From a virus, in IMG/VR virus record IMGVR_UViG_3300037189_023236: a stretch of DNA of 64,000 nucleotides; one strand, 5' to 3'. The number at the start of each line of letters is the position of its first letter. Position 1 is the stretch's first letter. Below are positions 1 through 64,000 of this stretch, piece after piece. The notes under the pieces are model-generated. The model made no database searches. It was not told where the DNA came from and was given only the letters and a program-made list of their open reading frames with translations. A program made the position numbers and the translations under genes.

Positions 1-496
1 TTGATGTAACATGCCCCAGCACAAACAACGTTTGATGCATTTTGTCGATGATGGCGCGTAAACCGGTACCGATTGCCACAGAAACTTCGGCGATTGACGT
101 TGCGCCGGGAATTTCTGCCGTATTTGGTTTGCCGTCCACACTAAAGTCAATCGTGATTTTTGAAATCTTGACAGATTCAGGCAGAGGTGCCGTTTGCGGA
201 AGCCCGTTGAGCGGCATTGCCAGTTCTCGCAGGGCTAAATACTGCGCGTACAACTTGTAGAAGTCAGCACTATTATCCCTAATCGCGATAGCTGGGTCTT
301 CGATTGAGATCTGCGTCTGCCCGGGGTCATTTGCGGCAGATTTGACGCCGATACCAACACCGGCAGCCGCAGCAGTCAACGCCGGCATAGACAACTTGGC
401 GGTCGTCGTTACCGTTGTAGTGTTGCTGCTGGTTTTGCACGACGCATTGTCGCACGCTTCAGGATTGCACTTTTCTTTTTTGCATTTTTTTGCCAT
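1..496 (-). CDS. hypothetical protein, runs off the left window edge (MAKKCKKEKCNPEAC...)
   Basis: ATG at 496 just after the stop of the 510..905 gene; frame open to position 1; absent from the ORF track because it has no stop in the window. Confidence 0.7.
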   Translation of the reverse strand, partial: MAKKCKKEKCNPEACDNASCKTSSNTTTVTTTAKLSMPALTAAAAGVGIGVKSAANDPGQTQISIEDPAIAIRDNSADFYKLYAQYLALRELAMPLNGLPQTAPLPESVKISKITIDFSVDGKPNTAEIPGATSIAEVSVAIGTGLRAIIDKMHQTLFVLGHVTS

Positions 497-509
497 GTGG
501 CTACCTACT

Positions 510-905
510 TTAATCAAAAGCTATTGCGAACCCGAACCAGTACCGCATAGCTATCACGGCACCAGCAGAATTACTTACGAGCTCAACAGGGTTACCTGTC
601 ACAATATGCAAACATTCTGGCGCAGACGCAAGTTGCGTGGCGCATGATAATCCAAGTCTAAACGCTATTGCTAATGCGGTGTCGCCTTGTGCCGGCAAGT
701 CATACTTAAAAAGCGGAATACGCACATACTCGTCCGACGCGGCAGACGCCCACGTTAATGCCGCGTTTTCCAAAATTGGCGCGTCTAAAACTAGCCATTT
801 GCGCGTATCGTCTTTTCTTGGAAAAACGAAAGCCGGCTGAAACGCTTCTTCAGGCCAGGCTGCGCGCGTTTTAACTAGATCAACGCGGGTAGTTTTTACG
901 ACCAT
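510..905 (-). CDS. hypothetical protein
   Basis: 131 aa, tightly packed in the minus-strand run, GAGG upstream. Confidence 0.6.
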   Translation of the reverse strand: MVVKTTRVDLVKTRAAWPEEAFQPAFVFPRKDDTRKWLVLDAPILENAALTWASAASDEYVRIPLFKYDLPAQGDTALAIAFRLGLSCATQLASAPECLHIVTGNPVELVSNSAGAVIAMRYWFGFAIAFD

Positions 906-907
906 AT

Positions 908-1639
908 TTAACCTCGTGCTACATAGTCGTAACCGATTGGCGATTCCGCGCGACCGCGGCGTGTAGACTGAGATTCAACACCAAATTCATTAGCGTTGAT
1001 CCAAAGGTTGTCTCGAAAATGCCCAAGCGGTAAATCATGTTGCCGCAGCAGCTCGCCTAGCATGACGTCGCCGCCTCTGTGTTTAAACTGCGGCGGCGGC
1101 CAGTCAAACCGCGTCAGCACATCCGCGCGAATCGTCCACCAACCGCCAGCGGCAAACTGTATGTATTGCTGCGGCTCTTTGCCGTTATACCACGCTTGCG
1201 CTTTTATCCAGTCGGGCTGATTGCCTATGTACCTAGTTTTATGCACAGACCCCAACATGGCGTACGCATGCATTTGCCGCTGAATGCGCGAAAGCCACGC
1301 GTTTAAATCAGTAGAGGGGATTATGCAAGAATCATCGTCAAACCACATAAGATAAGACGATGTTAAAGTGCGGTCATACAATAACCGCCGCATCATCGGG
1401 TACTTGTGTATGTTTTCGGGGCAGTCGACGACTAGCGCACCAGGAAAGCTATCGTGCACGGCTTGATGCACGAACGTTCTCGTCTGCTCGCTAACTGCGT
1501 TTAATCCAAACCGAAAATCTATACCCGCGGCCCCCAAACCACACAGCGGTGTATTTATCACGCGCTGCGCCATACGGAAACAATAGTCGTCTGTTCCGTA
1601 CAGTAAAACACAAACACAAAACTGCGAATTTGACAACAT
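908..1639 (-). CDS. glycosyltransferase, GT-A fold (GT2-like)
   Basis: YLMWFDDDS (DxD-type motif), FAAGGWW and GGDVMLG resemble GT-A conserved segments. Confidence 0.65.
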   Translation of the reverse strand: MLSNSQFCVCVLLYGTDDYCFRMAQRVINTPLCGLGAAGIDFRFGLNAVSEQTRTFVHQAVHDSFPGALVVDCPENIHKYPMMRRLLYDRTLTSSYLMWFDDDSCIIPSTDLNAWLSRIQRQMHAYAMLGSVHKTRYIGNQPDWIKAQAWYNGKEPQQYIQFAAGGWWTIRADVLTRFDWPPPQFKHRGGDVMLGELLRQHDLPLGHFRDNLWINANEFGVESQSTRRGRAESPIGYDYVARG

Positions 1640-1666
1640 TTAACGCATCCGTGCATTAAACGCAGC

Positions 1667-2218
1667 TTACACGCCAAGAGACTTTTTTGGCTTTGCTACT
1701 GCTATTGGTAGAACAACCGGACCGACATTAGACGCTAAAAGCAATTGTACAACCGTCTCGACGTCTTTGCGTATGGCATTCGCGTTTTTGTTGTTTTCCT
1801 GGTAATGATTTACCAGGCTGTTAAACGCGCCAAGAAATTTATCGCGCGACTTTATTGAGTTAAACGAAAACCGCACCGAAAACTGCGTAACTGTTTCGCC
1901 AATCTGCTCTGGTACGGTTTTGTTCTCTGTCCAGGCGCCATTTTTCAATTCGCGCGTATAGACGTTGTACAACTTGCCCAGGTAATCGTAAATCAGCAAG
2001 AACGGACTTGCGTCAATGTCTTCAGCCATTGAGAAAATGTGAGGGTGGCTCGACGACACAATAAACGGCAGCTTTTCGGCTATTGTTGCGTCCGTGTTTA
2101 CGCGGCTAAACGGCACGTAAAACAAACGCTCGCCATCTTTTGTTTTTCGGCAGACGGCCACTTCAAGGGCAGCGACGCCGGGCTCTATGACGACTGGGAC
2201 GTTTTTGAAAAACAACAT
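1667..2218 (-). CDS. hypothetical protein
   Basis: Start chosen at MLFFK (2218), 4 nt after the upstream stop, avoiding a long overlap. Confidence 0.6.
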   Translation of the reverse strand: MLFFKNVPVVIEPGVAALEVAVCRKTKDGERLFYVPFSRVNTDATIAEKLPFIVSSSHPHIFSMAEDIDASPFLLIYDYLGKLYNVYTRELKNGAWTENKTVPEQIGETVTQFSVRFSFNSIKSRDKFLGAFNSLVNHYQENNKNANAIRKDVETVVQLLLASNVGPVVLPIAVAKPKKSLGV

Positions 2219-2222
2219 ACTG

Positions 2223-3074
2223 CTACCGTGTAATACCTTTCTTTTTCTCGTGCTGCGCAGGCGGTTCGGCTTCGTCGCCGTCCGCCGACTCAGCATCGAT
2301 ATGCTCCGCAAATTTTCGACAAAGCGCTTGGTGCGTGTCGATTACTTCTTGCATCTTGTGGAAATTTTCTGTGATTTCCGCCATGTAGCCGCGTACGGTT
2401 TCCGTAATGTCTGATGACGCCATATTCATAAGCGCGTCGTACAACCCGTCGTCCTCTACCCACAGCTTTTCCGACCGCGAAATAAATTTTCGCTGATGTT
2501 CAAGTAGATCGTACACGCGCTGTTTTAAACCTTTTGGCGCTGCCGGGCCGCGCCCTGCTCTTTTTTCTTCGCCACGAATTTCGTTTAGCTCAACGGCCAG
2601 CGCTTTTGTAGTGTATGCTTCGCTTACACAACGATCTTCTATGACTTTGCGCTGGTCAGGATCTTGCACGGTCAGCAGAAGCTGCACGTGAGATGCTGTA
2701 ACGCGCCACGTCGGTCGAGCCGGGCAGCGGCGATTAATGAGCGCGTCTATGCTCTCCTGAGAGGGATAGTTTTCAAACAACTGCCGCGACGTATTGAAAG
2801 AGTCGGCCGTGTAGATTTTATTGAAAGCGTTGAGCAGCAGTGCAGACGGACTTACGTGATTTGCAAGTTGCTCTTCTGTCAGATATTGCTCAGGATCGTT
2901 GTCAATTTCAAACAGCATCTGGCCAACACGCCACATAGCCATAATGTTAGCTGCGTGTTGCTCTGTCACGAGTTCTGTGACGCGCATAATAACCTGTTGC
3001 AAATTTGTGTGCAAATCAGCAACGTTGATCAGGTCATTGCGCTGTGCGTTAACAGTATTTAGTTGCATTGTCAC
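2223..3074 (-). CDS. DUF1016/YhcG N-terminal-like protein
   Basis: MWRVGQML and VTASHVQLLLTVQDPDQRKVIEDRCVSEAYTTKAL resemble the YhcG-N pattern (W.IG...; SH..LL...R.......WS...L); GGAGGTGAGG RBS. Confidence 0.45.
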   Translation of the reverse strand: MTMQLNTVNAQRNDLINVADLHTNLQQVIMRVTELVTEQHAANIMAMWRVGQMLFEIDNDPEQYLTEEQLANHVSPSALLLNAFNKIYTADSFNTSRQLFENYPSQESIDALINRRCPARPTWRVTASHVQLLLTVQDPDQRKVIEDRCVSEAYTTKALAVELNEIRGEEKRAGRGPAAPKGLKQRVYDLLEHQRKFISRSEKLWVEDDGLYDALMNMASSDITETVRGYMAEITENFHKMQEVIDTHQALCRKFAEHIDAESADGDEAEPPAQHEKKKGITR

Positions 3075-3090
3075 ACCTCACCTCCTTGAG

Positions 3091-4242
3091 TTAAACCTTA
3101 CCAAACGCCTTTTTTGTCGCGGGCAAAAGAAGCGATAACCCCACAGACTGAATTTTTTCGCGTACGTGCGTCGGCTGATTTCTCGCGTGTTTTAAAGTTG
3201 CGCACACAAGATCGTAGCCGTTCCGCGTTTCTAGTACTTTTCCTGTATACGCATCTAGCGGATTGCGCGGCTCAATGTCCGCTCCTGAAAAGGCTGCGTT
3301 TCTTACAATTGCGCGCGCCGTTTCTTTAGACAGTCCAAAGCTGACTAGGTAACCAATCCATTTTTTGACTACCGTTTCGAACTCGGTTTGGTTGTCTGTA
3401 AAACCTAATTTGAATTCGCGTAGAGTAGCTATACGCTGTTTTAGCTCTACCATATCGATTGATTTGGTAAATGTGCGCACAACGAGTTGAGCTGTGCGAC
3501 CAGATAAATCAGTGCCTACATGCGGCAATCTGTTTCTGTTTTTATCCGTCGCGAGAGCTACGCCAAACCGCGTATACAAACAAGGTATGGCACGCACAGA
3601 ATTGCCCGCGTCCTCTCGATTACAAAAATACCAGCCGGCCGCGAAAACGTGTCGGGAATCCGGATGCGCGTCAGTCGTCTTGGTGGCGGGATCAAGAATG
3701 TACACCCGCAACTCTCGGCCTACAAGTTCAGCTCTGTAAAAAATTGTGTCGTCTGGTTTGTCTGTTCGGGCATTTTGAATTGTCTCGAAAAACACAGAAT
3801 TATCGAGCAGCTTGTGGTTGAGCCCGAGAAATCCGTCAACAACCCGATCGTGGTGGTCGATAAGAAGATTGCGCTCGCGTAATGTTTCGAACCTGACGCG
3901 CAATGCTTCGTTATAGATACTGACCGCAGACGGCAAACTATATGCGTCTGCGTCGATAAGTTTAGACGGCGACTCGCCAGATATTTCGCCAAAAACGCGA
4001 TGCAAGCCAATGGCTATCGCGTCGCACACAGCGATAAACCCGAGCACATTGAAGCGATAGCCCGTATCAGTAAACTTACCGGCTGCAGTAAGCGTCAGTT
4101 GCTCTGCATCTGACAGAGGTACAAGCTCAGTGTGCGCGCTACGCTTGTCTATAAAAGCCGCGCAGTCAGCTTCTTGGTCTTGTGAAAAAGACAAAGCGGT
4201 AACCGGAACGAAAATGCTGCGGTATTTTCTGTTCGGGCCCAT
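3091..4242 (-). CDS. DUF932-like protein
   Basis: 383 aa; AGWYFCNREDAGNSVRAIPCLY resembles the DUF932 G...NS..G..S motif. Confidence 0.4.
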   Translation of the reverse strand: MGPNRKYRSIFVPVTALSFSQDQEADCAAFIDKRSAHTELVPLSDAEQLTLTAAGKFTDTGYRFNVLGFIAVCDAIAIGLHRVFGEISGESPSKLIDADAYSLPSAVSIYNEALRVRFETLRERNLLIDHHDRVVDGFLGLNHKLLDNSVFFETIQNARTDKPDDTIFYRAELVGRELRVYILDPATKTTDAHPDSRHVFAAGWYFCNREDAGNSVRAIPCLYTRFGVALATDKNRNRLPHVGTDLSGRTAQLVVRTFTKSIDMVELKQRIATLREFKLGFTDNQTEFETVVKKWIGYLVSFGLSKETARAIVRNAAFSGADIEPRNPLDAYTGKVLETRNGYDLVCATLKHARNQPTHVREKIQSVGLSLLLPATKKAFGKV

Positions 4243-4251
4243 ACCGTAAGC

Positions 4252-4815
4252 CTAATTTGAAAACCACGCCGGACCTATAGCAGTACAAAGATTTTTTAAC
4301 GGCTCGACAATGAACGGTCGTTTATTTGCCGTCGGTAGCATCACGAACTGCTGTCGGGCGCCATCAGGCAACCGAGTGTCGGCAAGGCTGCTAAAACTAT
4401 GCGCGCAGAACGCTGTCTTAATCACAGGAAAGACAAAAACGTAGCTGTCGCTCATCGGGTCAATCTCGTTGATAGCCAGTTCTTTAGCTATCGCCTTTAC
4501 CAGCCTGTTTTTCGGGGCGGGTTTGAACAAATCAGGCAGCGTAGTTTTATGAAGAAACGGAACGCGCCGCCCAAGCAATACACCCGGAAAAGCAGTATAC
4601 GTCGCGTTGAACCAGGCAAAATTAAGCTTAGTCTGCTGCGTCTTTGCACGACAGTCAGATGCAAGACGGCCCCAGCCGTTTGGTTTTAGTCCGCAATCCG
4701 TGAATATGCGCTTGATGACGCGCTCTTCGTACGCCAGCTGCCGGAGGATTTTTAAGTCCTCGGCAGCTGGCGTACTTTCATTGAACAGGTTATCGAAAAA
4801 TTCTTCGCGCGACAT
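4252..4815 (-). CDS. hypothetical protein
   Basis: 187 aa, operon packing. Confidence 0.6.
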   Translation of the reverse strand: MSREEFFDNLFNESTPAAEDLKILRQLAYEERVIKRIFTDCGLKPNGWGRLASDCRAKTQQTKLNFAWFNATYTAFPGVLLGRRVPFLHKTTLPDLFKPAPKNRLVKAIAKELAINEIDPMSDSYVFVFPVIKTAFCAHSFSSLADTRLPDGARQQFVMLPTANKRPFIVEPLKNLCTAIGPAWFSN

Positions 4816-4820
4816 TGTCG

Positions 4821-5075
4821 TTAAACGTCGTCTTTTTCTGCCATAGCCGCCGTATGGTTCTCAATCGCATCGGCGATTCGGCATAGCCCGGCTGTTACGC
4901 CCATTACTGCTTCAGTAAGAGACGTAACGAAACCGCCAGAAGCATCGTGGCCGCCGGAAATAATAGTGTCGCCTCGGCCACGTGGTGTAATAGCTGTATC
5001 AAGTTCACCGAGTGCGCGAACAATTGCATCAACAGCATCTTTCACATCGTCGCTACTTTTCGTCGTTTTACGCAC
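4821..5075 (-). CDS. hypothetical protein
   Basis: 84 aa, GTG start with AGGAGG RBS. Confidence 0.6.
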   Translation of the reverse strand: MRKTTKSSDDVKDAVDAIVRALGELDTAITPRGRGDTIISGGHDASGGFVTSLTEAVMGVTAGLCRIADAIENHTAAMAEKDDV

Positions 5076-5085
5076 AAATCACCTC

Positions 5086-6456
5086 CTATTCAGAAAACTG
5101 TCCAAGCGGATCAAGATCTGCAGGCACAAGATCTTCCAAAGCACCAGCTGCCGCCATGAGCTCTGGATTATCGGTCGTCTGCTTGTCTTTAAGCTGCGAC
5201 ATAACCTGCTCCCGGTATTTAACAGCCGGATCACAGATGGCGTAAGCATTGACGCCTAGCAAACCGTCAAGCAGGCTGCGCATCTTCTTGTTCTCCTCGA
5301 TCATCATCGAAATCTCGACTTCAGGAACGGCTTCCTGCTTCGAGATTCCGAGGGCGCTGGAAAACACAAGCGGCGTGTCGGCGTTTTTAGTGCCGTGCTT
5401 GTACTCAAGATCGCACACCTGCCTAAGAATCTCACCCAGCTTGGGATCGTGGCCCGGCTGCGGTTTACGCTCTGGATCCTGCAGATCGAGTAGCAGTCTG
5501 GTAGAGGCGGTATGCCAATCCCAGTAATGGTGCTGCTGCTGCTTATACGCCTGATCGCCGTTTTCGTCGCGGTATGCAATGGTTTTGGGATACCAAAGCA
5601 GGTTGACGACGATACGCCGGCCAGGAGCGCCAAGATTGTTCTTGGTCGCAATAATCCGCACCTGCTGCCCCTGAGCGCCATTACGCTCAATCAGCTTGGC
5701 AGACACTCGATCCATATCAAGGATTAACGTGGGATAATAGTCAAGGCTTGCCCCACCCGGAGCGTACTTCTTTGGCGCGCCGAATCCCATCTGATTAATT
5801 TCTTCTTTCAGATGGTTCGTTGCAACAAACGCAATCGGATAATGCCGAAGCGTCGGTACAAGCGCTGTTCGCATAAAGTCAGACAAGTTACGCGCTAGGT
5901 ATGGATGCCCAGCCGCAGCGTGTCCTTCTTCAGCCACCTTTTCGACGCGACGCTCAACCTCGACAGCCGAGATAGAGTCTACGCCGATGCACATTGGATA
6001 CACCTCGTTGCCGGCGTCAGCTTGCTTGTGAATAAGCTGACACAGACTAATGTACTTCTTCTGCCACTCTTCAACGCTGGCAGCTTCGACAACTACAGCC
6101 CGTTTCGTGTATTCCGGGTTGTGGCCGAACATGCCGTCAATCATGCTGCGGCTACTTTTGTGCTCGGTGTCGATCATGACGCCACCGCCGCCATACATGG
6201 CAAACCAGCGCATGACCTCGATGAGCATAGCCGATTTACCGGCGCTAAATTGCCCACGCAGCTGAACAAACCGAGACAGCGGAAAGATATTGCTTTGAAG
6301 CAGGTACCTTGCCGCTAGTGACGGTAGTGGTAAGCCGATAAGCGGATCCTGCTCTTCGGCTGTTGCTTTGAGAATCTCTGTAATAACAGGATGCTCACCA
6401 AGTGGTGCGGTGACATCAATACCGGCAGTTACTTCACTTTTTTTACGTCGGCCCAT
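5086..6456 (-). CDS. RecA/UvsX-like recombinase
   Basis: Walker A GQFSAGKS, IDTE, Walker B GVDS, ATNH, APGG, KNN; start MGRRKK with GAGG RBS. Confidence 0.85.
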   Translation of the reverse strand: MGRRKKSEVTAGIDVTAPLGEHPVITEILKATAEEQDPLIGLPLPSLAARYLLQSNIFPLSRFVQLRGQFSAGKSAMLIEVMRWFAMYGGGGVMIDTEHKSSRSMIDGMFGHNPEYTKRAVVVEAASVEEWQKKYISLCQLIHKQADAGNEVYPMCIGVDSISAVEVERRVEKVAEEGHAAAGHPYLARNLSDFMRTALVPTLRHYPIAFVATNHLKEEINQMGFGAPKKYAPGGASLDYYPTLILDMDRVSAKLIERNGAQGQQVRIIATKNNLGAPGRRIVVNLLWYPKTIAYRDENGDQAYKQQQHHYWDWHTASTRLLLDLQDPERKPQPGHDPKLGEILRQVCDLEYKHGTKNADTPLVFSSALGISKQEAVPEVEISMMIEENKKMRSLLDGLLGVNAYAICDPAVKYREQVMSQLKDKQTTDNPELMAAAGALEDLVPADLDPLGQFSE

Positions 6457-6482
6457 AGTATCCTCGTGGTTTGTAAAAGATT

Positions 6483-6518
6483 GGGATGGGGGCTTGTGAA
6501 ACATCAAGCCCCCATCCC
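6483..6518 (-). terminator. hairpin / putative intrinsic terminator
   Basis: 14-bp perfect inverted repeat GGGATGGGGGCTTG/CAAGCCCCCATCCC followed by AATCTTTT on the minus strand. Confidence 0.65.
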
Positions 6519-6537
6519 GCAGATCTTGGCTAATTAA

Positions 6538-7953
6538 TTAGCCGTTTCGCCGAGCCGCCTGAAGAGCAGCCTGCGCTTTTGCCCGAGCCTCAGCGACAAT
6601 GTCTGCCGTCTGCGGCTTGTTGCCAAATGGCGCGGACGCTGCTGCTGCGGACTTCATGCCCATCTGCAGCTGCGCGAGCGCGGCTTCGGCATCCGGATCG
6701 ATATCGTCTGCATCCGGAACAATAGAGCTAATAGCCGGCGCCGTCGTGGTTGTGGTCGCAGCGTTGATAGCATGCGCCGTCGCCACGGACGAGGCTACGC
6801 CAGTCGGCGGCTGAAAGCGCGCTTGCGGCGCCTCAACCGTCGTTGTCCCACGGCGTAGATACCGGATGTACTCCGGATGATCACGCCACGCGAAATCAAG
6901 AGCTTCGCGCGGGAACGACTCAGCCATTAGCTCTGCCTGCTCTTCGAAACTCGGCACGTACATCAATTCGTCGAACGTGCTGTTGGCCGTAGCAATCTTA
7001 TTTGCATAAGCGCCAAACGGAACAACCTGTCCGTTGTACGTGTCATGAAGCACAACCCAGTGCTGTTCGCCGGACATCTTGCCGTCCGGCGATGGATTGG
7101 GTTTACCGACAACTACGGCTTCAGCCTGATTTGCAGCTGAAATCGCATATGGCGGCACATACAAATAGTCCGGACCCTCATTCGAAATCGCAAGAGGACG
7201 CGGCGGCTTCGGATGTGCCGCTACGCCATACGACTTCGAGATGACGGTCACGAGCTTGGACGGCCCCGCCGACAGCATATCGCCAGCGAGAAACTGCCCA
7301 TCTGCGCCTTGAACCTGCAGAGCGTTCAGCAGGCTTTCGGCAGCGGTCTTCTTAAACCCGAAGATCCGCGCGTTATTTTCTTTCTGATCAGCCAGATCGA
7401 AGCAACCGAAACCGGGAGTACGATCCGGCTTGTTGTAAAGCTGCGTCGCGCTGACGAACAGAATCTGCTCCGGACGCTTCAGCGAGCCGACATGCGTCTG
7501 CTGCTGAAAACCAGCCGCCCTATTGAGCAAATCACAGAACAAAGCGCCGATGCCAGGCGTTTCCTTGTTCTTGTAAGCCGCTCGATAGAGCAACCACACC
7601 GGACTCTCATACCTATTTACAGCCGGATTGCCGTCCCACACGATGAAGTGCAGACCCGGCTGCCCGAACCACGACACGCACTCATAGGTACGACACCAGT
7701 CGCCGAAGCCGGCATCTTCACGAAACTGCGTCAGCGCCGGTTTGCCGTCGGCGCCAACGATGCGCTGCCCAGACTGATCTGTGGCATACGTAGGAAGAAG
7801 CCGAAGGCAGAGCCCGTCGTCGAGCATCTTTTTGCCGCCGACGATAATTACATTGCGCTGCTTACCGTAACAAAAACGTCTCTTGCCATCTCCATTACCA
7901 GCCTGCTGCGGCGTACCAAAGGAAGCAAGATTCTGACTAGGGAAACGTGCCAT
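6538..7953 (-). CDS. putative ssDNA-binding / recombination mediator protein
   Basis: Lies between polymerase and recA; LRLLP motif as in gp32-like SSBs; low-complexity, partly acidic C-terminal tail. Confidence 0.45.
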   Translation of the reverse strand: MARFPSQNLASFGTPQQAGNGDGKRRFCYGKQRNVIIVGGKKMLDDGLCLRLLPTYATDQSGQRIVGADGKPALTQFREDAGFGDWCRTYECVSWFGQPGLHFIVWDGNPAVNRYESPVWLLYRAAYKNKETPGIGALFCDLLNRAAGFQQQTHVGSLKRPEQILFVSATQLYNKPDRTPGFGCFDLADQKENNARIFGFKKTAAESLLNALQVQGADGQFLAGDMLSAGPSKLVTVISKSYGVAAHPKPPRPLAISNEGPDYLYVPPYAISAANQAEAVVVGKPNPSPDGKMSGEQHWVVLHDTYNGQVVPFGAYANKIATANSTFDELMYVPSFEEQAELMAESFPREALDFAWRDHPEYIRYLRRGTTTVEAPQARFQPPTGVASSVATAHAINAATTTTTAPAISSIVPDADDIDPDAEAALAQLQMGMKSAAAASAPFGNKPQTADIVAEARAKAQAALQAARRNG

Positions 7954-7995
7954 GAAAGCACTCCTTGGGTTAAAGAAAAACCAACCAGTGGCTGT

Positions 7996-8023
7996 ACTCT
8001 ACCACATAGAACGGAGAAGTCCA
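7996..8023 (-). promoter_or_regulatory. putative sigma70-type promoter with extended -10
   Basis: TGGACT-N16-TAGAGT, with TG preceding the -10 (TGgTAGAGT), in the pol-ssb gap. Confidence 0.35.
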
Positions 8024-8048
8024 GCCCTTGTTTTTGACCTATTTTGAC

Positions 8049-11000
8049 CTATTTTTCGAGCAACCAGTCGAGGCCTAAACTCGAGGCCTCGGCAGGTTTA
8101 ATCTTCTCGCCCCAGTGCACAAATACATCACGGTCCATGCCAAAGTGGTACGGCTCGTCTACGGGTATTGCTACTCCGTCTAAATACCGCGGCCAAAATG
8201 GCACGTCGTCAACCATGCATTTTGGTATGACATCTTTGTAAACGCGTTCGGCGTGCGCTACGGGAACAATAAGCACGATAGCGTCATGAATTTGCAGCGC
8301 GATGTCATACTGCACATCCGGATGTTCTTTTCTGTACCGATAAAAATTGGCCAGCGCAATAGATACAGCGTCAGCAACTCCGCCCTGAATCGGGAAGTTT
8401 TGCGCCTGCCGTTGTTGGTCTGCAATGATAGCCTGCGCGCCGTCATCAGAAATCGGCGGCGAAAATCTACGCATACGGCCATACGGGCCTACGATCCAGC
8501 CTGGATCCTGCGACCGCTCTCGGCATTGCGCTAAAAAGGTCTGCGTACCTGGATACGAGTCAAAGTACGCATCGATCATCGCTTGGCACTCAGCCGCCGT
8601 AACTTCGACGCCCTCTTCTTTACACTGCCGAGCGATGGCCTCTGAACCGCGGCCGTACGGAATACCGAAATTCACGTTTTTGGCCGCAACTCGTAAACCT
8701 TTTTTGCCGGCGTCTTTCATGCCGGTTTTTGTCGGTACAACGCCTTTAAGCGCGAAAGTTTTAACGGCTTGCTGCGAGTGAATGTCGTAATGATCTGGGT
8801 GCTCTTCCGGCAGTAAGTTGCGCCGGACGTGTTCAATCATGTTACGATCTTGCGACAACCAAGCTAAGACCGCCAACTCCGCACCAGTGAGATCGGTTTC
8901 GATCCCAACACACCCCTCCGGTACTTTGAGTACCGAGCGCACCGGATGCGTGTAGGCTGGGCCGAGAATGCGCCTGTAGTCGTCCTCTCGCCGTGAGCTG
9001 AGATTTTGCAGCGGCGGCCGAGAACTTGACGCACGCCCGGTTTCTTTTGTTTGAAATAAGTGAGTACGGACTTTACCGTCAGCATGCGCACTGCCGACAA
9101 GACCCTTCTCATAGACATAATTGCCGTTATCATCTGTGTCAAATTCTCCATCATCCTTGACATTAGGCACGCGCAGCACAGATTGTAATACCTGCGCAAT
9201 AAACTTGTAATCACGAATCTTAGCCGCCGTAGTATTGGCGTGGCCAAGAATACCCAGGCTTTCCTTATCCGTGCTCGGCGGCGATTTACTCTGTGTAGCC
9301 GCGTCGATCGTGTGCCACAGCTTCGGTCTCTTTCCCGTTGTCTTGATCGGGGTTAGATCGAGCAGGCGCGCGTCATCAGGAATAGTGATTTTATTGGTGA
9401 AATTCTTCGCGAATTTACGCCCAAACAGCGCCACAGCGAGCTGCGGATGCGATTTTGGGTTAAACGCCGGCCAGTTTAGTTCTTCACGAACTTCGGCTAA
9501 AAGCGTTTCCTGTTGTTCCATAAATATGTTGGCAAGCGCGTCAGTACGATCTCGGTCGATGACCATGCCTGTCATTTCCATTTCAAGAAATGCCAGCGAG
9601 GCCATATGCGCTGTCCAGTACGGCACCCAGCAATCATTACCGTTTGCGTCACATGCTATTTTTCCGTCATAGCCGTTTGTGCCGTAGAAATACATCATGA
9701 TCCGCCGCGTAACGTCTACGTCATAATTCGCGTATGGATGCAACACGTGGCTCGGACATGCACCGTATCCGCCTAACGCGTCTGGTTTAATTTTGTTCTG
9801 CGCGCAAAACGTCTTTTTCCAAACATACAGTTTTTCCCAATATGTCGGCGCGGAGGTAAACCGCATAACGCAGTCATCTAGCGCGTATTTTGCGGTCTCG
9901 TTGCAAGCGTGATAAAGCAGGCTCGTATCCCAGCCGCCCTGCGACCGATTATTTACATCAGGATCCGGCGCGTACTCGTCACGTACGTCGACACCAAAAT
10001 CAATAAGCCACGGCAAGTCAGCGCGGAGAAAGTGCCCGCCCACCCGTACGCGTCGACTAGCGGTTGATTTAAGAAGACGTGTAAGTTGCGTTCTTGCGGC
10101 GTCGAGACTTGGGCGGAATGCCGTTGCGCCGCCCTCATACCGGAGAACAATTGTGCGAGCCCATTTATCTTTGTTGGAAATTTGAATCGTGCGTAAATAT
10201 GCACCGTGCTCAGTCGGGTATTCGCCGTGCCACTCGCAGTCAATAGCGATGATATTAGCGTTGGGATCGGGATCCGCAAGCATAGCGTCAACCGTTTCTG
10301 CCAACGCCTCTTCTGTGTAAATTTCTGCATGATCCACAACCTCTTTCGTTATTAGGACATTGTTTGTCAGCGCAATAAACCGCTGAATCTGTCCTTCAAA
10401 TTCGGCGGTTATGGCCGCATCAGATTTACGCGCAACATATGCTGGATGCAACGACGACATGACTTTGATGTTGTGCGTTGACCCGTCTGGCATGGGTACA
10501 TCAATTTCAGCGACACGGCCGTTAAGTTTTACCGGACTACCGAGAACCGCTTTTACGGCGTCTGCGCCAAGGCAAAGAATGTAGTCTGGTTTGACAAGCC
10601 GAAACTCTTGCGCCATAAGCGGAGCGCAATCTTTAAACCACGCAGCCTCAATGTTTTCAACCTCGGCGTTCTCTGGCGCAAATTTACAAGCAAACGTAAC
10701 AAACCACTTAGCGTATTCAGTGTGCGGTACGTTTGCTTTCTGAATCGCGGTCATAAGCGCGTCAATTCCTCTACCAGCCCAGGCGTCGCGTTTGTGTAGG
10801 TTATCGCGGCCGGGCATTTTCCCAACAACCATAACACGCGCCGGCTTTGGCCCGTAAATAATCGTCGGATCGTCACTCGTTAGATCGCCGACGAGGTGCC
10901 CCGGAACAAACAGCGCAGTAAACGTGCCGCGTTTGCTCAATACTGGAATAGAAAACGTATTATCGTACATTGCGCGACGATACAGATAATCGAGATGTTT

Positions 11001-19764: not shown

Positions 19765-20869
19765 CTATCTGCTCCTGTTGAAATTTAGCGAATTGCTGAT
19801 CCAGCTCAGTCGTGACGTTCTCTGCCTGTAAAAGAGCTGTAGCCAGCTTCAACGCCTCTGGCTGCGATTTGAGCAACTCGCCAACAACCGTCATCAGATC
19901 ATTGCGCGCGACTGCGCGATTTGTCTCTGTTTCTCCACGCGATTTGTCAACGATTGCGTCGCAAAACAAATGCGCGGAATCGCCAACTGCGGTAGAAATT
20001 CGCAGAAAGGCATCGGGCAGCTTCTTGTCGAACTTAACCCGTACAAGCGGCTTGGCTACCGGTTCCGGCGACTCTTTTACAAGCTCTGCAATAGCGTTAG
20101 TCAGCGCGCCAGCGCAAAGCGTGTCCAATGTTTCCGGATCTTTGACCGTGTAGTTCACAAACCGGCGTGTTTTTAACTGCCGATTATCGCAATAGAATTC
20201 GCCGCTATCTTGGCGGCTAATCGCGAAGAAATACTTATCGGGGGCTTCGCTAATGTCTTGCATGCACGTAGAACCCGGCGACAGCATCGTAATCGGGCGA
20301 TTTTGCGCATTCACACTAGTCGCGGTCTCGGTTACATGAAAGTCGCCGGCGAGGACGATTTTCGCGTGATGGACATCGGTGAGCGCGCATTCAGGGCGCC
20401 CGACGTTCTTCATGAAATCCTGCCACACCTGATGCGTGATCAGGATATCCGTTTCTATTGGAACAGCGCTCAGTGCTTTCTGTATGTCACCCTTGGGCAA
20501 CCAATCGAGGCCGTAGACAAGCGCGCCGTCGATGTTGATCATGGTTTCGTGAATGTGCTTCGGCCATGAATGCACGGAAAGCCAGGGCGCATTCCGATCA
20601 TATTCGTGGTTGCCCTGAATGTAGAAAACAGGTACGCCCGCTGACTCCATTTTTGACATCTGCCGGCATAGCACAGATATCGGGCGCGCGGAATTCGTTT
20701 TCTTCTCGAGCACGTCGCCGCCAAGAATGAGCGGTAACTGCTGCTCAATGCAGTAATCAACAATTTGCTCAAAGCTGTAGTACGCGTCGCCGTAAATCCC
20801 CGGCCGGGTTGTCCATGCGCCGTCAGCAAGATGCGTGTCAGCGCAGAAAACAAAAAGAGGCTTCATCAA
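19751..20869 (-). CDS. sbcD: SbcD/Mre11-like metallophosphoesterase nuclease
   Basis: ADTH, GGD, GNHE, THQ, GDFH, SPGS motifs; overlaps sbcC. Confidence 0.92.
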   Translation of the reverse strand: MMKPLFVFCADTHLADGAWTTRPGIYGDAYYSFEQIVDYCIEQQLPLILGGDVLEKKTNSARPISVLCRQMSKMESAGVPVFYIQGNHEYDRNAPWLSVHSWPKHIHETMINIDGALVYGLDWLPKGDIQKALSAVPIETDILITHQVWQDFMKNVGRPECALTDVHHAKIVLAGDFHVTETATSVNAQNRPITMLSPGSTCMQDISEAPDKYFFAISRQDSGEFYCDNRQLKTRRFVNYTVKDPETLDTLCAGALTNAIAELVKESPEPVAKPLVRVKFDKKLPDAFLRISTAVGDSAHLFCDAIVDKSRGETETNRAVARNDLMTVVGELLKSQPEALKLATALLQAENVTTELDQQFAKFQQEQIDAVA

Positions 20870-20878
20870 ACTTGATCC

Positions 20879-21505
20879 CTACTGCGAGTAGAAATAATCA
20901 TCATCTTCGTCTTCTTCATATTCGTCGTATTCTTCCCAGTCGTTCTCTTCCATGTCATAAAACGTATAATGCGCTTTGCCGTTCTTAATGTTCTTGGGAA
21001 GAATTGAAAACAGGTTGATCAGTGCCGTAATAATCGTCGTTTGCGGATTTGCCGCGTCTTCGGCTTGCTTCTGCAAATAGACGTCATTGAGCGACTTAAT
21101 AACCTGTTGCCACTGTGACGGATGGCCGCTACTCCACCCGTCGTGCGCCGGCGTGTTTTTATCTACTAGTAACGCATTTTTGGTGCTGGCGTCGATCAAC
21201 TTGAAAAATGACTGCGTAAACACATACGCAATTTGTTTGTGCGACACTTCGTCTTTGTACTTCTCTGCCAATTTTTTGCTCACAGTGCCGCACGCTTCTA
21301 TCTTGTTACAGTACTCGGTTTGCATTTTTTGCAGTTTTTTTGCCAGTATGGCGGCGTCAACTACGTTAGTAATGCCAAGATTTGCAGGATCTGTCAGCTG
21401 ATTTAGCCGCAAGATAAGGTAATAGTCATTTTTTACAGTGGCGCAATACAGCTTGATAAAACTGTACTCGTCATCTGACATCTTGCTGGAATCAAAATGT
21501 TGCAT
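20879..21505 (-). CDS. hypothetical protein with acidic C-terminal tail
   Basis: 208 aa, GGAG RBS. Confidence 0.6.
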   Translation of the reverse strand: MQHFDSSKMSDDEYSFIKLYCATVKNDYYLILRLNQLTDPANLGITNVVDAAILAKKLQKMQTEYCNKIEACGTVSKKLAEKYKDEVSHKQIAYVFTQSFFKLIDASTKNALLVDKNTPAHDGWSSGHPSQWQQVIKSLNDVYLQKQAEDAANPQTTIITALINLFSILPKNIKNGKAHYTFYDMEENDWEEYDEYEEDEDDDYFYSQ

Positions 21506-21528
21506 ATACGCGCAACTCCATTTGCTAA

Positions 21529-21744
21529 CTAACGCTGCGGCTTAACGCTTTTTTTGACGGTTTTCTTGCGGCTTTTGGCTAGCTTTACTGGCTTTAGAAA
21601 ATCTTCATAGGCGTCGTAGCCCTCGATTATCGCTACGGGGGCGTTGTACTCTGCGCAATCACGATCGCAGTGCGCAGCAAAGTTTCTAACAAATGCGCCA
21701 ACATCGAACCCGTCCTCGAGCTTAACTCTGATGTTCAAGTGCAT
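21529..21744 (-). CDS. hypothetical protein
   Basis: 71 aa, GGAGG RBS. Confidence 0.6.
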   Translation of the reverse strand: MHLNIRVKLEDGFDVGAFVRNFAAHCDRDCAEYNAPVAIIEGYDAYEDFLKPVKLAKSRKKTVKKSVKPQR

Positions 21745-21792
21745 AACGCACCTCCATAGTTACGCAAAACAAAACTACGTTCACGACGCTGT

Positions 21793-22230
21793 TTAAAACT
21801 CTACGTCCACTTCCGGAAACAATTTCTGCAGTTTTTTGACAAAAGCAGTCAATTCGTTAACGTCCGCAAGACATTTATCATCAAGCGGGTTGTCTTTTAA
21901 ACCATCTACGTGATACCAAATACGCTCGGCAACCGCTTGTACCACATCTTTTGCCAAAGCTCGCGGAACCGGAACCATTACAACGTCAGTAGCCGGCGGC
22001 GATGAAGAACTAGCAGGTATCGCCCACAAATCGTCCTCTTCTGGTGGCATATCATTATCCTCCTCTAAGTCATCGCGGTCCGTGTCGCATATGTAGCAAA
22101 CCCAAAATGTGTTGTGATCCAGCGTAATTTCTTCTCGTTCGGCACCGCACGCAGGGCAAATGCTTTCCAACCTGTACTCTTCGTCCGCTTTTGCCATTTC
22201 TTCTTCTAACTGTCGTTTTGCGCCACTCAT
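21793..22230 (-). CDS. zinc-ribbon protein
   Basis: CPAC...CYIC; AAGGAG RBS. Confidence 0.6.
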   Translation of the reverse strand: MSGAKRQLEEEMAKADEEYRLESICPACGAEREEITLDHNTFWVCYICDTDRDDLEEDNDMPPEEDDLWAIPASSSSPPATDVVMVPVPRALAKDVVQAVAERIWYHVDGLKDNPLDDKCLADVNELTAFVKKLQKLFPEVDVEF

Positions 22231-22267
22231 ATTTGAACTCCTTTCGTAAAAACGAGACGCTACACCA

Positions 22268-22338
22268 ATGCCCGACTAGGATTCGAACCTAGACAAAGAG
22301 AACCAAAATCTCTTGTGCTACCGTTACACCATCGGGCA
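22268..22338 (-). tRNA. tRNA-Gln(UUG), CCA not encoded
   Basis: Acceptor TGCCCGA/TCGGGCA, D-arm GGTGTAACGGTAGCAC, anticodon loop TTTTGGT, T-loop GGTTCGAATCC. Confidence 0.95.
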
Positions 22339-22498
22339 ACCGCGCTGCAACATCCAGTTGCTACGGCATCTGACACCACTGAGTAGAAAGTTTCCGCAGT
22401 GTGTCAGCATCTGTCGTTTTAGCCCACGAACAGCTCGGGCGCCGGGTTGTCGACCATGCTGGCGGGCAATGAACTCCGCCTTCGACAACGTGCCTGGT

Positions 22499-23065
22499 CT
22501 AGCAGAGCGCCGGCTCGCCCTTCGAAATCGCCACGAATTTCTTCGCTAACTCGACAGTTGCGAGAACGTCGGCCATCGCATTGTGCGCATCTCCAGTCTC
22601 GATTTTAAACAGCTGCCGCAAAGCTACGAGGCTGCAAAAATTCGGGATGGTGTTTGAGATAGTGTAGAACCGCGCCACAGACGCTGTGTCGAGTTCTGGG
22701 TATGTGCAGTAGTTTTTCCACATCGCTTCTGGAAGCAACTGAGTCCAAATGAAATCAAGGTCAAACTTGATGTTGTGACCGACAGGGATGAGCTTTTTAT
22801 TGCCAGAGATTTCCATGCCGTCGCGTAAAAATTGCTCAAGCTCTTCCGACGCAAGCTGCGGCGACATAGACGTAGCCGCGTGTTCTGCCAGATTGATTTT
22901 GTTCACCCGCATCGCGCCCGGGCTCACAATGTATACGGGCGGTTTGACACCAAAACAGGTTTTGCGCAGCACATTAAACTGATCGTCCGCAATAGCCGCG
23001 GCGACTGTCAGCAAACTGTAGTCTGCTGTTAGCCCTCCCGTCTCAGTATCTACAAACACGAACAT
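22499..23065 (-). CDS. DEDDh 3'-5' exonuclease (DnaQ-like)
   Basis: VDTETGG, GHNIKFD, LDT, AHNAMAD. Confidence 0.9.
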   Translation of the reverse strand: MFVFVDTETGGLTADYSLLTVAAAIADDQFNVLRKTCFGVKPPVYIVSPGAMRVNKINLAEHAATSMSPQLASEELEQFLRDGMEISGNKKLIPVGHNIKFDLDFIWTQLLPEAMWKNYCTYPELDTASVARFYTISNTIPNFCSLVALRQLFKIETGDAHNAMADVLATVELAKKFVAISKGEPALC

Positions 23066-23079
23066 ACCGCCTCCGTTCG

Positions 23080-23385
23080 TTACGCTCCGGCTTGCTTGCG
23101 CTCGTGCTCATCAAGGGCAAACTGCGCCAGCGCCGGCAACAGATCGTGACTGCATTGCGTGCCGCCAACGTGTTTGCCAATATGCCAAAGAATAGCGCGA
23201 AGCGAATCTTCCGGAAGCTCGCCGACACTGCAATTTGCGTCGTCTGAGTCTGTCTCTAAGTTAGCGATGTCAGCAAGGGTGACAAAATCCAACACAACGA
23301 GCACATCCTGGTACTCTGCACAGACGGCTTTTAATGCAGCCGCAGCAAGCATAGCACGCTTTTTTGTGTCTTCGGACAGAGGCAT
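23080..23385 (-). CDS. hypothetical protein
   Basis: 101 aa, AAGGAG RBS. Confidence 0.6.
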   Translation of the reverse strand: MPLSEDTKKRAMLAAAALKAVCAEYQDVLVVLDFVTLADIANLETDSDDANCSVGELPEDSLRAILWHIGKHVGGTQCSHDLLPALAQFALDEHERKQAGA

Positions 23386-23396
23386 GGCAATACTCC

Positions 23397-23624
23397 TTAT
23401 GATGTCAGTTCAACTTCTTGAAGGCTTACAATTTTTCCGCCTTTTGCGGTCAAAATAACTGCCGTGTCGCCTGACGTTGTCTTAGTTTTTTCTTTGGCAA
23501 ATACGACGATCTCTTTAAATGTGCGTTTGCCAATAGCATTACCCAATTTTCGAATGAAAAAAGTTTCGAGCGTATCGGCCTCGATTTCAACAATCTGACA
23601 ATATGTCTCTGCTTCTTTTGTCAT
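23397..23624 (-). CDS. hypothetical protein
   Basis: 75 aa, operon packing. Confidence 0.5.
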   Translation of the reverse strand: MTKEAETYCQIVEIEADTLETFFIRKLGNAIGKRTFKEIVVFAKEKTKTTSGDTAVILTAKGGKIVSLQEVELTS

Positions 23625-23628
23625 AGCT

Positions 23629-25149
23629 TCATGCTTTCATTTTTGTAACTAGAGCAGTTGTGCTTGTGCCAGGCACCATCGGCACCAGAACAACGCGCCC
23701 AGGAACTTCTTGTTGCATCACGTCGTCAGCGCCAACAACTCTTCGGCCGGCGTACTCAGCGCCTTTTACAAGCACTGCGGGTTGCACGTCCCGAATTAGG
23801 TTGAGCAGCGTATTATGCCCGCTCGATGCGGCGTCGTCAAACACACAGACAGCCGCAACGCCGGCCAATGCCGCTACATTGCCGGCGCGTGTTTCTTGAT
23901 CTTGAATAGGCCTATTTTTGCCTTTGTTTCTGCGTACGTTGTCGTCGGAATCTACGGCTACGAGTAATATGTCGCCTTCGGCACGCGCGCGCTGCAATAG
24001 CGTTCTGTGGCCTGTGTGCAAAAGATCAAAGCAACCGTTCGTAAATACGATGCGAAAGCCCGCCGCTCGGCGAATTTGCGCAAACCGCACAAACTCGCTT
24101 GGGGACAGCACTCGCCCGTCAAGGCGCGAACAGCTGGCAACCTCTTTGAGCACCTGCCGCTCATTTACGGCTTTCGTGCTATTTGTGCGTACTCGTTGCC
24201 CTGCCGCTGAAAAACCGAAAGAGAGGACCAGCGGGATAGTGGTTGGTGTCAGAATACGGGGATTAAATTCCCCTAATTCCGAAAAACCCATAATAATACC
24301 GGCAAGAAAAACGTCGCCGGCACCTACACAATTTCCAGATGAATACGTTTTTGGCGCTTTTACAAACGCCGCGTCGCGCTGCTTAAAAACGTACCAGACG
24401 CCATGAGATCCGGCTGTGACCAGCAAAAACGTGGTGCGCAGCTCTTTGGCTACGAATTCCAACTTCTGCTGAATGGTCTCGGCTATCGACGAGGACTCTG
24501 GCAGCAGATCTTTTGTAAAACCAAATTTGGCTGCAAACTCGTCAAGCTCCGTCATGTTTATTTTGACGAGATCGGCGCCGATGTACTCGCCGAGCGTTTG
24601 CGGCTTGGCGTCTACAAACACGGGCACGCCGCAAGCTTTTGCAGACGATACTATGCCGCCGCGGGTCGCCGCGGATATACAACCTTTGGCGTAATCGGAC
24701 ACAACTACGCACTGGGCTGTTTTAATCTCTGAAATTATGGCATCAATTTGCAACGGCCCTTGAATAGCATTTAGTGACTGTTCAGAGTCGTGCCGCATCA
24801 AAATGTGCCCGTTGGCGTTTACATAACGAGTCTTAATCGGCGTGCAAAACATGCTCGTCCGATGCACGCGCGTAACGTCAATGTATTTAGCCAGCCTGTG
24901 CAGCGCTACTTGTGTTGGCACTTTGTCGTCGGTCATTGAAAACAGACAACCAGAAAATCCCAACCGGCCGACGGCGTCCATTAACAAACCTGCGCCTCCC
25001 GGTCGGATCTGACAATCCCCCGGGAGGCTGCAGAGCGCCATTGCAGCGTGTTCAACGTTTCGATTTGCAGGTGTGACACGCCACCAAATATCAACAAGAA
25101 AGTCGCCTATTCCGACGATCTTTCCACGATGTGCATTTTTTTGCGTCAT
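23629..25149 (-). CDS. hldE: bifunctional heptose-7-phosphate kinase / heptose-1-phosphate nucleotidyltransferase
   Basis: PfkB domain (IGDFLVD, PGGAG, KTRY, SDYAKG, VDAKP, GAGDVF) fused to FTNGCFDLLHTGH...KG..RP...LVKGAEY...STT domain. Confidence 0.88.
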   Translation of the reverse strand: MTQKNAHRGKIVGIGDFLVDIWWRVTPANRNVEHAAMALCSLPGDCQIRPGGAGLLMDAVGRLGFSGCLFSMTDDKVPTQVALHRLAKYIDVTRVHRTSMFCTPIKTRYVNANGHILMRHDSEQSLNAIQGPLQIDAIISEIKTAQCVVVSDYAKGCISAATRGGIVSSAKACGVPVFVDAKPQTLGEYIGADLVKINMTELDEFAAKFGFTKDLLPESSSIAETIQQKLEFVAKELRTTFLLVTAGSHGVWYVFKQRDAAFVKAPKTYSSGNCVGAGDVFLAGIIMGFSELGEFNPRILTPTTIPLVLSFGFSAAGQRVRTNSTKAVNERQVLKEVASCSRLDGRVLSPSEFVRFAQIRRAAGFRIVFTNGCFDLLHTGHRTLLQRARAEGDILLVAVDSDDNVRRNKGKNRPIQDQETRAGNVAALAGVAAVCVFDDAASSGHNTLLNLIRDVQPAVLVKGAEYAGRRVVGADDVMQQEVPGRVVLVPMVPGTSTTALVTKMKA

Positions 25150-26279
25150 ACAACAAGCAAAACGGTTGACTGCCCGTTCAAAGGAAATAAATAAACACCG
25201 CGCGCTGTAAATTCACGCGGCGTATCCAGCCGCATAAGAATTTTGCCGTCGCTGGGGCGCACTAATGTTGATGTAATGTACGGCCGAATGGCGGCGTGTT
25301 GGGCGGTAATTACCACGCGTAAATCCGTGTCGGCCACGTCAATAATTTTCATTGCGCCTTCTGCCGTATCATGACTACCCCAACGAGCTTTGTCAATAAC
25401 ATTCTCGCATGCCGCCAGCTCATCGAGTGTCGCCACGCAAAGGTACGGCGTCATAGTGAAATTGCCGAAATTTTTGTCTAACTTGTCGCTGATTTCTTGC
25501 GCATTTTCTGGACTTACTTGTGACAGCAAAAACGGCATGAACAACTTAGCGCAAGCCAGCAAATACGGCGGAAGCTCGCTTGTGTCGTAATCTTTCGTCA
25601 CGGCCAGCGTCAGCGACATGCTTGGAACGCACACGTACTCGCCCGTCTCGAGCAGCACGTGCGCTTTCTCATCGACCAGGTGCGCCAAACCCCACAGCTC
25701 CGGCCCAAAACCGCCGCCAAGCAGTTCGCCGCGATAGACAACGATTTCAAGCGGACTAAGGTCTACAGCGGCAACAGTGCCTGGCGTAAAAATCTTTAGC
25801 GTATTAGCGCGATAATTCAGCTCCGGCGCCATTGCTGCCGTCGTTTTTGTCTGAACACTGTCTGCCACAATGCCGCGCAGAATGGACTCTTTTGCGTATT
25901 CCGGGTTTTCCTGCAAAAGCGCAATAAACGTAAACAAGCTTTCCAGCAAAACCGAATGCTTGTCTGCGTCTCTAACATTGTTCTCTGTGAATATGTTTGC
26001 GTACGTTTGAGACGTTAGCGTCGTATTTATTGGAAAATCGACAGCGTTCCACTGTAACTGCCGCAGATCTTTAAAAACCTGCGCGAGCAAATCACACATG
26101 GTATCGCGCGGCATACGCGATGCCGGCATAACGCGCTGCGCTAAAGCTATTATTGCGGCAGCTGCCATAAAAACATCACGCGAGTCAGCCGATTTGTTTG
26201 ATTCCGAGTACGCGCCTAAAAACTGATTTAACGTATCAACCGCTGATTTTTTCTGTTCGACCGCTGTTTGCGTAGCCAT
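25146..26279 (-). CDS. hypothetical protein
   Basis: 377 aa, ATGA overlap with hldE. Confidence 0.65.
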   Translation of the reverse strand: MATQTAVEQKKSAVDTLNQFLGAYSESNKSADSRDVFMAAAAIIALAQRVMPASRMPRDTMCDLLAQVFKDLRQLQWNAVDFPINTTLTSQTYANIFTENNVRDADKHSVLLESLFTFIALLQENPEYAKESILRGIVADSVQTKTTAAMAPELNYRANTLKIFTPGTVAAVDLSPLEIVVYRGELLGGGFGPELWGLAHLVDEKAHVLLETGEYVCVPSMSLTLAVTKDYDTSELPPYLLACAKLFMPFLLSQVSPENAQEISDKLDKNFGNFTMTPYLCVATLDELAACENVIDKARWGSHDTAEGAMKIIDVADTDLRVVITAQHAAIRPYITSTLVRPSDGKILMRLDTPREFTARGVYLFPLNGQSTVLLVV

Positions 26280-27426
26280 CCGTTACTCCCTTGTAAACTG
26301 CCTCACACGCCGAATACAGTTGCGACAAAATTTCGCTGTAGGATTCCCATGTGGAATCATTAATGTACGACATTATCGGCGCGGCGAAGACGTGCCGCGG
26401 CGTTGCGCACGATGCGGCAAGCGCCATTGTTAAAACGTTTGACGCCGAGCTCGAATCCGGGCCCGTATAGATGAACACGCTTGAAGCGCCGCCATTTGTA
26501 GCTGTCCGAATAAACTCAATGAATGCCAGCATGTCTACATACGCTGTCATGCATACCGCGGCGTTGAACTTGGTTCCGGCTACAACCGGCGCAACGTGCA
26601 TAAGAGAATCGCCAATAGTTGTTTGCACAAAAACCGGCAAACCCATATCATACGCCGTTGATATAACGCTGTTTGCACGCCGCTCTGCGCCGGTTAGCGC
26701 CCAATTACCGAAAGCTTCACCGGCGCCGATGTTACGAACAGCGGCGTTGTTCAAAATAGCTGCAAGCTCAGTCGGCGGCAGCTGCAAATCAGCAGAAACC
26801 GCTGAACTGGGTAGAGCAATTGCTGTAATCCACTTGTTCCGCAAAAACGCGCATATAAGCGGACCGCAGCCAAGCTCCAGCAAATTATCTGTCACATAAA
26901 GCAGCACAGGTTTAAAAGCCAACCGCGCTTCAAACATGTCGCGCGCAAGCCCTTTAATCGCTGGCAAAATTTGGTCAACGGGCCGAAGTGGATTCGCTAA
27001 CGATGCGGATGGCGTTTTATTTTTTGCAAACAACTCCGGATCTATAAGCGCTGTATCGAACAATGGTTGTGAGCTGCCGCCGGCCGGATTAACGGGCAAA
27101 AAAGTATCAGCGTCCGTTTTATGTTTGCGCATTGGTCCTGTTCCACAAAAAAGCCACTCAGCCTCTACGACTCCGCTTTCGACAAATTTAGTAAACGTCG
27201 ACAGGCGAAGGCGGGCCGTAGAATTCAGAATCCGGTGCATCCAAGACTTAGAGAAGCCAACTGCTGCGCCGTACGACTCCATGTCTCCGCCAAATACATG
27301 CTCGCCCACATAACGAAGCCGTTGAATAATGGCATCAACTTTAGGGGATGAACGGAATGACGACTGGCGGCGGCTCGACTTTGGGCGTGCTGACCCGTCC
27401 TCGTTTGTAGAGACATCCTGTCCCAT
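26236..27426 (-). CDS. Cro/cI-type HTH fused to a degenerate deoxyhypusine-synthase-like domain
   Basis: N-terminal MESYGAAVGFSKSWMHRIL...VEAEWLFCGTGPM (repressor-like); C-terminal PVLL...PLI...WITAIA...GAGEAFG...SVISTAYDMGLPVFVQTTIGD. Confidence 0.5.
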   Translation of the reverse strand: MGQDVSTNEDGSARPKSSRRQSSFRSSPKVDAIIQRLRYVGEHVFGGDMESYGAAVGFSKSWMHRILNSTARLRLSTFTKFVESGVVEAEWLFCGTGPMRKHKTDADTFLPVNPAGGSSQPLFDTALIDPELFAKNKTPSASLANPLRPVDQILPAIKGLARDMFEARLAFKPVLLYVTDNLLELGCGPLICAFLRNKWITAIALPSSAVSADLQLPPTELAAILNNAAVRNIGAGEAFGNWALTGAERRANSVISTAYDMGLPVFVQTTIGDSLMHVAPVVAGTKFNAAVCMTAYVDMLAFIEFIRTATNGGASSVFIYTGPDSSSASNVLTMALAASCATPRHVFAAPIMSYINDSTWESYSEILSQLYSACEAVYKGVTDGYANSGRTEKISG

Positions 27427-28306
27427 TCGATAACCTCAGATTGTTACGAGCATGGAGCACAGAGGCTGTCAGCTCAACGTATGACGCGAGTAACCCACGC
27501 GGATACTCTACAAAACAACCTAACGCCGCCATAGTAGCCTGAAAGTCAGAGATTTTCGCTGACTGCAAAAAAATAGCCGAAGACTTTTTAGCACGATTTA
27601 CTGGCCGCCGAGCTTTAGGGCGGGTAATAAAGAACTGGCGAATTTGAATTTCCCAACCGTCGTCTACGGGATTTACAACAACCCGCCAAAGCGAGCCAAA
27701 TGTCTGCGCCTGCAATTGCTTTTTAAGCTGTCGGTATTTGTGCTGCTCGCCCTGCAGAACGTTTCGCAGTATCCCGGCATTTTCGTAGACGTTGTTAATA
27801 TCCCAGCCTATTTGCTCAAAGTCTTTTGCCAAAACCTTGTAGGTCTCGATGCGGCATGTAGCCACAGCAAACACGCCGCGCTTTTGAAGCCCCTTAATAG
27901 CGCGAGAAACGCGTTTATAGAGGTCTTCCGCGTGCCTAGCTGCGCAGAACGGACAACTGCTAAAACGCCCGCAGAGCCGCAGCTGGACCTCGTCTTTAGG
28001 CCAATAGTAAACCAGATTGGTCGGCCGGCAATACATGCACCGCTGCACTGACGATTTTTTAATCTGCAGGCTGTTGTATCGCGGACTGGGCAGCCACAAC
28101 TCGCGGCAGGCCAGCTCTTTGATTAGCGCAAACCAGAGCAAATGCGCGCGCCATAGCCGGCGTTTAATAGACGCCGGCATAAGCGATCGAAATTTTCGTT
28201 TATGCGTCACGGCCGGAATGATCACATGCCTGTACGCGAACACTTGTGACCGAAAACGCTGTACAAACCGAACCCGCCAGCGCCGCGGATAGAACAGATC
28301 AAACAC
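27341..28306 (-). CDS. basic Cys-motif protein
   Basis: 321 aa; CMYC and CGRFSSCPFC putative zinc ligands. Confidence 0.55.
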   Translation of the reverse strand: MFDLFYPRRWRVRFVQRFRSQVFAYRHVIIPAVTHKRKFRSLMPASIKRRLWRAHLLWFALIKELACRELWLPSPRYNSLQIKKSSVQRCMYCRPTNLVYYWPKDEVQLRLCGRFSSCPFCAARHAEDLYKRVSRAIKGLQKRGVFAVATCRIETYKVLAKDFEQIGWDINNVYENAGILRNVLQGEQHKYRQLKKQLQAQTFGSLWRVVVNPVDDGWEIQIRQFFITRPKARRPVNRAKKSSAIFLQSAKISDFQATMAALGCFVEYPRGLLASYVELTASVLHARNNLRLSNGTGCLYKRGRVSTPKVEPPPVVIPFIP

Positions 28307-28327
28307 GCATGCATCCTTGGTAAAAAG

Positions 28328-28358
28328 TGTGCAGGGGCGGGATTAGCGCCCCTGCACA
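28328..28358 (-). terminator. intrinsic terminator
   Basis: TGTGCAGGGGCG/CGCCCCTGCACA stem, then CTTTTT on the minus strand. Confidence 0.75.
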
Positions 28359-28367
28359 CAAACACAG

Positions 28368-28742
28368 CTACCGCGGCTGGGAAGTCGACACAAATGCACC
28401 TGAGCGAACGTCGTATGACAGCGCAGGTATACGTGCCTCTTCTCGCTTTTTCCCGCGAAACCGTTTTTCTGCTTCGTCTTCGGGCCAAGATGCGCGGATC
28501 TCTGCCGCCCGTATGGCTATCTCTTCTTCCGAAGGATCATCAGCCAACATGCCAGTAATTGCGTATCTTGCCGACCGCTGCCAATTGTGTTCCGCTGCAA
28601 TCCTGTAAAGACGAGTGCGCGTAATACCAGAGACAAGAATAATGTCACTAATTGGCCGGCCGTCTTCCCACATCTGCTGCGTAACCGACAGCGCCAATTT
28701 TGGCTCAACAAGTTTGTTTTTTAATTTTGCGGTTTGCGTCAT
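28368..28742 (-). CDS. HTH-domain protein
   Basis: MWEDGRPISDIILVSGITRTRLYRIA; DPSEEEIAIRAAEIR. Confidence 0.55.
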   Translation of the reverse strand: MTQTAKLKNKLVEPKLALSVTQQMWEDGRPISDIILVSGITRTRLYRIAAEHNWQRSARYAITGMLADDPSEEEIAIRAAEIRASWPEDEAEKRFRGKKREEARIPALSYDVRSGAFVSTSQPR

Positions 28743-28763
28743 GCAAAACAGCCCTTTGATTAG

Positions 28764-29135
28764 TTATTCTTCCTTGACAAAAACTCCTTCCGGCGTCAAG
28801 TAACCCTTACGATCTTTAATGGCGTCGTAAGCAATCTCAAGGCACATGCGAGGACAAACACCCTGTGTTGCGGCATACATAATCAGCGTGACAATAACAT
28901 CGCCAACGCCGTCCACAATTTCTTCGCGGTCGCATTGAAGAGTGGCGTCAGACAGCTCGCCTAGCTCGCTCATGCACTTTAGCAATTGCGCCGCTGGCGT
29001 ACTGTTCTTTGTAATCAGCCGGTCGTCACCCCATTTACGCACTTTTTCAACAAGCTGATCGAGCGACGGCGGAACAGGCGGTGTATTCGCCGGTTCCTTT
29101 TTAGTTGGCAGATGGTGCTTAATCCAGTGCAGCAT
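28764..29135 (-). CDS. MazG-like nucleotide pyrophosphohydrolase
   Basis: QLLKCMSELGEL...DGVGDVIVTLI...AYDAIKDRKG...GVFVKE. Confidence 0.85.
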   Translation of the reverse strand: MLHWIKHHLPTKKEPANTPPVPPSLDQLVEKVRKWGDDRLITKNSTPAAQLLKCMSELGELSDATLQCDREEIVDGVGDVIVTLIMYAATQGVCPRMCLEIAYDAIKDRKGYLTPEGVFVKEE

Positions 29136-29136
29136 G

Positions 29137-29424
29137 TCACGTCCTTTCTTTTTTGCGGCGGTAATCCTGAATAGCTTTGATTGCTTTACGCAACTCCGGC
29201 ATACGCTCCGTGTCCTCGAAAATGCCGTCGCCTTCGGGACTGGATTCGTATACCAGGTCGTCTAAGCAATCTGGCGTTTCAGCAGTAAAATGTCCGTGCC
29301 GTAAACGCAGATAACCAATTTTTTCTTTACCCTGGTATACGTCGTATTGCTCAGGGCAGGCAAAAGACGTACGCACAAGCCGGCAACCGTCAAGCTCGAA
29401 ATCGAACTCGTCGTCAGGCGTCAT
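29137..29424 (-). CDS. phage hypothetical protein
   Basis: ACPEQYDVY...GYLRLRHG; overlaps the upstream gene and ends 1 nt before the next. Confidence 0.65.
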   Translation of the reverse strand: MTPDDEFDFELDGCRLVRTSFACPEQYDVYQGKEKIGYLRLRHGHFTAETPDCLDDLVYESSPEGDGIFEDTERMPELRKAIKAIQDYRRKKERT

Positions 29425-29740
29425 GCGTTGGCGCCTCGCTAATCCACTGCTTCATAGCGGCATAGCTGCCGTGGCAAACCGCCGGCGCAATATTGTAAAA
29501 CCACTGCAAATACAGTTTGAGCAGCTGCAGATTCTGGTCGTCAGCGCGACTTACGGCATTGCGTAAGTCATTGCAAATAATGGCCGTAAGGAAATGGCCA
29601 GGTTGGATGCGATCTTGTACATAACGCAAAAGCGCCATGCGCATAGGCTCCGGAATAGCTGTGTAGACGCCCGGAAACCAGTCATGAGGAATTGACGGCG
29701 CAGGGGCTTCTGACAAAGAAACAGGTAAAGAGTTTTCCAC
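29414..29740 (-). CDS. phage hypothetical protein
   Basis: PGHFLTAIICNDL..A...AD motif. Confidence 0.65.
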   Translation of the reverse strand: MENSLPVSLSEAPAPSIPHDWFPGVYTAIPEPMRMALLRYVQDRIQPGHFLTAIICNDLRNAVSRADDQNLQLLKLYLQWFYNIAPAVCHGSYAAMKQWISEAPTHDA

Positions 29741-29762
29741 AAAAACCTCTCAAGTAAAACGG

Positions 29763-30047
29763 TTACGAACCAATTTCAAGCTGCACAACTCCCGATGCCG
29801 ACTGACCATCTGTGTTGGGGCCGCCAATTTCAATAGTTGGCGGATTGTCGAGATCGTAGCCAGCGCCGGCGTCAATAATTTCAATACTGACAATTGCGCC
29901 GTTACTCACCTCAGCCAATCCAGTTGCAGTTCGGCCATTTTCGCCGTTCGGCGGAGCGAACGCTACAAACGGCGGCGCAGTATAACCGCTGCCGCCACTA
30001 ACGATGACAACGCCGGACACACGACCAACGAGAGCAGAATCTGGCAT
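29763..30047 (-). CDS. small protein built from phage virion-type GGSGY repeat
   Basis: VSGGSGYTAPP...ATGLAEVSNGAIVSIEIIDAGAGY..PP. Confidence 0.6.
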   Translation of the reverse strand: MPDSALVGRVSGVVIVSGGSGYTAPPFVAFAPPNGENGRTATGLAEVSNGAIVSIEIIDAGAGYDLDNPPTIEIGGPNTDGQSASGVVQLEIGS

Positions 30048-30355
30048 TATTTTTCCTCTGGTGTTGTTGCTTGCGGCAGCGTGGATTGATGATACACAGC
30101 ATGCAACGTGTGCAACTCAATAAGCGCTTGCGCAAGCGGGAAGATGATTTGATCGTCAAAAGAGATTAGCCGCCCGGGAAAGTTGCGTAACTCGATTTTA
30201 AGGCGCCGGTCTTTTTCGTCATGCCAGACACGCAAATACGCAGGATACCCATCGATAACAGGTCCGACGTCAAGTGCGTGAGCAGGCGCGACGTAGTTAG
30301 ACTTTGTTGGTTTTTCTGGCGCAAAAAACCAATCAGTCACTTTGCGCAACGTCAT
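30047..30355 (-). CDS. hypothetical protein
   Basis: 102 aa, overlaps both neighbours. Confidence 0.55.
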   Translation of the reverse strand: MTLRKVTDWFFAPEKPTKSNYVAPAHALDVGPVIDGYPAYLRVWHDEKDRRLKIELRNFPGRLISFDDQIIFPLAQALIELHTLHAVYHQSTLPQATTPEEK

Positions 30356-30785
30356 CTATTGGAATCTCCTGCGCAGATGTTTTATCAGCAATTCGTTCGT
30401 TGATTAGCGCTACAGCAGTCGCGGAGTCTGGAACCTCGATGTACGGCAGCGTGTTCTGCAGATGCTCCCATTTCGTTGCGCCAACGCCGGCGACATTGAT
30501 CTCGTTCTCGACTTGCGGGCTAAAAATCTCTAGCCGCGCAATTTCGACAGCGAGCGCTTTATCGGAAAACACCATGATGCTGCCTTTTTTGTCGGCAAAA
30601 AATGCCGTGCCAGCGTCATTCGAGATGACCCAACGCACAGGCGGTTCGCCCGTATCGATGTGGTGGTAAACCTCGGGGACGAACACAGCGCCTTCTGGCC
30701 GGCCGTGGCACTTTTTGAATTTGCGGGAAGAACCGCACGGGCACAGCTCATTGCGCCCGATTCTGGATCGTGTCTTCTCTGACAT
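30333..30785 (-). CDS. SEC-C zinc-motif protein
   Basis: IGRNELCPCGSSRKFKKCHG; AAGGAG RBS before MSEKT. Confidence 0.85.
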   Translation of the reverse strand: MSEKTRSRIGRNELCPCGSSRKFKKCHGRPEGAVFVPEVYHHIDTGEPPVRWVISNDAGTAFFADKKGSIMVFSDKALAVEIARLEIFSPQVENEINVAGVGATKWEHLQNTLPYIEVPDSATAVALINERIADKTSAQEIPIDDVAQSD

Positions 30786-30815
30786 AGGCACTCCTTGCAC
30801 TGAGGCGAGTTGCGA

Positions 30816-30843
30816 AGTCTACCAAATGCTACGCGGGACGCAA
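30816..30843 (-). promoter_or_regulatory. putative sigma70-type promoter with extended -10
   Basis: TTGCGT-N16-TAGACT with TGg before the -10. Confidence 0.4.
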
Positions 30844-31049
30844 GTCTGGTAATCTGGGTAAGAAGTGTTTGGCAAATTTAAGTACGCCGCCCGCAAAAAC
30901 ACCGCAATTTTGGGCGTTTTACGCATGTGCTGCCGCGAAGCACTCGTTCACTTTTGTATATTCTTTCTTTCGAAAGATGTAAGACAATTCAGCACCTTCT
31001 AAGCTGGATACGGTGGCGCCTACAGGAGCGCCAACCGGATCCAAGCAGC

Positions 31050-31490
31050 CTATCGCCGAAACTCAAACAGCTTTTGCACATGCTCCCACATTAGCTCGAA
31101 AAAAGCGTCTGCAATTTTGTCTTCGATTGCTTCGAAGATTTCTAGCTGAGTAGGTTCGTTTGTTTGCTGCGATAAGGTAATTGTGTGCTTTTTCTTTTTA
31201 TCTGTTGTTTGAGTTTTGCCGTCAGCGCCAACCGAGATTAGTTTTCGGTCGAAGCCTATGTCATTTTGATCGGCGAAACAACCCCAAATGCCGGTATCGC
31301 TATTGAGCTTCCATGCAGTGCAGTTTCCAAAATTGTTGTAGATCAGTCGAAATGGGCCGCGCTTTTCGTCGTCTACAAAAGTCATAGGCCACCGAAACAT
31401 AAACGATTCATACTTAATTGAGCCGTTGTCTAATGGCACGACTTGCTTAATGATCTTGCCCTGCTGCGTATCTTCTCGAACGGTGAACAA
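31050..31490 (-). CDS. hypothetical protein
   Basis: 146 aa, GGAGG RBS, TTG start. Confidence 0.55.
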   Translation of the reverse strand: MFTVREDTQQGKIIKQVVPLDNGSIKYESFMFRWPMTFVDDEKRGPFRLIYNNFGNCTAWKLNSDTGIWGCFADQNDIGFDRKLISVGADGKTQTTDKKKKHTITLSQQTNEPTQLEIFEAIEDKIADAFFELMWEHVQKLFEFRR

Positions 31491-31516
31491 ACTACACCTC
31501 CGTAATTGCGGCCAGC

Positions 31517-31544
31517 GCAGGGGGCGGTTTTACCCGCCCCCTGC
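31517..31544 (-). terminator. GC-rich hairpin
   Basis: GCAGGGGGCGG/CCGCCCCCTGC 11-bp stem after the 31563 gene; no clear U-tract. Confidence 0.5.
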
Positions 31545-31562
31545 TTGCGGCCTACTTAGTCA

Positions 31563-32174
31563 TCAGTCAAATACGCGCCGGATGCCGAGATCCGCTGCTA
31601 CCGTGCGCTGGAACGTAATCCGGTATGTACCCGGAGGCAGAACCCAATCACCGTGTTCTGGATGCGAAATCTTGCTCTCGTGCGTGAGCGTAAAAATCGG
31701 ACCGCAGAAATTTAACGCGTCGCTAAGCTTATCAGCAATTAGGACGGACTTTGATCGCCACTTGTTGGCCTGTTCTTCAGTTTCACCAGCAATTTCACGA
31801 GCTAGTTTGCGCATATCCAGCGACAATTCCAGCACGCTATCTCGCACAGCTTGCCAGTCGTCTTCTTCGCCCGGGGCAATTGCGCTTACGTTTAGCACGT
31901 AAACCGTAGCGTTTACGGACTCCTCAAGCATATGCCGCGAACCCTTGGTATTACCGGGGGCAAGCTGCATTGGATACACCGGCGCCATTACGCGCTTGTA
32001 GAACTTTGGCGTTTCGCTCGGCTCCGGAATCTTTTGAATGTAGATATCGCCTTGCCGGACTGCGTCACCAATACTGGCAGCGTCGGGAAACCGCTGCTCT
32101 GCGTCGTTCTTGACGCGTTCTACTGCTTCGTCAACTCGGGCAACCGCCTTATCGATCGTTAACAACGTACTCAT
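31563..32174 (-). CDS. RQGD-motif protein (DUF6745 partner)
   Basis: RQGD, LAPG...GSRH, HPEH...LPPG.Y...Q...D. Confidence 0.65.
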   Translation of the reverse strand: MSTLLTIDKAVARVDEAVERVKNDAEQRFPDAASIGDAVRQGDIYIQKIPEPSETPKFYKRVMAPVYPMQLAPGNTKGSRHMLEESVNATVYVLNVSAIAPGEEDDWQAVRDSVLELSLDMRKLAREIAGETEEQANKWRSKSVLIADKLSDALNFCGPIFTLTHESKISHPEHGDWVLPPGTYRITFQRTVAADLGIRRVFD

Positions 32175-32189
32175 GGAAAACTCCTAAAG

Positions 32190-33563
32190 TCAGGATGCAC
32201 CGACAACATTGATGGGATATTTAGCGTACGGCAAATAAGCCGTTGTAGCGCCATCTGCAAGCCACTTCTGCGCTTGTTCGCAGTTTGTGATTGCCTGATC
32301 GGGAAATTCTTTCAACTCGTTTTCATTTGCGGCCAAGCCATTCAGTGCCGGACTATCGGGATGCCTGACAGTTCTTGGAACTGCGATAAAGTATTTTCTG
32401 CCGGTTGAGCGGCAAGACAATACCATGCGCAGCGGTTCAGACGGACCCCACGCCGGCCGCCCTGGACGATCGGGCGGATCGATCAACACCTCGAACGTGT
32501 TATCGACCCAGTTTTCGCGGCTGTCTGCGATTTTGGCGTTAATAGCTGTCAGATAATTATGCCAGCCCATCCGGTCAATGGCTACTCGGCGCTCTTCTTC
32601 ATTATCGATATTGAAGATCATTTCTTTCGTCAGCGTCGTGGGCGCCATTACGATTTGCTCGCCGTACTGCGATAGATAATGCCCATCGACATACCACAGC
32701 TTTTTGCCGTCAGGCCAAACAACTGCCGGACCCGTGTCATTATGCAGCTGCTCATCTGCAGTCACCTGAAACACCGGCCGATCGGTTAGCAGCAAATAAG
32801 CGCTATCAAACTGCATAAATGCGGGCACGTGGTGAAAAATTTCGTAAGGCCAGATTGACTGCGGATCTTTGCAGCCGATGGCTTTGCAAATAATCTCTGC
32901 CTGCACTGCGTCAAACTTGTGCCGGTTAGGAATATGGAGCCCGAGCATTATGTCATCGATAAAACCAGACACGGCCTCATGCAGTGAAAAATACGACATA
33001 TCCACGTGAGCTTGCGCGCTCAGAAAATTTAGCCGCCAATCGCGCGTTTGGCATTCAGCTCGCTCGTCAGCCGGCGCATTATTTTTCGGCACTGGGAGCA
33101 TAAAGCGGTACAGCGCGTGTAAATCTTGCAAACTAACCATTATGCGCGGCCCGGAATACGCCAACCACGGCCGCGGAGGTTCAGCGGTTGCCATGTTATG
33201 AAAATGCCGCTGAATTACAGCTAGCATCGTATTAGTGGTTGATTCAGGGCTGGCCCATCGGCACGCGCGATTTGTAAGTTGTATTGGGCGGCCTATGCGC
33301 GTAAGCGGTTTGATAAACGCTGTATCTATTCCTAATTCCGTAGCCAACTCCGTCGCCGCCTTTTTCGAAACGCGCCCGCGAAGCACCGCCTGCGCGATGT
33401 AAAACTCGAGCGGCGAGCGCGCTTCAAAAAATCGCAAGTCTTGGGGGAAAGCGGCCTGCAGCAGCGTTTTTGCCCGAGCTACGTTTGGCGGCGCCGTGCT
33501 TGTAATTGTTTCACGCCACCGGTGTGTAGTTTCTTCGATGATCCGTGTAAATCGCTTGCTCAT
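32190..33563 (-). CDS. DUF6745-domain protein
   Basis: DRP......LHNDTGPAVVWPDG..LWYVDG...I.NEEERRVAI..MGW...C.STGRKY. Confidence 0.7.
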   Translation of the reverse strand: MSKRFTRIIEETTHRWRETITSTAPPNVARAKTLLQAAFPQDLRFFEARSPLEFYIAQAVLRGRVSKKAATELATELGIDTAFIKPLTRIGRPIQLTNRACRWASPESTTNTMLAVIQRHFHNMATAEPPRPWLAYSGPRIMVSLQDLHALYRFMLPVPKNNAPADERAECQTRDWRLNFLSAQAHVDMSYFSLHEAVSGFIDDIMLGLHIPNRHKFDAVQAEIICKAIGCKDPQSIWPYEIFHHVPAFMQFDSAYLLLTDRPVFQVTADEQLHNDTGPAVVWPDGKKLWYVDGHYLSQYGEQIVMAPTTLTKEMIFNIDNEEERRVAIDRMGWHNYLTAINAKIADSRENWVDNTFEVLIDPPDRPGRPAWGPSEPLRMVLSCRSTGRKYFIAVPRTVRHPDSPALNGLAANENELKEFPDQAITNCEQAQKWLADGATTAYLPYAKYPINVVGAS

Positions 33564-33594
33564 CCTAAGTAACCTTTCTTAAATGGGTAACTGC

Positions 33595-33990
33595 TCAGTA
33601 TTCGCTCGGCAGCAGAATCGTGTAATGGATTCCGTCGCCAGAAGGCATGCAATACAGCTTTAGCTCATTTAGATCGAAATCCGTGTAGTCGATTTCCTGC
33701 TCAACGACAGGCGGCAATCCACTGTCTTCAACGCACACAAGGCGCGCTGTTTTGTCAGGGTTTACCGAAAGCGTCCAGAATTGTGCATCCTGCAGTCGCG
33801 GGTTTTTCAGTAATTCAGGCTGGTGCGCCGCAATTGCGTCCATAAGCCAGAATGCACCGTGTGCTCCGCCGTGCTCTGCTACGTATTGCGCGCCATCTGT
33901 TAAAAGCATTTTGGGAAACATCGGCGACCAGCGACGCCAGGTCTCGGTTCCTGTGAACTGCGATAGTTCGTGAGTTTTAATGGGCATCAA
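33595..33990 (-). CDS. DUF6876-like protein
   Basis: FTGTE.W, LTDGA.YVA, FWLMDAI, Q.I.YTDF, LLPSEY. Confidence 0.7.
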   Translation of the reverse strand: MMPIKTHELSQFTGTETWRRWSPMFPKMLLTDGAQYVAEHGGAHGAFWLMDAIAAHQPELLKNPRLQDAQFWTLSVNPDKTARLVCVEDSGLPPVVEQEIDYTDFDLNELKLYCMPSGDGIHYTILLPSEY

Positions 33991-34053
33991 TTATCCTTTA
34001 TTCTGCTTTACTTCGCTTTTGATTTTGTCTTCGCTTTAGCCATCGGCAGCTCC

Positions 34054-34335
34054 TCACGTGGTTACAGGTTGAATCACTTCGGCGTTGTCGTCTAGCGCAA
34101 CTTTTGTCAAATTCATTTTGCGCGCTGTCCAGCCAATAAAATGCTGTTGAATGTGTGCTGTTAATTCTTCTTTGGTAGCGGTTAGATCTGTCACGCGTAA
34201 CGCCGGATAGTTCTCGGGGTGCCAGGAAATGTCTTTCCACTCATTCGTGCCTGGAATTGTTAGATACGCCTGAAATCCGCCGGCGTCGTTTACTAGTAGT
34301 ACGCCGCCGCGCTCTGTCAGTGAGTTTGCGCCCAT
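34054..34335 (-). CDS. hypothetical protein
   Basis: Start MGANS with GGAG RBS. Confidence 0.55.
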   Translation of the reverse strand: MGANSLTERGGVLLVNDAGGFQAYLTIPGTNEWKDISWHPENYPALRVTDLTATKEELTAHIQQHFIGWTARKMNLTKVALDDNAEVIQPVTT

Positions 34336-34349
34336 ACAATCTCCATAGG

Positions 34350-34802
34350 TTAAACAGGCCACACATACGGCAAGTCGTCTGGCTCGTCCCATCCAAAAAC
34401 ACTGTAATACTTCTTATCTTTGCGCAGTAAATTGCTTCTGTGACTTGCGTGAAATGCGTCGTCGCCAATCCACAACGGTTTTTTTGCCGGCGCTAGCGTA
34501 CTGCCCGCGGCCAGTCGAGCGTATACATCAATAAATTCGTGGCTCAGCGTGTCGTTAAATCTGCGCCGACGCCATTCGGCACACATACACGCGCCGTATA
34601 CGACTAGCGACAGCTCGTACCCGCGCCACATGCGCACGGCCGGGTGATTGAGCCAACCGCGCTTACCGGGCTTGTGGGGGCCTACAGCAACGCCTAGAGC
34701 CAGCAAGATCTGCTTGCACTCTAGGCGCTGTTTACCGAGGCGTTTATTGTCTAGATATTTTGCGGATTTTGCGTAGTCTGGATCAGGCAAAAACGTTTGC
34801 AC
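34350..34802 (-). CDS. pyrimidine-dimer DNA glycosylase-like (MSMEG_6728 family)
   Basis: MQTFLP...LDNKRLGKQRLE...HPAVRMWRG...HASHRSNLLRKD...YVWP. Confidence 0.85.
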   Translation of the reverse strand: MQTFLPDPDYAKSAKYLDNKRLGKQRLECKQILLALGVAVGPHKPGKRGWLNHPAVRMWRGYELSLVVYGACMCAEWRRRRFNDTLSHEFIDVYARLAAGSTLAPAKKPLWIGDDAFHASHRSNLLRKDKKYYSVFGWDEPDDLPYVWPV

Positions 34803-34803
34803 G

Positions 34804-35238
34804 TCAATCCCTGTTCTCCATCTCGTGCCGGCACTTGTAGCAGATCAGCCCTTCCGCTGCTCCGCTAAGATCAGATACGGGGTACATGTCTCCGCAGTAG
34901 TGACACTGGTGCGTCAGACTCCCCTCTTCGATTAGCTGCCGCTCGTCTGCCATGTCGTAGGCCGCTTCTTGCGGCTTTTCATTTGCCATTTCGGCTCTGA
35001 GCGCGGCGACAGCCCGGCCCCCCGCCTCAAACGCCTCAACAGCTGTTTTTTCTTTTTTCGTTTCCATTAGCTCCACAAATTCATTGAATTCGCGTTCGTC
35101 CTCTCGGATAATGCGTTTGAATGCTTTTCTTAGATCTGCGTGAAACTCAGGCCGCGTGTGCGACTTTAACGCTACCCACAGCTCGTGCAGATTCTCTTTG
35201 AAATGTCTAAATTGGCGCTTAGTTAGTCTTTTGCTCAT
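34804..35238 (-). CDS. hypothetical protein with C-terminal zinc finger
   Basis: CHYC...CYKC; ATGA overlap with hldD. Confidence 0.6.
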   Translation of the reverse strand: MSKRLTKRQFRHFKENLHELWVALKSHTRPEFHADLRKAFKRIIREDEREFNEFVELMETKKEKTAVEAFEAGGRAVAALRAEMANEKPQEAAYDMADERQLIEEGSLTHQCHYCGDMYPVSDLSGAAEGLICYKCRHEMENRD

Positions 35239-36167
35239 CTGTAAAACTCCTTTCTGTATTGTTGAATCGCAGTCGCTAGCGGCGTGACCGGGGCGTGATA
35301 TCCCGCGGCCCGTAATTTTGATAAATCGGCTTGCGTGAATTTCTGATACGCACCTTCGAGCTCCGTCGGCATCGGAATAAGCTCGAGCTTTACGCCGACG
35401 TAGTTTTCGCGAAGCAGAGTGGCAAGCGCCATAAAGCTGACGGCCGCTCCCGTGCCGATGTTGTAGATACCGCTTATCCGGTTATCAAACAGGTAGAGCG
35501 ACATAGCTACCGCATCGTCTACGTAAATGAAGTCGCGCTTGATGTCTTCGCTGCCTTCAAATAAGTAAATGGTTTCATTGAGGTCTATAGCTTTAAAGCA
35601 TTTGCACACAAAGCTCGCCATTTCGCCCTTGTGGTTTTCGCCGGGGCCGTACACATTGAAATAGCGCAGACCGGTCACGGGCACGGTAACTTTGCGGCAC
35701 TCCAGCTGCCGGCGCACGTATTGGTCAAAAGCCCACTTAGAAAACGCATACGGTGATTTAGGCTTTTCGCATTCTGGCTCTTCGGTAAACCCGTTTTTGC
35801 CGTCGCCATACACGCTTGCTGAGCTGGCATATACGAACGGGGCTTCAAAACGTTTGGCTACTTCCAGCATTCGTTTTGAGAACGCGTAATTCTGTTCCAT
35901 GAGAATCTTGCCGTTCGTAAACATCGTGTCAGATATAGCGCCAAGATGCACGACGCCATCGATGTCTACGTTGCAACCACCGGGCTCATTTTTGTCGATA
36001 ATTTCGCGCCAATCGTAGTAATCGGCAAACTGTAGCCCGACCAGATTCATAGCCTTGCGGCCGTCCATGAGGTCGTCTACGACCAATATGTCAGATCTGC
36101 CGCGCGCGTTCAGTTCGGCTATGACGTTTGACCCAATAAAACCAGCACCGCCTGTGACGAGCAGCAT
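35235..36167 (-). CDS. hldD: ADP-L-glycero-D-manno-heptose 6-epimerase
   Basis: VTGGAGFIGSN, VVDDL.DG.K, HLGAISDT, YASSASVYG, YAFSK, GLRYFNVYGP.E.HKG.MAS, RDFIYV, YQKFTQAD. Confidence 0.92.
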   Translation of the reverse strand: MLLVTGGAGFIGSNVIAELNARGRSDILVVDDLMDGRKAMNLVGLQFADYYDWREIIDKNEPGGCNVDIDGVVHLGAISDTMFTNGKILMEQNYAFSKRMLEVAKRFEAPFVYASSASVYGDGKNGFTEEPECEKPKSPYAFSKWAFDQYVRRQLECRKVTVPVTGLRYFNVYGPGENHKGEMASFVCKCFKAIDLNETIYLFEGSEDIKRDFIYVDDAVAMSLYLFDNRISGIYNIGTGAAVSFMALATLLRENYVGVKLELIPMPTELEGAYQKFTQADLSKLRAAGYHAPVTPLATAIQQYRKEFYR

Positions 36168-36179
36168 CCTGCGTTTCTC

Positions 36180-36632
36180 CTATTCGCGAGTTCGCGTGAC
36201 TATGCCGGCCAAAGCGTCGATGGGCGCAACGGTCTGTCTTTGCGCTACAGTAAACATCTTTGATCTAGCCGGTCGGTTTACATCTTCTTGCGGCGTTTCG
36301 TTGCGCAGATTTGCGAGCATTTCTTCAGTTTCTTCTAGACACAAGAAGCCGATGTGCAGGACAGCAGTGACTGTACCTTGCTCGTCGTCTTCGCAACCGC
36401 CTGGACCGGGCAATAACGCTAGATCTAGCAATTTGCTTTTGAGCCAAACAAGCGGTCCGGCGGCGGTCACCAGATAGTCTGTTTTCAAGCTTGCTTTTAC
36501 GCGTTTATCGTGCGTCTTTATGTACGCCGTATAAATGACTGCCGCGCACTCTAGTGAGATATCTACGTCCCACCACTCTCTAACTACGTCCTGAACTCCA
36601 AGCGGACTGCGCATTTGTTCGTATACCCGCAT
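36180..36632 (-). CDS. hypothetical protein
   Basis: 150 aa, GGAGG RBS. Confidence 0.6.
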   Translation of the reverse strand: MRVYEQMRSPLGVQDVVREWWDVDISLECAAVIYTAYIKTHDKRVKASLKTDYLVTAAGPLVWLKSKLLDLALLPGPGGCEDDEQGTVTAVLHIGFLCLEETEEMLANLRNETPQEDVNRPARSKMFTVAQRQTVAPIDALAGIVTRTRE

Positions 36633-36646
36633 GGTCGCCTCCTGCG

Positions 36647-37090
36647 TTAGTCGTTGTCCTCGTCTTCTTCTTCGTCCATGTTTTCTGTGATTTTCTCCAG
36701 CTCGGCCTCTGTCGGCTTTCGCAGAGCTGGTGTATACGCGCCTAATTTAAATCGCGCAATCGCCGTCTGGTTCATAATGCACCGAAGCCTGTTCAAACTG
36801 TCATGCAGGCGCGCCAGCCACATCATGAACATATCGCGTTCTTCGGCGGGAAAAACGTCATCAATATCATCATCATCGTCATCCGCGGCAACTTCTTCGC
36901 CGGCGTTTACTTCAGCCGCGCAAATCCTGGCGTGCGCGGCAGCTAACGCGCCGCATCGCATAAAACGGTCAATATCGCGCGGCATGTCATTTAACCATTC
37001 GGCTAATTTATTCATGTCGCGTGCCGTGGCTTTGTAATCAATTTCGTTGTCGTCGTCTTCGTACTCGTCGTCGTAAAAAGTCATGAGCAC
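36647..37090 (-). CDS. acidic hypothetical protein
   Basis: 147 aa, AAGGA RBS. Confidence 0.6.
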   Translation of the reverse strand: MLMTFYDDEYEDDDNEIDYKATARDMNKLAEWLNDMPRDIDRFMRCGALAAAHARICAAEVNAGEEVAADDDDDDIDDVFPAEERDMFMMWLARLHDSLNRLRCIMNQTAIARFKLGAYTPALRKPTEAELEKITENMDEEEDEDND

Positions 37091-37108
37091 TTTCCTTAGT
37101 TAAAGACA

Positions 37109-37143
37109 GCCCGGGCGGCAGCAATAGTTACTACCGCCCGGGC
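37109..37143 (-). terminator. putative intrinsic terminator
   Basis: GCCCGGGCGG...CCGCCCGGGC stem, followed by TGTCTTT. Confidence 0.6.
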
Positions 37144-37166
37144 CAAATCCGTTGCGTAATTTGCGA

Positions 37167-38204
37167 TTATCGCGTCATGCCTTTTTTACGCTGACCCTTT
37201 TTGCACTTCAGCGTTTCTTCTTCGATCAAGTAATCGTCCATATCAACGCTGGGGCCGTTTTGCCAGTTGGCCTTGCGACCCCCCGGACCGACAAACCGCT
37301 CAACGCAACCCAAGAGCTTGGCAAGCCGCGTCAAGCGATGGCCCGCGCCACCGCCGCCCTTCTTCGCCATGATCTTGGTGACCTCGTACACGGCGTCGTG
37401 TTGCTTGCCGTTTTTAACGCCTGCATCGTTTTGGTGCAGTCGAAAGAAATCGACAACGTCAGACACGTGCTTTTTGAGCTCCGTGTATTTGAAGTGCGCC
37501 AGCATAAACGCGGCAGTTGGCGGACCAGAGAACCGAGCATACGTTGGGTCGATGCTGTCGAGAGCCCGAAGCTGTTCTTGAAAGAACTGCACGCAGGTTG
37601 CAACAGATGCCCTACGAAGATTTGCCGGCGCGCCTGGAATCTCGTAGAGCTTGCCAACTTCCCACAGCGCCTCCTTCATCGCCGCAACGATGCCCTTGCA
37701 CCCGCGGAAGAACGGAGACTTGTATTCGATATCAAACTGCTTGAACGCGCTGAATAGCTGATCAGCCGCGTCCTTTACCTGGCCGCTGTTGTCGAAGGTG
37801 TAGTACTCTTCGATAACGGCGTTTTCGTCTTTTACGTAGTGAACAACTACGTTTACATAATCAGGTACAGTTTCGGTGAGGCCATTGGCCCAGCCGTACG
37901 ACCTAGTGTGCCCGTCGAGCTTATACATGAACCCAGCCGCCGTCACCGCCATGTGGACGGTGTAATGAGCCTCACGTAGTTTCGTGAGGTATGATTTGGC
38001 TTTACGCCAGTGCCGTTCCGTATCGCGCTGTACGGGCGCATCCAGCACGGCAAGCCATTTTGCCAGCGGCATCTTCAACGTCGCCGGCTTCCCGACTTGG
38101 GCGGCGCTGCTAATTTGCTTTTGCTTTTTCACCGCAGTTATCGCTGCTTTTTTTGCAGCGCGCGTTTCCATTCCGCTAGTTTGCGGACGTTCCTTGCGAG
38201 ACAT
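37167..38204 (-). CDS. ParB/Srx-like N-terminal domain protein
   Basis: PVQR...KLDGHTR resembles the ParB-N DG.HR box. Confidence 0.45.
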   Translation of the reverse strand: MSRKERPQTSGMETRAAKKAAITAVKKQKQISSAAQVGKPATLKMPLAKWLAVLDAPVQRDTERHWRKAKSYLTKLREAHYTVHMAVTAAGFMYKLDGHTRSYGWANGLTETVPDYVNVVVHYVKDENAVIEEYYTFDNSGQVKDAADQLFSAFKQFDIEYKSPFFRGCKGIVAAMKEALWEVGKLYEIPGAPANLRRASVATCVQFFQEQLRALDSIDPTYARFSGPPTAAFMLAHFKYTELKKHVSDVVDFFRLHQNDAGVKNGKQHDAVYEVTKIMAKKGGGGAGHRLTRLAKLLGCVERFVGPGGRKANWQNGPSVDMDDYLIEEETLKCKKGQRKKGMTR

Positions 38205-38227
38205 ACTTACCCCTTCTGTTTCGAGGA

Positions 38228-38563
38228 TTAGTTACTAGAAAAATCAACCGGCGACTTCGATCTCTCTGCCTTTGCCGACACTTCGGCTTCGGGCAGCAAC
38301 TCGAACATACCCATTTCAACGTCCACAAAGACGTCGTTATACGGCCCGAACAACGACTGTCCAGTCATAATTCGGCACCGCATATGGGGTTCAACTAGCT
38401 GCCCTGCCGCATGTTCGTGCGGCAGGCAAAGCGTAATTGGAAAATTAACGTCGTCAGGCAGGGCGTCAATAAAATCCTGCCGAACAGCGCGGTTGTAGTT
38501 CTTCACAATTGCGCGTTTGTTAATTTTGTCCAGCATTTCTTTGTTGCAGTACTTGATCTTCAT
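38228..38563 (-). CDS. hypothetical protein
   Basis: Start MKIKY with GAGG RBS, 7 nt after the upstream stop. Confidence 0.6.
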   Translation of the reverse strand: MKIKYCNKEMLDKINKRAIVKNYNRAVRQDFIDALPDDVNFPITLCLPHEHAAGQLVEPHMRCRIMTGQSLFGPYNDVFVDVEMGMFELLPEAEVSAKAERSKSPVDFSSN

Positions 38564-38570
38564 GTGACCT

Positions 38571-38945
38571 CTAGTAGTAACGAACGCACGCGTACCAGCC
38601 ATTTTGTCCGCGGGCCACGCCGATATCCCTCGGCTTGCGCTGGCCCCAGAAGCAGCACCGACGGATTGCGTCGTCGGCGCTTGCGGAGCTGTAACCAACG
38701 CCCTCATAGCCCGAATTTCCGCCAAAATGCCGACACGAGTTTGACCGTGCCTGCAGTTCAGCAACTCCTTGTGCAGAATTTGTATCTGCCGTTCCGCGCG
38801 TCGGCTCGTACGACATATACGCTTCTACCGGCTGCTTTACCGCCGGCGCGGGTCGCGAATACGTGTGGTTACGCCGCGGCCAAGCAAAAGCCGGCGACGC
38901 ACAGAGCAGCATAGCGATCAGAGCAGAAAAAACAACCTTGCACAT
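38571..38945 (-). CDS. secreted Cys-rich protein (CAP-like, planctomycete-type)
   Basis: Signal peptide (ending SPAFA), H.GG..GYEGVG, CCFWG, GVARG..GWYAC. Confidence 0.6.
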   Translation of the reverse strand: MCKVVFSALIAMLLCASPAFAWPRRNHTYSRPAPAVKQPVEAYMSYEPTRGTADTNSAQGVAELQARSNSCRHFGGNSGYEGVGYSSASADDAIRRCCFWGQRKPRDIGVARGQNGWYACVRYY

Positions 38946-38976
38946 GAGAACCTCCGTGAGAAAAAACCATCCGTGA

Positions 38977-39345
38977 CTACCGACGTTTTGCCGGTTTGCT
39001 TTCTAATTCTTTTGCGAGATCTTTACCTCGCCCGAGCATCCACGATTCTGGCTCAATTTTGCGTAGCCAGTCGGCGACAGTCGGAATATGCCCGAGATCT
39101 TCTTGCACATGCTGTTCGCCGATGTACCGCACCGGGACAACGCGACCATCAGAGTTTGTGATCGTGACGCCAAACACGCGCTCAGCCTCGAATATGCCTT
39201 CAGAGTGATGCCGGAGCGCGCGATGTCGGAAATCGGCCATATGGGCTTTGGACGCGTCAAACCAGTTGTGGATGGGCTGGTAATCATCGACGCATCCGCC
39301 CCACTTTTTTACAGAAGAGAGCGCGTGATGATATGGGTGCGCCAT
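38977..39345 (-). CDS. DUF6915-like protein
   Basis: HPYHHALSS.KKWGG, HNWFD.SK, RHRALRHH, EQHVQED, DWL. Confidence 0.75.
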   Translation of the reverse strand: MAHPYHHALSSVKKWGGCVDDYQPIHNWFDASKAHMADFRHRALRHHSEGIFEAERVFGVTITNSDGRVVPVRYIGEQHVQEDLGHIPTVADWLRKIEPESWMLGRGKDLAKELESKPAKRR

Positions 39346-39351
39346 ACCGCA

Positions 39352-39867
39352 CTACAGATCAAATGTCTTTTTATGCGAGTCGTACTCAATTAGGCGCTCG
39401 TTATGTTCGCGCTCTAGTTTGTTTGTATTGAGCGTAAGCGTCAGCGTGCCCATGCTGCCCTCATTGATTTCGAAGCCGCTAGGTATAAACTCCCAAAACA
39501 GCTGCTCTATTTTTTCTCTCCAGTTTTTAACGCTTTTTGGCCACGGCATGTAATTGCCATTTACATCGGATGCAAACACATTGTCCATGTCGCCCGAATC
39601 GCCTTCGCCGTTATATGACGCGTGCACTTTGTAAATACCAGCGCCAAACAACTCCGGACAAATTGCGGCCAAAGCTTTCTTCGCAGCTTCACGCGAGGCC
39701 TTTGAATCTCTTCCTGGGTCGCGCCGGAGCTTTTCAAATAACTCAAATACGGCTGTAAATGTGTCAGTTACAAGCACGCGGGCTGTAGTTCCGCCGGGTG
39801 CGCACTTCACAACTGTGATTTTTGTTGGTTTTGTTCGCGTTGCTTTTTTTGCGGTTTTCTTAGGCAT
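39352..39867 (-). CDS. DUF6878-like protein
   Basis: YNGEGDSG...GFEINEGSMG. Confidence 0.6.
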   Translation of the reverse strand: MPKKTAKKATRTKPTKITVVKCAPGGTTARVLVTDTFTAVFELFEKLRRDPGRDSKASREAAKKALAAICPELFGAGIYKVHASYNGEGDSGDMDNVFASDVNGNYMPWPKSVKNWREKIEQLFWEFIPSGFEINEGSMGTLTLTLNTNKLEREHNERLIEYDSHKKTFDL

Positions 39868-39882
39868 GGATTGTGGTTTCCT

Positions 39883-40425
39883 TTAATAAGACGCGTAAAC
39901 TTTACACGGCCTTCCGAGCTCTTTTTCTTTACGTTCCGCCAGCTCGACAAAATCGCGAAACGATTGAATTACAGCTTCGACGTGTTCAGCGCCAGCTTCC
40001 GGATAAACGCGTTGGTACTGTTCACGTACCGCTTCTTCTACGCTCATGTCGGGCGTCACGCGATCCGGCATAATAATGGCATCGCGGTTTTCATTAATAA
40101 TGCGTTCAAAATCTTCTGGACCTGCAATTTTGTGATCATGCACTGCTTGCGCCATGAACATTGCGATCGCGTGTCCGCCGTTACAGCCTGTAGCCGCCTG
40201 CGACTTTTCTGTTAGTCGGGCGCGCATTTTGGCCGCAGGAATTCTCGCAATACAAGTCCGCGATTCGAACGCTTCTCGTACAAGAATTTGAGTGGCGTAC
40301 GGCCCGCCGCGGTACGACTCGCGTAGATAACCTAAATGCCCGTCTGTTGTAGAAAACATTTCAATTTTGTCGTCTTTCGGCCTGTTCTCCATCCCGTCCC
40401 ATTTCAGAAAAATGTCGATTCCCAC
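39883..40425 (-). CDS. phage hypothetical protein
   Basis: MGIDIFL, GYLRESY.G, ASY C-terminus. Confidence 0.65.
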   Translation of the reverse strand: MGIDIFLKWDGMENRPKDDKIEMFSTTDGHLGYLRESYRGGPYATQILVREAFESRTCIARIPAAKMRARLTEKSQAATGCNGGHAIAMFMAQAVHDHKIAGPEDFERIINENRDAIIMPDRVTPDMSVEEAVREQYQRVYPEAGAEHVEAVIQSFRDFVELAERKEKELGRPCKVYASY

Positions 40426-40452
40426 GGCGCACCTGGTGTTAAAGTGAAAATA

Positions 40453-40481
40453 GGGGCGCCGAATACGATATTCGGCGCCCC
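40453..40481 (-). terminator. intrinsic terminator
   Basis: GGGGCGCCGAATA/TATTCGGCGCCCC stem, then TATTTTCACTTT. Confidence 0.75.
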
Positions 40482-40512
40482 AAACAGCATTAGACGGCGT
40501 TACGCCGCGATA

Positions 40513-40827
40513 TCAGCGGACAGGCCGGAGCACTGTCCGGCTGTTCTTCCGCACCACCGTGCCGCCAAAAAGACGGTTACGGCACGACTCCGAATTTCGC
40601 TCTTCCACGCTGTAGAGCCGCGTACCGCACTGCCCGTTTGCGCAGGCACTGCGATGACACCGCCCGCCGTAGCACGGAGCCGTCTCGACGATAACCGCCG
40701 GAGTTGTGGTAGCCGCAACAACCTGCGGCTGCACCAGCACACTCTGCGTACCATCAGCCGCAATTTCTCCGCCAAACGTAGTGGCAGCAATCAGAGACAC
40801 AACCGCGAACGTGAAACACGTCTTCAT
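40513..40827 (-). CDS. secreted Cys/Arg-rich small protein (planctomycete-type)
   Basis: Signal peptide MKTCFTFAVVSLIAA; CYGGRC, CANGQC, basic C-terminus. Confidence 0.6.
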   Translation of the reverse strand: MKTCFTFAVVSLIAATTFGGEIAADGTQSVLVQPQVVAATTTPAVIVETAPCYGGRCHRSACANGQCGTRLYSVEERNSESCRNRLFGGTVVRKNSRTVLRPVR

Positions 40828-40895
40828 GAGTAAGCCCTCAAAACTACGAAACAAACGCAAACACTTCCGTATGATTGCGTAACCTAACCATTGCG

Positions 40896-41288
40896 CTAAC
40901 TATTTTTCTGCTGAATGAACGCTGTGCAGAATTCGAAAGTACCGCGCAGTTCTTCATCGTAAGCTGGTCGCCCCCACTCGCGCTTATACACGCGCTCTAT
41001 CTTTTGGCGGGCAACTTCAAGTGATTGCTTATGAATTAGATCCAGCGCGTTAGGCTCGACTGGCTCTCCTAGAAAAGCTGCTCGAGCTGCATTCTTATAC
41101 TCTGCATCAGTGAATCGATCAAGCATCGTACTGACAACTTTGTCGAGAATGTCGGCAGTCTCGTCGCCGTTGTAGTGATTTTCTGCAGAATGCATCCCGG
41201 GGATGTGATTCTCCAGCACAGCGCCGTCAGCGCCGCGAGATGTCCAATCTACCTGTCCGGACGGACCGTCAATACGCCACCAACCCAT
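40896..41288 (-). CDS. hypothetical protein
   Basis: 130 aa, GAGG RBS. Confidence 0.6.
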   Translation of the reverse strand: MGWWRIDGPSGQVDWTSRGADGAVLENHIPGMHSAENHYNGDETADILDKVVSTMLDRFTDAEYKNAARAAFLGEPVEPNALDLIHKQSLEVARQKIERVYKREWGRPAYDEELRGTFEFCTAFIQQKNS

Positions 41289-41380
41289 GGTAACCTCAAC
41301 TGTAAAGTGTGTAACTAGTTGCCGTCATTTGCCCAGCTACCCAGGAGTCTCCAAACTCCTGGGTAGCTTTTGTACTTAGT

Positions 41381-44300
41381 TCAATCCGTCGACACGTCGA
41401 CAAGCGTCTTTTCTTTCTGGAGTGCATTTCGCAAGAACCGCGTGATTTGCGGCAAGCACTGCGAAACTTGTGCCAAGAAAAGAACGTTGTTTTTGCCGTA
41501 TTGTCCCTCAAATGTCGAACGATCTGACAATGAGACGCCTACAGCAAACGCGTACGTCGGAATTTTCAAACGAGTACGTACAAATGAACAAACACTCGCT
41601 ACATGCTTTTCAGCTTCATCACCGCAATATCCGTTGCCGTGTGGCAGTCCGTCAGCAATAACGAAAAGATACTTTCGCTTTGCCGGATCTTGATTCAGCA
41701 ATTTAGCCGTTTCTTTGATAGCGTATCCGTCGTAATTATTCGAATACGCGCGTATATGGCCGAGCGCGCCGAGATCGGCGTTCTCTGCGCTGCTGGTGGA
41801 GCTGTAATGCTCGAACAGCGTTAGATCAGATCTACCGTTTTGATTAGCTGTGTGGCCGTAAATGTGCAAATGCACGCCGGCAACTTTGCGCACAGCTTCG
41901 CTTAGGATAATACACATTTCGCGCGCCTGCTCAATCTTGCGCGCAGAAGACATACTGCCAGATTGGTCGACCAGTATGCCCACTGCTACGTCGGGCAGTT
42001 TTGATATTGTTTTCTGCGCCCATATGTACTCAGAGTCATATCTGAGTTTGTGCAGGCTGCCTTCATCAAGATCGCCAGACCGCATGCCGTAAATTTCGCC
42101 GACGCGCTTTGTGTCTTGAAACTGCAGCGCCTCTCGGATCTTTGTAACGGCAGCGCGGTTACGCGCTATAGTTTGCCTGACGATCACTTGGCCACTGGAG
42201 ATTTCGGCCTTTTTCGCCTTTTTGACTTTAACAACTGGCTTAGCGTCGTCATGGTTTAGATACGCAACATAATCTTCTTCTGCTGCGTTTTTAGCCTCGT
42301 CATTTATTTGATTTACGTCACTGTCGTCTAGCAACTTTGTGACTTTTTCGACAGTTTCGCCGAATAGCGCATCGTCAATTGGGCTGATTGATTTTGCTTT
42401 TGGCGCTAACTCTTCTCTAAGTAAGGCGCCAAGTTCGTTAGCCATTTCAGATGTCCGCCCGTGGCTGGCGTCATTGTGAACATTCTGCAGCAAGGCGAGC
42501 AGATCTTTTGTAGACATGCCCAAACTTTCTGCCGCGCTTGTTAGCTTATCTAGCGTATCTGCTGGCACATTTCGCAGACTTTTCGGGATATCTAACACGC
42601 CGTCGTTGTTGCGAAACGCCTCGATTAAATTCTCAAATAGCTTCTTGTTAGCTTCTTTGACGGCATTTGCAGTAAAGTCTCCTGCGTTAATATCGTCATC
42701 AGCGCCGATGCTATTCAAGAAATTTTCAATAGCTTGCTCGTGCCAACTATTTGCTGGCGGAGCATCCGCAGGATCGGCCGCCGAGGCCGCGCTATGGTGC
42801 TCGTAGCCTGCCTGCGCAAACCGCTGTGTGGCAAACCCACCGGCCCACCGAGCATTATTGATGGCGTCGCCAGCGTTCAAATCATGCCGCGTGATGCTGC
42901 TCATAGCAGTAAGCAGGCTTTTAATTTCTGACGGCTTTTTACTGCCGTCAATGCAGCTACGAGCATTTTCTACAACTGCATTGCCGTTCGTGAGTTTCGA
43001 CCGCTGCTCGTTAATGCTTGCACGCGCAGTATCCATTAGCGCAGCAGGTCCGGCTGCGCTTTTGAATTCCTTTTTTGTTTTGTTGAGGTCTTTGCGCAGC
43101 TTTTCAATTACTGCCGCTTGCGCCTCAACGTTATCAAGACTTGATTGGATTTTTTCAAGTAGAGCATTAGCGCGCGCAGTTGCGTTTGCTTTGATTTCAG
43201 CCATTTTCTCGTTTAAGCTCTGCATAATTTGCGCGGACAGGCTTTTTAACGCTTCGGCCTGTTTTGCGGCTTGTTCGGACACGGGGCCGACAAAATTTGC
43301 AGGATTTGTAGCGGGAGCAAAATCAATACCGCGCTTAATTAGCTGTTCCACGTTTGCGGCAAAATGCGCCGTATTAACAGCAATATTTCCGCGCAGCTCC
43401 GCGACTTTTTGCTGGGCCTGCGCTTCCGAAGCCGGAGACAGTTTGGATGCGGCAAAAAGCGAGTTTGCCGCTGTCGCTAAATTGTCAGCCAGTTTCTCAT
43501 CATAAAACAGCGATAGCATATCTGCGTCGCATGTTTCTCCAGATTTGCGTATTTCATCGGCAATGCGGCGCGCGTCCGGAGATTCTTGTTCAACGCGACT
43601 CATAGCCTCAAATTCATCAATTGCATTGGCCACGCGTTGCATATGATTACGCATGGCGTCGCGTTCTTTCATATTTCTTTCTGCTTCCTCGGCGTGCTCG
43701 TCGATGATCTTTTGCAGACCACCAGCCAACGCCGCCTCAAGCGAATCTTTTGGAAGCTCGCCGCCCAGACTGGCGACATAAGCTCTCAGATCGTGCATCA
43801 AGGTTTTGCACGCAGGCAAAATCTGCTCAACGGGCAACTGCGCGCCGAGATGCTTGTTTACAATTTCGGCAACCGCGGGATCCAATGTGATCTCGTCCTC
43901 CGCTGCAGCCATGTTATACGCAATTTTTGCCGCTAAAATTTCTGCCGATACGTCGGTGTCTTTAAGCAGCGCGTCTTTTGTTGTAATAAATTTCTTTGCG
44001 TGCCGCACGAAGTATGGAGCAAACCCGCCCCAATCTTCTACAACAGCGCGCCGGCTCAGCCGCATCAGCATGCTCTTGGCAAGCACGCCCGCCGAATAAT
44101 CGTTGACGACTGCGGCGGCAATATCAGCGGCATTTGCCGTTGCAATATCGGCTTTAAGTTCTTTTGCAATTTTTAGCGCCATGCCGCGCATTGACGTTTC
44201 ATTGACGTCGCGAATAACGTTTGATGAAACAGATTGCGCTAGTTGCACGCGCAGCAGCACAAAGCCGGTCAGCGCGTCAACTGCCTCGTCCTCGTCCGCC

Positions 44301-44821
44301 GCAGCGGTGGCGTTGCAGATAGCATCCGGCGAGACATAAATTGTCTGCTGTTTGCCGGAAGCTAGTTCTGAACTCACACCATTGCTATCAGCGCCGGAAC
44401 TAAATTGCACGTCATACGAAATTTTTGCCGCGGCGTTCGCCACGGTATTTGCATTTCGTTTGAGCGTGCGCAAAGCCCGGATAGCTTTGTTTTTGGTATC
44501 GCTGCTTTGATTTTGATATGTCCAAGTAGGCGATAAAAACGAGCTGCGGAATAGGCTGCTCGGCGAATAGTCGCGATACGAGCTGTATCGAAAACTGCTT
44601 TGCCGATACCAAGCTTCGTCCGAGTCGTCAAAAGCGCTACGGTATGAATACGAATCAGCCGAGCCGCGCGAATCCCGGCGTGACCCGGTATCGCTGTATC
44701 GGTCTTCTTCAAATTCAGCCCACCAGCTTAATTTGCTGTGCTCGGACGATTTTTTGCGTGCGCCGGACTTTTTGTCGTCGTCCGGCTGTTCGTCAAAAAT
44801 TGTTGGTTCTTCCCAACCCAT
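41381..44821 (-). CDS. large vWA-domain protein (MoxR/CobT-type partner)
   Basis: SGDLD, MIDAS LVDQSGSM, NYDG, VIADG.P; long helical centre. Confidence 0.85.
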   Translation of the reverse strand: MGWEEPTIFDEQPDDDKKSGARKKSSEHSKLSWWAEFEEDRYSDTGSRRDSRGSADSYSYRSAFDDSDEAWYRQSSFRYSSYRDYSPSSLFRSSFLSPTWTYQNQSSDTKNKAIRALRTLKRNANTVANAAAKISYDVQFSSGADSNGVSSELASGKQQTIYVSPDAICNATAAADEDEAVDALTGFVLLRVQLAQSVSSNVIRDVNETSMRGMALKIAKELKADIATANAADIAAAVVNDYSAGVLAKSMLMRLSRRAVVEDWGGFAPYFVRHAKKFITTKDALLKDTDVSAEILAAKIAYNMAAAEDEITLDPAVAEIVNKHLGAQLPVEQILPACKTLMHDLRAYVASLGGELPKDSLEAALAGGLQKIIDEHAEEAERNMKERDAMRNHMQRVANAIDEFEAMSRVEQESPDARRIADEIRKSGETCDADMLSLFYDEKLADNLATAANSLFAASKLSPASEAQAQQKVAELRGNIAVNTAHFAANVEQLIKRGIDFAPATNPANFVGPVSEQAAKQAEALKSLSAQIMQSLNEKMAEIKANATARANALLEKIQSSLDNVEAQAAVIEKLRKDLNKTKKEFKSAAGPAALMDTARASINEQRSKLTNGNAVVENARSCIDGSKKPSEIKSLLTAMSSITRHDLNAGDAINNARWAGGFATQRFAQAGYEHHSAASAADPADAPPANSWHEQAIENFLNSIGADDDINAGDFTANAVKEANKKLFENLIEAFRNNDGVLDIPKSLRNVPADTLDKLTSAAESLGMSTKDLLALLQNVHNDASHGRTSEMANELGALLREELAPKAKSISPIDDALFGETVEKVTKLLDDSDVNQINDEAKNAAEEDYVAYLNHDDAKPVVKVKKAKKAEISSGQVIVRQTIARNRAAVTKIREALQFQDTKRVGEIYGMRSGDLDEGSLHKLRYDSEYIWAQKTISKLPDVAVGILVDQSGSMSSARKIEQAREMCIILSEAVRKVAGVHLHIYGHTANQNGRSDLTLFEHYSSTSSAENADLGALGHIRAYSNNYDGYAIKETAKLLNQDPAKRKYLFVIADGLPHGNGYCGDEAEKHVASVCSFVRTRLKIPTYAFAVGVSLSDRSTFEGQYGKNNVLFLAQVSQCLPQITRFLRNALQKEKTLVDVSTD

Positions 44822-44824
44822 TAG

Positions 44825-46360
44825 TTACGCCCCTTTCGTTGCGGCAGCCGCTTTGGCCGCCAACATGTCACCAAATTTGCCCTGGATGATATTTTGAACG
44901 CGGACGCGCTCGCTATCGTCATCGCCGTCGGCTGAGAAATGATTGCTGATTGTAAACGTCAGCGTGTCGACGCCGCCGATAGCAAAGTCGTGCGCAGCAG
45001 CGATAAGCTGACGCGTTGACAAACTTTCGGTGAGCGTAGCCGAGAGTCCCGTGGAGTCCTGGCGAATCTTATTAGCCATACCGACAAGTCGGGTGGCGAT
45101 ATCGTCGCTGACACCAACGCGCCGGGTCAGCAGTTTAATCTCGTCTTTTTCGCCGAGGTACGACATCTCGATGACGCGCGGAAAGCGGTCACGGATGGCG
45201 CGGTCGAGCGATGACGTACCGGTATAACCAGCGCCTTCGTTCATAGACGCGAAGAACACCGTACCCGGGCCAACACAGATCTTGTCGCCCTTCTCCTCGA
45301 GATACGTGAATCGACGCGCGTCGAGCAGCGGCATCAGCGTGTTGAGCAGATGCGGATTTGCGCGATTGAGCTCGTCGAGAAGGATAACGTGATTTCCGGC
45401 AGTAACAGCGCGGACAAACTGGCTTTCGTGCCAGTAAACCGTGCCGTCTTTTGCGCCCTTGTAGCCAAACCAGTCGCGGGCCTCGCGAAGGTTGGCGCAG
45501 TCCATAATAAGCAGTGGCAGCTTGAGCCGCGCGGCAAACTGAATAGCCAGTTCGGTCTTACCGCAGCCGTGAGGGCCGAGCAGTCGAACGTTTTGCGGGC
45601 AGTTACGCCGCGAGATTTGCAGAATCTTGAACAGCTGTGCAACCTGCTCATTGATAATGTAGGTATCATCCGGGCTAGGGATAAATACGCCGTTTGCAAT
45701 CGCCTCTTCGCGATCGTGCTCTGCCGCGATTTTCAACTCTGGCGTATCGCCCGACATTTTCCCAAAACCAAAACTTACAGTCGTAGCAGTCATTTGTTCT
45801 GCTTTTTCTGCCTTTTCGTCAAGAGTTTCTTCGTCAATTTTGCTTACTACTGGCTCGCCGGCGCGATCAAGCGTCGCGGCGTCATGCCACCACCCTATAC
45901 CGTCAGGTTTGCCGGCGAGCAGCCAGTTCAGAATACGGCGATTTCGGTTGATGATTTCAGCCATTTCGCCGTAATTGTTGGAATATATTGCGTGCTTTAG
46001 CCCGTCAGCTACCGCTGAAATAGCGCGCGATTCGTTTGCCAGCAGCGGATCTGTGAAAGTGCTCGGCAAATCAGTAATCATCCGAACAATCGCGGTGCTC
46101 AGACACATTACGCCGTCGTAGTCGGGCAGCACGTCGCCGATTGTTTTGATGTTCCCGGCCGCGATCTCCGACTTTAGCCGTGTTGGATTTTTCGGATTGT
46201 GCGCCGCAAAAGTCTCAGCCGACACGACGGCGAAATAAAAACCTAGCGGGCCGACTTCGATTTCGTCGTGATTTTTTGGAGGCCTGCCGCGCGACGCTGG
46301 CATGACGGCAATAGGCGTGTGCTGCTTAGTAACCGCGTCAAACGATGTGTAGAGGTACAT
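44825..46360 (-). CDS. MoxR/CbbQ/CobS-type AAA+ ATPase
   Basis: GPHGCGKT, LLDELNRA, ASMN, LDRAIRDRF, STRQL. Confidence 0.9.
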   Translation of the reverse strand: MYLYTSFDAVTKQHTPIAVMPASRGRPPKNHDEIEVGPLGFYFAVVSAETFAAHNPKNPTRLKSEIAAGNIKTIGDVLPDYDGVMCLSTAIVRMITDLPSTFTDPLLANESRAISAVADGLKHAIYSNNYGEMAEIINRNRRILNWLLAGKPDGIGWWHDAATLDRAGEPVVSKIDEETLDEKAEKAEQMTATTVSFGFGKMSGDTPELKIAAEHDREEAIANGVFIPSPDDTYIINEQVAQLFKILQISRRNCPQNVRLLGPHGCGKTELAIQFAARLKLPLLIMDCANLREARDWFGYKGAKDGTVYWHESQFVRAVTAGNHVILLDELNRANPHLLNTLMPLLDARRFTYLEEKGDKICVGPGTVFFASMNEGAGYTGTSSLDRAIRDRFPRVIEMSYLGEKDEIKLLTRRVGVSDDIATRLVGMANKIRQDSTGLSATLTESLSTRQLIAAAHDFAIGGVDTLTFTISNHFSADGDDDSERVRVQNIIQGKFGDMLAAKAAAATKGA

Positions 46361-46411
46361 GAAAGCCTTTCAAGTGATGGGCGTGCATATCTGTATTAAT
46401 CTAAAAAAGAA

Positions 46412-46455
46412 CCCCGGCGCAGATTGCTTGCCAAAAAGCAAGGTCTGCGCCGGGG
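46412..46455 (-). terminator. intrinsic terminator
   Basis: CCCCGGCGCAGA/TCTGCGCCGGGG stem, then TTCTTTTTT. Confidence 0.8.
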
Positions 46456-46482
46456 CTTGGAGAATTTAGGCAATTTGCGCAA

Positions 46483-47238
46483 CTAACTGCGCTGGATTAC
46501 CCGATGGCACATATCGAGCACGGCCTTGGCGCGCTCGTATCCGCCGGCTGCGTGCATGAAATCCGCCGCGTTTTCTAGCAGCTCGGACGTGTGCGAGAGC
46601 TCGCCGGCTGCCGAGTCGTCGCTGCTGCTGTCAATTGCCGCACGGGTCTTTAGCGCAGGCCGGCTTTTTGTCGGTTCCTCGTCGTTTGCTTCGGCAGCTA
46701 CTGGCGTCTTAGCTTTTGCGCCGGCGCCTTTTCTCAGCGCAGGCACGCCCATAGCACGAAGCGTAATCGAGACCTGCGACGCATTCACCTCAATGCCCTT
46801 TTTTTCCAGAGCCTCGATGATGTCTTTCGGCCGCAAATCTTTGCCAGCAGCTTGCCTGGCGGCAATCACTTCGCGAATAGAATCAGCTTTTGTTTTTCCA
46901 CCAGCTTTGGCTTTAGCCATTTTCTTACCCTTTGAATGGGCAGCCTCTGGCAACGACTCGCTCGAATCGTCTGCATCGGCTGCAGGCAACGTTGCAGTTA
47001 CTGTGACGCTTTCGTCGGCTTCGTTGCCGACATCGGCGTTTTCGTCGTCAGATGCATCTTCGGCATCTTCTTCTTCGTCTTCTTCATCTTCGTCTTCTTC
47101 ATCTTCGTCGTCTTCGTCGGCGGCGGTATTAATGGTCGCTCGCGCGGCTTTTTGCAGAAACTTTTCGCAGTCAGCTTCGCTGTCTGCGTCGTCTTCCCAG
47201 CAACTTTCAGCGCCAGTTAGATTCGTCTGCCTAACCAT
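46483..47238 (-). CDS. acidic N-terminal tract plus putative DNA-binding domain (planctomycete-type)
   Basis: Poly-D/E tract, then TKADSIREVI...PKDIIEALEKKGIEVNASQVS...F..AAGG...A; GGAGG RBS. Confidence 0.6.
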   Translation of the reverse strand: MVRQTNLTGAESCWEDDADSEADCEKFLQKAARATINTAADEDDEDEEDEDEEDEEEDAEDASDDENADVGNEADESVTVTATLPAADADDSSESLPEAAHSKGKKMAKAKAGGKTKADSIREVIAARQAAGKDLRPKDIIEALEKKGIEVNASQVSITLRAMGVPALRKGAGAKAKTPVAAEANDEEPTKSRPALKTRAAIDSSSDDSAAGELSHTSELLENAADFMHAAGGYERAKAVLDMCHRVIQRS

Positions 47239-47293
47239 GTGGCCTCCTTCAAAAATGCAGTCTGCCTAGCGGCAGAACACTGATGGTTAACGC

Positions 47294-47322
47294 ACCATAC
47301 ACGGTGCGCAGGCGAATTTCAA
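47294..47322 (-). promoter_or_regulatory. putative sigma70 promoter
   Basis: TTGAAA-N17-TATGGT upstream of the 47238 start. Confidence 0.4.
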
Positions 47323-47369
47323 CTGCCTGCTAAGATTTTTACGCAATCGTTGTTTTGCGGCTGTTTTGC

Positions 47370-47660
47370 CTAAGTTTCCGCGGATATTGCCGCAGTCTCG
47401 GGCTCAAACGCGAAATACAGCCGGGGTGCGTCCACATACGCGACAGTTCCGCGGATACCGTCTGATTTGCGTATGACGCGCAAAACAAGCTCATCAAAAA
47501 TAGAAACCGCGAATTCAGATAGCAGTTCTTCCGCATTCCATACAGCGCCGTACTTGGTTTGCAAGTCTTGTCGCACTTCGTCTTCAGGCAGGTTAGCGTA
47601 ATAGTCGCGCAACCGTGCAGCTAACAGTTGGTCGTCTTTCGACGTGGCCGCGATCGTCAT
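47370..47660 (-). CDS. phage hypothetical protein
   Basis: YG.VW...EL...F.V..F....V.RKSDG.RG....PR.YF. Confidence 0.65.
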   Translation of the reverse strand: MTIAATSKDDQLLAARLRDYYANLPEDEVRQDLQTKYGAVWNAEELLSEFAVSIFDELVLRVIRKSDGIRGTVAYVDAPRLYFAFEPETAAISAET

Positions 47661-48079
47661 TTATCCTCCTTTGTTGCGGCATTCACTTGTTGAATTTTTT
47701 GATTTAGATCCTGTAGCTCTGCTGTTTTAGCGTGCAGCTCTACAACTAGTTCGCCGGCCATTTTGTCGAAAGCCGTTAATTGCGCTACCATGTCTTTGTG
47801 CACGTCTACGCCAAACGCCGTAAGCTGTCCCAGCATTTGCAGCAAACCCGCTAAATACGGCGGTGTTTCATTTCGTAAACGGATTAACCCAGTCGGCACA
47901 TTAGCTAGGCTTGGCGCCCACAACGGAATAAACGCAACAGCCTGCAGTTCCGGCACTTCGCGAATGAGGTTTTCAGCAAACTCGTTCGCTGCTTTGAAGA
48001 CCTTTATGTCGCAGGGCAGCTCCTCTGTTTCAATCTTCGCTGCCGAGACTGTCGTTTCCGAATTCGACTGGTCTGTCAT
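47657..48079 (-). CDS. hypothetical protein
   Basis: 140 aa, ATGA overlap. Confidence 0.6.
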   Translation of the reverse strand: MTDQSNSETTVSAAKIETEELPCDIKVFKAANEFAENLIREVPELQAVAFIPLWAPSLANVPTGLIRLRNETPPYLAGLLQMLGQLTAFGVDVHKDMVAQLTAFDKMAGELVVELHAKTAELQDLNQKIQQVNAATKEDK

Positions 48080-48410
48080 AACGCATCCCTATTGGAAGTA
48101 TGCCGTCAATAATATTTGACAGCCTTGTCGCGGCTAGTCCGTAAACGACTACGCGCGCGATTACAGATACAATACTCCCAAACCAATCAGCCGACAAGAG
48201 GATTGCGTATAAGTAAATCGGAACATGGTAGCTTTTGCAAAACGGGCAATTAAGCAGTTCTGTCCACAGCCAGGTAATAGACCCAGCTCGCGCGACATCG
48301 TTTTTTGCCTGGGCATACGCGCGCCATACCGCGAATATACTGCCGTTGTGCCAGACGTCAATAATCGCGCCCGTGGCCAGCGTTATTGCGACAAAATCAA
48401 ATGCGTTCAT
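48030..48410 (-). CDS. membrane protein, DUF1360-like
   Basis: Hydrophobic helices and ELLNCPFC.S motif. Confidence 0.55.
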   Translation of the reverse strand: MNAFDFVAITLATGAIIDVWHNGSIFAVWRAYAQAKNDVARAGSITWLWTELLNCPFCKSYHVPIYLYAILLSADWFGSIVSVIARVVVYGLAATRLSNIIDGILPIGMRYDRPVEFGNDSLGSED

Positions 48411-48598
48411 TATTTGCGCCTACGTTGCCGGCGTTTTGCGGCTGTTCCCGCGCCATTAGTCAGCACAAGTCCAAAATAGATCATCCCGAGAACCGCGACA
48501 ACTCCTCCGAAACCCATTGCAGGAAAGCCGGCGATTGCAGCAATAACGGCTAAACCTGCGTATCCAACAAAAGTCTCACCACCCGAGTTAGAACTCAT
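48410..48598 (-). CDS. small membrane protein
   Basis: Two hydrophobic segments, basic C-terminal tail, TAATG coupling. Confidence 0.55.
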   Translation of the reverse strand: MSSNSGGETFVGYAGLAVIAAIAGFPAMGFGGVVAVLGMIYFGLVLTNGAGTAAKRRQRRRK

Positions 48599-48918
48599 CG
48601 AACGACCCCGCTTTGGTTGCAGCCAAAAAAGTTTGGCTAAACTGGCTTTAGCGTGGGCACTGGGCTATCTTCAAACTAGGGACAACGGCCGTGGTGAGTT
48701 CAATTTAAAAGCTCACCACGACCTGATCCCGAGAATTAACTCGTTTTATCAGAGGTGATGAGCTTGAACAGCACTACACAAATTTGCGCTACTCCGAATA
48801 AAAATGAGAGCATGCCGTGAACAAATAAGGCAACTACCAGATTTGCTCCGTCCTCGAGCCATTGAAGATCTGCGTCGTTTTTACCGCGATAATAATTTTT
48901 TCCGCTGTAGTGACCCAT

Positions 48919-50841
48919 ATGCCGTCCAATACTTTGCAGAGTGACGTTCTGCTGCGTGAACAAGCGTTAGAAATACCCGACAAGGGCATTAACGATCTTG
49001 TTCAGGAATTGCTCAATATTGACCAGGCAGATGCGCAAGCATTCGGTGCCCGGTCAGCTGTTTTGACGGAACTCGCTAATAAAAAGTTCTTCCCGTCGCT
49101 CGAACCGCTGCTGCCGTTGGTGCTTAATTTAAACGGCAAGCCATACACTTTAACGCAGCACTACCCGTTTGCTCCTTTATTCCGTTTACTGATGCCCAAA
49201 AACATGGTGCTCAAAACCGGGCGCCAGGTTAGTAAATCGACATCGCTTGCGGCGCACGGTGTAGTGCTAGCGAATTGTTTGCCGTTTTTCAAAACTCTCT
49301 ACGTAACGCCACTGTACGAGCAGATTCGCCGTTTCAGTAACAACTACGTGCGATCGTTCATCGACCAATCTCCGATTAAGGATCAATGGTGCGGAACAGA
49401 TACAGAGAACAATGTGCTTCAACGTTCGTTCAAGAACAAAAGCATTATGTTGTTCAGTTTCGCGCTATTAGACGCTGACCGAGTCCGCGGTATCAGTACA
49501 GACCGCGTGGTCATGGACGAGATTCAGGACATGGATCCGGATCACATTCCAATTATTCAGGAAACGATGTCCTATAGTCGTTACGCCATTTTGCACATGG
49601 CCGGGACGCCAAAAAGTCTAGACAACCCGCTCGAGGGCGCGTACAAGCGCTCGAGTGGTGCTGAGTGGTTTATTCCTTGCGAGTCGTGTCGTCACTGGAA
49701 CATACCAACGCTCGATCACGATCTAGACGCTATGATCGGCGACTTCAATATTCACATTAGCGAGAAGTATCCGGGCACAGTTTGCGCGAAATGCCGAAAA
49801 CCAATTAATCCGCGGCATGGGCGTTGGGTTCATCGCAAGCCGGATTTGCGCTGGCAGTTTTCCGGCTATCATGTGCCGCAAATTATCTTGCCGCTCCACT
49901 TTGCCGACCCCGAAAAGTGGAGCACGCTGCTGATGAAACGCGAGGGCTTCGGCAACATGACGCAAGCGCAGTTCTACAACGAAGTCATGGGCGAATCCAT
50001 TGACTCCGGCCAGAAATTAATCACAGAAACCGAATTACGCGACGCAGCTATTTTGCCGTGGGAGAACAAAAAAGAACCCGATCCTGAAGTAACCAATCGA
50101 TTAAAACACTACAAACATCGCGTAATGGCCATCGACTGGGGCGGCGGCGGTGAAGAAGGAATTTCATTTACCGTTATTACTATTCTTGGATTCGGCAATG
50201 ACGGCACAATTGATGTTCTGTGGGGCAAACGTATTTTGCTTGGCGCGGAACATCTTGCCGAAGCTGTCGAGTGCATGAAGTGGGCGGACTATTTCAAAGT
50301 TGATTACGTCGCTCACGACTACACTGGCGCCGGTACTGTGCGCGAAACAGTTATGGTTCAAGCCGGGTTTAACCTCGACCGCGTTATGGCCGTTAGGCTT
50401 GTACGCGCGGCTAGTCAGGACATTATGGTGTTCAAACCGGCGACTGCCCTTAATCATCGACAACATTATTCGTTGGATAAGACGCGATCGCTGCTCTACA
50501 CGTGCCAAGCGATTAAACTCAAGCAGATCAAGTTCTTTAAATACGACTGGGTGTCGCAAGACAGTCCCGGCCTAATATCTGATTTTCTGGCGCTTGTAGA
50601 AAACAAAGCCGAATCGCGACTAGGCGGCGACATCTACACGATTACAAGAAACACACTCCTTAGCGATGACTTTGCGCAAGCTGTGAATTTAGGATGTGCC
50701 GCCATTTGGCACATCAATCAAGCCTGGCCCAACTTTGCCGAAATAGCCGGCCTCGGGCGCATCAGCGGACAGCAGGCTGTCGCTGAGAACCCGGAAGATT
50801 GGGCAGACGACGACATGGGCAACCGATTTTTCGGTTACTGA
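48919..50841 (+). CDS. terL: terminase large subunit (gpA-like)
   Basis: KTGRQVSKST Walker A, VMDEIQD Walker B, AGTPK, CESC/CAKC zinc motif, FYNEVMG, nuclease MAIDWGG, DDFAQA. Confidence 0.88.
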   Translation: MPSNTLQSDVLLREQALEIPDKGINDLVQELLNIDQADAQAFGARSAVLTELANKKFFPSLEPLLPLVLNLNGKPYTLTQHYPFAPLFRLLMPKNMVLKTGRQVSKSTSLAAHGVVLANCLPFFKTLYVTPLYEQIRRFSNNYVRSFIDQSPIKDQWCGTDTENNVLQRSFKNKSIMLFSFALLDADRVRGISTDRVVMDEIQDMDPDHIPIIQETMSYSRYAILHMAGTPKSLDNPLEGAYKRSSGAEWFIPCESCRHWNIPTLDHDLDAMIGDFNIHISEKYPGTVCAKCRKPINPRHGRWVHRKPDLRWQFSGYHVPQIILPLHFADPEKWSTLLMKREGFGNMTQAQFYNEVMGESIDSGQKLITETELRDAAILPWENKKEPDPEVTNRLKHYKHRVMAIDWGGGGEEGISFTVITILGFGNDGTIDVLWGKRILLGAEHLAEAVECMKWADYFKVDYVAHDYTGAGTVRETVMVQAGFNLDRVMAVRLVRAASQDIMVFKPATALNHRQHYSLDKTRSLLYTCQAIKLKQIKFFKYDWVSQDSPGLISDFLALVENKAESRLGGDIYTITRNTLLSDDFAQAVNLGCAAIWHINQAWPNFAEIAGLGRISGQQAVAENPEDWADDDMGNRFFGY

Positions 50842-51227
50842 TTGTTTTCGTACAGTTTTACGACGTCGTCGAACGACGCGTCGGATAGGTCTATCGGCCT
50901 TGGGCGTTTTGCAGCTTGCGGCAGTTGCACTGCTTGCGTCAGAACACGCGGCGGCGACTTATTTGGATAGAGCGTTCCGGCAGCATCTGTATACCGCGCG
51001 CGCAATATTAGCAGCGCGTCTTGGCAGTCAAAACAGAGGTTTTGGCTCAATTGTTTTGGGCGCCCGCAGCGACATTTACGCATGGCGGCGTGCGCGTCAT
51101 CTGGCTGGTCGGCGTTGCACTTTCTGCATAAGTTTTGTTTTTGCAGCTCGGCAAATAAACGCACCGCTCTTCTAAAGCGAGCCTCTTGCGACATTTTTGG
51201 TTTGTCGCTTTTTTGCTGATCGTCCAT
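50835..51227 (-). CDS. Cys-rich hypothetical protein
   Basis: CRKC, CRCG, CFDC; start uncertain. Confidence 0.45.
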   Translation of the reverse strand: MDDQQKSDKPKMSQEARFRRAVRLFAELQKQNLCRKCNADQPDDAHAAMRKCRCGRPKQLSQNLCFDCQDALLILRARYTDAAGTLYPNKSPPRVLTQAVQLPQAAKRPRPIDLSDASFDDVVKLYENNQ

Positions 51228-51264
51228 GAACATGAGAAACCTCCCTGGCGCAAACCTGCTAAAG

Positions 51265-51666
51265 TTAGTCAAGTTCTTCTCGTAGCGCATTTTCTTTAAT
51301 AACACACGCGATCATACGAACATACGCTTCCGCTGCTTCTTGATTGATAAACTCAGCGCGAAATTCTGTGCCGTCGCTTTTTGGCAGCATAACTGGTTTA
51401 CCTCCGCGCGTTACGTAATAAATACCAGCTTCTTCCGCAATCTGGTATTCGTCCGTAACGATTTCCAGTTCGTCAGGCGGGCAAATGCAGCTAAGCGATC
51501 GGCCGTTGTCCCAGGCAATAAGAAACTGCACTTGCTGAGCCTCGCGAAAGTGCAAATCTGTAATAAGCCGCACAGTCCCGACAGATCCCACCGGAATCGG
51601 ATCGGGGTCGTCGGGCATGCGCAACAATTTCACGCGGTCGCCCACAGAAATGTCGAGACAATTCAT
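51265..51666 (-). CDS. DUF4314-domain protein
   Basis: GDRVKLLRMPDDPDPIPVGSVGTV...WDNGRSL. Confidence 0.75.
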   Translation of the reverse strand: MNCLDISVGDRVKLLRMPDDPDPIPVGSVGTVRLITDLHFREAQQVQFLIAWDNGRSLSCICPPDELEIVTDEYQIAEEAGIYYVTRGGKPVMLPKSDGTEFRAEFINQEAAEAYVRMIACVIKENALREELD

Positions 51667-51980
51667 TTCTGATTTGCCGTCAATTGTGCGGCGGCAAGAG
51701 CAGCTTCATATGTACCACGCGCTAGGATACGCGTCTTGGTAGCCTCGCGGATCTTACCGAGGTAATCCGAATACTCTGCGTCAGTATTCACGAGAGCTTC
51801 CGCGCTCGAAAAGCTGTGTGGCTTTCCGGTAAGCGGATTGTCGCCCGCCGTCATAATCCGACTAACCGCGGCCATTTTTACGCCTATTCGATTGTCTTCG
51901 AGCGTCATTTCATTTTCCACAGCTGTTGCGTACGCGGCTGTGGCAGCGGCGATATTGGTCAGAAACTTTTCTGCAGACAC
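51663..51980 (-). CDS. hypothetical protein
   Basis: 105 aa, ATGA overlap. Confidence 0.6.
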   Translation of the reverse strand: MSAEKFLTNIAAATAAYATAVENEMTLEDNRIGVKMAAVSRIMTAGDNPLTGKPHSFSSAEALVNTDAEYSDYLGKIREATKTRILARGTYEAALAAAQLTANQK

Positions 51981-51992
51981 GTGTAACCCTTT

Positions 51993-52268
51993 CTAGTTGA
52001 CAGATGGTTTTAATCTGTCGGTGGGGAGATTGTCTTCGTCAGATTTTTCAGAAAAGCCAAGGCGCCTAAACACCTTGGCTATACGCCGGTTTGTTTCTTC
52101 TTCCGGCTCGCCGACAAGCAATTTAAACGTTTTGTTCGGCTTGTCGAGCTCAAATATGCTCATGGTCCCAGGAACAGCCCATGTTCCTTTGTTTTTCAAT
52201 ATGCGGACCATCTCTGTCTGCCACGTGATATCCGTCGGCGTGGGTTCCCATCGCGTGTCGGGAATCAT
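51993..52268 (-). CDS. hypothetical protein
   Basis: 91 aa, operon packing. Confidence 0.6.
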   Translation of the reverse strand: MIPDTRWEPTPTDITWQTEMVRILKNKGTWAVPGTMSIFELDKPNKTFKLLVGEPEEETNRRIAKVFRRLGFSEKSDEDNLPTDRLKPSVN

Positions 52269-52271
52269 TTG

Positions 52272-52505
52272 TCAGTCCGGCAACAGCGTAAATCCGCGCG
52301 CCTCAAGCTTTTCGCGGATTTCGTTGATTGTCGTGTGGCCGCAATTCTTCAGCTTTTTGAACGCGCTGGCGGTGCAGTTTGACAGCTCGCCGATCGTTGC
52401 GCACCCGAGAGCCTCTGCAGCCTTTTTAGCCCGCGTGCCAAGATTGAGCTCAGCAATACTGGCGTTAAAGTCCGAATCGCTCGTGTTCTCTGGCGTCAAG
52501 TTCAT
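52272..52505 (-). CDS. stand-alone RNA polymerase alpha C-terminal-domain-like protein
   Basis: SIAELNLGTRAKKA...TIGEL...KLKNCGHTTINEIREKL...G.L parallels alpha-CTD (I..LELSVR..N.L...IGDL...NLG.KSL.EI...L). Confidence 0.8.
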   Translation of the reverse strand: MNLTPENTSDSDFNASIAELNLGTRAKKAAEALGCATIGELSNCTASAFKKLKNCGHTTINEIREKLEARGFTLLPD

Positions 52506-52687
52506 TGAGGCGTTCCTTTCTTGTTAGTTTCCGTCTTGGATATTTGTAAGCGTGGCATAGTTGGCATTTAGCTTGCCCGCAATCAGCAACGCGGCGTCCT
52601 TTTCTAAAATGCCCTTGTTCGGGCGCCCAACCAGCGGCGTCAAACAGATGAACAAACAAATTGCGCCGCTTTTTTGCTAGATTTTTT

Positions 52688-53176
52688 TCAGTCTGACAGC
52701 GTTTCATCTTCCGCCTCTTCTGCCTCGTCTCTCGAGTCGCATAGGATAACGCATGTGCACCCACAACGTTCTGCAATAGTTACTACAGCTTTGTGATACA
52801 CAGACACTGGCTTGCGCCGGTCAAGATATCCGGCGCTTATCAGCGCATACAAACCAAGCTGCGCCAGCCCTCGATTACGTAATTCTCCATCGGTAAAGCA
52901 CTCGATGGTTTGAACTGGAATCAGGTTTCCTTTGAATTTTTCAAAGAACGGGCGTGTAGCTACCCATGAGGCAAAATAACCGTTGTGATAAACCAGGGCC
53001 ATCGTCATTGGCGGATGCGGCCCGGGTTCTTTGTTAACATGGCGCCGCAACACTTCTGGCTGCATGCTATCGTGGAGCGCCTCTTCCAGCGGCCACGATA
53101 GCCTGTTACAGATCTCGCGAACTTCTGTCGGTTTTAGATCTGAAATGTCGCGGATATAGATAGCAAAATCGCTCAT
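52688..53176 (-). CDS. GNAT-like acetyltransferase
   Basis: CFTDGELRNRGLAQ resembles GNAT motif A; AGGAG RBS. Confidence 0.5.
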   Translation of the reverse strand: MSDFAIYIRDISDLKPTEVREICNRLSWPLEEALHDSMQPEVLRRHVNKEPGPHPPMTMALVYHNGYFASWVATRPFFEKFKGNLIPVQTIECFTDGELRNRGLAQLGLYALISAGYLDRRKPVSVYHKAVVTIAERCGCTCVILCDSRDEAEEAEDETLSD

Positions 53177-53212
53177 GTTATATGCTCCTAGGCATATCGC
53201 GATTTTACCAAA

Positions 53213-53285
53213 AGCCGAAGGTCGGACTCGAACCGACGACCTACTGATTACAAATCAGTAGCTCTACCAACTGAGCTACTTCGGC
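53213..53285 (-). tRNA. tRNA-Thr(UGU), CCA not encoded
   Basis: GCCGAAG/CTTCGGC acceptor, TAGCTCAGTTGGTAGAGC D-arm, anticodon loop TTTGTAA, GGTTCGAGTCC T-arm. Confidence 0.96.
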
Positions 53286-53290
53286 GAAAA

Positions 53291-53590
53291 TCAGTCATCA
53301 ACTAAATCGTCTTCATCGTCGTATTCGTCGAAATACTCGGGATCGTCGTCTTCATCTTCATCTTCTTCGCTGTCTGCTTCCCAATCAAAATCGTCGGCAT
53401 CTTCGTCGTCATCATCTTCGTCAACATACCAGTCCACGTTGGGGCGATACTGCGTCTCGTCATCGTCGTCAATATCGTCGTCATCGTCGGGTATTTCGTC
53501 GTCGTCGACAAACTGCCAATCTTCGTCGATAAAGTCGTCGTCGAAGTTATCGTCTTTTTTGGCCAACTTTTGTACGACAGGCTTACCCAT
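53291..53590 (-). CDS. extremely acidic small protein
   Basis: About 55 of 99 residues are D/E by hand count; AAGGAG RBS. Confidence 0.7.
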   Translation of the reverse strand: MGKPVVQKLAKKDDNFDDDFIDEDWQFVDDDEIPDDDDDIDDDDETQYRPNVDWYVDEDDDDEDADDFDWEADSEEDEDEDDDPEYFDEYDDEDDLVDD

Positions 53591-53600
53591 TTACTGCTCC

Positions 53601-56231
53601 TTAGCCGGCGTGTTTTGCGGCGTTGTTGTTGTAGTCGCCCCAAAAAGCGTCACACCAATCTCTGGTTATTAACAAACCTGGCATATTGTGCACAGAATAT
53701 TCGCCGCAAAATACGCCCTGTTTCGTAAAACAGTCTATCAAAGCGCTCCAGTTAGGAACAATGCCGGCGCTGAGTAAGTATTTGTTTATCGCCTTTTTAC
53801 TTAGCCACCAATGCTGTTTGTTTCTAATTAGATAATTTGGCCGCTGCCCTGCATAGCGCGGTTGCGGCAGCACGTCAATTTTTTCGAGCGCGATAGCGTC
53901 GTTAAGCATCCGCATAAACGCTATGTGCGCTGTTTCCGGTTGCAGTATCATCTGCTGCGCGGCTGCCAAATTGAACGAACCGCCATAGCTCATTTCAAGC
54001 CATTTATGGATATCATGCAAAACGGCGACAACCAGCGATCCGCGCGTGTTTAGCCCTAGCCGTTGCCGCAAAACACGCTGAACATACGCCGGAACAATAA
54101 ACCGAATAGGGTCGCAGTTTTTTATTTCAGACAACGGGCAAACTGGCGCTACCGCAGCCCAGCCATAACTAAGCGCGCCAGGAATGCTTGCAGGCAACAT
54201 GCCGACTACGGCCGCAGTATTCGGGCATTTGACGACGGCGCGCTCGAGCAATTTTCCACTTCCGCAAGCAACCGAAATAGCTGTTGGCGAGACGGCAGCT
54301 TGTAGTTCTTTGATTAGCGCGGACATGGTTTGCTGTGCCATGCCGATCTGTTTTGCCGCGCACCCCATGGTCACGCAATATTGCGCGGCTGCTGCGAAGT
54401 TATTCTCTGGAACGGCTACACTTACGCAATTTGCTTCCGTGATAGGCGCCAGCATGTTAGCCAGCACAGCAGCCGTAGTCGCCCACAAAAACGCATCTTC
54501 ATGCGACTGCGTTAGTATGGTTGAAATTGCTGGCGGCGCTGACACCCCTGGTTCTGGAAAATCAAACGTGTTTGTATGCGGAAGCTCGGGGCAGGCCAGC
54601 GGCACAATTGTGCCGTCATTAGCCAGCGTGTAATTGCCGAAATTAAATTCGCGCGTTTTTGCGTTCCAGCCAAATGTTGTGCAGACGTGTACTATTTGCG
54701 GCGGATTTATTTTTAACGCCGTGGCTAACGCCCGCAGGCGATACCGAGAACTGTTTATGACCAGTTCGTTGTGTTCGGCCATTAGTTGCGTAACAAAATC
54801 TAAAAAACCGCCGCGGTCTATTTTCGGTGCTGGCTCGAAAAACGTTATCCGTTTGTCGTTTTTTAGCACATAGCCGGCGTAGTATTTCTTGCCAGTATCG
54901 GTATACACAATTTTGTCTATTACCGGCCGACAGTTAATAATCGGTAAGCCGCGAGCCGTGTACCAGCCGTCGTCTCGCACAATTACATCATGCTCTTGTG
55001 AGTACGCGCTTGCCGTTTCTCTGCGCGGTACTATCCTGTTTAGCACGCGCGAGGCATCATCGGCCGCCATCGTCGTTCTCGTTTTCAAGAACTGACCTAA
55101 CTTATCTCGCGCGATTGTTAGCCGCGCTGCGAACGCCTGGGCCGCTATTGGGTTCAAATTGTTGAATACTTCGGCAAGAGCGCTTTGCCACGTCGTCGCG
55201 TATTTGCAAATTTTAGCTAGCCGTTTTAGCGTGCGCGCCGGCATTGCTGCCTGCACGATGTATTCAGGCGGCGCGGGACAAACATAGCCGCGGCAACCGG
55301 CGGCCTGCGAAATAAGCTCGGCAGTTATGTTTTCAGCGTAAAAAAATCGCTTGCTGTTCGGCAGGCTATTCCACGTAGCGCCGAGACTCGCCGCTTCTAA
55401 TCCGGCGTAGCTGGCTGAAATTGGAAGTAACGGCAATCCGTGCCTTATTTGCGTCGTTTGCGCTTTTAATGCCCAGATTGGATCGTCTACAACAAAATGC
55501 GCGTTTTTGATCGTTGGGTGCGGCGGCAATAACGCGGTTTTGAGTAAATAATATCCGGCATCGGGCCGTACGCATCCCGCCGGGCTTAGCGGTAGGAACG
55601 TACGCTTAGCGTCGAACTCAAGGCTGTATTTCGCTAATAGAAACCCGGATAACCGCCCGGGCAGGTCGTAATACGGAAATACCAGCACAGGCTCGCCGTC
55701 GCGCATATGGCGCGGGTACGCCCGGCTAACCGACGAATACACCGCGGCTAGCTGCACCTCTTCGGCTGCGCCTACAAGCCCGGTACACGGAATATCGCGC
55801 GATATTCCAAAATCGCGCAATTTATGGCCGATAGCCTCCGAACCCACCGACCAAAGCTGGTTTTCAGCCTCCGCCCAAAGTTCGTTGGCGCGCTGTAGTC
55901 GTAGTGCCTGTTTGACGCTATTGGTAACATAATCCTCGGCGCCAATGTTCCTAGCGCATAGCTTTTCTGCTACAAATCGGTCAAGCGCCGCCGCCGGGTC
56001 GATCTTCCAGATTTGCGCCGCGAATGTTATGATATTTCCGTAGGCCGAGCAGCCGTCGCAATTAAACCAGACGTCTTCTCGCGCCATGTCGTCGTAGGCG
56101 TAAAGCGCTGTTTCACCACAAAACGGACAATTTAATACTGTCGGAAAGACAAGATTGTCCGGCGCAAAACCCATAACGGATAATGCGCTGCCGTGATTGT
56201 GGCGTCGGATAATGGAGCTAAATAACGTCAT
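53601..56231 (-). CDS. large protein with N-terminal primase-type zinc finger (degenerate primase-like)
   Basis: CPFC...WFNCDGC..YGNIITF (CHC2-like), LVFPYYDLPGRLSGF (DnaG catalytic-core-like strand); no intact EG..D/DxD or Walker A seen. Confidence 0.55.
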   Translation of the reverse strand: MTLFSSIIRRHNHGSALSVMGFAPDNLVFPTVLNCPFCGETALYAYDDMAREDVWFNCDGCSAYGNIITFAAQIWKIDPAAALDRFVAEKLCARNIGAEDYVTNSVKQALRLQRANELWAEAENQLWSVGSEAIGHKLRDFGISRDIPCTGLVGAAEEVQLAAVYSSVSRAYPRHMRDGEPVLVFPYYDLPGRLSGFLLAKYSLEFDAKRTFLPLSPAGCVRPDAGYYLLKTALLPPHPTIKNAHFVVDDPIWALKAQTTQIRHGLPLLPISASYAGLEAASLGATWNSLPNSKRFFYAENITAELISQAAGCRGYVCPAPPEYIVQAAMPARTLKRLAKICKYATTWQSALAEVFNNLNPIAAQAFAARLTIARDKLGQFLKTRTTMAADDASRVLNRIVPRRETASAYSQEHDVIVRDDGWYTARGLPIINCRPVIDKIVYTDTGKKYYAGYVLKNDKRITFFEPAPKIDRGGFLDFVTQLMAEHNELVINSSRYRLRALATALKINPPQIVHVCTTFGWNAKTREFNFGNYTLANDGTIVPLACPELPHTNTFDFPEPGVSAPPAISTILTQSHEDAFLWATTAAVLANMLAPITEANCVSVAVPENNFAAAAQYCVTMGCAAKQIGMAQQTMSALIKELQAAVSPTAISVACGSGKLLERAVVKCPNTAAVVGMLPASIPGALSYGWAAVAPVCPLSEIKNCDPIRFIVPAYVQRVLRQRLGLNTRGSLVVAVLHDIHKWLEMSYGGSFNLAAAQQMILQPETAHIAFMRMLNDAIALEKIDVLPQPRYAGQRPNYLIRNKQHWWLSKKAINKYLLSAGIVPNWSALIDCFTKQGVFCGEYSVHNMPGLLITRDWCDAFWGDYNNNAAKHAG

Positions 56232-57417
56232 GAATATGCTAGATCACACGCAAGACATCAGCGGCCGCGAAACCCATCGGTTATTGTCTTTGTATACGCC
56301 GCCGGATTTTGTTAAATCTGCGTCCGCTGACCGGCTCAACGGCGATCCCGAAAAGCTTGCTAGGCATCTTTACGCCGATCCGAGCAAGAAACTTTATCCA
56401 TGCCATACAGCTCCTGCTACTTGGATGTCTGCATTATGGTTTACCGAAAAACGAGCAGAATTTGACGCCGCGATGGCCTCGACCATCGAAACGCGCATTA
56501 AAACGGCTGCAAACTATTTTGGCATCGCGGGGGCCGTAGAGCAATTAATGGAGAAAGTGGCCCGCGACAACAGCAACGAATTGGCCAAGCTACCCGACAC
56601 GGCATTTGCCATCGTTTGGAAAGACGAAGCCGGCAACACTGAACGCCACTGGCCCATGCGCAATGCGACCGAGGTTAAGTTTGCCTGCGCGCATTTCCGC
56701 AAGTATCGCGACGAGTTCATTTTTGCCGATCGGCATAAAATCGCTAATAAAATTCTCGACAAGGCGCTCGAGTTTGGGGCCGACACATCGGCGGCGGAGG
56801 GCATTTTGGAGTCGACGGCCGGGCGTGGCTTGTGCGCCACAAAAGTCGCGGCCGAGCTTCTCAGGGACCGCGCTGCACGTACGGCTAGGACGCACGCAGC
56901 GCTTAGCGAAGAAATGACCAAGCTTGCCGAGTTAGTAGAAGCAAACCCGGCAGAAACGCAGCACGAAGAGTGCCGGCTAAAGCTGGCCGCCGTAATTGAT
57001 CAATTTGACCGCGAGACGAAGCTCTGCCGGTTGTACGACGATAACGGCCTCTCTCGCGCTGAAGAAGTCCTTTTCGCTATCACCGAGAAGGTTGCCCGCG
57101 ATTTTATGAGTGAAAACGTGGAAACAACCACCGGTAATGTGTACGCCCTGGAAGATATCGAAAAACTGGCTGTTGAAGATATTCGCAGCTGGATGGGCGA
57201 CGACTTTGCGGACGCTGTCTCAACCGGCGGCGTCTACACGGATCGCGACAAGCTGGCGGCAATTGTTCCCACGCTTGATCGTGGAATGGCCGCCACTTTC
57301 GACCGGCTTATGCAAGAAAAGCGCGCCTATCCGATTGTGACAAAGGCGGCCGCGGCGTCGCTAATGCCCGAAGACAGGCTTTATGATTTAGCCGCAGAGT
57401 TTAAGTTTGACGGCTGA
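56230..57417 (+). CDS. DUF6582-like repeat protein, probably virion/late
   Basis: Two similar units (LYPCHT...SALWF...RIKTAANYFGI; HWPMRN...ACAHF...KILDKALEFG); GGAG RBS. Confidence 0.55.
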   Translation: MNMLDHTQDISGRETHRLLSLYTPPDFVKSASADRLNGDPEKLARHLYADPSKKLYPCHTAPATWMSALWFTEKRAEFDAAMASTIETRIKTAANYFGIAGAVEQLMEKVARDNSNELAKLPDTAFAIVWKDEAGNTERHWPMRNATEVKFACAHFRKYRDEFIFADRHKIANKILDKALEFGADTSAAEGILESTAGRGLCATKVAAELLRDRAARTARTHAALSEEMTKLAELVEANPAETQHEECRLKLAAVIDQFDRETKLCRLYDDNGLSRAEEVLFAITEKVARDFMSENVETTTGNVYALEDIEKLAVEDIRSWMGDDFADAVSTGGVYTDRDKLAAIVPTLDRGMAATFDRLMQEKRAYPIVTKAAAASLMPEDRLYDLAAEFKFDG

Positions 57418-57614
57418 GTCGCGGCAATTCGCTGTCTTTGTGCGCGCAAGTCAAACTTGATTTTCGGAATTAGTTCCGAGCGCAATACCGTTACGTTTGG
57501 CGGCGCGACAAAACCAAGGCGCACAGAGCCGTTGTCGCGGATCTCAATGACTTTAACCTGAATATCCTCGCCAATTTCGATTGTCTCGCCCTCTCGACGC
57601 GTTAAAACAAGCAC
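57381..57614 (-). CDS. csrA: carbon storage regulator CsrA/RsmA
   Basis: MLVLTRREGETIEIGEDI.VKV.....VRLG..AP..V.V.R.EL. Confidence 0.9.
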   Translation of the reverse strand: MLVLTRREGETIEIGEDIQVKVIEIRDNGSVRLGFVAPPNVTVLRSELIPKIKFDLRAQRQRIAATQPSNLNSAAKS

Positions 57615-57621
57615 GGCTTCC

Positions 57622-58302
57622 TTACCTTTTGGTGAGTGACTTAGATAGCGTTTGTACTACAGCAGCCGTAGAACCATTAACGAGCTGCAGCGCTTGCAAC
57701 TGCTCAATTAGCATTACCGCTTTTTGGCGCAGCGTATTGTCAATTTCGGCAGACTTGCCGGCCTCGGTGTCATAAATGGCGTTGAACATCAGCGGATCGT
57801 CTGAGAACTGATTCGCCGCGTCAGACACGTTAGCGCGGCGAATAGCGATTTGCAGCACGTCAGGCGCGTTGATAATGCCTTCGCTGTCCAGCACAGAACC
57901 GATGTACCCGCGTATCTCGTCATTGAATGGGCCGTCTTCGTCATCCTCTGGCGGCGCAATCAAAAGCGCCTCTGTTATACCCCAAGCAATTTCTGAGCTG
58001 TCTGCGGGGTCGAACATATCCGGGCGGTATGTGTCTCCGCTCAGGATATTACAGAATGTGATAAAGTCCGGGAGGTTGTTGTAAAACGAGTCTGAGGTCA
58101 GGATATTGATCGCCACCATAAGCTTGTCGATAGCGTGTTGCGGCAAATCAACGCTGAACTCCTCCTCGATTTCCATCACAATTGTGGCCGGATCCCACTG
58201 CAGCGCTTCTACGCCAAACCTATCCAGAAACGCTGTCAATAGAACTATCCCGAACGTGTGCGGGCTTTTCCACATCTCCGTCAGCAGCTTGTCGTTTGGC
58301 AT
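57622..58302 (-). CDS. hypothetical protein
   Basis: Start MPNDK with GGAG RBS. Confidence 0.65.
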   Translation of the reverse strand: MPNDKLLTEMWKSPHTFGIVLLTAFLDRFGVEALQWDPATIVMEIEEEFSVDLPQHAIDKLMVAINILTSDSFYNNLPDFITFCNILSGDTYRPDMFDPADSSEIAWGITEALLIAPPEDDEDGPFNDEIRGYIGSVLDSEGIINAPDVLQIAIRRANVSDAANQFSDDPLMFNAIYDTEAGKSAEIDNTLRQKAVMLIEQLQALQLVNGSTAAVVQTLSKSLTKR

Positions 58303-58705
58303 GCAACCCGCTCCGTTTTTCAAGTTTGTATTTTCCGCGCCTATACAGCTCATTCAGATTATACGAAATCGTTTCCATAGGTACGGCCGGTAGTTGCGAC
58401 ACTGTTTCGCCGGAACTTAGGTCTAAAAACCCAGTATGCCCTGTCCAGGTGCAATGCGCGCCATCGGCAAATGCAACTAGCGCCATATCGGTAACGGCCT
58501 GCATCTGTACGGCCGAAGTCTCATCTAGAATTAATGCGCGCTGTTCCGGCGTTAAAAATACAAGGTTTTCCAGCATAGCCGCGGTTAGTACCCTGACAAG
58601 TAATTCTGGCGTTACCGTGTCGTCCTCCGCAGGCATGTCGAACCCGCCCGATTTGACAATATTGCGCAATTGCAACTTGCTGAACTTTACAGTCTCGGTT
58701 ACCAT
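58220..58705 (-). CDS. hypothetical protein
   Basis: Start shortened to MVTET to avoid overlap with the plus-strand gene. Confidence 0.5.
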   Translation of the reverse strand: MVTETVKFSKLQLRNIVKSGGFDMPAEDDTVTPELLVRVLTAAMLENLVFLTPEQRALILDETSAVQMQAVTDMALVAFADGAHCTWTGHTGFLDLSSGETVSQLPAVPMETISYNLNELYRRGKYKLEKRSGLHAKRQAADGDVEKPAHVRDSSIDSVSG

Positions 58706-58742
58706 ACTCCAAGTAACCGGTTTTTCTTTTTCGGAGGTTTTC

Positions 58743-59018
58743 ATGGTATCCATTCTTGACGACATGACGCGTGTAACTCCGGGTCGCGGGGATTTCGTAG
58801 TTGCTGGTAAGGATATCGAACAACTGATGTCCGCCGCTACCTCAAATTTGGTTCTACAAAAAGCCGCCGAGGCCGGGCTGAACCGACCTGGTGTATCCAA
58901 CGCAAGCGGCCCGTATCCAGTAGACGTAGACGGTAAAACCGACGACGACCTGCTAATGGGCAAACGCGGGCCGGTCGCAGGTTATCGTCGGGATTTTGTC
59001 GTGCTCGCTGGCCTTTGA
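58743..59018 (+). CDS. hypothetical protein (MVSILDD...)
   Basis: GGAGG RBS before ATG 58743; 3' part of track ORF 58182..59018. Confidence 0.65.
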   Translation: MVSILDDMTRVTPGRGDFVVAGKDIEQLMSAATSNLVLQKAAEAGLNRPGVSNASGPYPVDVDGKTDDDLLMGKRGPVAGYRRDFVVLAGL

Positions 59019-59384
59019 TTAGCGCGGCAACGGCACCGGGCGATCGCCGTCGTCATTTCTGTCTACAATAATCATTTGGCCGGGCTGCCCAAACGCAAAC
59101 GACACAACAGCGAAGCACACCGGAGTGCGGCAGTCGATGTCTAGCCGTTTAGCGCAAGCATTCGCAACGCGAAAACTCATTTTTTCTGCCGCCTCGATGG
59201 CCGCTTCTTTGGTTTTGAATAAACCAACTGGGACGTCGTCCATAGTGTGCCGCCAAACAACGAGATAGCCGTCGAGCCCGTTGCTGATTGTAGCCCCAGA
59301 ATAGTCCCACGCTGGCTCGAATGCTTTCGATAAAATGCGTTCTCGCGTTGCGGTTGTCTTTTTCTTCTTTTGCGATGTTGCCAT
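59019..59384 (-). CDS. hypothetical protein
   Basis: 121 aa, GGAG upstream. Confidence 0.6.
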   Translation of the reverse strand: MATSQKKKKTTATRERILSKAFEPAWDYSGATISNGLDGYLVVWRHTMDDVPVGLFKTKEAAIEAAEKMSFRVANACAKRLDIDCRTPVCFAVVSFAFGQPGQMIIVDRNDDGDRPVPLPR

Positions 59385-59493
59385 TTGAAAGTTTGCACTC
59401 CAAAGTTGTTGATGCGCACCAGTTTGGTGCGGGTTTCTGCCGCAAGTTTGACTACGCCGTCAAACCGATAGTGAATACTGCCAATTTTTAGTA

Positions 59494-59973
59494 CTATTGT
59501 TCGCTGTTAAATTTTTTGATGTGCGCCAGCCTTGCCGCATAGAACTGCGCGATCATCGGCGCCACGCCCTCAAAATTTTTCTGGATATCCGGCAGCACGA
59601 CCTCTCGAAACACGCGAATAATCGTAGCCTCTAGCCGGCTTAGCGCTTCTTTCGTGTAGCGGGCGGACGCTGCCTGCATAGCCGCTTCGCGCACTTCTGG
59701 AGACGTGTCAAGCAAAATCTGCAGATACGTCGGGCAGATAAACCGCGCCTCGTGACCAAGTGCGCGCATTGTTTTTAGCGTTTCTTGCGGCGCGCTAAAA
59801 ATTGGCTTTCCAGGATCCGGGTCTTTTTTGTCCAAGCTCTTCGGATCTGGGTGCCGAATATTTTTCAGCAGCCAGCCGTATTCTGCGATATCAGAATTCG
59901 GATCTGACATCGTGTATGCCGCTTTTGGCCGCGTCGGTGCATTCGGGTCGTGGAGTGTGTGTCTCTTTGCCAT
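59494..59973 (-). CDS. hypothetical protein
   Basis: 159 aa. Confidence 0.55.
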   Translation of the reverse strand: MAKRHTLHDPNAPTRPKAAYTMSDPNSDIAEYGWLLKNIRHPDPKSLDKKDPDPGKPIFSAPQETLKTMRALGHEARFICPTYLQILLDTSPEVREAAMQAASARYTKEALSRLEATIIRVFREVVLPDIQKNFEGVAPMIAQFYAARLAHIKKFNSEQ

Positions 59974-60021
59974 GCTCGCTAATAGCTAAGGAAAATCGTG
60001 ATAGGTAAGACATAACGCTGG

Positions 60022-60072
60022 TGTACCAAGACTTTGCAACCTGTAAAAACAATGTTGCAAAGTCTTGGTACA
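60022..60072. repeat. 19-bp perfect inverted repeat
   Basis: TGTACCAAGACTTTGCAAC-N13-GTTGCAAAGTCTTGGTACA. Confidence 0.9.
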
Positions 60073-60089
60073 AACCAGACTTGACTGCA

Positions 60090-60492
60090 TGAACTTCAGA
60101 TGGCGATACCCGCGGAGAAAGTGCTACCACTTTCCTTGACCCTGTGATCCGCTTATTAGGCTACGCATACCATTCGGCGCAACTTGTTAACGCTGATCAG
60201 GCGTTAACTTATTGGGCTAGTGATATGCCGCAGGATTTTCACCTGCACCCCCCGCTCTCCTAAGTCGTGGTTAGTCGAGGATAGACCATTGGCGTCTGTG
60301 TACCCTAGCACTAAGCGTGGCCGGGCGCGTGGTCGCTACTCCACACACAGACTCAAGTGCCTTAGCACCTACCCTCACAGAATTCAACCACCAAGGTTGC
60401 TCCCGACCCCTTGCGGAATCGGCCTCAGTGTGCGTGCACCTAGAGATAGGGTCATCTCACACGCTTCTGCGGATACCGCCATCTGAAGTTCA
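60090..60492 (-). ncRNA. large structured non-coding RNA of unassigned family
   Basis: 16-bp perfect terminal inverted repeat extending to a ~28-bp helix with G-U pairs on the minus strand; internal GNRA, T-loop-like and other hairpins; no credible ORF. Confidence 0.7.
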
Positions 60493-60561
60493 ACTCAAAA
60501 GTCGCTGACGACAATCGATAGGAACAACTAATATGCCAGCATTTTGGCAAAAATTTAGCAG

Positions 60562-60864
60562 TCAGAAAGTGACCTGGCTAATCTGCCCAGTCGCCGACGC
60601 CTGTACGATTGTGATCGACTTTGTGTCGAGTAGTCGTTTGAGTTCTTCTTTTTTTTCTGCGCTCAGTGACACTAGGCAGTTTTTAATGTTGGCCAGCGCG
60701 GTACGTTGCGCATCAGCACGCCGGCGGGCGCACGCGCCGCAGCCTGTTTTCGCTGGAGCTATTGCTGTTTTCTGATTGAACAGGCACGGAATCGCCGCCG
60801 TAAATTTTTCGTCGTTTACCATGGCTGCGATCGTACTGTCTTCAATTACAACTATTTCACGCAT
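60562..60864 (-). CDS. hypothetical protein (CxxC)
   Basis: GCGAC motif; last gene of the structural run. Confidence 0.65.
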   Translation of the reverse strand: MREIVVIEDSTIAAMVNDEKFTAAIPCLFNQKTAIAPAKTGCGACARRRADAQRTALANIKNCLVSLSAEKKEELKRLLDTKSITIVQASATGQISQVTF

Positions 60865-60876
60865 GGGCTTCTCGCA

Positions 60877-61482
60877 TTAGCCTGAGCTAGAAGAACTAGA
60901 GCTTGAACTTGCAATCGCGCTAGAACTCGAGCTGCTGGAGCTGGCGCTAGAACTAGAGCTAGAGCTTGTTGTCGTCGCTCCGAACGTAATTTCGCCAGCC
61001 GGGAAAATACGATCTGTAGCGTCAAGCGTTCGTTTTAGATAGTAGACGTCTTCCGCCACTTCGCGGATAAATATGTGCGCCTCTGTCCGAGAGCGCAGCA
61101 CTATGTCTACATAATTCAGTCTAAACCACGCCGGCTGCGCGCCCACGATTGGTGTTGTTTCTGGAAATTCTTCTAAATCCGACGGCGAGCATACGTGATT
61201 GAACGTCGCGACGCGCGACTCCGCGCCAGGCACGAGCGGCTGCAGTAGATACGCAAATATTGTCGTCGGCATGTTTTCGCCGTCAAGCGCCTCGATTCTT
61301 ACGCGTACGCCGTCAGTTTGATTCAACTGATACGCACTAGCCAGCCACGTTAATTTAATACTGCGCGCTGTGATTCCATCGCTAATCTGCAACGGCATAG
61401 GGACGTTTTTTGCAAAATCGTCGCCTAGAGTATTGTCTAGATTAACAAGATCGTTATCTGCCGGTAGATTATTGCAAGACAT
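60877..61482 (-). CDS. putative virion protein with poly-Ser tail
   Basis: Beta-rich body, C-terminal run of ~30 mostly Ser residues. Confidence 0.6.
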   Translation of the reverse strand: MSCNNLPADNDLVNLDNTLGDDFAKNVPMPLQISDGITARSIKLTWLASAYQLNQTDGVRVRIEALDGENMPTTIFAYLLQPLVPGAESRVATFNHVCSPSDLEEFPETTPIVGAQPAWFRLNYVDIVLRSRTEAHIFIREVAEDVYYLKRTLDATDRIFPAGEITFGATTTSSSSSSSASSSSSSSSAIASSSSSSSSSG

Positions 61483-61508
61483 ATGGCGGGCTCACTGTGT
61501 CGCGACGG

Positions 61509-62030
61509 TTATTGCGCTTCTTTCGCCTTTTTCGCTGACTTGATGGCTTTTTGTATCAGCAATTTTGCAGGCCATTCAAAAAACGGCAGATTGCGGCGCT
61601 CAGCTTCTTCTTTTAACCACCCTATGATTGTAGTCAAATTTGCTTCGCACCACTCTACGCCCATTTCATCCATGTGCCGAGCTTTTGCGTTGCATGAGCA
61701 CGTTGGTGTGGAAGTTATGCCAATTCTGCTTAGATACTTTTTGAGATACGTGCCTGGCCCTGGTGGCGGCGCGGGAGCAGCAAATGGGTCCGGTAGTCCG
61801 GCTGTCGGGTCGTTAACTGCGTCCGCGCTAGTCGTTTGCCCTGTAGCCGCGGCCTGATTGTCGGGATTGTGCGGGCAATTTGCCTTAATGTGCTCAATTG
61901 CAACAAGTAAGCCGCTTTCCGGTACGGCTGCCGGCACTGTGATTGCGTGTCCGCATGTTTGACAACGGCGGCACGTGTACTGCCCAACCAAGTTCTCGGG
62001 GCACGGATCCGGTTCAAATCGGCAAGACAT
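61509..62030 (-). CDS. Cys-rich phage protein
   Basis: CRRCQTC; GPGTYLKK...CSCN...MDEMG..WC...IIGWLKEEA..R.LPF. Confidence 0.65.
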   Translation of the reverse strand: MSCRFEPDPCPENLVGQYTCRRCQTCGHAITVPAAVPESGLLVAIEHIKANCPHNPDNQAAATGQTTSADAVNDPTAGLPDPFAAPAPPPGPGTYLKKYLSRIGITSTPTCSCNAKARHMDEMGVEWCEANLTTIIGWLKEEAERRNLPFFEWPAKLLIQKAIKSAKKAKEAQ

Positions 62031-62106
62031 ATCGCGCTCCTCTTACGAAACTGCCATACCCGCCGAATTGTATCAAATAGCGCGATTTTGCAAAGGGCGA
62101 TTGCGG

Positions 62107-64000
62107 TTATGGACGGCAAGCCCAATACCACGTTTGATTTTGGTATCCGGGCCCGTAGCAGCCCATCGACCCGGCAGTGCATTGACAGCCGGGCGGGCAG
62201 CCGCTGTCAAAAAACGGATTTGTACCGCCAAATTGCCCATAACCGTTTCCGTCGCAGCGGTATGAGCATAGATTTCCGCCTTCGCAGTGCCCGGGCGGTG
62301 TAGGCGTCGGAGTTGGGGTGGGCGCGGCGACACAAACAGCGCGGCAATCGGCAAGCGTGTAGAAATATGTGACGTAATCCGGCAGCGGCGAGGTCAGGTA
62401 GCTACTGCACGCGCCGTTGATGCAGCGGTAATATGTGCAATTTGGCAATCCGGCGTTCGGATAACCGCTCGTACTGCACGCGATCCGGTAGCTGGTTGCC
62501 CCGCTGCAGACAACAGTAGATATATTTGACGAGTACTTGCCGTATTGCTGGCTTGGCGTGCCGTTTACGTATCTAACAGAGCAATACCAGCATGTTGCGG
62601 TCGGTACGGGAGGATACGCAGGATATGAGCCTGTCTGGCAAACTACGTTAACGTCGCATTCGCTGAATGTTGCGTTGTAACCGCGCGTATACTGCGTTTT
62701 AACGCCCGTTTTAGTTGTTTGGCTGCAGTACCAAATTGGAGTTGGCGTTGGCGTAGGCGTCCTAGTTGGCGTGGGTGTAGGTGTGCGCGTTGGTGTTGGG
62801 GTTGGGGTTGGGGTTGGCGGCCTGGGGGTGGGTGTTCTTGTCGGGGTTGGAGTTGGCGTGGGCGTGCGCGTCGGAGTAGGCGTAGGAGTCGGGCATGCTG
62901 ATACGATAACTGTATTTGATAGCGCGCTATTCGCAGTGGCGCTGCACGTTCCGGGTGCCGTTAAAACTACACCGTAATATCTCCACGATCCGGCGGGCGG
63001 AAAATCTGCAATTGTAAATTCTCCGGCGTCATGGTCGGCGTATCCAACAAACGTACCGCCGATCGCCGTTAGTGTTGTACCCGTCACTCTGTATATGGCA
63101 ATTTTTCTTGCAGCTGCGTTGCCGTTTCTATTTAACGTGGTATCGAGCGCGACGAACTGACAACCCGCTACAAACGGTAAAACCTGGGCACTCATTCTTT
63201 GCGCTGGAATTGTGATAGGCCAAACATTACTATACGCAGACGCGCCGCGAATTGCGTCTTGAACGTACATCCTAAAAAACACAGACTTGCCCACGTAAAA
63301 ATCAAGAGCCGTTCCGGATAAATTCGCCGGGCTGGTAGGCGCGCCAGTCCAAACACGCGTCCAACTGACGTTGTTTTCTGATATCTCAAAATGAACAAGA
63401 GACGGCGACGTCGAATTGCCAATAATAAATGATGCGGTTATGCGTAAGCTTTCTTCGCACGACGGCGCCGACATTCCTGTAATAGTCGGCGGAGAAAGCG
63501 TAGGCGTAGGTGTCGGCGTTGGAGTTCGCGTCGGAGTTGGCGTAGGCGTACTAGTCGGAACGGGTGTTGGCGTCCTCGTCGGTGTTGGCGTTGGCGTGCG
63601 CGTAGGTGTCGGGGTCGGCGTGGGCGTTGGCGTAGGTGGAATAGGTGTAGGCGTAGGTGTTCTAGTTGGCGTCGGCGTGGGCGTCGGTGTTGGTGTCCTA
63701 GTTGGTGTAGGTGTAGGTGTTGGTGTTGGTGTGGGCGGTACCGGGGTATTAGTTGGAGTCGGTGTTGGTGTTCTAGTCGGAGTCGGCGTGGGCGTCGGCG
63801 TTGGAGTTCGCGTCGGAGTTGGCGTAGGCGTACTAGTCGGAACGGGTGTTGGCGTATTAGTTGGCGTTGGTGTTGGTGTGAGTGTTGGCGTGGGTGTTGG
63901 CGTATTAGTTGGCGTTGGTGTCGGCGTGGGTGTTAGCGTCGGGGTTGGTGTCGGGGTGCATGAGACGCATGTGAAATTTTCATACGTAAGCCCACCGTTG
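62107..64000 (-). CDS. Pro/Thr-repeat, Cys-rich virion or fibre protein, 5' end beyond the window
   Basis: Frame stays open from 63999 ([19 protein letters not shown]...) into track ORF 62107..63474; PT tracts with synonymous third-position variation separate beta-rich and Cys-rich modules. Confidence 0.75.
63499..63957 (-). repeat. coding Pro-Thr hexamer repeat
   Basis: GGNGTN period-6 pattern on the plus strand, i.e. ACN-CCN codons on the minus strand. Confidence 0.9.

What the first reader, a model, noticed from the sequence alone, without database searches (positions are those of the whole stretch)
60090..60492. ~400-nt ornate non-coding RNA of no family I can recognise
Seen: 60090-60105 and 60477-60492 are a perfect 16-bp inverted repeat; on the minus strand the helix continues GUAUCCGC/GCGGGUAU with G-U pairs and extends outward with bulges to about 60078/60503. 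Internal minus-strand elements: CCGAUUCC-GCAA-GGGGUCGG GNRA hairpin with two U-G pairs (60403-60422); GCAGG-UGAAAAU-CCUGC T-loop-like arm (60230-60246); GUUAACGC/GCGUUAAC (60186-60208); GUCUGUGUG/UACACAGAC (60344-60352 with 60294-60302); UGACCCU (60448-60454) complementary to AGGGUCA (60137-60143), a possible long-range pseudoknot. It lacks tmRNA, RNase P and group I/II hallmark sequences. Established: phages carry large ornate RNAs (GOLLD, ROOL). Inference: a new class or a distant member, and a possible partner of the RAMP/Nop proteins.
Basis: partly seen in the sequence, partly recalled or inferred. Interest (0 to 1): 0.8.

Follow-up and report, generated by a model that had tools for sequence, protein, structure and literature searches.

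The report
New 400-nt folded phage RNA
This ~200-kb uncultured freshwater phage carries a real, intricately folded non-coding RNA of about 400 bases that matches no described RNA family and fills a gene slot that related phages leave empty or use for a small protein gene; its function is unknown.

Summary
Window 60090-60492, read on the minus strand, is an ORF-free, strongly folding stretch closed by a 24-bp helix. Three independent phage lineages carry a homologue in the same slot (window, L092/L093, L094, and a partial copy in L114). Sequence identity among them is only 57-76%, yet 97% of the predicted pairs are kept. 33 of 104 pairs changed on both sides, against 1-7 in the slid controls and 0 of 500 shuffles reaching the observed value. 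G-U pairs mark the minus strand as the RNA strand.

Nothing in Rfam 15 matches. ARAGORN calls nothing at the locus. There are no GenBank phage matches, and nine motif scans of IMG/VR, JGI metagenomes and GTDB genomes found no homologue.

The RNA is an accessory payload. It lies between a conserved promoter-like box and a conserved long hairpin. In relatives that place is empty or holds a 74-148-aa gene. A complete 205-kb relative lacks the RNA.

My best reading is a trans-acting, self-contained structured RNA of a new family, possibly trimmed at its closing helix by RNase III. This mechanism is inference only.

Earlier notes of this scan (e1-5409705, e1-5409693, e1-5409694) describe what looks like the same family in another lake phage.

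The parts
60090..60492 (-). Whole folded RNA, about 403 nt, from the first to the last base of closing helix P1
   Evidence: Homologous in L092/L093, L094 and L114. 104 consensus pairs, 33 with changes on both sides. No conserved ORF. No Rfam match.
60469..60492 (-). P1 5' strand. The closing helix is 24 bp here and 22 bp in L092 and L094.
   Evidence: 21 aligned pairs are 100% paired, 9 of them with compensatory changes in the outer half. The inner UGGCGG.A.C.GC part and one G-U pair are invariant (helix 1).
60090..60113 (-). P1 3' strand
60432..60464 (-). P2/P2a hairpin. It holds the 23-nt block AGAUGACCCUAUCUCUAGGUGCA (60435-60457), which is identical in all lineages.
   Evidence: Two compensatory pairs in P2; the block is invariant. 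The same region shares 6 of 28 index words with an RNA noted in another genome of this scan.
60389..60430 (-). P3/P3a hairpin with an invariant GAGCAA bulge (60397-60402). The apical loop varies: GCAA, UUCG, CAACGU.
   Evidence: Covariation in P3 (helix 5). P3a forms in each sequence.
60375..60387 (-). P4 5' strand. This is a long-range helix of 11-12 bp with a one-base bulge; it pairs with 60136-60147.
   Evidence: 4 pairs with changes on both sides (helix 7).
60136..60147 (-). P4 3' strand.
   Evidence: helix 7. This stretch is not conserved in sequence, so it is not a pseudoknot partner.
60162..60367 (-). Stalk P5/P5a and the inner multi-helix domain. P5/P5a: 60359-60367 with 60150-60161. 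P6: 60345-60352 with 60294-60301. Invariant motifs GUAGCG and GUGCUAGGG. P10 hairpin: 60229-60247. P11-P13 arm: 60165-60228.
   Evidence: P5, P5a, P6, P10 and P13 covary. P11 is predicted independently in all three sequences. P7-P9 and P12 differ between lineages and are uncertain.
60116..60135 (-). P14 hairpin. The loop is GUAG here and GUGA or GCGA in relatives.
   Evidence: helix 17: two compensatory pairs.
60529..60559 (-). Conserved promoter-like box GCTAAATTTTTGCCAAAA..GGCATATTA, followed by a small leader hairpin at 60501-60512
   Evidence: Present upstream of the slot in the relatives where the upstream DNA was recovered, whatever the slot holds. Only one copy in the window. It does not fit the sigma-70 consensus. 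Promoter activity was not tested.
60014..60080 (-). Long hairpin directly after the RNA: 19 perfect bp plus 4, with no U-tract after it
   Evidence: I2. The GUACC...GGUAC base and the UUUGCAA arms are conserved in 17 relatives. Its Rfam miRNA hits are chance.
59974..60011 (-). Conserved tail and leader CTTAcCTATCACGATTTTCCTTAGCTATT ahead of the next gene's ATG
60562..60864 (-). Upstream flanking gene, 100 aa, no known domain
59494..59973 (-). Downstream flanking gene, 159 aa, weak HEAT-repeat likeness. It is present in relatives with or without the RNA.

Best explanation
The stretch encodes a self-contained, trans-acting structured non-coding RNA of a new family, read from the minus strand.

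Shown here:
- A 22-24-bp closing helix (P1) opens onto a five-way junction of P1, P2, P3, P4 and P14.
- From that junction a covarying stalk (P4-P5-P5a) leads to a second multi-helix junction (P6-P13).
- About a quarter of the bases are invariant, and they sit in loops, bulges and the inner half of P1.
- The RNA is an accessory payload. It fills a slot between a conserved promoter-like box and a conserved long hairpin. Relatives leave that slot empty or fill it with a small protein gene.

Inferred:
- The RNA is transcribed from the box.
- The perfect two-turn P1 helix and the 19-23-bp hairpin behind it are cut or protected in the way double-strand-specific RNase III substrates are, as with the stalks that flank rRNAs. 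This would leave a stable, clamped RNA of about 380 nt.
- That RNA works through its fold, as a protein-binding scaffold or decoy or as an RNA-only assembly. It would not act as an antisense RNA or as a regulator of the next gene.

The confidence of 0.5 blends about 0.9 for the shown part with about 0.3 for the inferred mechanism.
For: Fold and conservation:
- z = -6.1 for the fold.
- Homologues sit in the same slot in three lineages.
- 97.1% of cells are paired and 33 of 104 pairs changed on both sides. 0 of 500 shuffles reach this, and slid controls give 1-7.

Strand and coding:
- 300 of 312 cells pair on the sense strand, 36 of them as G-U, against 267 of 312 on the antisense strand.
- All six frames are broken, and differently in each lineage.

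No known family.

Accessory status:
- The slot is empty in L095/96, L099-102, L115, L117, L120, L132, L134 and L161/162.
- It holds a 74-148-aa gene family in L097, L103, L118, L124, L125, L128-131 and L135, and an unrelated ORF in L091.
- The RNA is absent from a complete 205-kb relative.

P1: its length is kept at 22-24 bp while its outer half covaries freely.

Not a cis element: the 159-aa gene keeps the same box, hairpin and leader without the RNA.
Against: - No expression data were available to me, so the ends and any processing are inferred.
- Only three full sequences exist. The inner domain (P7-P9, P12) is not settled and differs between lineages.
- The box occurs once in the window and does not fit sigma-70, so the promoter is assumed.
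- The hairpin lacks a U-tract, so the RNA may be part of a longer mRNA leader.
- No partner protein, target or catalytic motif was identified.
Confidence: 0.5

Rival explanations
1. It is a cis-acting leader of the operon that starts with the 159-aa gene. It could be a riboswitch-like sensor, a processive antiterminator, or a stability element that acts only on its own transcript.
For: It lies between the only conserved promoter-like box and the next gene, with no U-tract terminator between them. Large ornate leaders do exist (my own knowledge: T-box, cobalamin, put and EAR RNAs).
Against: Most relatives keep the gene, box, hairpin and leader without the RNA, or have a protein gene in its place. 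A 22-24-bp perfect P1 is too stable to act as a switch helix. No alternative pairing with the downstream hairpin is conserved.
Confidence: 0.15
2. It is a ribozyme of a new class (self-cleaving, ligating or other catalysis).
For: It has two nested multi-helix junctions, invariant unpaired blocks, and a conserved G-U in P1. RNAs of this size and complexity have often proved catalytic (my own knowledge).
Against: No known ribozyme model matches. It has no exon context, because the flanks are non-coding and the site is cleanly empty in relatives. Nothing points to a cleavage site.
Confidence: 0.08
3. It is the guide or partner RNA of the phage's Vipr-like RAMP or IS110/Nop-like proteins.
For: Both proteins are reported in the same genome (earlier notes e1-5792106 and e1-5792110, not re-tested here).
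Against: The genes are about 43 kb away. The RNA has no GGY/NN array, and the window has no run of more than three units. Pfam finds no domain in either protein. The RNA is an accessory element missing from a complete 205-kb relative. An earlier follow-up note (not re-tested here) calls the RAMP gene a fixed, conserved gene of the replication operon.
Confidence: 0.03
4. It is a CsrB-like sponge for the phage-encoded CsrA (57381-57614).
For: CsrA is encoded 2.5 kb downstream on the same strand.
Against: There are 5-6 GGA per roughly 400 nt, which is what chance gives, and the conserved ones lie mostly in stems or bulges rather than hairpin loops. CsrA is present in L102 and L097/L103, which lack the RNA.
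Confidence: 0.03
5. It is a DNA-level element: a MITE, a recombination or packaging site, or a decayed gene.
For: It has terminal inverted repeats and a presence/absence polymorphism.
Against: It is single-copy in the window and in all fetched loci. The arms change sequence while keeping pairing. No target-site duplication is visible. The 36 G-U cells are strand-specific. The nested internal helices covary. There is no translated likeness to the payload proteins of relatives.
Confidence: 0.02

Closest known systems
GOLLD (RF01998) and ROOL RNAs: large ornate RNAs of phages and prophages
   Same: Phage-borne, ORF-free, several hundred nucleotides, many helices and multi-way junctions, function unknown. 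Possibly a fold that acts on its own; cryo-EM shows that those RNAs form RNA-only multimers (bioRxiv 10.1101/2024.12.08.627333, abstract seen).
   Different: No covariance-model or sequence likeness. This RNA is well below the sizes I recall for those RNAs. It is closed by a 22-24-bp terminal helix. It is known so far from only a handful of uncultured freshwater phage contigs. Multimerisation was not tested; the only hint is a self-complementary UGAUCA or GUAC in the P13 loop.
The roughly 400-nt RNA noted earlier in this scan in a 203-kb lake phage (e1-5409705, e1-5409693, e1-5409694)
   Same: About 400 nt. A 27-bp closing helix with two G-U pairs enclosing about 355 nt. Not in Rfam. It shares 6 of 28 index words with the P2-P3 region of this RNA. 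Probably the same family.
   Different: It lies behind an S4-domain gene in another genome. I could not fetch that DNA, so homology is inferred from the word look-up only.
RNase III processing stalks of rRNA operons and of phage T7 and lambda transcripts
   Same: A helix of about two turns formed by the 5' and 3' flanks of a structured RNA, followed by a second long hairpin ahead of the next cistron.
   Different: Cleavage here is pure inference. The host and its RNase III determinants are unknown.
PeSL (promoter-early stem-loop) cassettes of T4-type phages (PMC2839356, as cited in earlier notes; not read here)
   Same: A conserved promoter-like box and a conserved stem-loop bound a place where relatives differ by whole payloads: RNA, small gene, or nothing.
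   Different: The order here is box, payload, hairpin. The payload is an RNA. Only one copy of the box occurs in this window. The recombination mechanism was not tested.

Membership tests
Any Rfam 15 family (GOLLD, ROOL, HEARO/omega RNA, OLE, raiA, Polynucleobacter-1, RNase P, group I/II introns, 6S, SRP, riboswitches) | Match to the family covariance model at its gathering score | tested here: not met
   No match at gathering score over the whole window except two tRNAs elsewhere. At E<=10 over 59900-60650 the hits were weak: miRNA models on the downstream hairpin, plus two short small-RNA model hits inside the RNA.
tmRNA / tRNA-like RNA | tRNA-like domain and tag reading frame, as detected by ARAGORN | tested here: not met
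   ARAGORN finds only tRNA-Gln and tRNA-Thr, both elsewhere.
VIPR guide RNA (vrRNA) | Array of alternating GGY and NN segments (abstract of bioRxiv 10.64898/2026.04.26.720920) | tested here: not met
   No run of three or more GGYNN units inside the RNA. The four 3-unit runs in the window are all elsewhere.
CsrB/RsmZ-type CsrA sponge | Many GGA motifs presented in hairpin loops | tested here: not met
   5-6 GGA in 381-403 nt, which is what chance gives. The architecture is long-range helices, not a string of GGA hairpins.
MITE / transposon remnant | Several copies, sequence-conserved terminal repeats, target-site duplication | tested here: not met
   One copy in the window and one per related locus. 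The arms covary. No duplication is visible at the ends.
Retron msr-msd RNA | a1/a2 terminal helix with an adjacent reverse transcriptase gene | tested here: not met
   A terminal helix is present, but none of the ten neighbouring ORFs has a reverse transcriptase domain. The architecture is multi-junction, not msr plus one msd hairpin.
Cis-regulatory leader / riboswitch | Constant association with the regulated gene, and a switchable P1 | tested here: not met
   The 159-aa gene occurs with the same leader but without the RNA in most relatives. P1 is 22-24 perfect bp.
PeSL-like promoter/stem-loop cassette (context, not the RNA itself) | Conserved promoter and stem-loop bounding payloads that differ between relatives | tested here: inconclusive
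   The box and hairpin are conserved around four slot states. Promoter and terminator activity are untested, and the box is not repeated in this window.
Large ornate phage ncRNA (descriptive kind) | More than 300 nt, no ORF, many covarying helices with multi-way junctions, phage-borne | tested here: met

The most novel reading that the evidence does not exclude
This is a founding member of a previously undescribed class of large ornate RNAs of freshwater jumbo phages. It is carried as an RNA-only payload in a swappable expression cassette. It acts through its three-dimensional fold with a biochemical role not yet seen for phage RNAs, such as an RNA-only assembly, a ribozyme, or a decoy for a host defence or RNA-binding protein.
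Probability: 0.3. Interest if true: 0.8.

Novelty: new member of a known kind. Interest (0 to 1): 0.62.

Why it matters
Large, highly structured RNAs with no known function are rare, and several earlier examples turned out to be ribozymes or unexpected RNA-only assemblies. This one has three useful properties.

- It is compact, at about 400 nt.
- Covariation defines its fold well.
- It sits in a place where close relatives carry nothing or a small protein gene, which sets up natural with-and-without comparisons.

It also shows that phage accessory cassettes can carry an RNA rather than a protein as their payload. If its role is host takeover or counter-defence, it would add an RNA-based tool to a repertoire known almost entirely from proteins.

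Tried and rejected
1. Searches for more homologues, all negative:
- blastn of the slot and of the RNA against GenBank phages, up to E = 10.
- The invariant 22-mer and 20-mer as exact patterns.
- Three different multi-motif patterns in IMG/VR, GTDB genomes and JGI metagenomes. The single hit, L105 in a Deinococcales MAG, is a chance match in a short intergenic spacer.
- My first scan, with the 15-mer of the P1 arm, gave 90 single-arm chance hits and was a wasted scan.

2. Whole records of ten related IMG/VR phages searched by BLAST, and two of them (205 kb complete, 120 kb) by nhmmer --max: no copy.

3. Further lineages sought through the upstream 100-aa gene. These gave empty slots (L161/L162) or a different gene order without the RNA (L163).

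4. Decayed-gene idea: no tblastn likeness to the payload proteins of relatives.

5. CsrA sponge and Vipr guide RNA: composition tests negative.

6. Sigma-70 and sigma-54 readings of the box do not fit (and by eye).

7. An alternative pairing of the invariant P2 loop (CCCUA) with the invariant GUGCUAGGG cannot be tested, because neither side varies.

8. I did not build a covariance model. The full RNA exceeds the size the tool can calibrate, and the collections cannot be searched with a model.

Full report
**The observation.** Genes around the finding all run on the minus strand. A 100-aa gene (60562-60864) and a 159-aa gene (59494-59973) are separated by 588 nt with no sense-strand ORF. Arms 60090-60116 and 60466-60492 form a 27-nt inverted repeat whose outer 16 bp are perfect. 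Read as minus-strand RNA, the helix runs 24 bp unbroken with two G-U pairs. The 441-nt stretch folds at -189.4 kcal/mol, against -150.5 +/- 6.4 for dinucleotide shuffles (z = -6.1). The opposite strand also folds well (z = -6.7) but with a weaker energy of -164.7 kcal/mol, as expected if the G-U pairs belong to the minus strand.

**Known families.** Rfam 15 gives nothing at gathering score in the whole window except two tRNAs elsewhere. At E<=10 over 59900-60650 the hits were weak: miRNA models on the hairpin behind the RNA, plus two short small-RNA model hits inside it. ARAGORN finds no tmRNA or tRNA at the locus. GenBank phages hold no similar DNA even at E = 10.

**Homologues and covariation.**
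- I found relatives through the downstream 159-aa protein: 51 proteins, on contigs up to 199 kb. I then fetched their contigs.
- Three lineages carry a homologous insert in the same slot: the window (identical or one base different in L106-L113), L092/L093, and L094. L114 holds a 3' fragment.
- RNA identity is 57-59% between the window and the other two, and 76% between those two. The flanking genes are 67-79% identical.
- Despite this divergence, the RNAalifold consensus has 104 pairs, and 33 of them changed on both sides.
- Counted with controls, 97.1% of cells pair. No shuffle out of 500 reaches the observed number of double changes or the covariation score. Sliding the partners by 1-3 columns leaves 35-45% paired and 1-7 double changes.
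- On the sense strand 300 of 312 cells pair, 36 of them as G-U. On the antisense strand only 267 pair.
- All six reading frames are broken, and differently in each lineage.
- This is therefore an RNA-level structure on the minus strand.

**Anatomy.**
- P1 is 22-24 bp. Its outer half covaries freely. Its inner half (UGGCGG.A.C.GC with its partner) and one G-U pair are invariant.
- P1 opens onto a five-way junction with four other helices:
  - P2, a hairpin carrying a 23-nt block identical in all lineages;
  - P3/P3a, a covarying hairpin with an invariant GAGCAA bulge;
  - P4, a long-range helix of 11-12 bp with a one-base bulge;
  - P14, a hairpin.
- P4 continues through P5 and P5a, both covarying, into a second junction. 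That junction bears P6 (covarying), invariant GUAGCG and GUGCUAGGG motifs, the P10 hairpin (covarying), and the P11-P13 arm.
- The inner domain differs between lineages. The window lacks the P12 hairpin and extends P11 instead, and P7-P9 are not settled.
- The P13 loop contains a self-complementary word in every lineage: UGAUCA here and GUAC in the others. This would allow loop-loop dimerisation, but with two independent lineages it is only suggestive.
- The GNRA and T-loop readings also fail, because those loops vary.

**Context.**
- A box GCTAAATTTTTGCCAAAA..GGCATATTA precedes the slot, with a small leader hairpin after it.
- A long hairpin (GUACC...UUUGCAA...GGUAC) and a conserved tail and leader (CTTAnCTATC...TTTTCCTTAGCTATT) follow the slot. 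Both flanks are conserved in more than 30 related loci.
- Between them the slot takes one of four states:
  - the RNA, in the three closest lineages;
  - nothing, with about 45 nt of spacer;
  - one member of a 74-148-aa protein family;
  - in L091, an unrelated 125-aa ORF.
- The RNA shows no translated likeness to those proteins, so it is not their remnant.
- It is single-copy. It is absent from ten related IMG/VR records by BLAST, and from the complete 205-kb record G005 and the 120-kb G002 by nhmmer --max.
- It is thus an accessory payload, not part of the regulation of the 159-aa gene, which keeps its box, hairpin and leader without it.
- The box does not fit sigma-70 and occurs once in the window.
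The hairpin-plus-CTATC arrangement here resembles that description, but I could not read that region.

**Wider distribution.** Nine motif scans found no homologue, only one chance match. They covered three different parts of the RNA, and the three collections (IMG/VR, JGI metagenomes, GTDB genomes) between them. These collections also lack the close relatives, which come from newer JGI, ENA, NCBI and Logan assemblies, so absence there is weak evidence. The scan's own index shows that another 203-kb lake phage carries a roughly 400-nt RNA with a 27-bp closing helix. That RNA shares 9 of 131 index words with this one, 6 of them in the 96-nt P2-P3 region. This is probably the same family in a different context, behind an S4-domain gene. 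I could not fetch that DNA, so I treat it as a lead. That note's statement that the RNA appears in lake RNA samples was not tested here.

**Function.**
- Shown: a conserved, complex fold; accessory status; a position just after a conserved promoter-like box.
- Inferred: the RNA is made from that box. P1 and the following hairpin, each about two turns of perfect duplex with no U-tract, serve as RNase III-type processing or protective elements, like the stalks that flank rRNAs. The RNA then acts in trans through its fold.
- I put about 0.9 on "a real new structured RNA, minus strand, accessory". I put about 0.3 on the processing-and-trans-action mechanism as stated.
- Rivals, in order: a cis-acting leader (0.15), a new ribozyme (0.08), a partner of the RAMP or IS110-like proteins (0.03), a CsrA sponge (0.03), a DNA-level element (0.02).
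- The RAMP idea has nothing for it beyond presence in the same genome. There is no GGY/NN array, and the genes are 43 kb away.
- The CsrA idea fails on GGA content and on co-occurrence.

**Novelty.** The RNA belongs to no described family. It fits the descriptive kind of large ornate phage RNAs typified by GOLLD and ROOL without being related to them. I file it as a new member of that kind.

Noticed in passing
window 59974-60561 and the same slot in L091-L137: The slot between the 100-aa and 159-aa genes has four states across relatives: the RNA, empty, a 74-148-aa protein family (conserved C-terminal motif QRDAY.AC / AMQCDHYLLCL), or an unrelated 125-aa ORF. The same box and hairpin bound it in every case. 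It looks like a payload-exchange site.
   Followed up: partly
window 60014-60080 (-), and 17 relatives in alignment A5: The long hairpin after the slot keeps a conserved base (GUACC/GGUAC) and UUUGCAA arms while its length varies. It is followed at a fixed distance by CTTAnCTATC and TTTTCCTTAGCTATT. It has no U-tract, so it is not an ordinary intrinsic terminator.
   Followed up: partly
window 60090-60492 compared with L092 and L094: The window's RNA is more diverged from its relatives (57-59% identity) than the flanking protein genes are (68-79%). The L092-L094 pair shows no such excess (76% against 67-78%). This suggests faster change or allele replacement in the window's lineage.
   Followed up: no
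window 57381-57614 (-): Phage-encoded CsrA (Pfam E = 1e-19). It is present in some relatives and missing from others (L095/L096, L099), independently of the RNA.
   Followed up: partly
window 52272-52505 (-): A stand-alone 77-aa protein consisting only of an RNA polymerase alpha C-terminal domain (Pfam E = 1e-11).
   Followed up: no
window 60435-60441 and 60365-60371 (-): In the window's RNA only, the word UAGGUGC occurs twice: once in the invariant P2 block and once just 5' of P5. The second copy is not kept in L092 or L094.
   Followed up: no
L163:2874-4250: In one relative, the homologue of the 100-aa gene is followed by three small genes and a roughly 490-nt GC-rich gap in which only a 51-aa ORF is called, instead of the box/slot/159-aa arrangement. 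The gap has no likeness to this RNA by nhmmer.
   Followed up: partly
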